Source: Octopus vulgaris (taxonomy: Eukaryota). From it: DNA of 64,000 bases. A program made the translations under genes and the position numbers. The stretch is taken from the NCBI GenBank assembly GCA_951406725.2, contig OX597827.1, positions 57,412,001 through 57,476,000 on the forward strand, given 5' to 3'. This document shows positions 1 to 64,000 of this stretch, piece by piece (position 1 is the stretch's first letter; every line of letters starts with the position of its first letter). The notes under the pieces were generated by a model. It saw only the letters and a list, made by a program, of their open reading frames with translations. It made no database searches and had not been told where the DNA came from.

Positions 1-43
1 CAGAATATACATATCTAATATTTCTTTTTCCTGTACAGGATAA

Positions 44-335
44 GTGAAAGTACATGGCCTAATGGTTAGAGCAGCGGTCGAGGGGTCACGGATTCGAATC
101 TCAGACCGGGCGATGTGTGTGTTTATGAACGAAACACCTAAGCTCCACGCGGCTCCAGCAGAAGGTAATGGTGAACTTCTGCTGACCCTTTCGCCACAAC
201 TTTCACTTTTTCTTCCTGCATCTTGCAGCTCACCTGCGACGTAACGGTGTCCCGTCCAGGTGGGGAACCTATACGCCAAGGAAACCGGGAAACCGGCCCT
301 TATGAGCCGGGCGTGGCTCGAGAAGGAACAAACAA
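44..335 (+). mobile_element. tRNA-derived SINE, family A (tail type 1)
   Basis: A-box-like TGGCCTAATGG and B-box-like GATTCGAATCT head; body matches 2913-3212 and 62237-62508; flanked by direct repeat TACAGGATAA (34-43 / 336-345). Confidence 0.85.
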
Positions 336-1012
336 TACAGGATAAAGATCTTAAATTTTCTAGTCATTAGCAGCCATGTATAGCGCTATTTCATCCTTCT
401 TTCGAATTGTCTGAATGGCATACAGCAAGGCAAATAAATCATGCTAAATTAAACGTTTTATGAAGTTAGACAATACTTATGGAGAGAAAATAGCTTACAT
501 TTCAGAATGCATTCATAAGAAGATTTTTCTGTTTCACCACAGATTGTTAATTGTTCAGAAACAAAGTGAGAAGAGGAGAGAAGGAAAAATTTATCAAATA
601 AAGGTTACTATTTACAGTGAAAACTTTAAAATAAAATTTAACATATTCTAAACGTAAATATGGACCCACTACAAAAGATTTTGTGAGAAAAGTAAGTAGA
701 ATTCTCCATAATCATACACTTGTGCAATGACGCTATTTTATATATTGTCTGAAGCTTTAGTCAAATATCTGGATAAACAGAAATATAAGCTGAGGCCCAT
801 TTGCCCATGATTACTTACCTTCTGTCAAAATTCATTGTTCATGATTGACGGTATATATGCACAAAGCATTCTCCACTTTCATTCTTCTGTTTTTTTAAGT
901 AATTTTTAAAGTCATTAGAGCTCCTCGACACAAGATGAATATTCTCTGTCGGTTACTGAAACCATGATGTCTAATATACTTGTCGTTGCGAGCTCTGATA
1001 GTAACAAATATA

Positions 1013-1240
1013 TTATCTTTTATCTTTTACGTTTCGGTTATTTGACTGCGGCCATGATGGGGCAACGCCATGAAGAATTTTCAGTCGATACGAATCGCCC
1101 CCAGTACTTAATTTTTTGTTTTTAATCTGGTTCTAATCTTATCGGAGTCTTTTGCCGAACTGTTAAGTTATGGCAACGTAAACATACCAACACTGGTTAT
1201 CAAGCGGTGTAGGGGGACAAATACAGACACAAACACACAC
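1013..1240 (-). mobile_element. SINE family C, 3' half
   Basis: Reverse complement of the ...GCCGCAGTCAAATGACTGAAAC...AAAAGA tail and body seen in full copies at 19120 and 49817. Confidence 0.75.
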
Positions 1241-1288
1241 ATACACACATACACACACATACACACACGCACACACACACACGCGCGC

Positions 1289-1331
<43 letters not shown>

Positions 1332-1334
<3 letters not shown>

Positions 1335-1490
1335 TTACGAAAGAAATTTTATATACACACGCTGACATATGACCAACGTTGAACGCCTTATTCGCATAAT
1401 CACCGAACCTGTAACTTAACTATGGTCTATCTATAGCACTTATTCAGCATTACCTGAAACCTTTGGGTCTCAATGACACCATTACCTATC
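1332..1490 (+). repeat. Unclassified interspersed repeat, inverted copy at 32594-32745
   Basis: TATACACACGCTGACATA..CCAACGTTGAAC..TAGCACTTATTCAGCATTAC..CCTTTGGGTCTCAATGAC matches the reverse complement of 32594-32745; both abut (TA)n. Confidence 0.75.
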
Positions 1491-1561
1491 ATTACAGGTG
1501 AGCATATAAGTGCAAAACAAGGTAGAAAAATAGTACTCGAATACCAACGGTTGAGTAATAT

Positions 1562-1661
1562 ACTTTTATTAAAGCTACAAAATTATCACAAAACTGTTAC
1601 CCACTGTCACGTGAAACTCTGAGGAAGAGTCTTGATATAATTTTGTAGCTTTAATAAAAGT
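1562..1661. repeat. Inverted repeat, 25-bp perfect arms
   Basis: ACTTTTATTAAAGCTACAAAATTAT (1562-1586) / ATAATTTTGTAGCTTTAATAAAAGT (1637-1661). Confidence 0.85.
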
Positions 1662-2272
1662 GTGTGAGTGTGTGTGTGGGGGGCGTGCGTGCGTGTTAGT
1701 AAAATTTTTAACAGTATGTTCAGTATGGCAACATAGTGTACACTTAATGACGATAAGCTCCAGATGTCACTGATTACAAAATAACTTTTCTTGTTCATTC
1801 TTCGTTTCAAAGATGACCAAGATTCCACATCTTAGACATCGACAGCACTTCTGAGTTGGAGACCGGATAATCGAGACTGCTCCTCCGTGTCTCCTCATGA
1901 AGAAACTTCCCCGAGATATCATATCGCGCAGTGGGACAAAATTCGAAACCGTATGATTTCAAAGTCAAAGCTTAACCACACCCTATATCCATTTTTCTTT
2001 CTCTCCCTATACATTTCCGTGTCTCCTCTCGGTCTCCGTCACTTTTTCTCTCTCCGTCTTCTGTTTCCCTTCTTTCTCTCTCCCTCTCTTTCCTCTCTGC
2101 TTCTCTATCTTCTTTCTTTTATCTCTCTCTCTATATATATATGTTTGTGTGTGTGTATATATGTGTATGCGCATGTACGTATATATATGAATGTCTTATC
2201 TTTTACTTTGTATGTAAGTATATGTACGTTTGTCTGTCTGTCTATCTGTATGCATGTATCTATATATGTATG

Positions 2273-2306
<34 letters not shown>

Positions 2307-2912
2307 TGTATGTATGTATGTATGTATGTATGTATGTATAGGTTTGCGATTGCATTAGCGCATGATCGAGAGAATTGGTGCATCGGATGAAAACGCCCTT
2401 TCATACTTCGATCTGCTTCGGTTACGTCTCTCCACGCCAAGTTGATCATTCCTTTCATTATCCTCTCAGATTTATCAAATAAGAACCAGAAAAAGTGCTT
2501 TACTAGATATATAGTCGGCTGAAACTTTTTGAAGAATTTGCCCCAGCATGACCGCAACCCAATTAGTGAAAGCAATAAAAGAATAATTGAAGCCCTTACA
2601 CAATGCTTTTAGTATAACTAACATGCAGCTAGCAGCAATTCTGCTACACTTGTAATGTAATGTAATGTAATTCTTCTAAGCAGATTAGCTAGAGATAAAA
2701 TAAGGAATCCATTGAAGTAATAACTATGATCCAGTTCCAGGAATAAAATATTGGGAAAACTAAAAGACCCAGATATCGCCAAAGCGCATAAGATATGCAG
2801 AAGCTTTCAGTGTAATTTGATTGTGCAAGAGAAATTAACACCGAACACACGGTGGAAATCTAAAGAAACAGCATTGGAGCAATCTAAACTAGTAATGCAC
2901 GTGTATAAGCTG

Positions 2913-3212
2913 TTGTGGAGGCGCAATGGCCCAGTGGTTAGGGCAACGGACTCGCGGTCGGAGGATCGCGGTTTCGATTCCCAGACCGGGCGTTGTGTGT
3001 GTTTATTGAGCGAAAACACCTAAAAAAAGCTCCACGAGGCTCCGGCAGGGGGTTGGGGTGGTGACCCCTGTTGTACTCTTTCGCCCCGACTTTCTCTCAT
3101 TCTCTCTTCCTGTTTCTTGAGTAACGCTGTGATGGACTGGCGTCCCGTCCAGCTGGGAGGAACACATACGCCACAGAAACCGGGGAAACCGGACCCATGA
3201 GTCTGGCTAGGT
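2913..3212 (+). mobile_element. tRNA-derived SINE, family A (tail type 1)
   Basis: GTGGAGGCGCAATGGCCCAGTGGTTAGGGC...GGTTTCGATTCCC head with A/B boxes; head near-identical to the reverse complement of 39597-39985. Confidence 0.85.
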
Positions 3213-3609
3213 CTGCGCGCGCGTGTGTGAAACGCAGCATAGTCGGTCGATTGGTCAAGTTCATTTCGCAATCCTCTGATCTCAGTTTCGAGCCCACTGC
3301 ATGATAATTTAGGTGTATATTGTTTTGTAAAGTTTTTGGCCGTGCCCGGGCCTTGTGAGTCGGTTTGGGAAAACGGAACTTGTTCGGAAGTCCGTTGGAT
3401 GAATGGTGTCTATTATTCAATCGCCCAGTCTTGGCACATTCTGTGTCATGCTGGTCCTGCTTAAAGTTTACGCTAAGCGCACATGTGTCTATGGATTACT
3501 CAGCTACTTACACATCAATTCTATGAGTCTGGTACTTAAATTGATCGAACAATTAAATACTTAATCTACATATATCCATTTACTTCTTAGCTTTCTTTCT
3601 ATGTAAGTA

Positions 3610-4876
3610 CCAGAGTAAGTCAAAAATTATACGCATTCTTGTTTCTGTAGTTTACTAAAGCAAAAGCAGGGTTTGAAAAATTACATCATTTTTCGACATA
3701 GATTCCTTCCTTTTCGACGTTCTTCTTCCAGCAGTCCATAAGCTTGCTTATTCTATTGGGGAAGGTTTTCGGCTGGGCGCGCAGCCGTTTATGCACCGCT
3801 TCAAATCAACGATTTCAAATGAGCTGTCCAAAAGCTCTAGACTCTATGCAGGATGTTCCAGCTACTTGAAACCCAGTTTTTCAATGGTTTCAACAGTGTG
3901 GGTGGCTGTGTGTGGACGTGCATTGTCGTACAACAAAACACTTAATTTGACAATAGATCTTGACATTTCGTGTGAATTACTGGTTTCAGTTTGTTGGCCA
4001 GCATTTCACTGTAGCTAACACTGGTGACTGTAGACCTTTTTTCCGGGTAATATTCCAGCAGAGGTCCTTTTGCGTCCCTAAAACGGTTAGCATCACTTTT
4101 TCTGCGGCAGGTTGTCTTGAATTTCTTTTTCGTTGGAGATTCCGAGTATTTCTACTCCGTATTCTGCTTTTTTTTTTTTTTTTTTTGGACTCCGGCTCAA
4201 ATTGATTGACCCACGACTCATCTCTTGTGACTTTTCTCTCCAAAAAATGCTTTGCAATCATCGTTGTAGCGGTCGAGTAAGCGTTGGCAGATCTCTACGC
4301 GATTTCGCTTATGCGTTTCGGTAAGCTCTTTTCACAACCATCTTGCACAGAGTTTATGGAAGTGAAGCTTGTCGTGGATGATTTCGTATGTAGAACAACG
4401 ATTAATTTGCAGAGAACATGCCACCATATCGCTCGTCACTCGTCGGTTCTCCAGGTCCATCTCCCGAGCTTGTTGACTCTCCACGTCAATGGTGGAGGGT
4501 GATCGGCATCCTGCTTTCTCTACGGGCTTCACGTTTGTCCAGTCATTTTTTAAATTCTCGATCTACTCATACACACTTCCAGGCGGCAGAGCGCCGTCAC
4601 CATATAGTACTGAAAGCCTGCGATTAATTTCAGCCCCTGACACACATTCAAACCAGAGAAATCGGATCCCTAATCTTCATTCTTCTTTGGTTCACACTAC
4701 CAACGAAGCGGCCATGTTTACTCTGCAGTAGAAGAATGAAAACTAGAGTGATTAAGATCAAACCTCGGTTACATAACCACAAGAGTACGACCTTTTAGCA
4801 CGCAAGCGCTGAAGGCAGTGCAGCCAAAGTAAAGACCATTTTAGTAAAAGTGCAGATAATTTTTTACCTCCCTTTG
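3610..4876 (-). mobile_element. Decayed mariner transposon (~1.27 kb)
   Basis: Minus-strand peptides ENRRVT..IIHDKLHFHKLCARW and VTRDESWVNQFEPESK..KVMLTV (mariner HTH, WVP-like and first catalytic D regions); degenerate TIRs AAAAATTATACGCA / TGCAGATAATTTTT; frameshifted. Confidence 0.8.
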
Positions 4877-5031
4877 CATGTGTCTATGTATGTATATAAA
4901 TGTGTGTGTGTGAGAGGGTGTATGTATATAAATGTGTATGTGTGTGCATATACCTATACACATACATGTCTCTGTATCTATATTTGTATCTATCTATATT
5001 TGTGTTCGCGTGTAAGTAGAATTACAATTAA

Positions 5032-5199
5032 AAAGGAAAGACGGAAAGCTTCTTACAGTACAAAGAGATAAGTTGAGTAACCTTTATATATTTCAGATTT
5101 AACCGTATTCTTCTGATTGGCCTTTGTGCCTGAAATGTATAAAGGTTACTCAAATTTCCTCTTTGCATTGTTTGCAAAGAAGCTTTCTTCCTTTCCTTT
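5032..5199. repeat. Imperfect inverted repeat (fold-back)
   Basis: Core arms TTGAGTAACCTTTATATATTTCAG (5073-5096) / CTGAAATGTATAAAGGTTACTCAA (5130-5153), extending outward with gaps. Confidence 0.75.
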
Positions 5200-5262
5200 C
5201 TGTTTGTTATCCTACTTGGATATCACGATGCTTCAACCAAACTATAATGCTTTTCTTCCATA

Positions 5263-5652
5263 TGTGGTCTGATCAATAAGTGTTCGGACTGTTACTATAC
5301 TAACGAAGCTAAATCACGGAGAGCAAAGCCGCATCGCACAGATTGATATTGAACTCTGATGTGCATGCGCACTAATTTTTAACGTTCTAGCTCACTTCTG
5401 CAGTTTACAGTAGTGCTTGGAAGCAATGCGTGTAGCGTGTGATCGTTGCATTGACCCTGACAGAAAAAGTTGAGCAGAGAATCTGCATCAAATTTTGCCC
5501 AAAGTTTGGTGATACCTATTCAGAGGCCTACGCAAAGCTTTCAAAAAGTTTTCATCGTTCTCGACACAATCAAGGAGATCTTGTGCAACTGAAACCTGAG
5601 TATCTTTTTGAAAGTAGTTTTGGCACAAACTTGGCAGACACGCGTCTCATAC

Positions 5653-5655
<3 letters not shown>
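5263..5655 (+). mobile_element. Mariner 5' fragment
   Basis: TA followed by TIR-like TGTGGTCTGATCAATAAG; peptide EQRICIKFCPKFGDTYSEAYAKL typical of a mariner transposase N-terminus. Confidence 0.7.
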
Positions 5656-5713
<58 letters not shown>

Positions 5714-6062
5714 TATTATATTATATTAAATTAGAAATAAAACCACTATTAGGCAAATCATACAATGAAAAACTTAAGCCAATACATAAGATTAATTAAT
5801 TTATATTATTTTAAATATATATCAAAATTATTTTTTAAATTATTTAAAAAAGATAATCATTATCTTTTTTTAATAATTTTGATATATATTTAAAATAATA
5901 TAAATTAATTAATCTTATGTATTGGCTTAAGTTTTTCATTGTATGATTTGCCTAATAGTGGTTTTATCTCTAATTTAATATAATATAATATTATACTATA
6001 AAATTGGATTCAATCCTAAATCTGATTTTTCCCTGTAAGTTTGGATTTATTCCCTAATATTT

Positions 6063-6065
<3 letters not shown>
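5714..6065. repeat. AT-rich fold-back element, copy 1
   Basis: ~120-bp near-perfect inverted arms (5714-5832 / 5872-5990) plus tail AATTGGATTCAATCCTAAATCTG..; between (TA)n tracts; homologous to 10841-11150. Confidence 0.9.
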
Positions 6066-6101
<36 letters not shown>

Positions 6102-6674
6102 GAATGGCATCTGCAAATACACACACAAACACTTGACAGTTAGACAGGAAAATAGTTGACAGTTCCAATATTCTATAGAGAATTCTGCAAATAATAAACA
6201 AAAAGATTAACGATGGAACATTTACTTACAGCGAAATACAAACCAACCTGCATACAGGAAATAAAGCATGAAATTCACCAGGAGCCGAGTTGAATAATTG
6301 TGGAACTAACGTTGACTATTTTTATCATTTACAATATTGTTTACGTGTTAAAAGTATGTGGAAGAATCTAAAATCTTGCATTTTCTATAATATTAGAATC
6401 AATATTAATTTTTTTCTGTTGTTAATCGTGTCCTTTAAAAAAAACGCTTAGTTCTAACGCTTCATTATGATAAGAAATGTTTTATTTCAAGAGAAGATAC
6501 TATATAAATATGTAAATATGTGTGTCTGTGTGCGTATGCATGTGTGTGTGTGTGTGTGTCTGTGTAAATATATACGTATATATGTGTGTGCGTGTATACG
6601 TATATACATACACGTGTAACTATGTACGCATACATATAAATATAACTATGTTAATATGTAAAAATATATATATG

Positions 6675-6729
<55 letters not shown>

Positions 6730-6932
6730 GAATAGTCGAATGAATTATCTTATTATGGATAATTCGGTTAACCGATACCTGGGTAGCAAATTTACGTCAG
6801 AAAAACACGGTTGAAGCTACATGCCAAGGGCAGAGATCACGTGCTATCGTGTGGAAATTTGTGTGTATTTTTAAATACAAATAAATGAAAGAATGGAGTG
6901 GAACGATGAATTAACAAAATTCCTTTATTTTA

Positions 6933-7015
6933 TTTTCGACATATGTTTCGAAGGCTGCATATTCCTAATTTCGAAGGAATAAGGGGTGCATTATGCCACC
7001 TTCTCATCAGGAAAA
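6933..7015 (-). ncRNA. Type I hammerhead ribozyme motif
   Basis: Minus strand reads TTTTC-CTGATGA-GAAGG..CCTTC-GAAA-C ATAT G-TC-GAAAA: complete core, stems I, II and III, GUC cleavage triplet. Confidence 0.85.
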
Positions 7016-7084
7016 GTAATGGGCTCCGTGTGGGCAGTCATCTAAACGTTTTTGTGCATCTTGATGCTGACATAAGTTCCTTAC

Positions 7085-7166
7085 TTTTCCTGATGAGAAG
7101 GCGGCATATGCACCCCTTATTTTTTCGAAATTAGGAATATGCAGCCTTCGAAACATATGTCGAAAA
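7085..7166 (+). ncRNA. Type I hammerhead ribozyme motif
   Basis: TTTTC (7085-89) CTGATGA (7090-96), stem II GAAGGCGGCATAT..ATATGCAGCCTTC, GAAA (7150-53), C ATAT G TC, GAAAA (7162-66); predicted cleavage after C7161. Confidence 0.87.
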
Positions 7167-7228
7167 TAAAGGAATTTTGTTAATTCGTCGTTCAACTCCA
7201 TTCTTTCATTTGTGTATATATATATTTA

Positions 7229-8719
7229 TCTCTTATTATAAAAGGCAGATTTTATCTGCCTCCCTTTGGGAGTTATACAAATCTACAATATAGGATTTCT
7301 TCAATTACAATTTACCTGGCAGTTTTAAGAGTACAATGCATCGCGTCATGCCAGGTCCAGTTTTTAAAATTTAAACTCCAGTTAAGCAAAATTTACAGAA
7401 AACTCACATTCTGGTGTGTGTGTCAAATGCTTTTCTTAGTCTGGTTTACACCACACGCAAACGCACACACACAGTGGGCAAGGAATAAAATGAAAGTAAT
7501 TCACTTACTGTAGTGAGTGATTCTTTCACTCTGCTTCCCACTTCCACTTTACACACATAGAAAAAACTTTTATTTTTTTACATAAGTAATGAGAGCGAAA
7601 GAGACTAAGAGAAAGCGATTGTATGACGAGGGAAGTTCCTTTCAAGTTACCGTGCATGGGACTCATTGATGTACATGTGTGTGTGTGTGTGTGTTTGATG
7701 GAGTGTGGGAGACAGACAGTATGTTGTGTAAGTGAAGTGCTTCTGTTAGTGTGTGTGAAGAGACAGAGAGAGTAATGTGTGAAAGAGAGAGATAACTGAA
7801 ATTGTTTACTCGGTTTATGTGTATATGTATGTATGTGTGTGTGTGTGTGTGTGTATGTGTGTGTGTATGTATGTATTTATATATAAAAGAAAGGTTGTGT
7901 GTCTGTCTACTCCGATTTAGATTCCTAACTACTCCCACATTTTGCGATGCAGTTTAACCAAAACCGGGTATCTTATAGTCGTGATTCATATCGAGCCCTT
8001 CTGGGTATTAGCGCGCGTCTACGATGAGTCTATGATTTTACAAATAATTTACCATCATTTTTTTCCATTTTAATGCATATTTTTAAAAATAAACGGAAGT
8101 AACTCTCAAACTTCACACCAATATGCGTGCTCATATGCGACGTAATATCACATCACCAGCATTTCCTCACACTCTCCTTGCACTTGGCGAAGGCAAAATA
8201 CCAGGGGATGAAAATGGTAATATTGCCATCGATTCCATTTGTACCATTGTTAAGACGCCTTCTGATCTCAGAGATGCAGTGTTCCCCGATTTACAAGCTA
8301 ATTATCAGAATATGGATTGGATTGGCAAAAAGGCTATACTGGCCCCGAGGAATAAAACTGTTCACCATATTAATGAGGAAATGCTAAAACTCATTCCTGG
8401 GGAAGTCGATGTATATCAGTCTATCGATACAACTCCTGACCCAGAGGACGTCATCAACTATCCAATAGGGGTACTCAATTCCTTTGAGCACCCCGGACTA
8501 CCACCACACTTTCTCAAACTTAAAGTTAGTGCCCCTATAATGCTCATCAGAAATTTGGTTCCCCCAAAACAATGCAATGGCACACGTTTGGCGTTAAGTC
8601 CTTATCTCCCACCGTAAGCTTATTTCAATATTTGCCTGAATAATCATCATAATTCAGTGCAATCATTAACAGTACTTTCAAGCAATTCAGCCCCGAGCAA
8701 CGCCGGGCAATTCTGCTAG
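7229..8719 (+). mobile_element. Internally deleted Helitron
   Basis: A|TC 5' end (TCTCTTATTATAAAAGG), subterminal hairpin CCCGAGCAACGCCGGG (8692-8707), CTAG|T 3' end, internal helicase fragment. Confidence 0.85.
8123..8617 (+). pseudogene. Helitron RepHel PIF1-like helicase C-terminal fragment
   Basis: Motifs NMRA..LLALGEG..AILAPRNKTVHHIN..YQSID..LNSFEHPGLPPHFLKLKVSAPIMLIRNL..CNGTRL are characteristic of Helitron helicases; truncated at both ends. Confidence 0.9.
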
Positions 8720-8732
8720 TATATATATATTC

Positions 8733-8940
8733 TTTTATTATTTTACTTTGTTTCAGTCATTTGACTGTAGTCATGCTGGAGCACTACCTTTTAATCGAAC
8801 AAATCGACATCAGGGCTTATTCTTTGTAAGCTTGGTACTTATTCTATCGGTCTTTTTTGCCGAACCGCTAAGTTACGGGGACATAAACACACAAGATCGG
8901 TTGTCAAGCCACGGTGGGGGGGGATAAACTCAGGCACAAA

Positions 8941-8970
<30 letters not shown>
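8733..8970 (-). mobile_element. SINE family C, 3' half
   Basis: TTTCAGTCATTTGACTG..GCCGAACCGCTAAGTTACGGGGAC matches family C in reverse. Confidence 0.8.
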
Positions 8971-8976
<6 letters not shown>

Positions 8977-9094
8977 AAATCCAAGCCTAGGGAGAAGAGT
9001 AATGCTGTGTGTTTCATACAATTTCAAGGACCAAAATTACTGAATAGATCCTTATGATATTTGGAACTTAGATTCAACGCATAATAATGATAAT

Positions 9095-9678
9095 GTGACT
9101 CTCATGGCTTCTGATGTTAACTGATTGGAAGTGTTATCTTCTACATTTTTTGTTTCGGTATAAAAGATGGGCTACAGCAAATATTCTGCTCAATGCCACA
9201 TATTTGCTTGTCAGTTGTTTAACCTTAACTAGTTGGGCATGTCCCTTAGTGGCTGACGATATGAGCATCACTGATCACGAGCAGACGTGGTGAGGGAGTA
9301 TCATAGCCATGTGTTGAGAGGAATTCTTTTGGGTTTGAATAATTCACCTCTGGAAACATGGGTGTTTTGTTCAACATCCTTAAACAACCCTTATTCAGGA
9401 ACCTTTTGAGCAGGATGGCCTACACGACCAGAAGAAAATTCTAACTGGGCCCCACCTGCAAGGTCATTTACTGTCTATTTTGATATGAGGTCACCATTTC
9501 AGCACATATGGCTGTGAAGCATGTGCCTGGTGTACGGGTAGTCATGATGGGTATATTGGGCTTCGTATATTTGTACTCCAGTATCACATTCATGATATGC
9601 TCTGCTCTCTCACTCAATAATGATAATGATGATGATGATAATAATAATAATAATAATAACAATAATAATAATAATAAT
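9095..9678 (+). mobile_element. Repeat family D ending in (TAA)n, probable retroposon
   Basis: GGGCTACAGCAAATATTCTG..CCCTTAGTGGCTGACGATATG..CTCTCTCACTCAATAAT shared with 14147-14600 and 17385-17690. Confidence 0.75.
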
Positions 9679-9854
9679 GTCTATATGAATATTCATTTGA
9701 ATATTTACCCATTCACACACACATACGTACATATATATATATATACATATGTATATTTTATATATATATATATATATTTATACATATATAGACAGAGATA
9801 GACAGAGAGAGAGAGAGATACAAATATAAATATATATATATATATGTATGTATA

Positions 9855-9896
<42 letters not shown>

Positions 9897-10252
9897 TAGC
9901 TATAGACGTGAAAATCGCCATTTTCCACGAAGAATGTGTTCTCAAGAAAAACTTCAGCAAAAAAAAAAACAGTGTAAAAATAAGCAAGACAAATGAAAAT
10001 ATACAAAATAAAAAAACGATTACCTATGTGCTAATTAATTTCACTTGTTGATATTTACGTATATGGATACGCACACATCTGCAAGATCATCAACATTTCC
10101 GATATATATATATATACTTTGATACTTTGATACTTTGATAGGTTTCGGCCATTATTGGCCCAGGCCATGTCTAACTTATATATATATACAACTGGCTTCT
10201 ATATATGTATGTATGTTTCTGTGTGTGTGTGTGTATTTGTAAGTGTGTGCGT

Positions 10253-10322
<70 letters not shown>

Positions 10323-10840
10323 ATTTATAACTAACCGATACTCCTATTTCAAAATTACGAGGCGGTTGTGAATAATAATACTTTGGCAATAACACGAGCA
10401 GTACTGTATACATAAACCTCATCTGCAACTATTCATTAATACTATTTTTTTGAATATTTCCATCTATAGTACCAGGGGAGTAACAATATTTTCAAAATGA
10501 ATTTTAAGTACTTAGAACGTCTCCTGAATAAGTGTTCACCATTTAAATGATATCTCTCTCTCTGGATTCATAAAGATTTTAGTTCGGAAGTTTTGTTTAC
10601 AAATATACACTAATTAACATCAGTGAATTATATATCAGATTAAAGTTTGTGAGGCGTCCATAATGACGGAGACGTTATTGAAATATGTACAGGAAGAAAG
10701 TTGCTAAAGGAAGCACGAAGATTTATATAAAAATGCCAAACTAACAAGAAACAGTATGTATGTATGCGTGCGCGTGTGTGTGTACATATACATATACATA
10801 TATATAAATATATTCATAGATAGACATATATATATATATA

Positions 10841-11146
10841 TATTATATTAAATTAGAGACAAAACCTCTATTAGGCAAATCAAACAATGAAAGACTTAAG
10901 CCAATACATATGATTAATTTATATTATTTAAATATGTAACAAAATTATTAAAAAATATAATTAATATTTTGTTACATATTTAAATAATATAAATTAATCA
11001 TATGTATTGGCTTAAGTCTTTCATTGTTTGATTTGCCTAATAGTGGTTTTGTCTCTAATTTAATATAATATAATATTTTACTTTAAAAAATTGGATTCAA
11101 TCCTAAATCTGATTTTTTTCCCTGTAAGTTTGGATTTATTCCCTAA

Positions 11147-11150
<4 letters not shown>
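10841..11150. repeat. AT-rich fold-back element, copy 2
   Basis: ~105-bp near-perfect arms (10841-10945 / 10966-11070) plus the same tail as copy 1; between (TA)n tracts. Confidence 0.9.
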
Positions 11151-11182
<32 letters not shown>

Positions 11183-11997
11183 TAGAGAAACAAAGAGAGA
11201 AAGTGAGTGAGAGAGAGAGTTAGTGAGAGTGAGAGACAGGGAGAGAGAGAGAGAGAGATGTAACACACTGCCTAAATACCAATCTTGAAAAATTAGGCTT
11301 CCCAAAACCAGGAAGGAGAAAGCTAACTCGAAGACTACAGATCCAGTCCATCGCTGGAACTGTAAAAATCTGCAAAGGTTTCCAGAAGTTTATCGTTTAA
11401 ATATATATGAACATGTCTATATATGCAACTATATGCATGAGAATGCATACATAAAGAAAATATAGAAATCTGCACATATATATACATACAAACAAAAATA
11501 CCCTGTTGTTGATGTTGAGATTTCAATGAAGGAGCCTTGGATATAGGTTTGAAACTGGCACTTTCTCTATTGGTAAGAAACCTTGAAATAAAACTGAACA
11601 ATGACATACATACACACATACATACATATTTACTTATTCAGTGGTAGTCCAGGTAAAGTATGTCAGAACAGATGGTATATCGATGTAGTTGGGAGTAAAA
11701 AATTAAACAAAAACAATAAACAAAGACAACAGACAAAAAGGCAACGAAAATACAGGGTAATTATAATGTGAGGAAGAGACAGAGGAGAATTTGACGTTTC
11801 AGACAGAGATCCGTCATCAAGAACAGAAAAGATAAAACGAAAAACAATATCAAGTGGAAAATAAACAGCACGCATATAGTCTGGAGAATGAAAGAACGGA
11901 AATGCGTCAGGCGGCAGAGTATAGAATGGCATTTTGGAGCCGAGATAAGAGAGATGACTACGGTGTAGTTCATGGAAATGTGCTATATTGTTACATA

Positions 11998-12053
<56 letters not shown>

Positions 12054-12057
12054 AAGT

Positions 12058-12376
12058 TGTGAAAGCGCGTGGCGTAGTGGTTAGGGCATTTGGTTCACGA
12101 TCGTGAGATCGTAAGCTCAATTCCCGTCGACGAGTTGTGTCCTTGAGCCAGACAATTTATTTCACGTTGCTCCAGTCCACTCAGCTGGCAAAAATGAATA
12201 GTACATGTATTTCAAAGGGCCAGCCTTGTCACATTGTGTCACGCTGAATCTCCCCAAGAACTACGTTAAGGGTACACGTGTCTGTGGAGTGCTCAACCAC
12301 TTGCACGTGAATTTCATGAGCAGGCTGTTCTGTTGACCGGATCAACAGATTACGTCACCGTAATCAAGGGAGTGCT
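12058..12376 (+). mobile_element. tRNA-derived SINE, family A-related (tail type 2)
   Basis: GTGGCGTAGTGGTTAGGG head, TGTGTCCTTGAGC central block, tail CAAAGGGCCAGCCTTGTCAC..GGGTACACGTGTCTGTGGAGTGCTC shared with 29062 and 39597. Confidence 0.8.
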
Positions 12377-13883
12377 AGCTGCATGCTGCATTTGCATGCG
12401 TGAGGTTATGACATTAAACAGCATCTCGTAGTGGGGACCCGCGTTCAGATGTTTCAGAGTTTTGATGAATGTGGAACCACCTCATTGCCATTATTGTTCC
12501 CAGACCTACTTTGACCAGGAATAGTAGCACCTGCCAGGCCCCAGCTGTGGGTTAAACAGGATGTAATTACCCGAGACAAGGAACGTTGAAATCATAGGCT
12601 GCAAGATTTTTGTGGATGCGAATTATTTCGTCCAGTGAATCTTGTTGAGTCATTGGCGAATGTCCGTAGATTCTGAGCGGATAAACAGACCACAAACTAC
12701 CAACGACCAGGATCAACCAGTTCAATTAGCGAATTATTGCTATTGTCTGCAGTTGGTGTGCGTAGATGAGATATTTCAGCTTACGAAAGACCAGTATGTC
12801 TATAACCCGTGTTAGACATTCGTAACTCATCGCTCAATCACTATGTCTGGCGTGAAAGAGTTAGATTGGTTCAAGCCCGATGCCCGACCAGATGATGCTG
12901 ATGTGTGCGTACATGTGTGCTGAGAAGTGTGTGTGTGTGAGCGTCAGAATGTGTGTGTATGTTCTGAGTAGTGTTTATAGTACGAATATGACGTAATAAT
13001 GTGTGTATGTGTATGTGCGTGTGTGTGTGCGTGTGTGTGTGCGTGATGTGAACTCGAAGGTGTTTATCGGTTTGGGATGCGTATCACATGTAGTGATACA
13101 GGGCGTATTTGTCTGGTGTCCATACCATCATATATCATGTACACCCTCAATTTTTTTTTCGTCTTGGAACATGTGAAAACAAAGCTTTATATTACTTAGA
13201 ACCTTATGAAACACGGCTAACTAAAAGTCTGAAAACAAGCAGGGACGTTTAGAACAAATTTATGAAAATGCATTGGACAGGTAAAGGGTTAAGGAGAAAA
13301 GCAATGTTATTAGAGTAGGGAACGCGATAATTAATCTTAGGTGGATGGATTGTACTTAGCCGTAAAGTATATCGTTGTTCACAATGCGACAGATGGATGA
13401 CCCGTAGTGTTGTACAATAGTATAAACAGCAAGATGCATGATGTTAAGATTAGAGAATTGAAACAGGTTAAATGCCTAAATTATATGCAGAGTTGCGTTG
13501 GGCGTATTCTCTGAAAGGATCAACCAGATACCAACCAGTTTCGTCAATACACAGAAAGTTGCACAACTGGCATTTTATGCAATTATATTGCCTGGCATAT
13601 TATGCAATATAATTATTGTTATATTGCATAAAATGAAAACTCACCAGAACATTCAATGTCAGAAGAAATTGCGGTCCTGGCATTACTCTCTCTCCTTTAA
13701 CTTCCTTGCATATCTCCCGTTCCTCCGTTACCATACGCACGCACAGATGCATCCTGTATCCATCATGTTGTTTTCGATGTATGCTGTTTTTCAATTAGCA
13801 TTTTCTTTCTTATATTTCTGCGTCACTAGTCTTGCAGAAAAAAACCACTGTACGAAAAGTTTAGTTCTCCTCCATTCCTGAGA

Positions 13884-14146
<263 letters not shown>

Positions 14147-14600
14147 AGGGCTACAGCAAATATTCTGTTCAATACCACAGATTTGCTTGTCAGTTGTTTG
14201 ACCTTAACCAGTTGAGCATGCCCCTTAGTGGCTGACGATATGTGCATCTCTGATCACGAGCAGAAGTAGTAGGGGAGCATCATAGTCACATGTTGTGAGG
14301 GATTCTTTGGGGTTTGAATAATTCACCTCTGGAAACATGGGTGTTTCGTTCAACATCCTTAAACAACCCTTATTCAGGGACCTTTTGAGTGGGATGGGTT
14401 ACTCGACCAGAAGAAAAAACCTACTGGGTCCCACCTGCAAATTAATCTTGGTATCTTGATATGAGATTACCATTTTGATTACATATGGTTGTGTACCATT
14501 ATCAGGCAAGTAGTTATGACGAGTATATTGGGCTTCGTATATTTGTACCCCAGTGTCAATTTGATGCCATACGCTGCTCTCTAACTCAATAATAATAATA
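14147..14600 (+). mobile_element. Repeat family D
   Basis: High similarity to 9168-9620; ends CTCAATAATAATAA. Confidence 0.78.
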
Positions 14601-14601
14601 A

Positions 14602-15239
14602 ACCTTTCTAGTAAAGGCACAAGGCCTGAAATTCGTGGGGGAGGAGATTAGTCGATTACATCGACCCCAGTGCGTAACTGGTACTTATTTTTCATCGACA
14701 CTGAAAGGATGAAAAACTAAAGTCGACCTCGGCGGAATTAGAACTCAGAACGTAAAGACGGACGAAATACCGCTAAGCATTTTGCCCAGCGCGGTAACGA
14801 TTCTGCCCGGTTGCCGCCTTAATGGTAATAATTCTGGCACTAGGCCAGCAAGTTCGGTGGGAAGGAGATAAGTAGATTGTATCAACTCTTGTATTCAATT
14901 GGTACTTATTTTTATTGACCCAGAAAGGATGAAAGGCAAAATCTACCATCGAGGAATTCAAACTCAGAACGTAACGCCACACTAATTCCGCCAAGCACTT
15001 TCTCCGGCGGGCTAACGATTCTTATTTCTTTATTGCCCACAAGGGGCTAAACACAGAGGGGACAAACAAGGACAGACAAAGGGATTAAGTCGATTACATC
15101 AACCCTAAAGAAAAATTAACGAAAAGATGAAAAGCAAAAAATGACCTCGACGGAATTTGAACTCAGAACGTAAGGACGGACGAAATGTTGCTAAGCATTT
15201 TGTCCGGTGTGCAAACGATTCCGCCAACCTCGCCGCCTA
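14602..15239 (-). mobile_element. Cluster of three SINE family B copies
   Basis: Three successive GTCGACCTCGGCGGAATTTGAACTCAGAACG..CTAAGCATT blocks, the reverse complement of the family B head and body. Confidence 0.8.
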
Positions 15240-15655
15240 ATCTAGTTCAGTTATTAACTCAACGAGTGGAACCTCACCTCTCTTCTTTAACGTAATAATT
15301 TCTCAGTAACCACAGTGGCCTAAACAAGAGGGAACGTCTAGTACCAGAAATCAGAATCTTTGCTGGCGCAGAGCTTACCGCTTGTTACTAAAGTATAAAT
15401 AAAATAAACTAAATTTGTATTAATTGCCAGGCTCCGGCTTTTCAACAAATTGTCTCAACTCGAAACAAGATAATTGGTTTATGCAGAAGACAACTATAAT
15501 CTGTCTTGTCAAACTATTGAGCAGACTGTTATCGTAAATAATGACTTACATTTTTGGGGGGGCTGGATTATAGATTCTCTAAAATCTTAAACAAGTTCTA
15601 TCGTTCGTAAGCGGATTATTATCGATACTTAGACTATGTATGTATATATGGATGT

Positions 15656-15702
<47 letters not shown>

Positions 15703-15953
15703 CACACACATATATGCGTATGCATGTGTGTATATGTGTATCTATATATATATATATATATATTTATATATGTATACATATACACATATATGTACATTTG
15801 TATATATATATATATGTTTATCAGTATGTATGTATATGTACACATACATACGTATTATTTGGGTATATATATAATTATATTGTATGGATGCATATATATA
15901 TATATGTGTGTGTATGTGTGTGTATGTATATGCATGTGTGTACTTGTATGTGT

Positions 15954-15994
<41 letters not shown>

Positions 15995-16640
15995 CAGTTA
16001 AGGTGTCTAATATCGTCTTGCAGACTGTTCTGTCGCAGACGATAGACAGTTTATAGGATTTTTTTGGTCATATATGGAGAGGGTGAAATATTTCTTTATA
16101 TTCTTCTTCTTCTTCTTCTTCTTCTTCGTCTCCTCCCCTTCCCCTCCTCCCTCCTCCCTCCTCCTCTTCTTCCTTTCTACTCATTCTTTCGACATTGATT
16201 CCTATTCCCGGCGAGGCCACCAGCTTCGTTAAATCTAAAGTATCACATCTGGCGAGATCCTCATTAACTTGTGTAATATAAGTCTTTCTCAGAAACTCCT
16301 CCAGTAAGAGAAGGCCCTCGAAACTTCATTTCATGATTATATAAAAAAAAAAAATGCCAAAAAAAAAACCTAGTTCGGCCACTGCTATAATTGTTCTTCT
16401 CAAAGCTGACTGAGATATAGCCGTAGGCATTTTTTATTGGATTAGATTTGGCGATAAAAATAAAGGTCTGTAGACTAGGAGTTAGGTTTTATTCAAAAGC
16501 ATTTTGTGTAGAGCAACGCATTTAGACGCTGGACAGGGTTTCCTAGAGCGAGCAGGGTTCTCCAATCAATCACCAGGCCGTGGATCATTTGGTCCCGGGC
16601 CATACAGAAGGAATAAAGTTCAAAATTTTATTTCCATTTC

Positions 16641-16830
16641 ATTATCTTGCGCGCGTTAGCGAAAGCAGGGTATTGAGGTATCTAATATCGCTTTGCAGAC
16701 TGTTCTCTCGGAGAGGATGTCTGTGTTCTGTGTTTTCAATATAACTGGAAAATGGCTGAACGGATTTTCACAAAATTAGGCAGAAATGCTCATTGAGTGA
16801 GTAGCTCGAAATGATGAAAATTTGGTTTAT
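16641..16830 (+). mobile_element. Possible DINE-1/HINE-like (Helentron-associated) fragment
   Basis: TCTGTG..ATAACTGGAAAATGGCTGAACGGATTTTCACAAAATTAGG resembles the core of DINE-1-like elements (recall-based); 16672-16718 recurs at 15998-16043. Confidence 0.4.
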
Positions 16831-16880
16831 CTTCAAACTTACATAAATGCAGTTCTATATTTAAGAGATGAAGATTTATG

Positions 16881-17066
16881 TACATTATTTACATTATTTA
16901 CATTCGACATATATTTGTCCTCATCTTGTTTGTTGTTAACACGACGTTTCAGCTGATATACCCTCCAGCCTTCTTCAGGTGTCTTGGGGAAAGTTCGAAC
17001 CTGGGTTCTCATTCCTAAGGTATTTTCCGATGTTGTTGTTGTTATTATTATTATTATTATTATTAT

Positions 17067-17110
<44 letters not shown>

Positions 17111-17183
17111 TTGCTCAGGTCACTGCTTGGAATCAAACTCGGAATCTTGGGGTTAGTAGCCCGCGCTCTTAACCACTAAGCCC
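16881..17183 (-). mobile_element. SINE-like element family E: tRNA-like head, trinucleotide linker, hammerhead-bearing tail
   Basis: Minus strand: GGGCTTAGTGGTTAAGAGCGCGGGCTACTAACCCCAAGATTCCGAGTTTGATTCC (A/B boxes), (TAC)(TAA)(CAA) linker, ~160-bp tail with HHR; second copy at 39398-40003. Confidence 0.75.
16938..16983 (-). ncRNA. Minimal type I hammerhead ribozyme motif
   Basis: GACAC-CTGAAGA-A-GGCTG(GAGGGTATAT)CAGCT-GAAAC-GTC-GTGTT: core intact, stem I 5 bp, stem II 5 bp with G-U closing pair, loopless palindromic stem III (ACGT). Confidence 0.75.
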
Positions 17184-17192
17184 GTGGGCATA

Positions 17193-17380
<188 letters not shown>

Positions 17381-17384
17381 ATTA

Positions 17385-17690
17385 AATACCCTGATGCGGT
17401 ACAAGGCAGTGGCTGTCGTAGCTTCTGATCTTAACTGATTGGAAGTGTTATCATGTACATTCTTTTGTCTTGGTATAAAAGATGGGCTACAGCAAATATT
17501 CTGTTCAATACCATACATCTGCTTGTCAGTCGTTTAACCTTAACCAGTTGGGCATGTCCCTTAGTGGCTGATGATATGTGCATCTCTGATCACGAGCAGA
17601 AGTAGTGGGGGAGCATCATAGCCATGCGTTGAGAGGGATTCTTTGTGAGTTGAATAATTCACCTCTGGAAACATGGGTGTTTCGTTTACT
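17385..17690 (+). mobile_element. Repeat family D (3'-interrupted)
   Basis: Matches 9100-9370 and 14147-14350; begins right after (TAA)n. Confidence 0.78.
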
Positions 17691-18060
17691 TCGACCCCAG
17701 TACTCAACTGGTAATTATTTTATCGACCCTGGAAGGATGAAAGGCAAGGCTGATCTCGACGGAATTTGAACTCAGAGCGTAAAGGCGGAGGAAATGCTGC
17801 TCGGCATTTCGTCCGGTGTGCTAATGATTCTACCAGCTCGCTGCTTTGACATCATTTAAATATTGATTTCTAACATCATTACAGGGTCTCCCTTCAACTT
17901 TGGAAGAAAGGGGTAAAGTCAATTACAGTTCCCCATCCTACCATCCCACCAATATTTGACTGGTAATTTATTTAATCGATCCAGGAAGGATGAAATTTAA
18001 AGGCTATCCCAGCGGGTTTTGAAATCAGAATGCGACTTAATACCGCAACGCATTTTATGC
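17690..18060 (-). mobile_element. Two diverged SINE family B copies
   Basis: TCGACCCCAGTACTCAACTGGTA..GGAATTTGAACTCAGA blocks. Confidence 0.65.
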
Positions 18061-18409
18061 AACGCAATGTAGAATTATTGCATTTTTTTGTACTATTTTC
18101 TAGTTTATGTAACTCTAAGCTTTCTTCTTGAAATAAAACCATTCTAGACATTAAAGTTTATACTTGGCTTCTACTGGTAAATCCATTGTTTCCACTCACT
18201 TCTTTCTGATTAATCCAGCGAATTTTTGACATTTGTATGCGTGTACAAACAACTAGAAGTTTTCTTCTCATAAATTCCAATTTTAGGATCTTCCCACGTC
18301 ATCTTTGTGGCCATGTTGAAAAACGTCATGTCAACGCAGACAATACACCTGCTTGAAACAATCATCGTCGATATCGGCGACGTCGCCGTATTCCTCATCA
18401 TCATCATCA

Positions 18410-18770
<361 letters not shown>

Positions 18771-19119
18771 ATAGATGTGCTAAAAATAACAGTTAAATAG
18801 GCCTTAAGTCACGCACCAAAATATTTTTGAATAATCGTATGAATTCCCTCGTGTGGAATACAAATTCGCAAAATCTTTTCTGAAAATTCCAGAAAGAAAA
18901 ATAGTTATGAGGGGTTATATGGTCTTCTTAAAGCAGAATTTCTCCGAACCACTTAAATACAACGAAATTAAGAGTAAAATTGCAGCTAGCACAACGGACA
19001 AGATGACTTGCTGTATTTATTTCGGCACTTTACGTTCTGCATTCAGCCTTTTCTTTTCGTCCTTTTGAGGTAGATAAATTATCGTGCTAATTGGTTTCAA
19101 ATTATGGCACAATACCATA

Positions 19120-19527
19120 AGCGCAGGAGTGGCTGTGTGGTAAGTAGCTTGCTAACCAACCACATGGTTCCGGGTTCAGTCCCACTGCGTGGCATCTTGG
19201 GCAAGTGTCTTCTGCTATAGCCCCGGACCGACCAATGCCTTGTGAGTGGATTTGGTAGACGGAAACTGAAAGAAGCCTGTCGTATATATGTATATATATA
19301 TATGTATGTGCGTGTGTTTGTGTGTCTGTGTTTGTCCCCCTAGCATTGCTTGACAACCGATGCTTGTGTGTTTACGTCTCCGTAACTTAGCGGTCCGGCA
19401 AAAAGAGACCGATAGAATAAGTACTGAGCTTACAAAGAATAAGTCCCGGGGTCGATTTGCTCGACTAAAGGCGGTGCTACAGCATGGCCGCAGTCAAATG
19501 ACTGAAACAAATAAAAGAAAGAAAGAA
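19120..19527 (+). mobile_element. tRNA-derived SINE family C, full length (CORE-like block)
   Basis: Head GTGGCTGTGTGGTAAG..GGGTTCAGTCCC, CORE-like ATCTTGGGCAAGTGTCTT, internal (TA)(TG) tract, tail TGACTGAAACAAATAAAAGAA. Confidence 0.88.
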
Positions 19528-19680
19528 TACCAGAAATTTCGGGGCGGGAATAAGTCGATTACATCAACCCTAAAGAAAAATTAACGAAAGGATGAAAAGC
19601 AAATCTCGACCTCGACGGAATTCGAACTCAGAACGTAAAGACGGGCGAAATACTGCTAAGCATTTTGGCCGGCGTGCTGG
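19528..19680 (-). mobile_element. SINE family B variant
   Basis: Shares the unusual CCCTAAAGAAAAATTAACGAAA segment with 15100-15125. Confidence 0.7.
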
Positions 19681-20619
19681 GTCGATATAATCAACCGGAC
19701 CCTCCTTGCTCCCAGCTTTGTGGCTGTTTCATTATGATACAACATCAATTGAAAATGCAACTCCTTAGGGATCAATCGTAATTATTCATTCAGCTGGACA
19801 TCAAAGCACAATTTCCTGTTATTTTGCTCTCTTCTCGTACATAAAGTGAATTTGTTTTTTTAGTTCTGATACAGGATGTCGATTATCAAAAGCATTCCAT
19901 CCATGGCCAATCTCTAACTTTTTTCAGAATCGCTGTATCTAGTACTTCATTATCGATTATGTCCATACAAACATACATAGATATATCGATAGTCTTCCCT
20001 GTGTTTGTGAAATGTTTGTATCTCTGCTGTAAGGCTTCATTTCCACACACGCCAGCTGAATTCGTTTCATCCCCAGTCGAAAGACACCTGTTGTTGTGTC
20101 CTGTTATTATTATTTTTATTTTTATTATATTTTTATTGTATTTATATTGTATTTATATTTGTATAACATTGTCTGTTTCTCCGTCCTTGTTTTTGTGTAC
20201 ATTCGATGCTTTCTTCCAAGGAATCTAATGCTCTTAGCTTAGTTTTTCCTTGGGGCTGGCCAGATTGGAGCAATCTCAAGATTAATCAGCCGAAATTGCG
20301 AGGCTGATCCGGTTCTTGACTGAGGATAGAAAGCTTCGAATGACCCGTCCTTGTTTTTTTGTATCGTCTATCTGGATGTTTTCTAGTCCCTTTTTGTATC
20401 ATCTGGTTGTCCGGATGTTTTGCAGTCTTGTCCCATTTTGTATTTTATATATATATTTACAAACATACATTCAGCTCTTCATCCAGACATTTGAACGCAA
20501 TCTGAACCTGTTATCATAGGTTCACTGAACCATTGTACTGCAGGCGAGGCTTAACAGAAAGAAAGAAAACGATCTGATCCACATGCAGACGCAATCGGTT
20601 GGTGGCACAGTGGATATAT

Positions 20620-20930
20620 CTCTTTTATCTTTTATCTTTTATCTTTTACTTGTTTCAGTCATTTGACTGCAGCCATGCTGGAGCACCGCCTTCAGTCGAG
20701 CAAATCGACCGCAGGACTTATTCTTTGGAAGCCTAGTACTTATTCTGTTAGTTGAAGTACGTAGAATACTCATTGGCAGAATTTCATCATCATCAGGACT
20801 TCTTCTTTGTAAGCCTAGTACTTACTCTATCGGTCTCTTTTGCCGAAACCGCTAAGTTACGGGGATGTAAACACACCACCATCGGTTATCAAGCGATGTT
20901 GGGGGGACAAACACAAACACACAAACATAT
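20620..20930 (-). mobile_element. SINE family C, 3' half
   Basis: Family C tail in reverse; CAGGACTT..AAGCCTAGTACTTA segment present twice. Confidence 0.78.
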
Positions 20931-21007
20931 ACACACACATACATGCATATATACATACATACATACATACATACATACATACATACATACATACATACAT
21001 ACATACA

Positions 21008-21041
<34 letters not shown>

Positions 21042-21042
<1 letters not shown>

Positions 21043-21215
21043 TGAAAACATAAAAACAAATACATAGCAAAACGAACTTTTTTCGAACAACGAAAAAAAA
21101 CCAGAGAAACGAGACATGCAACATAAAGAATATTCCCCTTCATCAGTTGTCCTTGTTCCATCTACTCAGCGTTCGAAGACAAGAACAATACGCGACTCCG
21201 TTGAAACAGTCCTTC
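21042..21215. repeat. Unclassified repeat, second copy at 34270-34395
   Basis: AAACGAACTTTTTTCGAACAACG..CAACATAAAGAA..TTCCCCTTCATCAG..TCATCTAC shared between the loci. Confidence 0.7.
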
Positions 21216-21262
21216 CCGCAAAGCATACATACATATATGTGTGTGTGTGTGTCTCTCTCTCT

Positions 21263-21520
21263 CTATCCGCTCAGTCGAAGTCGACTCTCGGTCACTCGTT
21301 GGATCAGTGTCCTTCAGTCAGTTCTATCCAGGGCCGCTTCTTTCAGATTGGCTATGTCCATTGTGGTATCACTCTTGATGGTATCAAGCCAGCGGGTTCT
21401 TGGTTGGCCTCTTTCTCTCTTGCCACTGACCATTCCGAGCATGATGTCCTTCTCCAAGGATTTTCTCCGCATAATATGACCGAAATATGCCAATCTATGC
21501 TTTGTGATCCTAGCTTCTAG
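21263..21520 (-). mobile_element. RTE (BovB-like) LINE 3' end
   Basis: Minus strand: LEARITKHRLAYFGHIMRRKSLEKDIMLGMVSGKRERGQPRTRWLD..RVTESRLRLSG*, the typical RTE C-terminus; one internal stop. Confidence 0.85.
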
Positions 21521-21570
<50 letters not shown>

Positions 21571-21654
21571 TATTTGAAAAAGGAAAAGAATGACTTCACT
21601 GGTAGTTCTAATTGATTTAATTTTCTAATTAATATAATATAATATAATTTTACA

Positions 21655-21757
21655 GTTCAAATGGAGAATACTTTGAAGGCGATATAAGTGTAAGCATATA
21701 TAACTAAGTCAATAAAATAATATTGCAAAATTCCGGTTTCTTTTGGTTACCCCCTGG
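21655..21757 (+). mobile_element. Mariner 3' end fragment
   Basis: NGEYFEGD followed by TIR-like TTCCGGTTTCTTTTTGGTTACCCCCTGG|TA. Confidence 0.55.
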
Positions 21758-22102
21758 TATGAATATAATTTTTACGTACAAAGAGCGCGCGTTAGAAAAA
21801 TTTGAGAGAAATTCAACGTTGTTACGGTACATTTGTTCAACGTAACGTGCAATAAGACCAAGCTCGTAAACATGCACAGCTACGCCTGCGCGAACTTTTA
21901 CGTCCAAATTCCGTCGGGATTAACTTTGCATTTCCGTCCTTCCGGCGACAATGAAATGAATATCAGACAGGTAGGCGTGGGTAATCGATGAAACCTGATT
22001 ACAACCGCCTCATATAATACCTGGCCTTGTATCACTATTACCTCCATGCATTTTATATCCCTGGTATTGATGTAACAGTTTCAGACGGAATATTGTTTGT
22101 CT

Positions 22103-22391
22103 CTCTTTTACCTTTTACTTGTTTCAGTCATTTGACTGCGACCATGCTGGAGCACCGCCTTTAGTCGAGCAAATCGGCCCCAGGACTTATTCTTTGTAAG
22201 CCTAGTACTTATTCTATCGGTCTCTTTTGCCGAACCGCTAATGTTACGGAGACGTAAACACACCAGCATCGGTTGTCAAGCGATGTTGGGGGAACAAACA
22301 CAGACACAAACATATGTACACACATACATATATATATATATACATATATAAGAAGGGCTTCTTTCAGTTTCCGTCTACCAAATCCACTCAT
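22103..22391 (-). mobile_element. SINE family C, 5'-truncated
   Basis: Close match to the reverse complement of 19245-19520. Confidence 0.82.
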
Positions 22392-22537
22392 AACGACTTA
22401 ATTTTCGCTTTTTTAAGGCTGAGACAAACTTGAAAACTTAAATTTCTACATAATATTATGTCTTCCCACTCTCTCTCTCTCCCTCCCCCCTCTCTCTCTC
22501 AACCTTATTTGTAACCTATATCACCTGGTAAAATGGA

Positions 22538-22760
22538 TAGCGAACTGGCAGAATCGTTAGCAGGTCGGGCAAGATGCTTAGCAGCATTTCTTCAAGCTCT
22601 TTACATTCTGAGTTCAAATTCTGCCGAAGTCAACTTTGCTTTTTATCCTTCCGAAGTCGATAAAATAAAGTTCTAGTTGAACTGTGATGCTGATGTAATT
22701 TATTGTCCCCCCTCCTCTCAAAATTTCAAACTTTATGCTAAAATTAGAAAGAATATTACT
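22538..22760 (+). mobile_element. SINE family B, diverged
   Basis: GCGAACTGGCAGAATCGTTAGC..CTGAGTTCAAATTCTGCCGAAGTCAACTTTGC. Confidence 0.7.
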
Positions 22761-23119
22761 TGATAGAATTTTCCGCATGCAATCGAACCTTATGCAATGA
22801 TTCTGCGAGGGAACATCGATTTGGTCACTCGATCAGGTAGAAATAGCGACCAAATCTTTCTTAAAGGAAATCTTTGCATCTTTGAAAAAAATGGGGAAAG
22901 AAAGCTTTGAATAATGTTAGTACTGAGCCTGAAAACGACAGAATGGCCATGGTTGGAATACATTGCTCAGGACTGACCTGAAGGACACATATATCAAAGC
23001 ATGTTATTTCTGGGCTCATTGGACATACTTAGAGCATTCTTAGATAGGTTTCGGTCAGTATAGCCCCAGGCCATGTCTAACTTAAAAGCACCACCTGATG
23101 AAGTCGTTTAGTCATATAT

Positions 23120-23500
23120 GGGGCATCATGGCCCATTCTAGCAAAGAGTTATTATTGTTGAAGACATATCCGAGTGTAAGAGGTTGGTCCGGGATTTGGA
23201 GGGGAAGTTTGTCCAGAGAACGTTTGAATTTTATGGGATCTGTTCCCGTTTTGATGTTTTGACATATTTTGATATAATATTCAAGAATCTTGGAGCGGTT
23301 AAGGTAAAGTAGTTCTGTCGTAATGTTGTTATGTGTCTTGAGTTCGATTTTTGCAGTGGGCGGATAGTATGGGGGCCAAATCTTGGGTGGATTTTAAAAT
23401 TGATGCCAACATCATTTGTGCAATATTGATGGGATATTTTCCACATCACACAAATGATGTAGCGCTCACGGCGGCATTGGAGAGAGCAGAGCAGAGTTGT
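23120..23500 (-). mobile_element. CR1-group LINE ORF2 C-terminal fragment
   Basis: SLQCRRERYIICVMWKI..PRFLNII..FKRSLDK..IPDQP pattern typical of the post-RT region of CR1/L2-group elements. Confidence 0.7.
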
Positions 23501-24359
23501 TACGCTATCAGTCAATACCTAAATACTTAGCCTATTTAGTTCTATTTTCATACTTAAGTTCGGTTTATGATATACAAATAACAGACATGCATGTTTCACA
23601 TAACCGCACTTGATGTCTCAAATTGTGGTACAAAACATGAGCGGTTCAACGAAAAGGAATGACAGGTCTTAATAAAACTGGATCAGCATACTAATCTTAT
23701 TCCTTTTGGAATAGAATTCAATTTTGCTAAACTCAAATGATCGAAGGCTACGTGCTTCTGAGATCGATACAACGTGACACCTAACAAGTAGTATCTGCTC
23801 TACCTCAAGTCATACGGGAAGATGTGACGATAGCTAGAACAATCTCTAACCATAGCAATGTATGGCAAAAAGGAATTATTGTCCTGCATCTGGTAAGGAA
23901 GTCATCAACTATACCCAACCTGAATTTCTCACAGGATTTACTGGAAACAATTTAAAAAAGATTACTGAACTGAACTGATAAAAGTTCTCTCTGTGCAAGA
24001 CAACGATATTAAACTGAGGTAATTTATGTCAAAAATACAAGCTGTGCGCATTAAATATATCGTTGTGATTGAAAAGCAATTTTTACAAAATATCTTCCTC
24101 GGAGAGAGAAAAAAACCTTTCCTGAGTTGAAAACTAAATTTCTAAATCAAATAAATGTAGAAACTACCATCATTCATGCAAACTGAAAACAAAAATAAAA
24201 CGTTTCCAAGAAAAAGGAGTGAGCAACAAAGAAAAGTAGGTTTGTAGAAAACATACAAAAATGAAACTATATGTATGCATGTGTGTGTGTATGAAGAGAG
24301 AGAGAGAGGGGGGGAGAGAAAGAAAGAGAAAAAGATTTAAATATAGTCCACACGGGAAT

Positions 24360-24406
<47 letters not shown>

Positions 24407-24420
24407 TACATACATATATA

Positions 24421-24454
<34 letters not shown>

Positions 24455-25029
24455 AGAATGGTAAAAGGAATAGTTTCAGTGTATTATCAAATAGAAACTT
24501 CTAGAAACTTTATTCAATGAAAACAGCTCATTCAATATAGGCCCACAAAAGGTGAGATTTTGAAAGAACACTACTGGTGGTGGTGGTGGTGGTGGTGCAG
24601 AAGATGGTAAAACAAACAGCCAAAAACAGACAAATTCTTGATCGCTGCACCCTGTCATAGAGAGATGGAAACCAATAATTCCATCGGTAACAAGGAAGTT
24701 TTCCTATCCATTGGAGTGAAAGCAAAACAGGTGAAAAAAGAAGAAAAAACAATTACCGTCAGATTCTGCTGACTTTATCAAAACGGCCGAGTCTCTTAGA
24801 ATTATTACAAACAGCACTGACCATAAGGCCATGATTACTAGAGACATGCATACATACATATGTGTGTGCGTGTGTGTGTGTATATATATAAATATATATA
24901 TATATTTATATATATGTGCGTATGTATATATGTATATACACATACATACAGAATCGATTAAAATAAGAAGTAAAGCGTTTTATATAATGAAGTAAGGATA
25001 CCTTTTAGGGCTAACCGTTTTTTCTCATA

Positions 25030-25445
25030 GTTCTTGAAAATAAATGTTAATTTATGTTAACAGTTTGCGAGGACTTCATTGCGTTTGTTAAGGATTTTTT
25101 AACTATCTGCAAAAGTAATTTCCAGGTTTTCGCGAAAGCAGAGTTTACAGACTCCTATTACCCTCATAGGGGTTGTGCTTTAGACAATATGGATCATTTA
25201 ATTTCATAATTGATATTCTTGGATTTAAGTAAGCGAATAAGTTCGGTTAGTGAAGTGTTAGTCTTGAGATTGTTATTACGAAAGATGCATATGTGGGTTG
25301 ATATTCGGAGCTTCACCGGATTCGTAGTGGTCCTGATGTATGATTTAGTAGTGGATTTTTTTGTTACTGGGCACTGGTAAACCACGTTTGATTGGACTCA
25401 GTTTCCGTTTAATGGGCATGTCTTTCCAGGCTTGGAATTGCATAC
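25030..25445 (-). pseudogene. Penelope-like element GIY-YIG endonuclease relic
   Basis: CNSKPGKTCPLNGN*VQSNVVYQCPVT..SYIRTT..RISTH..NTSL..YEIK*SIL..CKLCFRE..LNKRNE..C*H; motif order matches PLE GIY-YIG domains; stops and a frameshift present. Confidence 0.8.
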
Positions 25446-25611
25446 GTGTTTAGGTGCAGATGTTGATGATAATTATGATGATGAGGAGGGGCCGGGTGGT
25501 GGTGGCGGTGCTGGTGCTAGTGTTAATGGGCGTGGTAATGCTGGTGCGGTTGGTGGTGCTAATATGTATGTATATATGTATGTATTTGTTTGTGAGTGTG
25601 TGTGTGTGTTC

Positions 25612-25736
<125 letters not shown>

Positions 25737-26249
25737 GGATAGACATCTCTCTCGCTGTATAGACAGACAAACAAACCGATAGATAGACAGACAGACAGAC
25801 AGACAGATAGATGTTCCACAAATAGACGCGCATACATTTAGGCATGATTCACTGACACTATTGATAAAATGCAAAGTCAATGATATTACACGCACAACTG
25901 TTACAGCTCCTATTATCTATGTATGCCGTATGTCACAGCATATCAACACTGCATAGACAAGATCGTCGGTTGAAATAACGTGCTGGACGCCATGTTCGTT
26001 AGAACGTCGTTTATTAGTCTTAGAACAATTGGTCGTGTTAAAAGCACTGGAATATTTATAATGTACAGTTGGTTCATTTGTAATTCGATTATATCTGACC
26101 AGATAATATCTTTGTTACGAAAATTCTGAAGGATTAGATTTTTAGTTAAAAATATTGTAGCTGGGTAATTTCATTTTTCAAACTTAACAAACTTAATTGT
26201 GAGCGCGCGAGTGAGTGTGTGTGTGTACCTGTGGTATATGTGTGTATAC

Positions 26250-26324
<75 letters not shown>

Positions 26325-26854
26325 CGTCTTACTTTTTGCATAATATTTTGACACTATACGAAGTTTTAACAGATTCTTTCCTTCTGTTGTTCTTGTTGAA
26401 GTTGTAGAATTGCGGATAGCAAAGGTGTTGATGGTGGTAATAATGGTGATGGTGATGGTGAGGGTGATGGTGGTGGTGGTACTTACGGTGGCCATTGTGG
26501 CGGTATAGTGGTAGTAGTGACTGTATCGTTGTTGTTGTTGTAGTGGGGGCGAAGGCGATGTTGGTAGTGGTGTTTCAGCCCTCAAGCAAGACCTTATTGA
26601 GCAGACCTATGTTCCTACCTTTTAGTTTATATAAACAAGACTGCATCATTCATATTGTTCCACTTTCTTGATTTTGTACCTTTGAGGCAATTCGGGCGCA
26701 ATTTCTAGCAAGTCGAGTGAAAGCATTGAGATACACTTTTTGGCACCTGAATATCAGTGTATATCGACTTGGTGGTAGATAACTGAGTGAAATTACTGTT
26801 GTTATTTAGCTCTCGGTAAAACATGATGAAGCAAATATATGAAAATAATATTAA

Positions 26855-27085
26855 GGGAGGTGAGCAGGCATAATCGTTAGCACGCCGGCTGAAATGCTAA
26901 GCGGTATTTCGCCTGTCGTTACGTTCTGAGTTCAAATTCCGCCAAGGTCGACTTTGCCTTTCATCCTTTCGGGGGTCGATTAAATAAGTACCAGTTTCGG
27001 ACTGGGTCGATGTAATCGACTTTATCTCTTTGTCTGTCTTTGTTTGTCCCCTCTATGTTTAGCCGCCGGTGGGCAATAAAGAAAT
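26855..27085 (+). mobile_element. SINE family B monomer
   Basis: GGTGAGCAGGCATAATCGTTAGCACGCC..GAGTTCAAATTCC..GTCGACTTTGCCTTTCATCCTTTCGG. Confidence 0.82.
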
Positions 27086-27097
27086 ATTATTGATTTA

Positions 27098-27679
27098 AAG
27101 GCGGCCAGCTGGTAGAAACGTTAGCACGCTGGGCGAAATGCTTAGCAGTATTTCGTCTGTCGCTGCGTTCTGAGTTCAAATTCCACCGAGGTCAACTTTG
27201 CCTTTCATCCTTTCGGGGTCGATTAAATAAGTACCTGTTACGCACTGGGGTCGATGTAATCGACTTAATCCGTTCGTCTGTCCTTGTTTGTCTCCTCTGT
27301 GTGTAGCCTCTTGTGGGCAGTAAAGAAATAGGTATTTTCGTCTGCCGTTACGTTCTGAGTTCAAATTCCGCCGAGGTCGACTTTGCCTTTCATCCTTTCG
27401 GGGTCGATTAAATAAGTACCAGTTACGCACTGGGGTCGATGTCATCGACTTTATCTGTTCGTCTGTCCTTGTTTGTCTCCTCTGTGTGTAGCCCCTTGTG
27501 GGTAGTAAAGAAATAGGTATTTTGTCTGTCTTTATGCTCTGAGTTGAAATTCCGCCGAGGTCGACTTTGCCTCTCATTCTTTCGGGGTCGATAAATTATG
27601 TACCAGTTGCGTACTGGGGTCGATCTAATAAAGTGGCCGCTCCCCCCAAATTTCGGGCCTTGTGCCTAGAGTAGAAAAG
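27098..27679 (+). mobile_element. SINE family B, trimeric copy
   Basis: One head plus three ~185-bp units; flanked by AATATTA(T/C)TGATTTA (27083-27097 / 27680-27694); central block resembles the Meta/MESC SINE domain (recall-based). Confidence 0.85.
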
Positions 27680-27933
27680 AATATTACTGATTTAGGGTTT
27701 GGTTTGCTATTTTGATAAACAGCATATATAATATTTGTACATTGAAGTTAAACGGTCTTAGAGCCCATTATATCTTATCCACTCGGCCAGCCGTATTTAC
27801 AGAATTCAGATCCCAAAACTCCCGAGTGATAGGGAACATGAAAGTGTGTTGTACCGCCAATACCTTTCCCATGAGTATTAATGACGAAAATAAAATCGTT
27901 CTGTCTAACGACTGAAATTTCATAACAGTATCA

Positions 27934-28022
<89 letters not shown>

Positions 28023-28628
28023 AACCTAGCTATATCGTCTTCAAACAAAAGTTCCATGCATCTATATATTTTATAGAAGAGAAATGAACTTTCATTTCAT
28101 TCATTTCTTTCTCGATCGATCTGCAGTATAAGTGAGTTTATTTCGCGTTCAAATTGAAACCATGCGGTGATTTTAAGTAGACCACCAATATATCTCTTCT
28201 ACAATGCTAACCGTTAACGCTGTGCTAATAATATAAACGATGAGTTTATTTGCTAACGGGTTCATCCAAGAAATGATTTGTTCATTTGGCCAACGAAGCT
28301 GAAAAGACTGAGATCTAATATGTCTCGAAAATAAAGAATCTGCTTTTACTTTCATTGTTTCTAAAAATAAACGTGTAGAGGAAATTGAGTGTACCAGAAG
28401 ATCGTACTTCAGCAAATGTCAATAAACAGAAGTGTGTGTTTGAAAGGGTCAAACTTGAATTTCTCAAGACGGGAAGAACAAAAGATATCTCAAAATAAAA
28501 AATACTTTTTTGAAGTTTAAATTTGTCTGAAAATGCTATTCTTGACTTAATAATTCTTGACTGGTCATTCTTCCTTTATTGCTGGTTTTTCTTTCAAGAA
28601 AACAATGTTATTCACACTTTTTTAAATA

Positions 28629-29039
28629 CTCTCTTTTACTCTCTTTTACCCTTTTACTTGTTTCAGTCATTTGACTGCGGCCATGCTGGAGCACCACCTT
28701 TAGTCGAGCAAATCGGCCCCGGGACTTATTCTTTGTAAGCCCAGTACTTATTCTATCGGTCTCTTTTTTGCCGAACCGCTAAGTAACGGGGACGTAAACA
28801 CACCAGCATCGGTTGTCAAGCAATGCTAGGGGGACAAACACACACACACAAACACACACACATATATATATATACATATATACGACAGGCTTTTTTCAGT
28901 TTCCGCCTACTCACAAGGCATTGGTCGGCCCGGGGCTATAGCAGAAGACACTCGCCCAAGATGCCACGCAGTGGGACTGAACCCGGAACCATGTGGTTGG
29001 TTAGCAAGCTACTTACCACACAGCCACTCCTGCGCCTAT
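28629..29039 (-). mobile_element. SINE family C, full length
   Basis: Reverse complement of 19120-19527 over its whole length. Confidence 0.88.
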
Positions 29040-29061
29040 ATACATATTGGTTATAAAGGTG

Positions 29062-29385
29062 TAAAGGTGCATGGCTTGGCGGTTAGGGTGTATTCGGCTC
29101 ACAGTCGTAAGGTTGTGAGTTCAATTACCAGCGGCGCCTTGTATCTTCGAACAAAACACTATATTTCACGCTGTTCCAGTTCACTCATCTGATAAAAAAT
29201 GAGCTGTACCTGTATTTCAAAGGGCCAGTCTTATCACATTTAGTGTCACGCTAAACTATGTTAAGGGTACACGTAAGAACTACGTTAAGGATACACGTGT
29301 CTGTGAAGTGCTCAGCCACTTGCCCGTTAATTTCACGAGCAGGCTCTTCCGTTGATCGGATCAGCTGGAACCCACGTCGTCGTAA
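29062..29385 (+). mobile_element. SINE family A-related (tail type 2)
   Basis: Colinear with 12058-12376. Confidence 0.78.
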
Positions 29386-29387
29386 CT

Positions 29388-29585
29388 ATAGGCCTGAAAT
29401 TTTGTGGGAGGGGGCTAGTCAATTACATCGACCCCAGTGCGTAACTTCGACTTAATTTATCGACCTTGAAAGGGTGAAAGGCAAAGTCGATCTCGGCAAC
29501 ATTTGAACTCAGAACGTAGCGACGAGCGAAGTACTGCTAAGCATTTCGCCCGGCGTGCTAACGATTCTTCCAGCTCGCCGCCTTA
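29388..29585 (-). mobile_element. SINE family B
   Basis: Reverse complement of the family B head, unit and tail. Confidence 0.78.
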
Positions 29586-29590
29586 ATAAC

Positions 29591-29639
<49 letters not shown>

Positions 29640-29651
29640 TAATAATAATAA

Positions 29652-29710
<59 letters not shown>

Positions 29711-29720
29711 ATAATAATGA

Positions 29721-29754
<34 letters not shown>

Positions 29755-29984
29755 GGTGGTGTTCGTACTGCTGTTCGTGCTAGTGCTGTGAAGAAATCAA
29801 TAGTGTAGTGGCTGTCACAACAGCCAGAAACACTCCCCTCCCCGTCAGACTCCATATTGTTTTTCGTGTAAACGAAAAACAAAACTTCTTTTTTTTTTGT
29901 AAAAAAAGGACCAAACGTCAAACATTCGCCCTTAAAAGAGAGAACTTTTAACAATTGGACCCCTTCTGCACACCGAAGTGGGTT

Positions 29985-30349
29985 CAGAAAATAAAGGGAC
30001 AAGTCGATTACATCAACTCCCAAAACTCTACTGGTACTTAATTTATCGACCGGAAAGGATGAAAGACAAAGTCGACCTCGGCGGATTTTGAACACAGAAC
30101 GTAACACAGAAATACCTATTTCTTTTACTACCCACAAGGGGTTACACACAGGGGACAAACAAGAGCAGACAAACGGATTAAGTCGATTACATCGACCCCA
30201 GTGCGTAACTGGTACTTAATTTATCGACCCCGAAAGGATGAACGGCAAAGTCGACCTCGGCGGAATTTGAACTCAGAACGTAGCGGCAGACGAAATACGG
30301 CTACGCATTTCGCCCGTCTTGCTAACGTTTCTGCCAGCTCGCCGCCTTC
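29985..30349 (-). mobile_element. SINE family B, dimeric copy
   Basis: Two tandem units followed by the head CTAACGTTTCTGCCAGCTCGCCGCC. Confidence 0.8.
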
Positions 30350-30466
30350 ACAACATTAATGATGATGATGCTGATGATGATGATGATGATGATGATGATG
30401 ACGATGACGACGACAGCGACAATGATAACAATTACAAGAACAACAACAACAATAATAATAATTAGC

Positions 30467-30501
<35 letters not shown>

Positions 30502-30752
30502 TGTGTCGGTTTTATCATCACAGTTATTAATATATTTTGACGCTGGTGTTCTTATTTTCTGGATTTTGCAATAAAGCGAATAGTGTTTTCCAGTCACGTA
30601 GCTCTACAGTGGTAAATCAGTCAGTCAGACGACACCCAATCAAATTTTGGTCAACAAAAATGTTGGTAGGTCTACTGATTGAAATTTTGTCGGAGGAATG
30701 GAGGGTGTGTGTGTACTGTCAATCAATACTATTGCACGTTCACGAGTGTGCA

Positions 30753-30822
<70 letters not shown>

Positions 30823-31464
30823 CGTGCCTTTGAGTGTGTGTATGTTTTTAACAGTCGAATGTTGCATGAACTATTTTTCCTTTCGAAGGTGGTTCGTTCT
30901 TTGCCCCCAGCCAAGGTGGATTGCGCGTGCATACACACACACACGCGCGCGCATACAAACACACTCACATGTACGTGTGTGTGTCTGTGTGTGTACATAT
31001 ACTAGAGACTAATAGATTATCGATTCGACCAGACTAAATGAAGCCCACGTACCTATCCGTCATGGATTTCAGTCAGAAGCAAACGATATAACAGAATTAA
31101 GTATACGACACATGTGTATGTACGTTTGTGTATGTATGTGTATGTATGTATGTATGTATGTATGTATGTATGTATACACACGCACAAACATGCACATATA
31201 TATAAGTATATGTTAGTTGTCTATGAGTCCTATAAGTCAGGAAAAAGTGCACTCGTATATCTGTCAATAGGGTCAGTATATTATCCGAAATTTGCAGCCA
31301 TTACGACCGATCTTACCAATCTGTTTCGTGCTAGAGATTTAATAGAACGTTTGGTAACAATCCGATTATGTAACCTTGCGCTCATCAGAGATAGCCGATA
31401 TGGAATGAAGTATGGCGATTGCTCTCTATTGTTGGAGGTGAATTGACACATCTGGTTTGCAATA

Positions 31465-31501
<37 letters not shown>

Positions 31502-31679
31502 TCTTTTACTTGTTTCAGTCATCTGAACCCGGAACCATGTGGCTCGTCAGCAAGCTATATACACATATGTATGCACACACATGCACACACACACATACAC
31601 ACACATATATGCACATTTGTATGTAAGTGCGTGTGTATATAAACCGCATAATTTTTTTCGGGCATAGTCCTGGTTAGTG

Positions 31680-32060
31680 GGGACGGATTCTCCTTTTTCA
31701 TTGTGTGCTAATCATTATTCTTTTCACTAAATATGATGATAGGGAACCCACTCTCATCATTTGTGAGGATTTTGCACAGGAATGATTCGAATAGAGTTTT
31801 CAGAGGCTCGATATCGACAAAACTTGGTTGTCTAGATCGAAAGGAATCTACAAAAACAAATTTCCCGAGAGAAACTGGCCACTCCATTGGTGCCACGTCC
31901 GTACACTTAAAGCTTCATTTCAACACACAGAACGAATATAACTTGCCGCTCCCGTTGCTGAAAAGTCCCTTTTGAATTCATATGGCATGCAAAGTCTGAT
32001 ATGGGTCTGAGCTGAACTCGTTTTAAAAAAGTTAAAGACAGAAAATAAAATTAGAATGGA
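31680..32060 (-). mobile_element. Mariner transposase fragment (internally deleted)
   Basis: DSFRSRQPSFVDIEPLKTLFES joined to FLCKILTNDES (HTH linker and first catalytic motif). Confidence 0.55.
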
Positions 32061-32321
32061 AATAGTAATGCTAATTTTTGTGTGAGTATTGAAAAAGTAC
32101 CTTCAAAGTGATCATGCACAAAATGCGACATTATCTTGCAATTTAGTATGTGTGTGTGTGTGTGTGTGTGTAATACATTTATACATTGTACTTGTGTGTC
32201 TGTATGTTCGCGTATATATAATAATAATAAAGGGTAAAATTAATTAATCAATTAATAATTAATAATTTTACCAAGTAGTTCGGTATGTTAAAATAACCAT
32301 TATCGGTAACCTTATACAAAC

Positions 32322-32550
32322 ATTCTATAATTATAAGCATAATTATAATTAAGGTTCAGCAAAAATTGCTTCACCACATACTGGGTGGATTCGTTATTTT
32401 TCCCCCTTCACCTGCTTGAGTTGAGAGTATTGCTGTGTGGGAGATATCTTATGGTAGTAGAATATTATTTAACTGCTATTTCTAAATTTCGGTATGTGGT
32501 GAAGCAAAGTTCTGCTGAACCTTAATTATAATTATGCTTATAATTATAGA

Positions 32551-32552
<2 letters not shown>
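32322..32552. repeat. Inverted repeat (~60-bp arms, ~110-bp spacer)
   Basis: ATTCTATAATTATAAGCATAATTATAATTAAGGTTCAGC..TGCTTCACCACATAC mirrored at 32492-32552; abuts (TA)n. Confidence 0.88.
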
Positions 32553-32593
<41 letters not shown>

Positions 32594-32797
32594 AGATAAT
32601 GGCGTCATTGAGACCCAAAGGTGTCATGTAATGCTGAATAAGTGCTATAGACAGACCATAGTTCCAGATTCGGTAATATTGCGAATAAAGGGTTCAACGT
32701 TGGTTCTATGTCAGCGTGTGTATATAAGAATTTTTTGCGTAATGAAATAAAAAAAAACCCAAGGCTGTATAGATATTAGAACATTTATAGATAGGAG

Positions 32798-32849
32798 GTC
32801 TTACAGCTATTTCTAGAATAATAATTAATAATATCCCTTCTTCGGAGAC
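32798..32849 (-). ncRNA. Degenerate hammerhead motif
   Basis: GTCT-CCGAAGA-..-GAAAT AGCT GTA-AGAC: stem I perfect, palindromic AGCT loop III, core substitution CTGA>CCGA. Confidence 0.5.
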
Positions 32850-33185
32850 GGTGTGAGAGGAAAAATTAAGTCATAGTTAGTTTCGATGTGATACAAATAG
32901 AGTGTGATGTGGAGGAGAGAAAATAGATGTAAGATATGTATGGGTATTGAATTCGTAAATCCGTATATTAGGCATAATGGTATATATGCAATATTCCAAT
33001 ATCGTTTGAATCTAACAGAGTTTAATATGAGTCCATCCAAATATAGAGTTTATAAGCAATGTAAGATTCTCTTAAACTTGGTCATTCCCAGTAGGGAAAT
33101 AATATAGAGTGTAGCAGAGTCAAGGTTTGTATTTAAACTTAGTGTATGTGTATGTGCGTGGTGTGTGAGAGATAAAGAGAGAGTG

Positions 33186-33465
33186 GGAGAAAGTGCATGG
33201 CCTAGTGGTTAGATTGTTGCATTCACGATCGCAAGATCGTGGGTTCGATTTCTCGGACAGAGGGGTGCGTTGTGTTCTTGAGCAAAACACTTTATTTCAC
33301 GTTTCTTTAGTCCACTCGACTGTGAATCGGTAACTCTGCGATCAGGAAGAATGGTTGCCTGCGCACCTACCAACAATATGGCATCATTCGAAAGCTAAAA
33401 CGATGCAAAGTACATTGTGACCAGCATTGTATAACAATATCCGAAAGTCTAGTCGATCGCATGAT
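33186..33465 (+). mobile_element. SINE family A-related (tail type 3)
   Basis: TGGCCTAGTGGTTAG..GGGTTCGATT head; tail GCTAAAACGATGCAAAG..CATTGTGACCAGC shared in reverse with 52378-52470. Confidence 0.7.
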
Positions 33466-34112
33466 GTGTGTGTGTAAATATATATATATATATATATACA
33501 TACATACATACATACATACATACATACATACATACATACATACATACATACATACATACATGCATACATACAAACAAACAAACATTCAAAAATACTCCAA
33601 ATGTGAATTTGTCTGTGTTAACTACATCCCAAAGATGGAGCCTCGTATTTTTGTTGGCAACAGGCTCGCCCCCACCTCCCCTCAGTGGAAGATCCATAAT
33701 ATTTAAAATATAGTAGAAACATAAAGAGCATTTAGTCGAAGAGTAAACAGGTTCTTTAAAAAAGGTACCGTTTCTTTTCTCGTCCCTTTTTGCTTGCTTA
33801 TTTCTATTCTGACAAAGGTTTGAGCAAAGACGTCAGTCCACTTCTATTTCTTTTCCCTTTTGATTTTCGGCGCACAATACAGGTGCACAACATTTTTATG
33901 TTAATTACTTTTTCTTTTTTTGTATGTGTGTATGTGTGTGTGTGTGTGTGTGTACGTGTGTGTGTGTGTGTTTACAGTTGTCCACCCCCTTTTGAAGTTT
34001 TGTCGACCTATCATAACCTTTCACGTTGTCCAGCTGTCTGTCACTTTTTCCTTGTTCCATCAACACTGTTTTTCTCCCCCCCCCACACACACACACGCAC
34101 ATAGAAAGATAG

Positions 34113-34173
<61 letters not shown>

Positions 34174-34462
34174 TATATACATACATATATGTACATACCT
34201 ACATATATATGTATATATACATGCACATATGGGTACAGGACATCAAAAAAACGATGAACACAATGAGAAACGAAAACATAAAAACAAAAACATAAAAAAC
34301 GAACTTTTTTTTTCGAACAACGAAGAAAACAGAGAAACGAAACATACAACATAAAGAACATTCCCCTTCTTCAGCTGTCCCTGTTTCATCTACTACACAC
34401 ACATACACCATGAATGAGAGGGAGACAGACGGACAGACAGACACGCAGACAGACAGATAGAC

Positions 34463-34505
<43 letters not shown>

Positions 34506-34514
34506 TAGACAGAC

Positions 34515-34603
<89 letters not shown>

Positions 34604-34841
34604 CTTTATTCTGCTAGTTCTCTAGATTTGGTTGTGCTATGTTCTTGGCAATAAATATTGTTGGTTCCATTTGCTCAAAGATAGTCTTTAATTGCACTTA
34701 GGTAAAACCAATTTACCTTCGAGTGCGTATATAATTATGTATATACATACGCACATATACATGTGTGTCTGTGTGCATATATAAATATATATATATATAT
34801 ATATACGCACACACACACACACACATATATATATATGTATA

Positions 34842-34875
<34 letters not shown>

Positions 34876-35511
34876 CATACATACAAATACACGCAGACGA
34901 AAAAGAATTAAACGATATCATCTAATTCCTTACATTATACACTATACGATTTAAAATCATGTTTGTTTTATCACTTCACCTTTTTATCTATATATTTTTG
35001 GCAAGACGGGGGTCATATGCGTATTTTTTTCTTTCACAATTCCTTCAATTCATTTTGTATTTTCATGTTTTTTTATTTTTACTTTTTATTTTTTTATTTT
35101 TTCTATGCATATGGTAACTGAACACAAACACACATACATGTTTGCCGACCGAATAATAAATGGAGAAGAAAAGAAACGAAAGCGAGGCAATTATTCTTAC
35201 TGAGCAGGAAAAAAAAAATATTAAAAGAGAAACAGTCGCCATTTTATGTCAAGCATATACTGCTTCAGTATTTTCATGGCCTGCTTTTTCGATTACGTTC
35301 CTCCTATTTCTCCCACATATCTAGCAACGGTTTAAATAGAATAGATCTTCCAATTCACTGCAATCGTGAAAAAAATAATTTGCGATATGCAATCTCACGC
35401 CTGACAAATACCAGTCAGTACTATTTTGTTTTTTTCAGATAAATTGTTCTTTGTGTATGTATGTATGTATGTATGTATGTATGTATGTATGTATGTATGT
35501 ATGTATGTATG

Positions 35512-35545
<34 letters not shown>

Positions 35546-35707
35546 TGTATGCATTATGTATGTATGTATGTGTATATGCATGTATGTATGTGTGTAAGAT
35601 GCATGCGTGTATATGTGCTTCTTATGTAAACGGGAGTGTGTAGCTACGTATAAATATATTCATATATGTATGATGCATGCATATATATATATAGATATAT
35701 ACAAATG

Positions 35708-35745
<38 letters not shown>

Positions 35746-35876
35746 GGGCTTGTACGTATGTTTATATGTATGTATAGAATGTATAGCAGTATGTATTTAA
35801 CTTTCTGTCTACCTTTGCATTTATGTATATATGTATGTATGCATGTATTATGTATGTATGTATGTATGTATGTATG

Positions 35877-35910
<34 letters not shown>

Positions 35911-36167
35911 TTATGTATGTATGTATATATGTATATATGTATGTATGTATGTATGCACACAAGTAGGTGAGTAAGTAATTATGAAGTTATATAAGTAGGT
36001 ATTTATGCATGTGTGTACGTATTCATCTACGCATGTATGAATGTATGTATGTATGTATGTACGTAGATATGTTTTAGTATATATACATATTTATGTATGA
36101 GTGTAGGTATACATACAGACAAGCATATATTTATGCATGTCTATGCATGGGTGCACATGTTTATATG

Positions 36168-36232
<65 letters not shown>

Positions 36233-36858
36233 CTATGTATGTATACGCATGTATGTAGATACACACACATGCATGTGTATGTGTGTGTTTGTGTGTGGGG
36301 GGGGGGGAAGCGTGTATGGACGCAGACATGGCTGAGCGATTAAAAAGTTCGCTTTGTAATCATGTGATCCCGGTTTCGATCCCACTGGGTGACCTCCTCA
36401 GTATCTCTTACCATAGCCTTGGTGGAAAATGTGTAAATTTCGAGTTCGGTAACATGGATTATCTTTGTAAGTTAAAGGCACAGCTTTATCATATGTTGCT
36501 TCACACTGATTCGGCCTGTGGTGAGTAAAGGCTAAGGGTACTCGTGCCTGCGAAATGCTCACTCACGTACACTTTAAGTTAACGAGTAACAAGATTAGTT
36601 GAACATACACAAACACACGCACACACACATATATATACATATATATACATTTATGAATACATAAATATATACATATCTATATATATATATATACATATAT
36701 ACATACATATATATATATACACACATATATATATATACATATAACTATAGACATATATATATGTGTGTGTGTGTGTGCGTGTGTGTGTATACATATATAC
36801 ACACAATCATATACATACACATACATATATATATACTTATACACACACACACACACAT

Positions 36859-36924
<66 letters not shown>

Positions 36925-38572
36925 GCATTCATGTATTTATAGTCGTAGGCAAATATTTTTTTATCCATGTAATGTATATGTACGTATGTATGGATATTAA
37001 GTAGGTATGTATGTATGTATGTATGTATGTAGCTGACATATGTGTGTAGACACATAATTTCCATTCGGTTAGTGTTGCTATCTTAACGCTTTCTCCTCTC
37101 TCCTACTAAAGCATTACTTTTACGATTTTTAAATCGGACACCATTTACAGAAAGGTAGATTGCATTTCTACTTTCTGTCAGTAAGATAACAGTAGTCACC
37201 ACACTGAAATAATGGCAAATCAAACTCGATTCGCCAAAAAACCATAATCCCCAAAAATAATTCACGTCGAGAATAAAGATTTCGACGTAAAGTTAGTTAC
37301 AATTTCTACTGGTAATTAGGTTTGCAGTTTTGTTTCCTACTAGTAATTAGGTCTTCAGATCAAACTTTGATTAATATGAAATTCAAAATTACACGGAGAT
37401 TGATTATAGCGTAGTTCACTTAGTCCAGAATAACATTTCTCTCTGTTGATTACACTCAGATGTAAAGCTGTAGACATCAGCTTCTATTAAGTCATAGAAC
37501 ACAACAGAAAATAAGAGATCATTTTCTGTCTAGCAATAAAACGGACGTTGTTTATTCAGTCCGTACAAATATTTAACCGCAACGCGTAACTCAGATGGAA
37601 GGTGAATTTAAATGCAGTTCATACCCAGTCATTAAGCACCAAAGCAAAGATACCACTCCATCGTGTCGGCGAGAAAATTATATCAAATTATATAGGACTA
37701 AATAGAGAATGATAGGAGTAGAAATTCGAAGTATGAATACTTTGTATATTGAATGTCCTCACCAAAAAGTCATGTCTTTCTTATTCAATTTCGTATTTGA
37801 ATCCGAACAGATCGTCGTTCTAATTTACATCACGACTGCCTTTTCCTTTAATATATGAAGGCAGATATGACCGTGTAGAGGCGCGTTGGCTTAGTGGTTA
37901 GGGTGTTGGACCCATGATTGTAAGATTGTGGTTTCGATTCATGGACCGGACGACGCATTGTGTTCTTAAACAAAACACTTAATTTCTCTTGCTCTAGTCC
38001 ACTCATGGGAAAATGCAAAATATGAAGTCGCGATAGGCCTAGAAAGCCAGCAACGAATTGTAGACCGGCCTAAAAAATACAGACGGGAACTTCTGAACTG
38101 ACAGGTCATAGTAGGCCTACCCTGATGTTGGGTATTACCTTCTTTTTTTATTTAGATATTATCTTACTTAAACTGTTTCAAATACAATCCATAAATTGAA
38201 TGCCTAATTCAATTTCATGGTTCTGAGATCATTGAACGGATAAGAAAGCTTCACTTTCTACACATACGACATTGTTTAAGCCAGTCATGGGCAAACTGCG
38301 ACCTGCAGAACCTTCTGAGCATTATGCCTCATTTCCTGAGGAAAATAACGTTTATTAAAATTACATTGAATTCTTTTTAGTCGTGCGCGCACACACACAT
38401 CCCCCTCACCTCATGCGGCCGGTTTCTCGAAAACGATTATTTATGTCTGGTTTAAGTTGTACGGTCTTGGTAATGATTTCTGATGTAAGTAGCAGGCCAG
38501 TAATTTTCAGAGGAGTCGGTAGGCCATACAATCGACATCAGGATTTCACCGGTACTCTATTTTATCAATCCC

Positions 38573-38807
38573 TAAAGGCGGCGAGCTGGCAGAATTGTTA
38601 GCATGCTGGGCGAAATGCTTAGCGGTATTTCGTCTGCCGTTACGTTCTGAGTTCAAATTCCGCCGAGGTCGACTTTGCCTTTCATCCTTTCGGGGTCGAT
38701 AAATTAAGTACTAGTTACGCACTGGGGTCGATGTAATCGACTTGATCCGTTTGTCTGTCCTTGTTTGTCCGCTCTGTGTTTAGCCCCTTGTGAGTAGTAA
38801 AAAAATA
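38573..38807 (+). mobile_element. SINE family B monomer nested in an older antisense family B copy
   Basis: 22-bp direct repeat GGTACTCTATTTTATCAATCCC at 38551-38572 / 38808-38829; the flanks (about 38500-38950) read as a minus-strand family B copy. Confidence 0.9.
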
Positions 38808-39444
38808 GGTACTCTATTTTATCAATCCCGGAAGGATGAAAAGCAAAACTGACCTCGGCGGAATTTGAACTCAGATTGTAAAGAACTGGAAGAATTACAT
38901 AAATGGAATATTTCCAACGTTTTAACAATTCTGCCAGCTCACTGCTTTAAACAGTGAGAAAAAAAAATTGTGTTACCGAGTTTCAGGGTGTTCCTTCACT
39001 GAATTGCTTCCTTTCTCTTATACATACTGGAACTAGCTTGTTGTTTTTCTTGTTTGGCACCAAGTCAACGCTGACTGAATAGACCCACAATCAGTCACCA
39101 GCATTTCAGTCATGACCATCTCGTCTTTCTCCCAAACATTACATAAGAATAACTACATTATTCTATGTTCTTGCCTTTTCAAAACAGAGAGATTTGGCTG
39201 CTATTTCTAACAACGTTAACACGTGTAAAAGGGCAGGTATATATAGTATAAGATATTCAGTGTCTAAAATATTGTATAGGACAAGGATGTCCAACCCGCG
39301 ACCCGCGGGTCGCATTACGGCCCACTTAATATTTTCATATGACCCACTGGCGATTCAAATTCTAATTCTATGTTATTTTCTAGTTATATTTTCATTTACA
39401 TTATTTACATTTGACGGATATTTGACCTCATCTTGTTTGTTGTT

Positions 39445-39490
39445 AACACAACGTTTCGGCTGATATATCCTCCAGCCTTCATCATGTGTC
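39445..39490 (-). ncRNA. Hammerhead motif, degenerate copy
   Basis: GACAC-ATGATGA-A-GGCTG..CAGCC-GAAAC-GTT-GTGTT; first core C changed to A, stem II perfect. Confidence 0.6.
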
Positions 39491-39596
39491 TTGGGGAAAT
39501 TTCGAACATGGGTTCTCATTCCTAAGGTATTTTACGATGTTGTTGTTGTTATTATTATTATTATTATTATTATTCAGCCCGCGCTCTTAACCACTG

Positions 39597-39985
39597 ATGG
39601 ATAGAAGCACTCCGTCGGTTACGACGACGAGGGATCCGGTTGATCCGAATCAACGAAACATCCTGCTCGTGAAATTAACGTGTAAGTGGCCGAGCACTCC
39701 ACAGACACGTGTACCCTTAACGTAGTTCTCGGGGATATTCAGCGTGACACAGAGAGTGACAAGGCCGGCCCTTTGGAATACAGGTACAACAGAAGCAGGA
39801 AGTAAGAGTGAGAGAAAGTTGTGGTGAAAGAGTACAGCAGGGATCACCACCATCCCCTGCCGGAGCTCGTGGAGCTTTAGGTGTTTTCGCTCAATAAACA
39901 CTCACAACGCCCGGTCTGGGAATCGAAACCGCGATCCTATGACCGCGAGTCCGCTGCCCTAACCACTGGGCCATTGCGCCTCCAC
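39597..39985 (-). mobile_element. tRNA-derived SINE family A (tail type 2), full length
   Basis: Head near-identical to 2913-3040; flanked by repeated CTTAACCACT. Confidence 0.88.
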
Positions 39986-40975
39986 CCTTAACCACTACGC
40001 TATACGATAATGCATGATGAGAAAACTTTTCTTGGAGTATGCTTTTTTGAACGGACCAATGAAAACTCAGTAGAGGGAGGTAAAATAAAGGAGGTCATGA
40101 GGTTTATGACGTAGAATGGCTGATTCTACGTCATAGAGTCAGTCATTTTGTTGATGCATAATTAACAGCCACTGTTTCAGTTTCAAATCTGTTGCGGTTG
40201 GATAAGCATTATGTTATTTCCTAACCTTGTTTACAATGTCAAGTGATAGTGACTTAAGTAGTACTTCACTGTTTTGAATCTAAGCTAATCCGGATGTTCC
40301 TGCATTAACTGGTAAAAATAATGGGTTTATTACTTTATTCAAAGAAATTATATACTTAGCTATCTAGTATATATACATGCATACAGTGGCCTCTTTTCTG
40401 TTTCCATCACCACTCACTAGGCTTTTGTCGGTCCAACGCTATAGCAGAAGACACTTTCCCAAGGTGTCATGTTGTGGGACTGAACCTCGAACCATGTAGC
40501 TGGAAAGCAAATCTTTTTTCCCCACAGCCGCGCCCATCAGTGGTTTCTTTCAAAATAAACTGCTATTTTTATCAGGTCCAATGACCATGCTAAAGCTTCA
40601 TCGTCGTTGTAATTCGGCCATCGTTCGCTGGTACATCTAGTCGCTGTCGAAACGTCTTTTAACGCTTGTTTGCGTTCTTTAAAATAGTATTTGCAGATTT
40701 CTGAGACGAGACGAACTTTGACAAGTGGAGAACACTCACAGAAAAGCCAAAGACCGGAAAAAACCTATCAATATTCTTCGAACCAGGTATAACTCAACTT
40801 TATGTACTTGTAATTCGATAGCGTTAACAATGCTCCCACCACCACCACATACACACACAACACACTCACACATATATACAGATAAATACACACACACACA
40901 CACAACATACACCAATGTGTATTAATATATATGTATATATGTACATACACGCATATACACTTATTTATATATATA

Positions 40976-41067
<92 letters not shown>

Positions 41068-41082
41068 CACATATACATTTAT

Positions 41083-41132
<50 letters not shown>

Positions 41133-41191
41133 TTATATGCATAGATATCTATATATATGCATGTACATATATGAATATATATATATATACG

Positions 41192-41223
<32 letters not shown>

Positions 41224-41699
41224 TGTATGTATGTATGTATGTATGTATGTGTCTATTTCTATCTATCTACGAATCTCTCTCTTTCTCTCTCTGTATATGT
41301 GTATGTGTGTGTGCGTGTGTATGTGAGTGTATGTGTGTGAAGCGTTAAGAATATACATATACAGATATATGGATGTGTGTGAATGAGCATGCAGGTAAAT
41401 ACGTAACCAGTCATGCAGACATATGTGTGTGCAAGTATATGTACGTATTTGTGCATGTGTGTGTGTGTGTGTGTGTGTGCATATCTATGCGTGTATATGT
41501 GTGTACGTATGCGTATGTGTATGTGTGAGGAGGTGAAGATTGCTGATTTGATGCTGTTAATAACCAGTGAAAGCCAAATGTTATATCACAGTTCATAATC
41601 CGTTATTCGCTCTCCTTGATATATCTACATTATCAGAGTATGTATTTGTGTGTATGAACGTGTGTGTGTGCGTGCGTGCGTACATGTGTATGTGTGTGG

Positions 41700-41734
<35 letters not shown>

Positions 41735-41835
41735 GTTATATGGATGCACACGTCTTTATATCTGATGTTATGTATTTGACTTATATAAGCAGAATATTAT
41801 TCATTGCGTTGCCATTATAGTTTACAATTGGGAAA

Positions 41836-41903
<68 letters not shown>

Positions 41904-42054
41904 GGATGTCCACTCTGAATGTGTTGGCCACCGCAGATTTTCATCTCGCTGCTGGTTACATAAAACGAAATGTCCCGGAAATGTGTGAGAAGAACAAACT
42001 GCTCTTCGGTATTATCGTTTCAGCATTGCTTATATATCTTGCAACGGTTGCCAC

Positions 42055-42091
42055 CGATGATGATGATGATGACGATGATGATGATGATGAC

Positions 42092-42156
<65 letters not shown>

Positions 42157-42243
42157 CGATGACGATGATGATGATGGTGGTGGTGGTGGTGGTGGTGGTG
42201 GTGGTGGTGGTGGTGGTGGTGGTGGTGGTGGTGATGGTTGTGG

Positions 42244-42291
<48 letters not shown>

Positions 42292-42351
42292 CCACGATGA
42301 CGATGATGATGATGACGATGATGATGATGATGACGATGATGATGACGATGA

Positions 42352-42385
<34 letters not shown>

Positions 42386-42411
42386 GGTGGTGGTGGTGGT
42401 GATGGCGGTGG

Positions 42412-42453
<42 letters not shown>

Positions 42454-42595
42454 CGACGATGTCGAGGATGAAGCGGAGGAGGAAGCGGAGAAGGATAGTT
42501 TTGATGATGGTGATGGTGGTGGTGGTGGTAGTGGTGGCGACGGTGGTATTGGTGATGGCTACGACAGCGACGACGATGACGACAATGATGACGAT
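42055..42595. repeat. Compound (GAT/GAC)n(GGT)n microsatellite with higher-order periodicity
   Basis: Alternating GAT and GGT blocks read directly. Confidence 0.95.
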
Positions 42596-43064
42596 ACCTC
42601 GATATTACTTTTTGCTATTTACTTACCTGTTTATGCGCCATACCTCCATTTTGTCCGGTCTGTTGATCGTTAACAGGAAAAGTTGCAGCCTGTTTACTAT
42701 TTGAACTGAAACTGGGGAGGATCTCGTCATGGCGCCTAAAAGTATCCCTTTGTAGTTTCGTTTTTGACTAGATGCACCGGAAGGACTTATGACAGCGGGG
42801 CTGATCTCTGTCTCTGTCTGTCTGTCCATCTGTCTGTGTCTGTCTGTCAGTCTGTCTGTAAGTCTGTATCTCTCTCGCTCTCTTTTTCTCTCTCTCTCTC
42901 TCTCTATCAATTTCCTCTCTGTTTTTGTCATCTTCCACTTTCTTTCCCTCTCAATTCTCTTTGTCTCGTCTCCCTCTCTCCCTTTCCTTCTCTCTTTCTT
43001 TCCCTTTCCCTCCCTCTCTCTCTTTCTCTCCCTCTCTCCCTTTCCTTCTCTCTTTCTTTCCCTT

Positions 43065-43100
<36 letters not shown>

Positions 43101-43374
43101 CCTCTCTCTCTCTTCCACCTCTCTCTTAATATCTCGCACTCGCGAATTTTGACCATACTGAAAACCGTTATGGCTGTTACCTTGTTCAAGCCATAAAAAG
43201 AAAGAAAAGTTGACATCTCTATACTTCTGCATTACAAAGGATGTCTCCCTTTAATATATCTTTCCCACTTGTACGATATGAATAAAAACTATAAATGCTG
43301 ACTAAATAGATTATATGTATATTACATATCTATATCTTTCTATCTATTTATCTGTCTGTCTATCTATCTATCTA

Positions 43375-43409
<35 letters not shown>

Positions 43410-43413
<4 letters not shown>

Positions 43414-43792
43414 CAGTATCGCCCGGCGTTGCTCGGGTTTGTAAGGGAAATAACTATATAAACATTTTTAGAGATGTAAAGTATAATAGCCATCTCAGTA
43501 TGGCTAACCACAAAGGGGTGGTGTTACTGTAGCTTTTTACGTTCTGAGATTTAATAATAAATTTTTAGAGAGTTGCTTCCCTTATATATGCCAAAAATGC
43601 ATTAAAAATGGGAAAAATTGATGGTAATTTTTTTTTTAATCGTAGACTCATCGTAGACCCAGAAGGGCTCGATATGAATCACGACTATAAGATACCCGGT
43701 TTTGGTTAAACTGCACCGCAAAATGTGGGAGTAGTTATGAATCTAAATTGTAGGAGACAGACAGCACACAACCTTACTTTTATATATAAAGA
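43410..43792 (-). mobile_element. Non-autonomous Helitron
   Basis: Minus strand A|TCTTTATATATAAAAG start, hairpin CCCGAGCAACGCCGGG, ends ..CTGCTA in (TA)n; body matches 7875-8085. Confidence 0.85.
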
Positions 43793-43809
43793 TATATAAT
43801 TAAGTTGAA

Positions 43810-44090
43810 TTAGGTACTTGGCTGACAGACAGATCCGTCCAGCAGCTGTTCAACATAACCCCACAAGTCAGCAATGCCCGGACTTTGGACGAGAGCGTGC
43901 AGGGCGGTTTCGTCACTCTGCGCGCACCTTGGACAAGTCCATCTGACAGCATATTCGTGCCTGTAGAGTTTATCTCGAACCGGTAGCACCCCCTGGTAGC
44001 ACTGCCAGGCCAAGGACATTTGGAAATTATCCATCATAGTTCCCGACCGGAAGTCCTCCGGAACAGACAAGCCAGTTCGTCCTCAAGGTA
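43810..44090 (-). mobile_element. L1/Tx1-type LINE ORF2 zinc-knuckle fragment
   Basis: SLAWQCYQGVLPVRDKLYRH..CPRCAQSDETALHALVQS (zf-RVT-like CxxC..ET..H). Confidence 0.75.
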
Positions 44091-44225
44091 CCAAAAAAAA
44101 AAGACTATGCACCAGGTAGGGTTGGATAAACCTGTGGTTGCCAGCTATCAGTAGGATATTCAGGTTGTGCACACAAAGAAATCCGCCCTTACGAGTATTA
44201 AGTGCCTAGGGGCTGGTCCAAAGTA

Positions 44226-44745
44226 CCGTAAATCCTCGAGTATAGTCCGCACTTGAGTATAATACGCAGGGAATTTTTAGGAGGCTGTAACTCTGAAAAA
44301 CCTAAATACTTGTGTATAATACGCACCCCTTCTCTAACTTGAGTCAAGGAGGTCTATATAACGTCCTTGGTTTGTAAAAATGTATACGGTAACGTCCTTT
44401 ATTATTATTGTATATATAACATAATGCAAAAGTGTAGCTTTTTTGTGCATTTTATTTGCAGAAAATAAAGAAATAACAGTAATAACGTTTAATAAATGTT
44501 GCTTACTGCATGTTATGTATGATTCTTTTATGACTTCATTGCTTTCAGGCTTAGTTTAAGGTATTTTCGCGCCCGACATCACAAAATGCGTCTGAATAAA
44601 CATTGCCGGGCAGCAAATAGAGACTCAGACGTTGGACATTGGTTAGAAAATAATTTTCATTTTTAACCTCGTATATAGTACGCACTAGGGATTTTGACCG
44701 TTAAATTTTTGGAAAAGAGTGCGGATTATACTCGAGGATTTACGG
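44226..44745. mobile_element. Tc1/mariner-superfamily (Tc2-like) MITE
   Basis: 28-bp TIRs CCGTAAATCCTCGAGTATA(G/A)TCCGCACT with one mismatch; TA on both sides; no ORF. Confidence 0.9.
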
Positions 44746-44817
44746 TACACGTTGTTTTGATCGTTTATCCATCGTCTGTTTTTGTTCGTTTGCTGATATA
44801 TGTGTGTGTGTGTGTGA

Positions 44818-44849
<32 letters not shown>

Positions 44850-44884
44850 CTGTCTGTCTGTCTGTCTGTAAGTATGTATGTATA

Positions 44885-45079
44885 TATTTAGGTGTGTGTC
44901 TTTGTGTCTGTATTTATACCCCCGCCCGTCATCCCTTGACAACCGATGTTGATGTGTTTACGTCCCCCGTGACTTAGCGATTCAGCAAAATAAGTCCTAG
45001 GCTTACAAGGAAAAACCATTTAAGGCGTTGCTCCAGCATGGCCGCAGTCAAATGACAAACAAATAGAAGAATAAAAGAA
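44885..45079 (+). mobile_element. SINE family C, 3' half
   Basis: CTTGACAACCGATG..CTCCAGCATGGCCGCAGTCAAATGAC. Confidence 0.75.
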
Positions 45080-45513
45080 TGTGTTGCGCGCGCGCGTGTG
45101 TATTCACATTCCCCTCTTTGGTCCGTGTATCAGTCTACAAGTAGATTCAAACAGACCTTGTAATAACCCACTTGAGATTGAATAACGTCGTAAACATTGA
45201 TATTTAGCAGCTGCTGGGATTTTGAATTGTATTCTTGCTTCGGCTACAGGAGTTTGCTTCATAAAATAGAGCTTAATTGTCTTAGAACAATGTCAACCTT
45301 CGTGCAAACTAGCATCTAGTATCTAGGGATATTAAATTAGTTCTCGTTATAATGATGTATCCATGTATTCGGTAAAATGGGATGTGCTTGTGCAATTGTC
45401 TATAAGTGTTACCTATAAACTTGTGCCATCATATAACCAATAGTCTACACACAAACACACACACACACACACACACATGTGTGTAAACTATGGGTTATAT
45501 GATATATAAGATG

Positions 45514-45566
<53 letters not shown>

Positions 45567-45634
45567 GTATATATATATATACATATATATACATATATAT
45601 ATGTACACACACACATATATATATACACATATAT

Positions 45635-45751
<117 letters not shown>

Positions 45752-46188
45752 TATACACATAAAACTAATTTTTAAACATTGAATGGCTATTAGGGCCTAC
45801 CAGAATGAAATAGTAATCAACGGGGTCTATAGATAAGAATAAATGGTTGAGAACCATTGATTTAAACTTTGACTTGACAATACATATATATATACATTCT
45901 TTAATATGTTCGCCCTATTAAGTTTAATAAAAATGTTCACCTAGAAATGAAAAGTGTTCGCCTTGACTCGGTATTAGCAAAACTTTACGTCAACTAGACT
46001 ATTCTCTTTTGTGCAAACAGAAATGTTATTAATCATTTGACTTCTTCACGAGTTTGGTTGGTCTTTTTTCGGTTTGAGACCAGCTAACAAATGCTTAGAA
46101 GTATGAAACTTTAAGTTATTGGCGCTTAAACTGTCAGACCTTCACAGTAACTAATACACAAATATAGATAGCTAGCTAGCTAGCTAGC

Positions 46189-46274
<86 letters not shown>

Positions 46275-47120
46275 TTCATTACTAGGACATGCTTTCTGGG
46301 TACTAAGCTTTTGCTTTACATATTTCTATTTTTGCAGCCCCCATGATCAATTTCATACTTTCGATGGCTTTGGATAGCTGTCATCAGCCAATGTTACTCA
46401 GCCTAAATGTGTTTTGTATTGCGCAATGGGTTTCATAGAAGCCTTCTACATTCCTTGTCGGGCGACGAGTGGGAGTCTTACTTGTCACCGCTAATAGTCA
46501 GACATAGACTTTACAATTATTTGCGGATCACTTTTCTAAATTGCATAAATCTTATGAAGTTTATTCAACGGTTTTAAAGTTTGTAGTTTATTAATAAGAA
46601 TAATTTTAATTTGTGTGTTTATATATCGTTATTTATAATAGCTACAATATTAATGCTAGTCTGTCACCATTACTATAATAAAAAGAAAATTTGCTTACTC
46701 ATTTATTTGGATTATGTAGTTTTTACCAAAGGAAAGCTATTATTAAATTGTTTAGAACATTTCATAAAGTCCAATTTTAATATGTTTTTATCAAAATGCA
46801 GTTTTCAAATTTCTTTTATCATTCAATATTTCAAGTACGCGCTTCAATGACAAATCTAATTTGTATTCACTGCGACATTTTTATTCGATGAGAAATAGGA
46901 TGTCTTAACGTCTGTTTATACTTTTGGAAAGGTAAATACTGATCAAATATTTGTGACACTACTTTCCACAAATTTTCAACTTTAATCCAGTGTCAGCCAA
47001 TTTATACTGATACCTGTATCCTTTCATTTTTGTTGGGAGTTATTGAATAAATAGAAATCTAAATAGGAAAACCAGCTTTAATTTTTCGTCAATTAAAACA
47101 AATAAAACATAAAACATAAA

Positions 47121-47265
47121 AGACAGAGAGACAAACAGACAGACAGACAAACAGACAAACAGACAGACAGGCATACAGACAGACAGGCAGAGAGATAGAC
47201 AGATAGACAGACAGACAAACAGACAGGCAGACAAACAGACAGACAGACGGACGGACGGACGGACG

Positions 47266-47312
<47 letters not shown>

Positions 47313-47325
47313 GGACGGACGGACG

Positions 47326-47380
<55 letters not shown>

Positions 47381-47414
47381 GGACGGACGGACGGACGGAC
47401 GGACGGACAGACGG

Positions 47415-47449
<35 letters not shown>

Positions 47450-47494
47450 GACGGACGGACGGACGGACGGACGGACGGACAGACGGACAGATGG

Positions 47495-47527
<33 letters not shown>

Positions 47528-47531
47528 TAGA
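47121..47531. repeat. (GACA)n/(GACG)n tetranucleotide array
   Basis: Direct reading. Confidence 0.95.
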
Positions 47532-48171
47532 TATGCACATTTCGAATTATGTCCAGCCAATGAAAGAGGAGTGCAATTAATGTCTATATGAGTATCAGTA
47601 TAAAAATCGGTGTGTTGAACAAAAATATCTTTTTATCATTTTAGGTGTTGAGCAACGTATAGTCACTGCCCGTTCACATTGAAAGGTGAAATTCGCCGTT
47701 TAATAAATAGGGGTCGATTATACGAAGTGCTGGTGTGGATATAAAGAATTAAAGCCCTTGAAGGTGATGCTCCAGCATGGCTGGCCGCAGTTCAATGACT
47801 GAAACAAGTAAAAGAATTAAAGAAAGTGCGTTTGTGTGAATGTGTGAATGTATGTGTGTGTGTGTGTGTGTGTGTGTCTCTGTGTGTGTGTGTGTGTGTG
47901 TGTGTGCATGTATTGATGTATATACATACATATATATATTATGTTTACATATGTATATATAAATAAATATAAATACATATATGCATATGAAAGCTAAATG
48001 TAAAGCACACATTCACTCTCTGTTTATTTCCTTGTGTTCCATTCTGTTCAAGAAGTGGGCTGAAAACGTAAAAGATTTTCTCACCTTCCCGAGCATCAAA
48101 CTAATACACCTTCTTGTTGTTTATACACCTGTCTTAGTCGTTTGTTTTTCTGTAAATATCAACTATATATA

Positions 48172-48266
<95 letters not shown>

Positions 48267-48344
48267 GCATACATACATATATTATGTATATATGTATAAG
48301 TATGCATATATATGCACACACATATATGTATACACACGCACATA

Positions 48345-49595
48345 TTGGGTCATCACATAAATAATGCAGTTTTTGCAATTGAATGAACTAACGGTTGGAG
48401 AGGGATGGGATAAACTACCTGCATCAACTTGCTATAAAAGCAAATAGTAATTTTACCTTATCCTTATTCTTAGTACAAGTTTTGGAGAGTGCAGTTCGGT
48501 TTTAACGGTTATTTTTCAAAGCTATAATGGAAGTGACAAAGGAGCATATTCGGCATATTTTGCTTTCTGAGTTCAATAAAGGCAACAACGCAACGGAAAG
48601 TGCAAGGAATATTAATCCAGTATGTGGGAATCGGACACTAAGCGTAAGCCAGTGTCAATGGTGGTTCCAGAAATTCCGAACCGAAAACTACAGCCTAGAA
48701 GACGAGTCTCGTACTGGAAGATTTGTAGAGCTCCAAGAGGACGTCCTACAAACACTGGTGGAACAAAATTCCATCGTAATTGTTGAGGAACCATCAGAGA
48801 AGCTTGGATTTCGTCATTCAACCATTCATCGATACCTGTGAACTATCGAAATAGTCAGCAAATTGGTTTGATAGGTTCCTCACAAACTTTCCGTGTTTAA
48901 TCGTGCGCAGAGAGTGAATGTGTGCTTCTCTTTGCTGTCACGTCTCACGAATGAACCTTTTTTGGACCGAAAAGTGACTGGTGACGAGAAATGGGTTCCC
49001 TATAAAAATGTCAAGCGCTGAAGACAGTGGGTAGGGAAAGGAGAAACACCGGCACCCCAGGGTAAAGAGGGTCTTCACCAATGTAAGATTTTGGTATCTG
49101 TTTGGCGGGATATGAAAGGTTTAGTCCACTTTGAACTTTTAAGCCCAACCGAAACGATAACAAAGGAGATCTACTGCGAACAGTTGCGCGTCTGAAGTCA
49201 GCGCAAGAAGAAAAATGACCATCTTTGGTTTCAAAACGAGTGGTGTTCTTTCATCAAGATAATGCTCGATCACATACAGCAAGGATGACATTCCAAAGGC
49301 AGGAGCAGTTTGCATGGGAAACGATGCCCCACTTATCATAATCGCTAGACATTGTCCCATCTGATTATCATTTTTCCCCAGTCTTCTAAAATATGAATTC
49401 TGTAGAGAAGGTGAGAACAGCACTGGAGGAGTATATTTCATCACGGACAAGAGGGGCCTTGTAAATCTACCAGATAGATGGAAGAATATTGTAGAAAATG
49501 AAGGAGAGTATATTTTAGATTAAAAAATAACTTTGTTTATCTTAATTCTGAAAAATAAAAGATGTATAAAAAAATTTATTTATGGGATGACCTAA
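48345..49595 (+). mobile_element. Full-length decayed mariner (1251 bp)
   Basis: TIRs TTGGGTCATCACATAAATAA / TTATTTATGGGATGACCTAA with TA flanks; encloses a transposase pseudogene. Confidence 0.92.
48527..49523 (+). pseudogene. Mariner transposase pseudogene
   Basis: MEVTKEHIRHILL..WFQKFR..LEDESRTGR, VPHKL, VTGDEKWV, HQDNARSH, PSDYH, ENEGEYILD*; stops and frameshifts. Confidence 0.9.
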
Positions 49596-49707
49596 TATAT
49601 ATAAATGCATCAATGAACGTATTCATATACGTACGACGTACATATATACATATATATATATATATATATTTCTCTCTTTTTTTCTCTCCTTGTTTCTTTC
49701 TGAGTTC

Positions 49708-49743
49708 CTTTCTGTAGAAGAGCGTAGGCTCGAAACGTAAAAG
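49708..49743 (+). ncRNA. Degenerate minimal hammerhead motif
   Basis: CTTT-CTGTAGA-A-GAGC(GTAG)GCTC-GAAAC-GTA-AAAG; one core mismatch. Confidence 0.55.
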
Positions 49744-49816
49744 ACTTCTTCAATTCCTGAGCGTTATACTAATACATCTGTTTGTTTTTGTTTTTTTCGT
49801 GAATTCTCCCTATATA

Positions 49817-50349
<533 letters not shown>

Positions 50350-50402
50350 TGTAGTAAGCATATATACATATACATATATACATAAATTTAAATATGTATA
50401 TA

Positions 50403-50774
50403 TCTCTCTATATATAAACGGCAGTTTGTCTGTGCGTGTTTCTGTGTGTCTGTTTGCTTGTACCCTCACCCTGACCACGGCTTTCAACCGATTCTGATGA
50501 AACTTGACACACACATAGCCCAATGTCATAATTCAAAACTAACGCAGCGAAAATTTTGAAAAGTTCCCCCAGTTCTGAAAAAAATCGATAAAATCGACAT
50601 GGGGTCGAGAATCAGAAACAAACCACAGACTGTCTAGGGGACGCAACTCAACCTTTTTTTAACTCAAAAAAAAATTTACCATCATTTTTTTGCTATATTT
50701 TGGCTATAACTCTCTAAAAATGCTTTATAGTTATTTCCCTTACAAACCTGAGCAACGCCGGGCGATACTGCTAG
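50403..50774 (+). mobile_element. Non-autonomous Helitron
   Basis: A|TCTCTCTATATATAAACGG start; CCTGAGCAACGCCGGGCGATACTG-CTAG|T end. Confidence 0.88.
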
Positions 50775-50900
50775 TATATACATATATATACACATATGTA
50801 TATACACATATACATACATATATATATATATACATTCACACATATATATATATATATATACATACACACACACATACCCAGACACACATTTATGTATCTA

Positions 50901-51339
50901 CTAGCAGCATAGTCCGGCGTTACCCGGGTATGTAAGAGCCCCTAGTAGGCAACGGCTAATCCCAATCGGGTCCTTTCTCTCTAGGGAACGAAGGCGCATG
51001 TGTAGGTTGCAATGTATTCTCTTCACTCGAATACTTCTGTGTATACGATGTTCCTAGCTGTCCCTTTGGGCGATAAAAAGGTCGTGTTGTGTCCCCTAGA
51101 CAGAAAATGTGTTGCATATAAAAAGCTTAGATTCTCGACCCCATGTCGAATTTATCGATTTTTTCAGAACTGGGGGAACTTTTCAAAATTTTCGCTGCGT
51201 CAGTTTTGAATTATGACATTGGGCTATGTGTGTGTCAAGTTTCATCAGAATCGGTTGAAAGCCGTGGTCAGGGTGAGGGTACAACCTGACAGACACACAG
51301 ACACACAGACAGACAAACTGCCGTTTATATATAGAGAGA
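50901..51339 (-). mobile_element. Non-autonomous Helitron
   Basis: Same 5' ~230 bp as the 50403 copy in reverse; hairpin CCCGGGTAACGCCGG and CTAG|T end on the minus strand. Confidence 0.88.
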
Positions 51340-52299
51340 TATAATGTAACCATCTAAGTATACACGTAGGCGTACTTACGTTTGTATGCATGTATGTATA
51401 TATCTATCTTCGTGGGTATGTATGCGTGTGGGTATGTATGTATGTATGTATGTATGTATGTATGTATGTATGTATGTATGTATGTGGGTATGTATGTATA
51501 AGAGTATGTATGCATGTGCGCATGCCTGTGTGTGCGTACGTATGTACGTATGTACGTATGTACGTACGTGCGTATGTGTATATGAATGTACGTACGCATA
51601 TCTCAGCCATTAGTAGAAATACCGGAGTCGGTTTGCAGCAGCAATTCATAAAAACCATTCCATGAGATTCCGAGAAAGTGTCAAATGGAAATCTGGATTA
51701 GAGCCGCTGTCATTAGAAGAATTGGGAATTTCGATAATTCGTGTAAAGACAGAGTGAGAAAAAATCAATAATATATCGGATTGAGTGTGACACGTTCTCG
51801 AATGATTAGAGTTGTTCGGTGGGAGTACGTAAGGGCAGTGTTTCAACTGTAGGTGAGATTTAACTGGTGGAAGTTTTGTGTTACCTACGCGGAGGTTTTG
51901 TAACGTTCATACATTATGCAGTGAGCGCGCTAATGGATAGGAAAACTATTGTTTGTTTAGCCCCAGGTCGGCAGCTCTGGTGGAACAGCTTATCCAATCA
52001 GCTGTGATTTAGCTGTGTGACTACCAGGCCTAGTCTCCTTTACCTTATACTTGTTTCAGTCGTTGGACTATAGCCGTGATGGCGCAACGCTCTGAAGCGT
52101 TTAGTCGAACCAATCGACCTCCTGTAATTATTGTAAGTCTGGTATTTATTTTATTCTATAGGTCTCTTTTACCGAACCCATAAATTAAGTGGATGTCAAC
52201 AAACCAGGGCCGATTATCAAGTGGTGGTGGCGCATACACACACACACCTGTTTGTGTATATGTTTGTATGTACATATGTATGTGTATATTTATATGTGA

Positions 52300-52377
<78 letters not shown>

Positions 52378-52380
<3 letters not shown>

Positions 52381-52606
52381 CACGTGACCGACCAGGCTAT
52401 CAGATGTTGCTATACATCGCTGGTCACAATGCGCTTTGCATTGTTTTAGCCGTCAAGTGACGCCACCCCGCTGGCTAAGCGAGCAGGCCAACAGAAGAGA
52501 GAGTGAAAGTTGCTCAATAAACACACACAACGCCCGGTCTAGGAATCGAAACCGCGATCCTACGACCCCGAGTCCGCTGCCCTAACCACTGGACCACTGC
52601 CTCCAC
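52378..52606 (-). mobile_element. SINE family A (tail type 3), internally deleted
   Basis: Family A head in reverse (52513-52606) joined to the tail shared with 33350-33465. Confidence 0.75.
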
Positions 52607-52802
52607 ATGTACACACACACATATATATATATATATGAGACCAAAGTGTATGTACGCCGCTATATGTATATAAAAAGGAATGCAACAAAAACGGGACAAG
52701 AACGCAAAACATCCAGACATGAAAGAAAAGGGACAAGTAAAAACAAGGATGGGTCATTTTGAGTTTTCTTTCCTCGGTCGAGTTCCAGATTATCTTTGCA
52801 AT

Positions 52803-53610
52803 TATCTTTTACTTGTTTCAGTCATTAGACTGCGGCCATATTGGAGCACTGCCTTGAAGAACTTTCAGCCAAATAAATCAGCCCCAGTACTTATTTTTAT
52901 TTTTCAAGCCTAGTACTTATTCTATTGGTCTCCTTTGCCAAACCTCTAGGTTACGGGGCACGTAAACACAGCAACATCGGTTTTGGAGTGGTGGTGGGGA
53001 CAAATACAGACACAAAGACACACACACGTACACACACACACACATGTATATATGCATATATATGACGGGTTTCTTTCAGTTTCCGTCTACCAAATCCACT
53101 GACAAGACTTTGGTCGGCCCGAGGCTATAGCAAACGCGCCACGCAGTGGGACTGAACCCATAGTCATATGGTTGGGAAGTAAACTTACTTTCTGGCCACA
53201 TGATGCTGGGTTCAGTCCTACTGCGTGGCACTTTGGGAAAGTGTCTTCTCCCAGACGAACAAAGCCTTTCGAATGGATTTCGTACACATAAACTGTATGG
53301 AGGTCCGCCATATATGTCTCTCTGTGTGCGTAAGTATGTGTGTGCGTGTGTGCGTGTGTGTATGTATGCATGTGTGTATATGTATTGCTGTGTTGCACTT
53401 GGGCCCCCACCAACCCCCAGACCTCTTCATAACCATTATTGGTTTTATTACATCACCGGAACTTAGCGGTTCGGCAAAAGAGATCGATAGGATAAGTGCC
53501 AGACTTTAAAAAGAAATAATACTGGGTTCGAGTCGCTCGACTAAGCCCTTCTAGGCGGTGCTACAGTATGGCCGCAGTCTACTGACTGAAACAAATAACT
53601 GATAAAAGAT
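52803..53610. mobile_element. Head-to-head pair of SINE family C copies
   Basis: Minus copy ~52803-53195 and plus copy ~53196-53610. Confidence 0.78.
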
Positions 53611-54503
53611 AAATTAGATTTTCAATAGAAAAGAAAGAAGAGGAGAGCGATGGAGAAATAGGGGGAGAAATACCAACACCTTCATCATCATCATCATCAT
53701 CATCATTTAACGTCTATATTTTTCCGTGTTTGCATGAGTCAGACAAAATTAGTTGAGGCAGATTTTCTGCTGTTGTATGCCCTTCCAGTCGCTAACCTTC
53801 ACACCTAAAGATCTTTTCCACGGAAGACTGGAAACGAACGACCACTTTTGTATAACGATGATGCAATTACAACCATCATGTGATGTTTAAACCAAAGTAC
53901 ACACACACACTGATATACATACGTATATACGTGCGTGTGCGTTTGTGTGTGTGGTGGAGTAGCATATTGTATACTATAATACAAATGATAGGACAAAGAA
54001 ATTCGTTAACCCATCTTTAATGATTCCTTACAATTGTTTCTATACTAATTATTCATCTCCTAACTACACTTTTATTTAGTTTTTGTTTCCTCCTGATAAA
54101 AACGAAATAATATCTGGGAGTCGCACAATGTGAAAGCACGCCTTTGGTGCTTGTCTGACGAAGTGCCACTCTAATGTCTAAAACCGCAAACATTACGTAA
54201 ATTTTCACTTCGAATTTTTTGCGTAAATTGGCGTTGCAAGCAAAGTTGGTACAGAAACAATTGTAACGAATCATTGAAGACGTGTTAGAGAATTTCTTTT
54301 TGTCTTCTTATTTCTTGGATTATAATTTACTCTCTGCAACGCCCATGTAACGGTGTTGCTGTCGTGAAACCAGGATTGTCTACACTTGAAGAATTTCGGT
54401 ATTGGTCTGGAGCCTGACTGTGTTAACAGCCCAGAAACAGATAATGAGAAACGTACAGATCTAATAACCAGGCTACAGATTTTCATTTGTTCCTTTTATA
54501 GTA

Positions 54504-54720
54504 TGAGGAGATGCTGAAAAGATTCTGGCTTTAGGTAAAAGAAAATACAGGATGATCTGTGAATTATGATTTTATTCAACATATCTTCCTCTTAGATTCA
54601 AACACATATTGCAGCGGTCCTTCAGTTTTTCTAAGCCCTGTGAAAGAACTTGGAAGTTTGGGCCTCCAACCAGGCCTTTCGAGACATCTTTAAAGCCAAG
54701 AACTTTTCAGTACCCCCTTA
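54504..54720. mobile_element. Mariner-derived MITE
   Basis: Imperfect TIRs TGAGGAGATGCTGAAAAGATTCTGGCTTTA / TAAAGCCAAGAACTTTTCAGTACCCCCTTA; TA flanks. Confidence 0.65.
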
Positions 54721-54854
54721 TAGGTACACTGGGCTATGTAAAGACATATTTACATAAAAACCAAGAAATGCTGGGTTTTCTCCAAGGAGGAACAAAGCTG
54801 TGATTCGCATTCTGCAAATACGATGGTGGGCAGAAAAGTCAATAAGGCTGTCTA

Positions 54855-55182
54855 CGAAGAAGTGATGCTAAAGGTCTGAAATCTTGCATGCTTTAATTTT
54901 AACAATTGCAGCGTTGAAGGTGTTTTTATAAGCCATTTAAGAAACACACAAAAACCGTTAGATTCACTTCAACAATTAAATTTAATTTACCAATTTTAAC
55001 ACTTCTTATTTAATAACTGCATAGTTTCTTTCCGGGTAAATTTTCAAAGAAGACTTCAAAAGTAACTAGTAGCGACTTCCATTGAAAATGAACAAAATTT
55101 CGCATCACGGTGTTATCAAGTACCTGCAGAAAAAAGGGTTTAGCTCCCAAAACCATTCATGCTGACATGGTTGCTACATTAG
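54855..55182 (+). mobile_element. Mariner 5' fragment
   Basis: MNKISHHGVIKYLQKKG / LAPKTIHADMVATL (frameshifted mariner N-terminus). Confidence 0.65.
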
Positions 55183-55184
55183 CA

Positions 55185-55750
55185 TATCGTGCAATGGCGA
55201 AAGAATGTATCTGGTGGAAATGTCTGAAAGGATTAGAGACAAACTCTTTCCTCTCTAGTCAATCTCTCATCAACTTCTTCAAGTATCACTTGAAAAGGAA
55301 AGTGAGAGTAGAGAGGCAAGTTTTGTCTAGCGAATGCTTCAAAAAAAAGATGGGTGAATGTAGCAAGGATGGCACGCATGAATGACGAAGCCACCTTGAG
55401 CATAATCCTATGAACCCGGAAAAATTTAAAACAGAGTTATTTACTTGCAAATAAATGTGTTGACATGTGACATTATTGACCGAGGTTACCGTGGTCTTTT
55501 CCGCAGGCTTTTTTTTCCACGGATAAACTTTATCTGCTTCCCTCTTTACACTTTACATCATGACATTTCTGTGATACACGATCCCAATTGATCGGTTTTT
55601 TTCTCCCATTTAGATACCTTTTGATCGAAAACCTACCCCACTTTTTATTTTTTATTTTTTTTTTATTTTCCTTTTTTTCTACCCAAAAAGAAAAGCTCTA
55701 CTTTGTAATTTTTCCCCTCTGTGTTCAGCACTGTGTAGCTAATAAAGAAA
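55185..55750 (+). mobile_element. LINE (probably L1/Tx1-type) ORF2 end and 3' UTR
   Basis: AKECIWW..SLINFFKYHLKRKVRVER; T-rich UTR and AATAAA at 55741; UTR segment recurs in reverse at 57915-58035. Confidence 0.6.
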
Positions 55751-56263
55751 CATATCGTACAAACGATTAGTGTTAAAGTAAAAATTTGTGAAACATTGCA
55801 GCGATTCTTCCTTTGAGGTCCTACAGTATACACATATATACAACCACTTATGGAATATACAGAAAGAGAAAGGTGGGGAGAAACAATAATGAACACTTCT
55901 GCACACTTATATACCAAAATGACACGCACATTCAATACAAGGGCGCAAATTTATCCACTCTCTTACTCATGATGCAGCTTTGAACACACTAATTCACATA
56001 ATCACAAAACCCAAGAGATATTTTTCACTTAAACACAACAGCCTTGCCACTTTGTGACTGGTCTGAATTCTGGAAGTTTAAAATGATTCCCAAAAACATA
56101 CGTACGTACATTCATACATGCATGTACAGACTTATATACTCATATACATACGTACACGCGTACAAGGACACACATACCTACATATATACACAGATACATA
56201 CATATATACGTACGTAGTACATACATACATATATACACAAGTAGGTAGACAGACAGATATATT

Positions 56264-56325
<62 letters not shown>

Positions 56326-56374
56326 GACAGACAGATAGATAGATAGATAGAGACAGACAGACAGACAGACAGAC

Positions 56375-56421
<47 letters not shown>

Positions 56422-56462
56422 CAGACAGATAGACAGGCAGGCAGGTAGACAGACAGACAGAC

Positions 56463-56551
<89 letters not shown>

Positions 56552-56916
56552 CATGCATTCATATGTACATGTATACATACAATTATTACACTGCATTATT
56601 TACAAACTCACGCGCATGTATATATATGCGTATATCACAGCACATTACAAAGATACATGCCCATATACATACATATACATGAGCACACACATATCTTACA
56701 CGAGCGAAGCTCACTCACATGAACTCTCACACATCTGCACGCATTAACATGCATATTCACAAATCTCTTGAACTGGTTTAACTCAAACAGAAAAGCCATG
56801 ACATTTCGTTACGCAAACAGACCGGCTGGAATGAATAAAACATTTCAATGCCTATACACGCTAAAGGAGAGAGATGTGGGAAGTGAAGTGAATGGGTAAA
56901 TATATATTAGGTAAAA

Positions 56917-56958
<42 letters not shown>

Positions 56959-57097
56959 CTTCTACCATAAGTTTCAGTCCTTGCTGGTGTGAAACGTATG
57001 GCAAAACGTACAGAAAATATGGTGGGCTTTTCAGCATGAGTGTTATATACCGGGAGCCCAAAAGCCGTACCTAGGGTCTGGAGATACAGCTTTTAAG

Positions 57098-57400
57098 TGA
57101 GACATATGGATTGACATACCTAGAAAAGGTAAAGCTTCCTTCAAATCGGAACTGTCTGAGGTGGATTAGTGGTGACGCTTCAGTACTATGGGCATAGGAC
57201 TTGTGGAGCTCTGGCAACATGGTGGCCTTAGGTACCGGGAGATTTTAAAAAATGAGGCATATGGATTGACATTCCTAGAAAAGGTAAAGCTTCCTTCAAA
57301 TCGGAACTGTCTGAGGTGGATTAGCGGTGACGCTTCAGTACTATGGGCATAGAATTTGTGGAGCTCCGGCAACAAGGTGGCCTTAGGTACCGGAGGTTTT
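57098..57400. repeat. Tandem duplication, 155-bp unit x2
   Basis: CATATGGATTGACAT..CCTTAGGTACCGG at 57103 and 57258, with few substitutions. Confidence 0.92.
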
Positions 57401-57479
57401 GTGAGTGGAAAGCTATATTTGGTTAACAGTTATGTTGTTTTGATTAGGTAGCTGAAAGATGATTCAATAGATTGTAAGG

Positions 57480-58153
57480 CGAAGATGACGAGAGAAATAC
57501 TGTATTTTGAAGTGAGAAAGAGAAGGAGCATTTGAATATATGAAACTACTGAAGACGATGGCTGCAATGAGAACGGAAATATAATAGACGTCCTCTATGA
57601 AAAACGAAGTATAGAAAGACTGACAGTAGTAGGGGGAGTTCTGTTGAAGGGTTTGGGTGTTAGTGCTAAGGATAAGTTAACGATACGTGAAGGGCAACAA
57701 GCTGAAAAGAATGAGTTTTAAAGGAAGATGATGGTGATGGTGATGGTTATAATGGTGTTATTTTTCGCTCCTACACCAGTCCTCGTTGAGATGACCTATC
57801 ATTAAAGGCATTCCAACCGTGACTATCCTGTCCTGTTTTTCATAAATACTGTGTCCTGAGAACCACAGTGCGTCCTTTTCTTTGTTGAAACAGTAGGGTG
57901 TGATTGGAAGAGCTGAAAAAAAAACGATCAATAGGGATCGTGTATCACAGAAATGTCATGATGTAAAGTGTAAAGGGGGAAACAGATAAGGTTTATCCGT
58001 GGAAAGAAAAACCTGCGGAAAAGACCATGGTAAGACCATTGTATAAACTACAAAAAAAGGTCGTTTACCACGAGATCAGCCCTGGTCGGGCAGATCGTCA
58101 TCATTATGGTGGTCGACATCATCATAATCATCGTCGTTGTCATCACTATCATG

Positions 58154-58222
<69 letters not shown>

Positions 58223-58223
58223 G

Positions 58224-58258
<35 letters not shown>

Positions 58259-58680
58259 GTCGTCATTGTTTTCATGATCAGAATCATCGTCATCATCCTC
58301 ACTATCACCACGAGAATGGAAACAATGACGACGACGACAATAACGATGATGATGATGATGATGATGATGACGACGACGACGACGACGATGATGATGATGA
58401 TGTTGCTGACAGCGACGACGATAATGTCGATGACGACGACGAACGATAACCACAATCGGCAAACAGAAGTGGATGATATTCAATCCAAATGCATGTACTT
58501 TAGAAGTTCTTTTAGAAGTCCTGGCGCCAAGTACTGTTGAGTGTATTGAAGCCACTGGAGATGACGGCTGCAATGAGAGATGAAAATGTGATAGATGCAG
58601 AAGAAAATTTGCTTTAGCAACTGATGACGTTTGGAGAAGTTCTGTTGAAGAGGAATCAAGATGCAGGGAAGTTGTATATT
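57480..58680 (-). mobile_element. Two old related LINE-like fragments (57480-57720, 58480-58680)
   Basis: Both contain GGCTGCAATGAGA..AGTTCTGTTGAAG; the minus-strand peptide (FCIYHIFISHCS) resembles LINE ORF2 tails. Confidence 0.4.
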
Positions 58681-58721
58681 AGAAATATGCATAAAGAGAG
58701 AGAACATGCATAAATAAATAA

Positions 58722-58821
<100 letters not shown>

Positions 58822-58907
58822 ATGTATGCATGTATGTATGTAGGTATGTATGTATGAGTGTATGTATACACACACACATACCCATATATATATATATATA
58901 TATATAT

Positions 58908-58943
58908 AAACATTACGTTATATAATTATATAACGTAATGTTT
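58908..58943. repeat. Perfect 36-bp palindrome
   Basis: AAACATTACGTTATATAATTATATAACGTAATGTTT equals its own reverse complement. Confidence 0.92.
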
Positions 58944-59033
58944 TAAATGTACCGTAAATGGTCTTTTTACATACTGAACACTACTTGGTAAAATTATTAA
59001 TTAATAATTAATTAATTTTACTCTTTTATTATT

Positions 59034-59092
<59 letters not shown>

Positions 59093-59093
<1 letters not shown>

Positions 59094-60188
59094 GAGGTGG
59101 TATCAATAAAAATTTCCGGACTATTTATTTGTCATTAAACACAACTAAGTTTTACTTACGTTTTTAGTATTATCTCCTTTGAAATAGTCACCTTGCGCAG
59201 CAGTTCACCAGACCCAGCGTTCCTGCCACTTTTGGAATCTGGTCTGGAAGTCGTTTTCCGTAAGCGAGTCGATGACCATCGCTTGATACGCTCTGGATCT
59301 CGACAACGGTGTTAAAACGGCTAGCTTTGAGCTGCCTTTCATTTTGGGGAAGAGATGGAAGTCGGCAAGTGCTAAATCTAGCGAATAGGGCGGGTGCGGA
59401 AACAATACCATGTTGTTTTGACGAGAAACTTGCGAGTGAGGATATCCACAGATCCGGTCGCTTTTGCCGAATGTCCTCTCTCAAACGCTGCAAAACGTCG
59501 CAACAGAACTCTGAATTGACGGTCCAGCCCTGAAGGAGAAATTCTCGATGCACAATACCACATTTCCGGGGATGGTGATCGTGACAGGTATTGCTCTTCC
59601 TAAAGACGGCGAGCTGGCAGAAACGTTAGCGCGTCGGGCGAAATGCTTAGCGGTATTTCGTCTGCTGTTACGTTCTGAGTTCAAATTCCACCGAGGTCGA
59701 CTTTGCCTTTCATCCTTTCGGGGTAGATAAATTAAGTACCAGTTACGCACTGGGGTCGATATAATCGACTTAATCCGTTTGTCTGTCCTTGTTTGTCCTC
59801 TCTTTGTTTAGCCCCTTGTGGGTAGTAAAGAAATAGGTATTGCTCTTCCGGGGACATTCTTCAACATTTGGAGCACCCGTGCAACTCGAAACGTAGCGTA
59901 CGAACCATCGCCGTGTTGCCGTAAGGTTGCCGAAGTTTGCTCAATGTCTCTGTAGCAGACTCCCCAAGTTTAACGCAAAATTTCACGTTGGCTCTTTATT
60001 CCTACTTTCTGTCCACGGCAAAATCGCAGACTACGGCATATATGTGATCACAAAAACACAAATTTCACGACTTGCGAAGTAAACGCAGCGATGTCACTAG
60101 ACATACTGCTTCATGAAGGTAAATGGTAACTCTCACTGCGCACACAACCATATACTGCTATCTGTTGGCGCGCTACAGAACCACCTCT
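59093..60188 (-). mobile_element. Internally deleted mariner interrupted by a SINE
   Basis: TA|CGAGGTGGT..ACCACCTCT|TA ends; peptides HREFLLQGWTVNSEF..LREDIRQKRPDLW and HPPYSLDLALADFHLFPKMK. Confidence 0.82.
59601..59834 (+). mobile_element. SINE family B monomer
   Basis: 15-bp direct repeat AGGTATTGCTCTTCC at 59586-59600 / 59835-59849. Confidence 0.9.
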
Positions 60189-60813
60189 TATATATATATA
60201 TGTGTGTGAGTGGCTGTGTGGTAAGTGGCTTGCTTACGAACCACATGGTTCCGGGTTCATTCCCAATGCGTGGCATCTTGGGCAAGTGTCTTCTACTATA
60301 GCTTAACTGCAGCACTATAGCTTCCGCGTTAGGTACGTTATTAAACATAAACATCTACACATACATATACACATGTGACAACTGACATGCGTGAATGTAT
60401 GTCTGCATGTGCCTCTCTTACTATATGTATGTGCCTGTATGTGAAAATGTATGTGCGCGTATCGTCACATGTGCATGTGTCTGTGAGTGTGTGTGTCTTT
60501 GTGCACCTGTTACCTACGTTATTAAACACACACACACACACACACGCACATTTACACAAAAGCTTGACAAAAGACAATTACGTGGAAGGTGCAAGTTATA
60601 TAAAAAATACACATCTACCGTGCCATTAACAGTTCATAATTATCGCAGCAGTTTCAAGGTTGCCAGGTATTTACAATTTGCTTATGTTTGGTTATTTTAC
60701 ACTACATACAAAAATATAGACATACTACATACATACAACTACTTGCGAAAATAGAGATTAATGTGTATTTTTTTTATGTACATAATTTTTTTGTTTAAGA
60801 TATTGAAAACAAT

Positions 60814-61460
60814 ATGCCACAAGAGGAAGAATGTACTCTCTCCAGAAACACCAATAAAGCAAAGAGGAATGCAGAAAACCGAAGGCGAGAGTCTCAAAAG
60901 ATAAGGGATATGAGACTTTCTCAATGTCAGCAAAAGCATGATGCAGCACGTCAGATGGAGTCTCAATACAGAAGGGACGTGACACATTCCAAAGATCACC
61001 AAATGCATGCTGCAGCATGTTAAATACAGTCTCAAGAGAAAAAGGAGAGGAGACTTTCTCGAGATCACCAAAGGCATGCTGCAGCACATCAAATTGAGTC
61101 CCAAAACAGAAGGGAAATGAGACTTTCTCAAGATCAGAAAAGCCATGCTGCAGCACATCAGTAGGAGTCACAAGAGAAAAGGGTTCCCAAGATCAGCAAA
61201 GTCATATAGTAACACTTAATGCTGAATCATTAAAACAATGTTTGGCACGCCAGATTACACAGAGGTCCAACAGAATAGCTCTCCGAAACAGACCACGTAC
61301 AAATTCATCTTCACAACACCTGGAGCTGCTTTCAGATATAATCCATCCCATTCTTACAAAAATGATAATTCTATCTAAATTCGTGTGCTAAACTCAAATT
61401 GCCGTTTAAGCAAAGCTTTAACATTTACTCCACAAATGTTTTGTCGTCAATGCTGCACTT
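60814..61460 (+). pseudogene. Helitron RepHel N-terminal fragment with 23-aa repeats
   Basis: 69-bp unit x4 (60889-61164; ESQ..R.MRLSQ.QQ.HAAA) followed by AAFRYNP..NCRLSKAL..QCC, similar to Helitron N-termini; Helitron-type 3' end downstream. Confidence 0.65.
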
Positions 61461-61531
61461 TCCACCGCGTGTGTACCGTTGCCGATTATTTTTCTTCCGT
61501 CTTCCCTTCTTTGGATCTTTCCTTTTGCTAT

Positions 61532-61566
61532 GTTTCTGACAAAGAGCTCCGCTCGAAACGTTAAAC
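61532..61566 (+). ncRNA. Degenerate minimal hammerhead motif
   Basis: GTTT-CTGACAA-A-GAGC(TCC)GCTC-GAAAC-GTT-AAAC; one core mismatch; related to 49708. Confidence 0.55.
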
Positions 61567-61663
61567 CCTCCTTCTTTCCTTCTTTCCTGAGCGTCCATTA
61601 ATACTATACTTGTTCCACGTCCTCGCGTTGTTGTGTTTTTTCTTTGTGTTTTCATGTTTGGAT

Positions 61664-61750
<87 letters not shown>

Positions 61751-61818
61751 GAATGTATGTATGTATGTATGTATGTATGTATGTATGTATGTATGTATAC
61801 AAATTATGCCGTTTTAAT

Positions 61819-61846
61819 CCCGAGCGACACCGGGTATCTCTGCTAG
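61819..61846 (+). mobile_element. Helitron 3' terminus
   Basis: Hairpin CCCGAGCGACACCGGG then CTGCTAG|T, same layout as 8692-8719. Confidence 0.75.
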
Positions 61847-62236
61847 TTATATTAATGAAAAGCAAAAGGATGTTCATTGAATGACCTAATGTAATAGGTA
61901 TTACCTTAATTGCGCGGTTTGGATTACCACTAAAACTCCGGCTTCAACTGCAGCTGAAATAAGTTGGTACTGAAGTTGCCTGTCGAAGATGGCTAGAAGT
62001 GGTTCATCGTTGAACGGATAGATATATGTTATAAACAGAGAATAAGCAAGCAAAACATGTGTTGAGTTATTACTTAAGAACATTTAATTTATGATTTAAA
62101 CATAGTGCAGAGTAGTTGTAGTAAATAGGTAAAGTCTCTCACAGCCGTTTCTGTAATAAGCCTGCGGAGCGTATGCTATTGATCAAGGATTTCCAATTAA
62201 GCTAACTAAACCGTCATTGGAGAGAGAGAAATAAAT

Positions 62237-62508
62237 GTTTTTGTTTTCCTTCTCGAGCAATGCCTGGCTCATAAGGGCCAGTTTCCCGGTTTCCTTGGTG
62301 TATAGGTTCCCCATCTGGACGGGACGCCGGTCCGTCGCAGGTGAGCTGCTAGATGCAGGAGGAAAGAGTGAGAGAAAGTTGTGGCGAAAGAGTCAGCAGA
62401 AGTTCGCCATCACCTTCTGCCGGAGCCGCGTGGAGCTTAGGTGTTTCGCCCACAAACACACACATCGCCTGGTCTGAGATTCGAACCCACTAGGCCATGT
62501 GCCTCCAC
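62237..62508 (-). mobile_element. SINE family A (tail type 1)
   Basis: Reverse complement of 44-335; 14-bp direct repeat AGAGAGAAATAAAT (62223-62236 / 62509-62522). Confidence 0.88.
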
Positions 62509-62945
62509 AGAGAGAAATAAATAAATAAATAAAAAGTATTAAAATTGTTTTTAAAAGTGTTGGATTTGGGTGCACCTGTTGTGGTGCATGTTTTCTAAGT
62601 GCTTTAGGCATTTTCTGACACGCCCTTCAAAATTCGCGGCTCATCCATGAACCATACATGTCGATGGCTGTGATAGTGGTGGAAGTGGTAATAGTGGAGG
62701 TTGTGGTGACAGTAGTGGAGGCGGAGCGGCAGCTGTGGGGGGTGATGGCGTGTTGTGTTAGTATCAGTGGTACCCCAGGTCAATGCTGATAGAGCAATGC
62801 TATCATCAAACTCATTCCAAGTGTGATCAACCTGTCTTTTTAAGAATATCTGGGTCTATATTCTGTGATGTGGTTGGACGGAGAGTCTGCTTCTATGTCT
62901 GGCATGTCATGCGACCGCGTAAAGGCACCCACGATTTGTTTTGTT

Positions 62946-63179
62946 TAAAGCGGTGAGCTGGCAGAAACGTTAGCACGCCGGGCGAAATGCTTAGCGGTAT
63001 TGCGTCTGTCGTTGCGTTCTGAGTTCAAATTCCGCCGAGGTCGACTTTGCCTTTCAACCTTTCGGGGTCGATAAATTAAGTACCAGTTACGCACTGGTGT
63101 CGATGTAATCGACTTAATCCATTTGTCTGTCCTTGTTTGTCCCCCTCTATGTTTAGCCCCTTGTGGGCAATAAAGAAAC
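62946..63179 (+). mobile_element. SINE family B monomer
   Basis: Near-identical to 59601-59834. Confidence 0.87.
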
Positions 63180-63747
63180 AGATATAAAGGAAATTAGGGG
63201 CGGCAGTGTTACTGATGGTGGTGATGGTGGTGGTGGTGGTGGTGGCCTCGTGATAGTATTGATGATGGTGATGATGGTAATGATTGTGATAATGGTGACG
63301 CTGCTGCTCATACATCAGTGGTGTTCATAGAGATAGTGGTGGTCGTGGTGGTGGTGGTGCTGCTGTTCCTGGTACTGCTGCAGGGGATGCTAATGGTGGT
63401 GGTGGCGACGGCGGTGGTGGTGGTGGTTGTGGTGGTGGTGGTGGTGGTGGTGTTTTTGGTAAGCAACAAGACGGGTAAGGGTGATTAGGTGATGGTCTAG
63501 GGTTTAGGGGGCGGGAGACCCCAGACCTTGGAAAACAAAAAACTTTGGTCGTCTTGTAGTCGAGGGCTCTTCGTTTACGCCGGACACCACTGGGAGGTGG
63601 TCCTCGAAGTCGCTGGAAATGGAGATCAGGTCCAAGTCCAAACTCTTGAACGGCTGGTACAGCTGCAGGTGATGTTAGTGGGTGTAGTGGCAGCGGCGGC
63701 GGCGGCGATGGTGGTAGCGGTGGTGGGGCTGCTGCTGCTGCTGGTGC

Positions 63748-63781
<34 letters not shown>

Positions 63782-64000
63782 ACTGCGGTTGCTGGTGCTG
63801 GTGTTAGTGATAGTGGTAGTACTTGTAGTGGTGGTGGTGGTGGTGGTGGTGGTGGTGGTGGTGGTAGTGGTCGTCGTCGTCGTCATCATCGTCGTCGTCG
63901 TCATCGTCGTCGTAGTCGTAGTGGTGGTCACGGTGGCGGCGGCGGCGGCGGCTGTGTTGATCAATCCGCCTCCAAGGCGGGGCAAATGTGAAGAATATTT

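Follow-up and report, generated by a model that had tools for sequence, protein, structure and literature searches.

The palindrome at positions 6883–7211 of the window (the whole 64-kb stretch of DNA analysed here) most likely consists of head-to-head copies of the 3′ end of an abundant repeat, probably placed by one insertion by PLE (Penelope-type) machinery and probably inactive at this locus. Each copy carries a motif that we classify as a type I hammerhead, with cleavage predicted, from a repeat mobilised by PLEs; this repeat would be a PLE terminal repeat or else a retrozyme. The palindrome itself is ordinary, being known debris of Penelope-type retrotransposition. Less ordinary in this family is the ribozyme, which has a 53-nt bulged helix II and an extended helix I and has no match in Rfam.

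Anatomy and folding of the two arms

Alignment of the left arm (6883–7019, minus strand) with the right arm (7081–7211, plus strand), which lie 61 nt apart, gave 126 matches, 5 substitutions and 2 indels (96% identity). A descriptor scan of both strands across the 64 kb revealed one outward-pointing type I hammerhead motif in each arm, and these two were the only matches in the window. Dinucleotide shuffles (n = 200) contained a mean of 0.095 loose matches, and strict matches occurred in none of them. The arm alignment, the scan and the strict shuffles bear out the original prediction of a palindrome with a full core in both arms. The plus motif has CTGATGA at 7090, GAAA at 7150 and C17 at 7161, and the minus motif has them at 7010, 6949 and 6938. 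Both arms contain the type I core (CUGANGA, GAAA, NUH and A15.1–U16.1), a 5-bp proximal helix I, a 53/54-nt helix II domain and the palindromic ACATATGT. The palindromic 15.2–16.2/loop 3 and the G10.1–C11.1 pair are also present. The long stem II and palindromic stem III that had been described were recovered in both arms by the descriptor scan.

The two motifs differ in helix I. Folding paired 7074–7082 with 7169–7177 at nine of nine positions, which lengthens helix I in the plus arm only; the same nine-of-nine pairing is open to 22 of the 63,991 9-mers in the window. The full hammerhead (7074–7177, plus strand) has three helices around the core, with helix I open: a 14-bp helix I (9 bp, a 2 × 2 loop and 5 bp), helix II and a 2-bp helix III. 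Its core lies at 7090–7096 and 7150–7153, and it is predicted to cut after C7161. The helix II domain of this arm (7097–7149) was modelled as 6 bp, a G·A, 5 bp, an 11-nt bulge, 5 bp and an 8-nt loop, and its palindromic helix III occupies 7153–7160. Helix I has its internal loop, and helix II has no loop at the canonical position. For a contact between loops I and II, the best pseudoknot candidates, formed with the helix II bulge or loop, reached only 5 bp and were unconvincing. The left arm is a 5′-truncated inverted copy of the element's 3′ end that stops at the helix I internal loop. Its truncated hammerhead (6933–7015, minus strand) has a core at 7010–7004, a helix I of 5 bp and a predicted cut after C6938. 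The minus arm lacks the distal helix I strand because seven of the nine bases of this 5′ strand sit in the 'spacer' (7020–7080).

This asymmetry was also apparent in fold stability. The plus unit folded with a z of −3.85 (1 of 200 shuffles equally stable), and the minus unit with a z of −1.54 (15 of 200) and a predicted shape that is not a hammerhead. Active-fold probabilities were about 9e-3 for the plus unit and 1e-4 to 3e-5 for the minus unit; because tertiary contacts and Mg2+ are absent from the folding model, the ranking of these values is meaningful and their size is not. The large ribozyme fold is thus predicted to form well in one half of the palindrome only, and the minus arm, whose core is intact and whose fold is not, is predicted to misfold. 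The claim of two intact ribozymes therefore holds for both cores and fails for the fold of the minus arm. Similarly, the 5-bp stem I reported earlier describes the proximal helix I of each arm and overlooks the 9-bp distal extension on the plus arm.

Rfam hammerhead models gave no match at the gathering score across the 64 kb, and no hammerhead was among the 30 Rfam matches up to E 10 in 5500–7500. Rfam and short-spacer descriptors miss hammerheads with a long helix II, so counts of cephalopod ribozymes are likely too low. The window also contains five other fold-backs and three other motifs that resemble minimal hammerheads. The latter, at 16943–16978 (minus), 49712–49739 (plus) and 61536–61562 (plus), have the extra nucleotide and the ACGT palindrome typical of PLEs, and two of the three carry one core mismatch; a relative at 39394–39574 has a broken core. 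Fold-backs at 1562–1661, 5014–5217 and 32313–32561 have arm identities of 89%, 83% and 93%, and a decayed hammerhead-like stretch is visible by eye near the middle of 5014–5217.

The repeat family and the origin of the palindrome

The window is eukaryotic DNA rich in microsatellites and repeats. Part of the stretch was found in 20 of 24 listed sequencing runs (8 studies, 4 organisms), none of them recorded as RNA, which is uninformative about expression. We aligned four runs (X1, X3, X7 and X22) to 7020–7290. Contigs aligned from X1 (2,395), X3 (1,489) and X7 (84), counts that include the 79-nt right flank, itself a repeat, and whose summed depth is not a copy number. The raw-read run X22 was uninformative, with 1 of 12.9 million reads aligned. 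The repeat that starts near 7225 (7225–7290) is abundant in three runs and may be the 5′ end of an element, likely a Helitron, that includes a Pif1 helicase fragment at 8093–8617 (plus strand); the best named matches of this fragment are Octopus bimaculoides proteins, at 74% identity, which makes an octopus the likely host.

The spacer and the arm belong to a repeat family that is abundant in runs of two organisms. Contigs from X1, X3 and X7 cross from spacer to arm without a break, and the spacer is therefore element sequence, namely the element's own upstream part, in which 7074–7080 lies within the 5′ strand of distal helix I. It is not a neutral gap, as it is family sequence and supplies the distal helix I strand of the plus arm. 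The right arm is the 3′ end of the element, and several of the listed contig pieces stop at 7206–7211. Behind 7202, 13 X3 and 2 X7 contigs run on into a different, A/C-rich sequence, which resembles the optional PLE tail as far as the available text on such tails describes it. Loose ends before 7146, in 11 X1 contigs (agreement 0.81) and 12 X3 contigs (0.70), are suggestive of a divergent subfamily in which the long helix II architecture and a distal hairpin in it are retained and the proximal stem is different. Scans for exact patterns yielded no match in the metagenome, viral or prokaryote collections. We found no description of the family in the octopus and cephalopod hammerhead literature or the long-helix-II literature, in which Lunse 2017 and Arkhipova 2017 may contain similar variants.

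Two joints touch the element among the contigs: a 75-nt skip in X3, and 7029 joined to 7113 on opposite strands in X7. The latter is a fold-back with a different junction, represented by a single contig at a depth of 3.8. Were the palindrome itself the amplified unit, as a MITE-like or fold-back element, its small size and its long, 96%-identical terminal inverted arms would be accounted for. We consider this very unlikely. No opposite-strand joint at 7020/7081 was listed in the three contig runs, in which aligned pieces of less than 140 nt could hide one, and the one opposite-strand joint that was listed has a different junction. In X1, X3 and X7, the 3′ part was also more deeply covered than the spacer, summed depth being a rough measure; 5′ truncation would give this pattern. 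Finally, such an element would be at odds with the absence of a clean target-site duplication (TSD): we found only an unconvincing, low-complexity 11-nt near-duplicate at 6858–6868. The junction is AT-rich, and its TA-rich right side (7212–7230) is the likely target site. The palindrome has no clear one-sided tail, junction microhomology was at chance level (3 of 7 positions), and the 64-kb window contains neither a second copy of the palindrome sequence nor a head-to-tail copy.

The preferred explanation, an insertion of PLE type, would proceed as follows. A reverse transcriptase (RT) with a GIY-YIG enzyme would nick an AT-rich site and start cDNA synthesis at the 3′ end of the element (7211). 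The first copy would extend through the ribozyme and 61 nt more, to 7020. A second, inverted copy would begin at the same 3′ end (6883) and halt at the helix I internal loop (7019); it would result from fold-back on the newly made cDNA, or else from priming on the second of the nicked strands. In the source element, the ribozyme is predicted to cut the precursor RNA after C7161, with help from a protein or from dimers that pair through ACAUAUGU. That the palindromic helix III is compatible with dimers, as was proposed earlier, is suggested by the palindrome itself and fits published dimer behaviour. No RT or GIY-YIG domain was found in the 87 reading frames scanned in 448–14647.

The alleles of the two arms bear on how many templates were copied. 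A7083 is present in both arms and rare in the family (2–5% of depth), indicating that the arms share a source subfamily. The five substitutions between the arms are all absent from the listed family polymorphisms. Two of them, in the left arm, are transitions of CpG type, and a CC>TT at 7122–7123 is almost confined to the right arm; neutral decay would produce such differences. Both indels are family variants: an A added behind 7107 (33–51%) and AAAAT added behind 7162 (0.3–4.7%). This pattern fits one template with recurrent slippage as well as two related templates. In the neighbourhood, an AT-rich fold-back family in (TA)n has two copies, at 5704–6062 and 10820–11155, whose arms are some 120 nt long. 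Their spacers measure 39 and 9 nt, and both copies have the same extension, about 70 nt long, on one side. One mismatch separates the arms within a copy of this family, against 6–8 between copies, a contrast that speaks for copying from a single template, or for conversion between arms, in this family. Its copies resemble PLE-type insertions of a Naiad-like kind that lack a hammerhead.

A further proposal, which we advance tentatively and regard as rather unlikely, is that octopus genomes contain an abundant, undescribed family, mobilised by PLEs, with a full-size, actively selected hammerhead in which loop II has become a 53-nt bulged domain, and that its head-to-head insertions are made from two RNA templates. 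The two-template part of the proposal stems from the arms sharing rare subfamily alleles yet differing at two family-polymorphic indels. If it were true, the genome would bear evidence that a dimeric PLE enzyme primes on two strands, and the 53-nt domain might be an RT-binding or switching module in a ribozyme invisible to Rfam and short-spacer descriptors. Two features are modest leads: the large fold of the ribozyme, and the way alleles are distributed between the arms. The value of the palindrome is as a specimen: a large hammerhead, predicted to be well folded, with natural variation in its family. Its inverted copy ends at the helix I internal loop, and the alleles that the arms share or do not share could, across an alignment of many copies, separate fold-back from two-template priming.

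Read-through and selection

The original prediction held that read-through transcription would lock the ribozyme in a duplex of about 130 bp, and folding supports this: RNA of the full palindrome is predicted to form a near-perfect hairpin of −226 kcal/mol. For the plus ribozyme, the modelled cost of the active fold was 104 kcal/mol in a transcript starting at 6883, 13 kcal/mol from 7008, 3.8 kcal/mol from 7014 and 2.9 kcal/mol from 7017–7074, so that as little as 12 nt of left arm raised it to 13 kcal/mol or more. The palindrome copy would thus yield a locked ribozyme on read-through and a free one only in a plus transcript starting at about 7014–7074. The expectation that a start in the spacer would give two free ribozymes did not hold up: the spacer belongs to the plus copy, as its 5′ part, and the minus copy has the 5-bp helix I and the low active-fold probability given above. 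The plus ribozyme is the only one that could be freed from the lock.

The thermodynamic robustness of this locking, the two intact cores and a possible bidirectional promoter in an Adineta pLTR (available parts of PMC3846280) all accord with the view first taken of the locus, as a selected host switch in which a bidirectional spacer promoter drives two ribozymes that read-through silences. We give this view hardly any credence. Misfolding is predicted for the minus arm, which has no distal helix I; neither a promoter nor a nearby gene was identified; and core integrity is at chance level. All seven differences between the arms do lie outside the core, as had been noted, yet seven events in 132 nt miss a 13–15-nt core with P 0.43–0.48; intact cores are thus expected by chance (P about 0.45), and the locus shows no selection. 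The A>G differences of X7 (possibly RNA), which could have indicated A-to-I editing, recur in DNA runs, and we therefore rejected editing. An ORF start inside the ribozyme, as in an anole element, was likewise unsupported: each of the three plus frames either stops within it or has no start that continues past the arm.

Variation in the family gave a different, weakly positive answer to the question whether the core is better conserved than its flanks. The runs yielded 29 substitution rows above a 4% threshold, 20 of them within 7074–7177. None of these 20 falls on any of the 11 core positions that are invariant; a pair is kept in 9 and broken in 2, another 8 lie at unpaired sites, and the last changes C17 to U. 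For the core, 0 variants were observed against 2.0 expected (p 0.12). For structure, 2 damaging variants were observed against 6.0 expected under random placement (p 0.013), in a test with unphased variants in which a pair could be rescued by a variant of the partner base and the register of distal helix II was picked with the table already seen. The expectation became 4.8 (p 0.06) after dropping the 3 rows in which the palindrome copy is the odd one, and 5.8 (p 0.042) with all 29 rows. The variants 7085 T>C (42–50%) and 7166 A>G (25–30%) are compatible with compensatory change. That common variants tend to spare the structure is suggestive of a fold kept in source elements, with selection there and not on the palindrome.

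Comparison with PLEs and retrozymes

PLEs make up 6.83% of the O. vulgaris genome, in 190 families (available part of PMC13282606), an abundance that, with the likely octopus host, fits the PLE reading. Both the role of their hammerheads and the origin of their inverted copies are treated as open questions in the available parts of PMC8557442, PMC3846280 and PMC11167929. According to the accessible text of PMC11167929, a PLE protein that is predicted to dimerise cuts and extends both strands, and a PLE hammerhead is assisted by protein and dispensable for insertion in vitro.

Nine short probes compared with the Naiad, Chlamys and Hydra consensi, in the portions available, gave no family match and one unrelated 10-mer; line breaks in these sources can hide a probe. 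A link to Naiad was rejected, as the probes were unmatched and the palindrome element bears no resemblance to Naiad_Obim at the displayed 3′ end. In PMC8557442, as far as it was available, Naiad_Ovul is annotated 'HHR_half_core', with halves 35–50 nt apart, and File S1 marks eight Naiads, two of them from cephalopods, in this way and with this distance. PLE-X1_sMoe, in the part of the same paper that describes it, has a hammerhead with a long helix II domain like that of the palindrome (a 9-bp stem and a long loop 2, which together are about as long as the 53-nt domain) and is marked as deviating from canonical. It differs in being a spike-moss, EN-minus, rDNA-targeted element, and its displayed sequence has no apparent likeness to the palindrome.

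Non-LTR retrozymes, covered by PMC7229834, PMC7761336 and bioRxiv 10.64898/2026.07.22.740005, raise a possible, if doubtful, alternative for the family: a retrozyme (tandem 150–400-nt monomers, circular RNA), with the palindrome an inverted partial dimer inserted by machinery borrowed from PLEs. Compared with the PLE reading, the source element would be of another nature, and the palindrome would have arisen in the same way. In the available descriptions (Cervera and De la Pena 2020, PMC7229834; Li et al.), invertebrate retrozyme hammerheads resemble that of the palindrome in their canonical-type core without an extra nucleotide, their extended helix I with an internal loop, and their 2-bp helix III with a tetraloop. 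The palindrome element has no long reading frame, and, like its family, non-LTR retrozymes are non-coding and of high copy; they are also proposed to be PLE-derived and are often present as monomers. However, we found no tandem array or head-to-tail copy in the 64-kb window, and no go-back joint between element ends was listed among the contigs, whose aligned pieces are shorter than 140 nt. Unlike these retrozymes, the palindrome motif has no loop II at the canonical 4-bp position; a canonical helix II has 4 bp in the available part of PMC4209133, against a 53-nt domain here. In PMC3088659, as far as it was available, one extra stem II pair lowered the activity of a pseudoknotted motif.

The minimal hammerheads of metazoan PLEs share several features with the palindrome in the accessible portion of PMC4209133 (Cervera and De la Pena 2014): they are type I, with a G10.1–C11.1 pair and a palindromic helix III, and dual motifs lie on opposite strands 100–700 bp apart. 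They cleave at a low level, as dimers only. The palindrome motif lacks the extra nucleotide that follows CUGANGA in their consensus, G10.1 directly following CTGATGA, and it has a 14-bp helix I with a 2 × 2 loop and a 53-nt helix II, whereas theirs has a helix II of 7–8 bp and a short loop. In lacking the extra nucleotide and having an extended helix I, the palindrome motif is more like retrozyme hammerheads.

In overall layout, the palindrome is close to the pLTRs of EN+ PLEs, as available in PMC3846280 (Arkhipova et al. 2013) and PMC8557442 (Craig et al. 2021). The former describes head-to-head pLTRs, with self-priming proposed; the latter describes the inverted 5′-truncated copy and 30–40-bp tail of PLEs and, in Penelope-13_HM, one hammerhead motif on each strand. 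Unlike these pLTRs, the palindrome has no attached ORF and no clear TSD or tail. Like them, it has its 3′ ends outward, one copy shorter at the 5′ end, an AT-rich target and a hammerhead near the 3′ end. The inverted, 5′-truncated copy adjoins the 5′ end of the other head to head, which, together with the published PLE layouts, supports the PLE-type inverted copy suggested by the original prediction.
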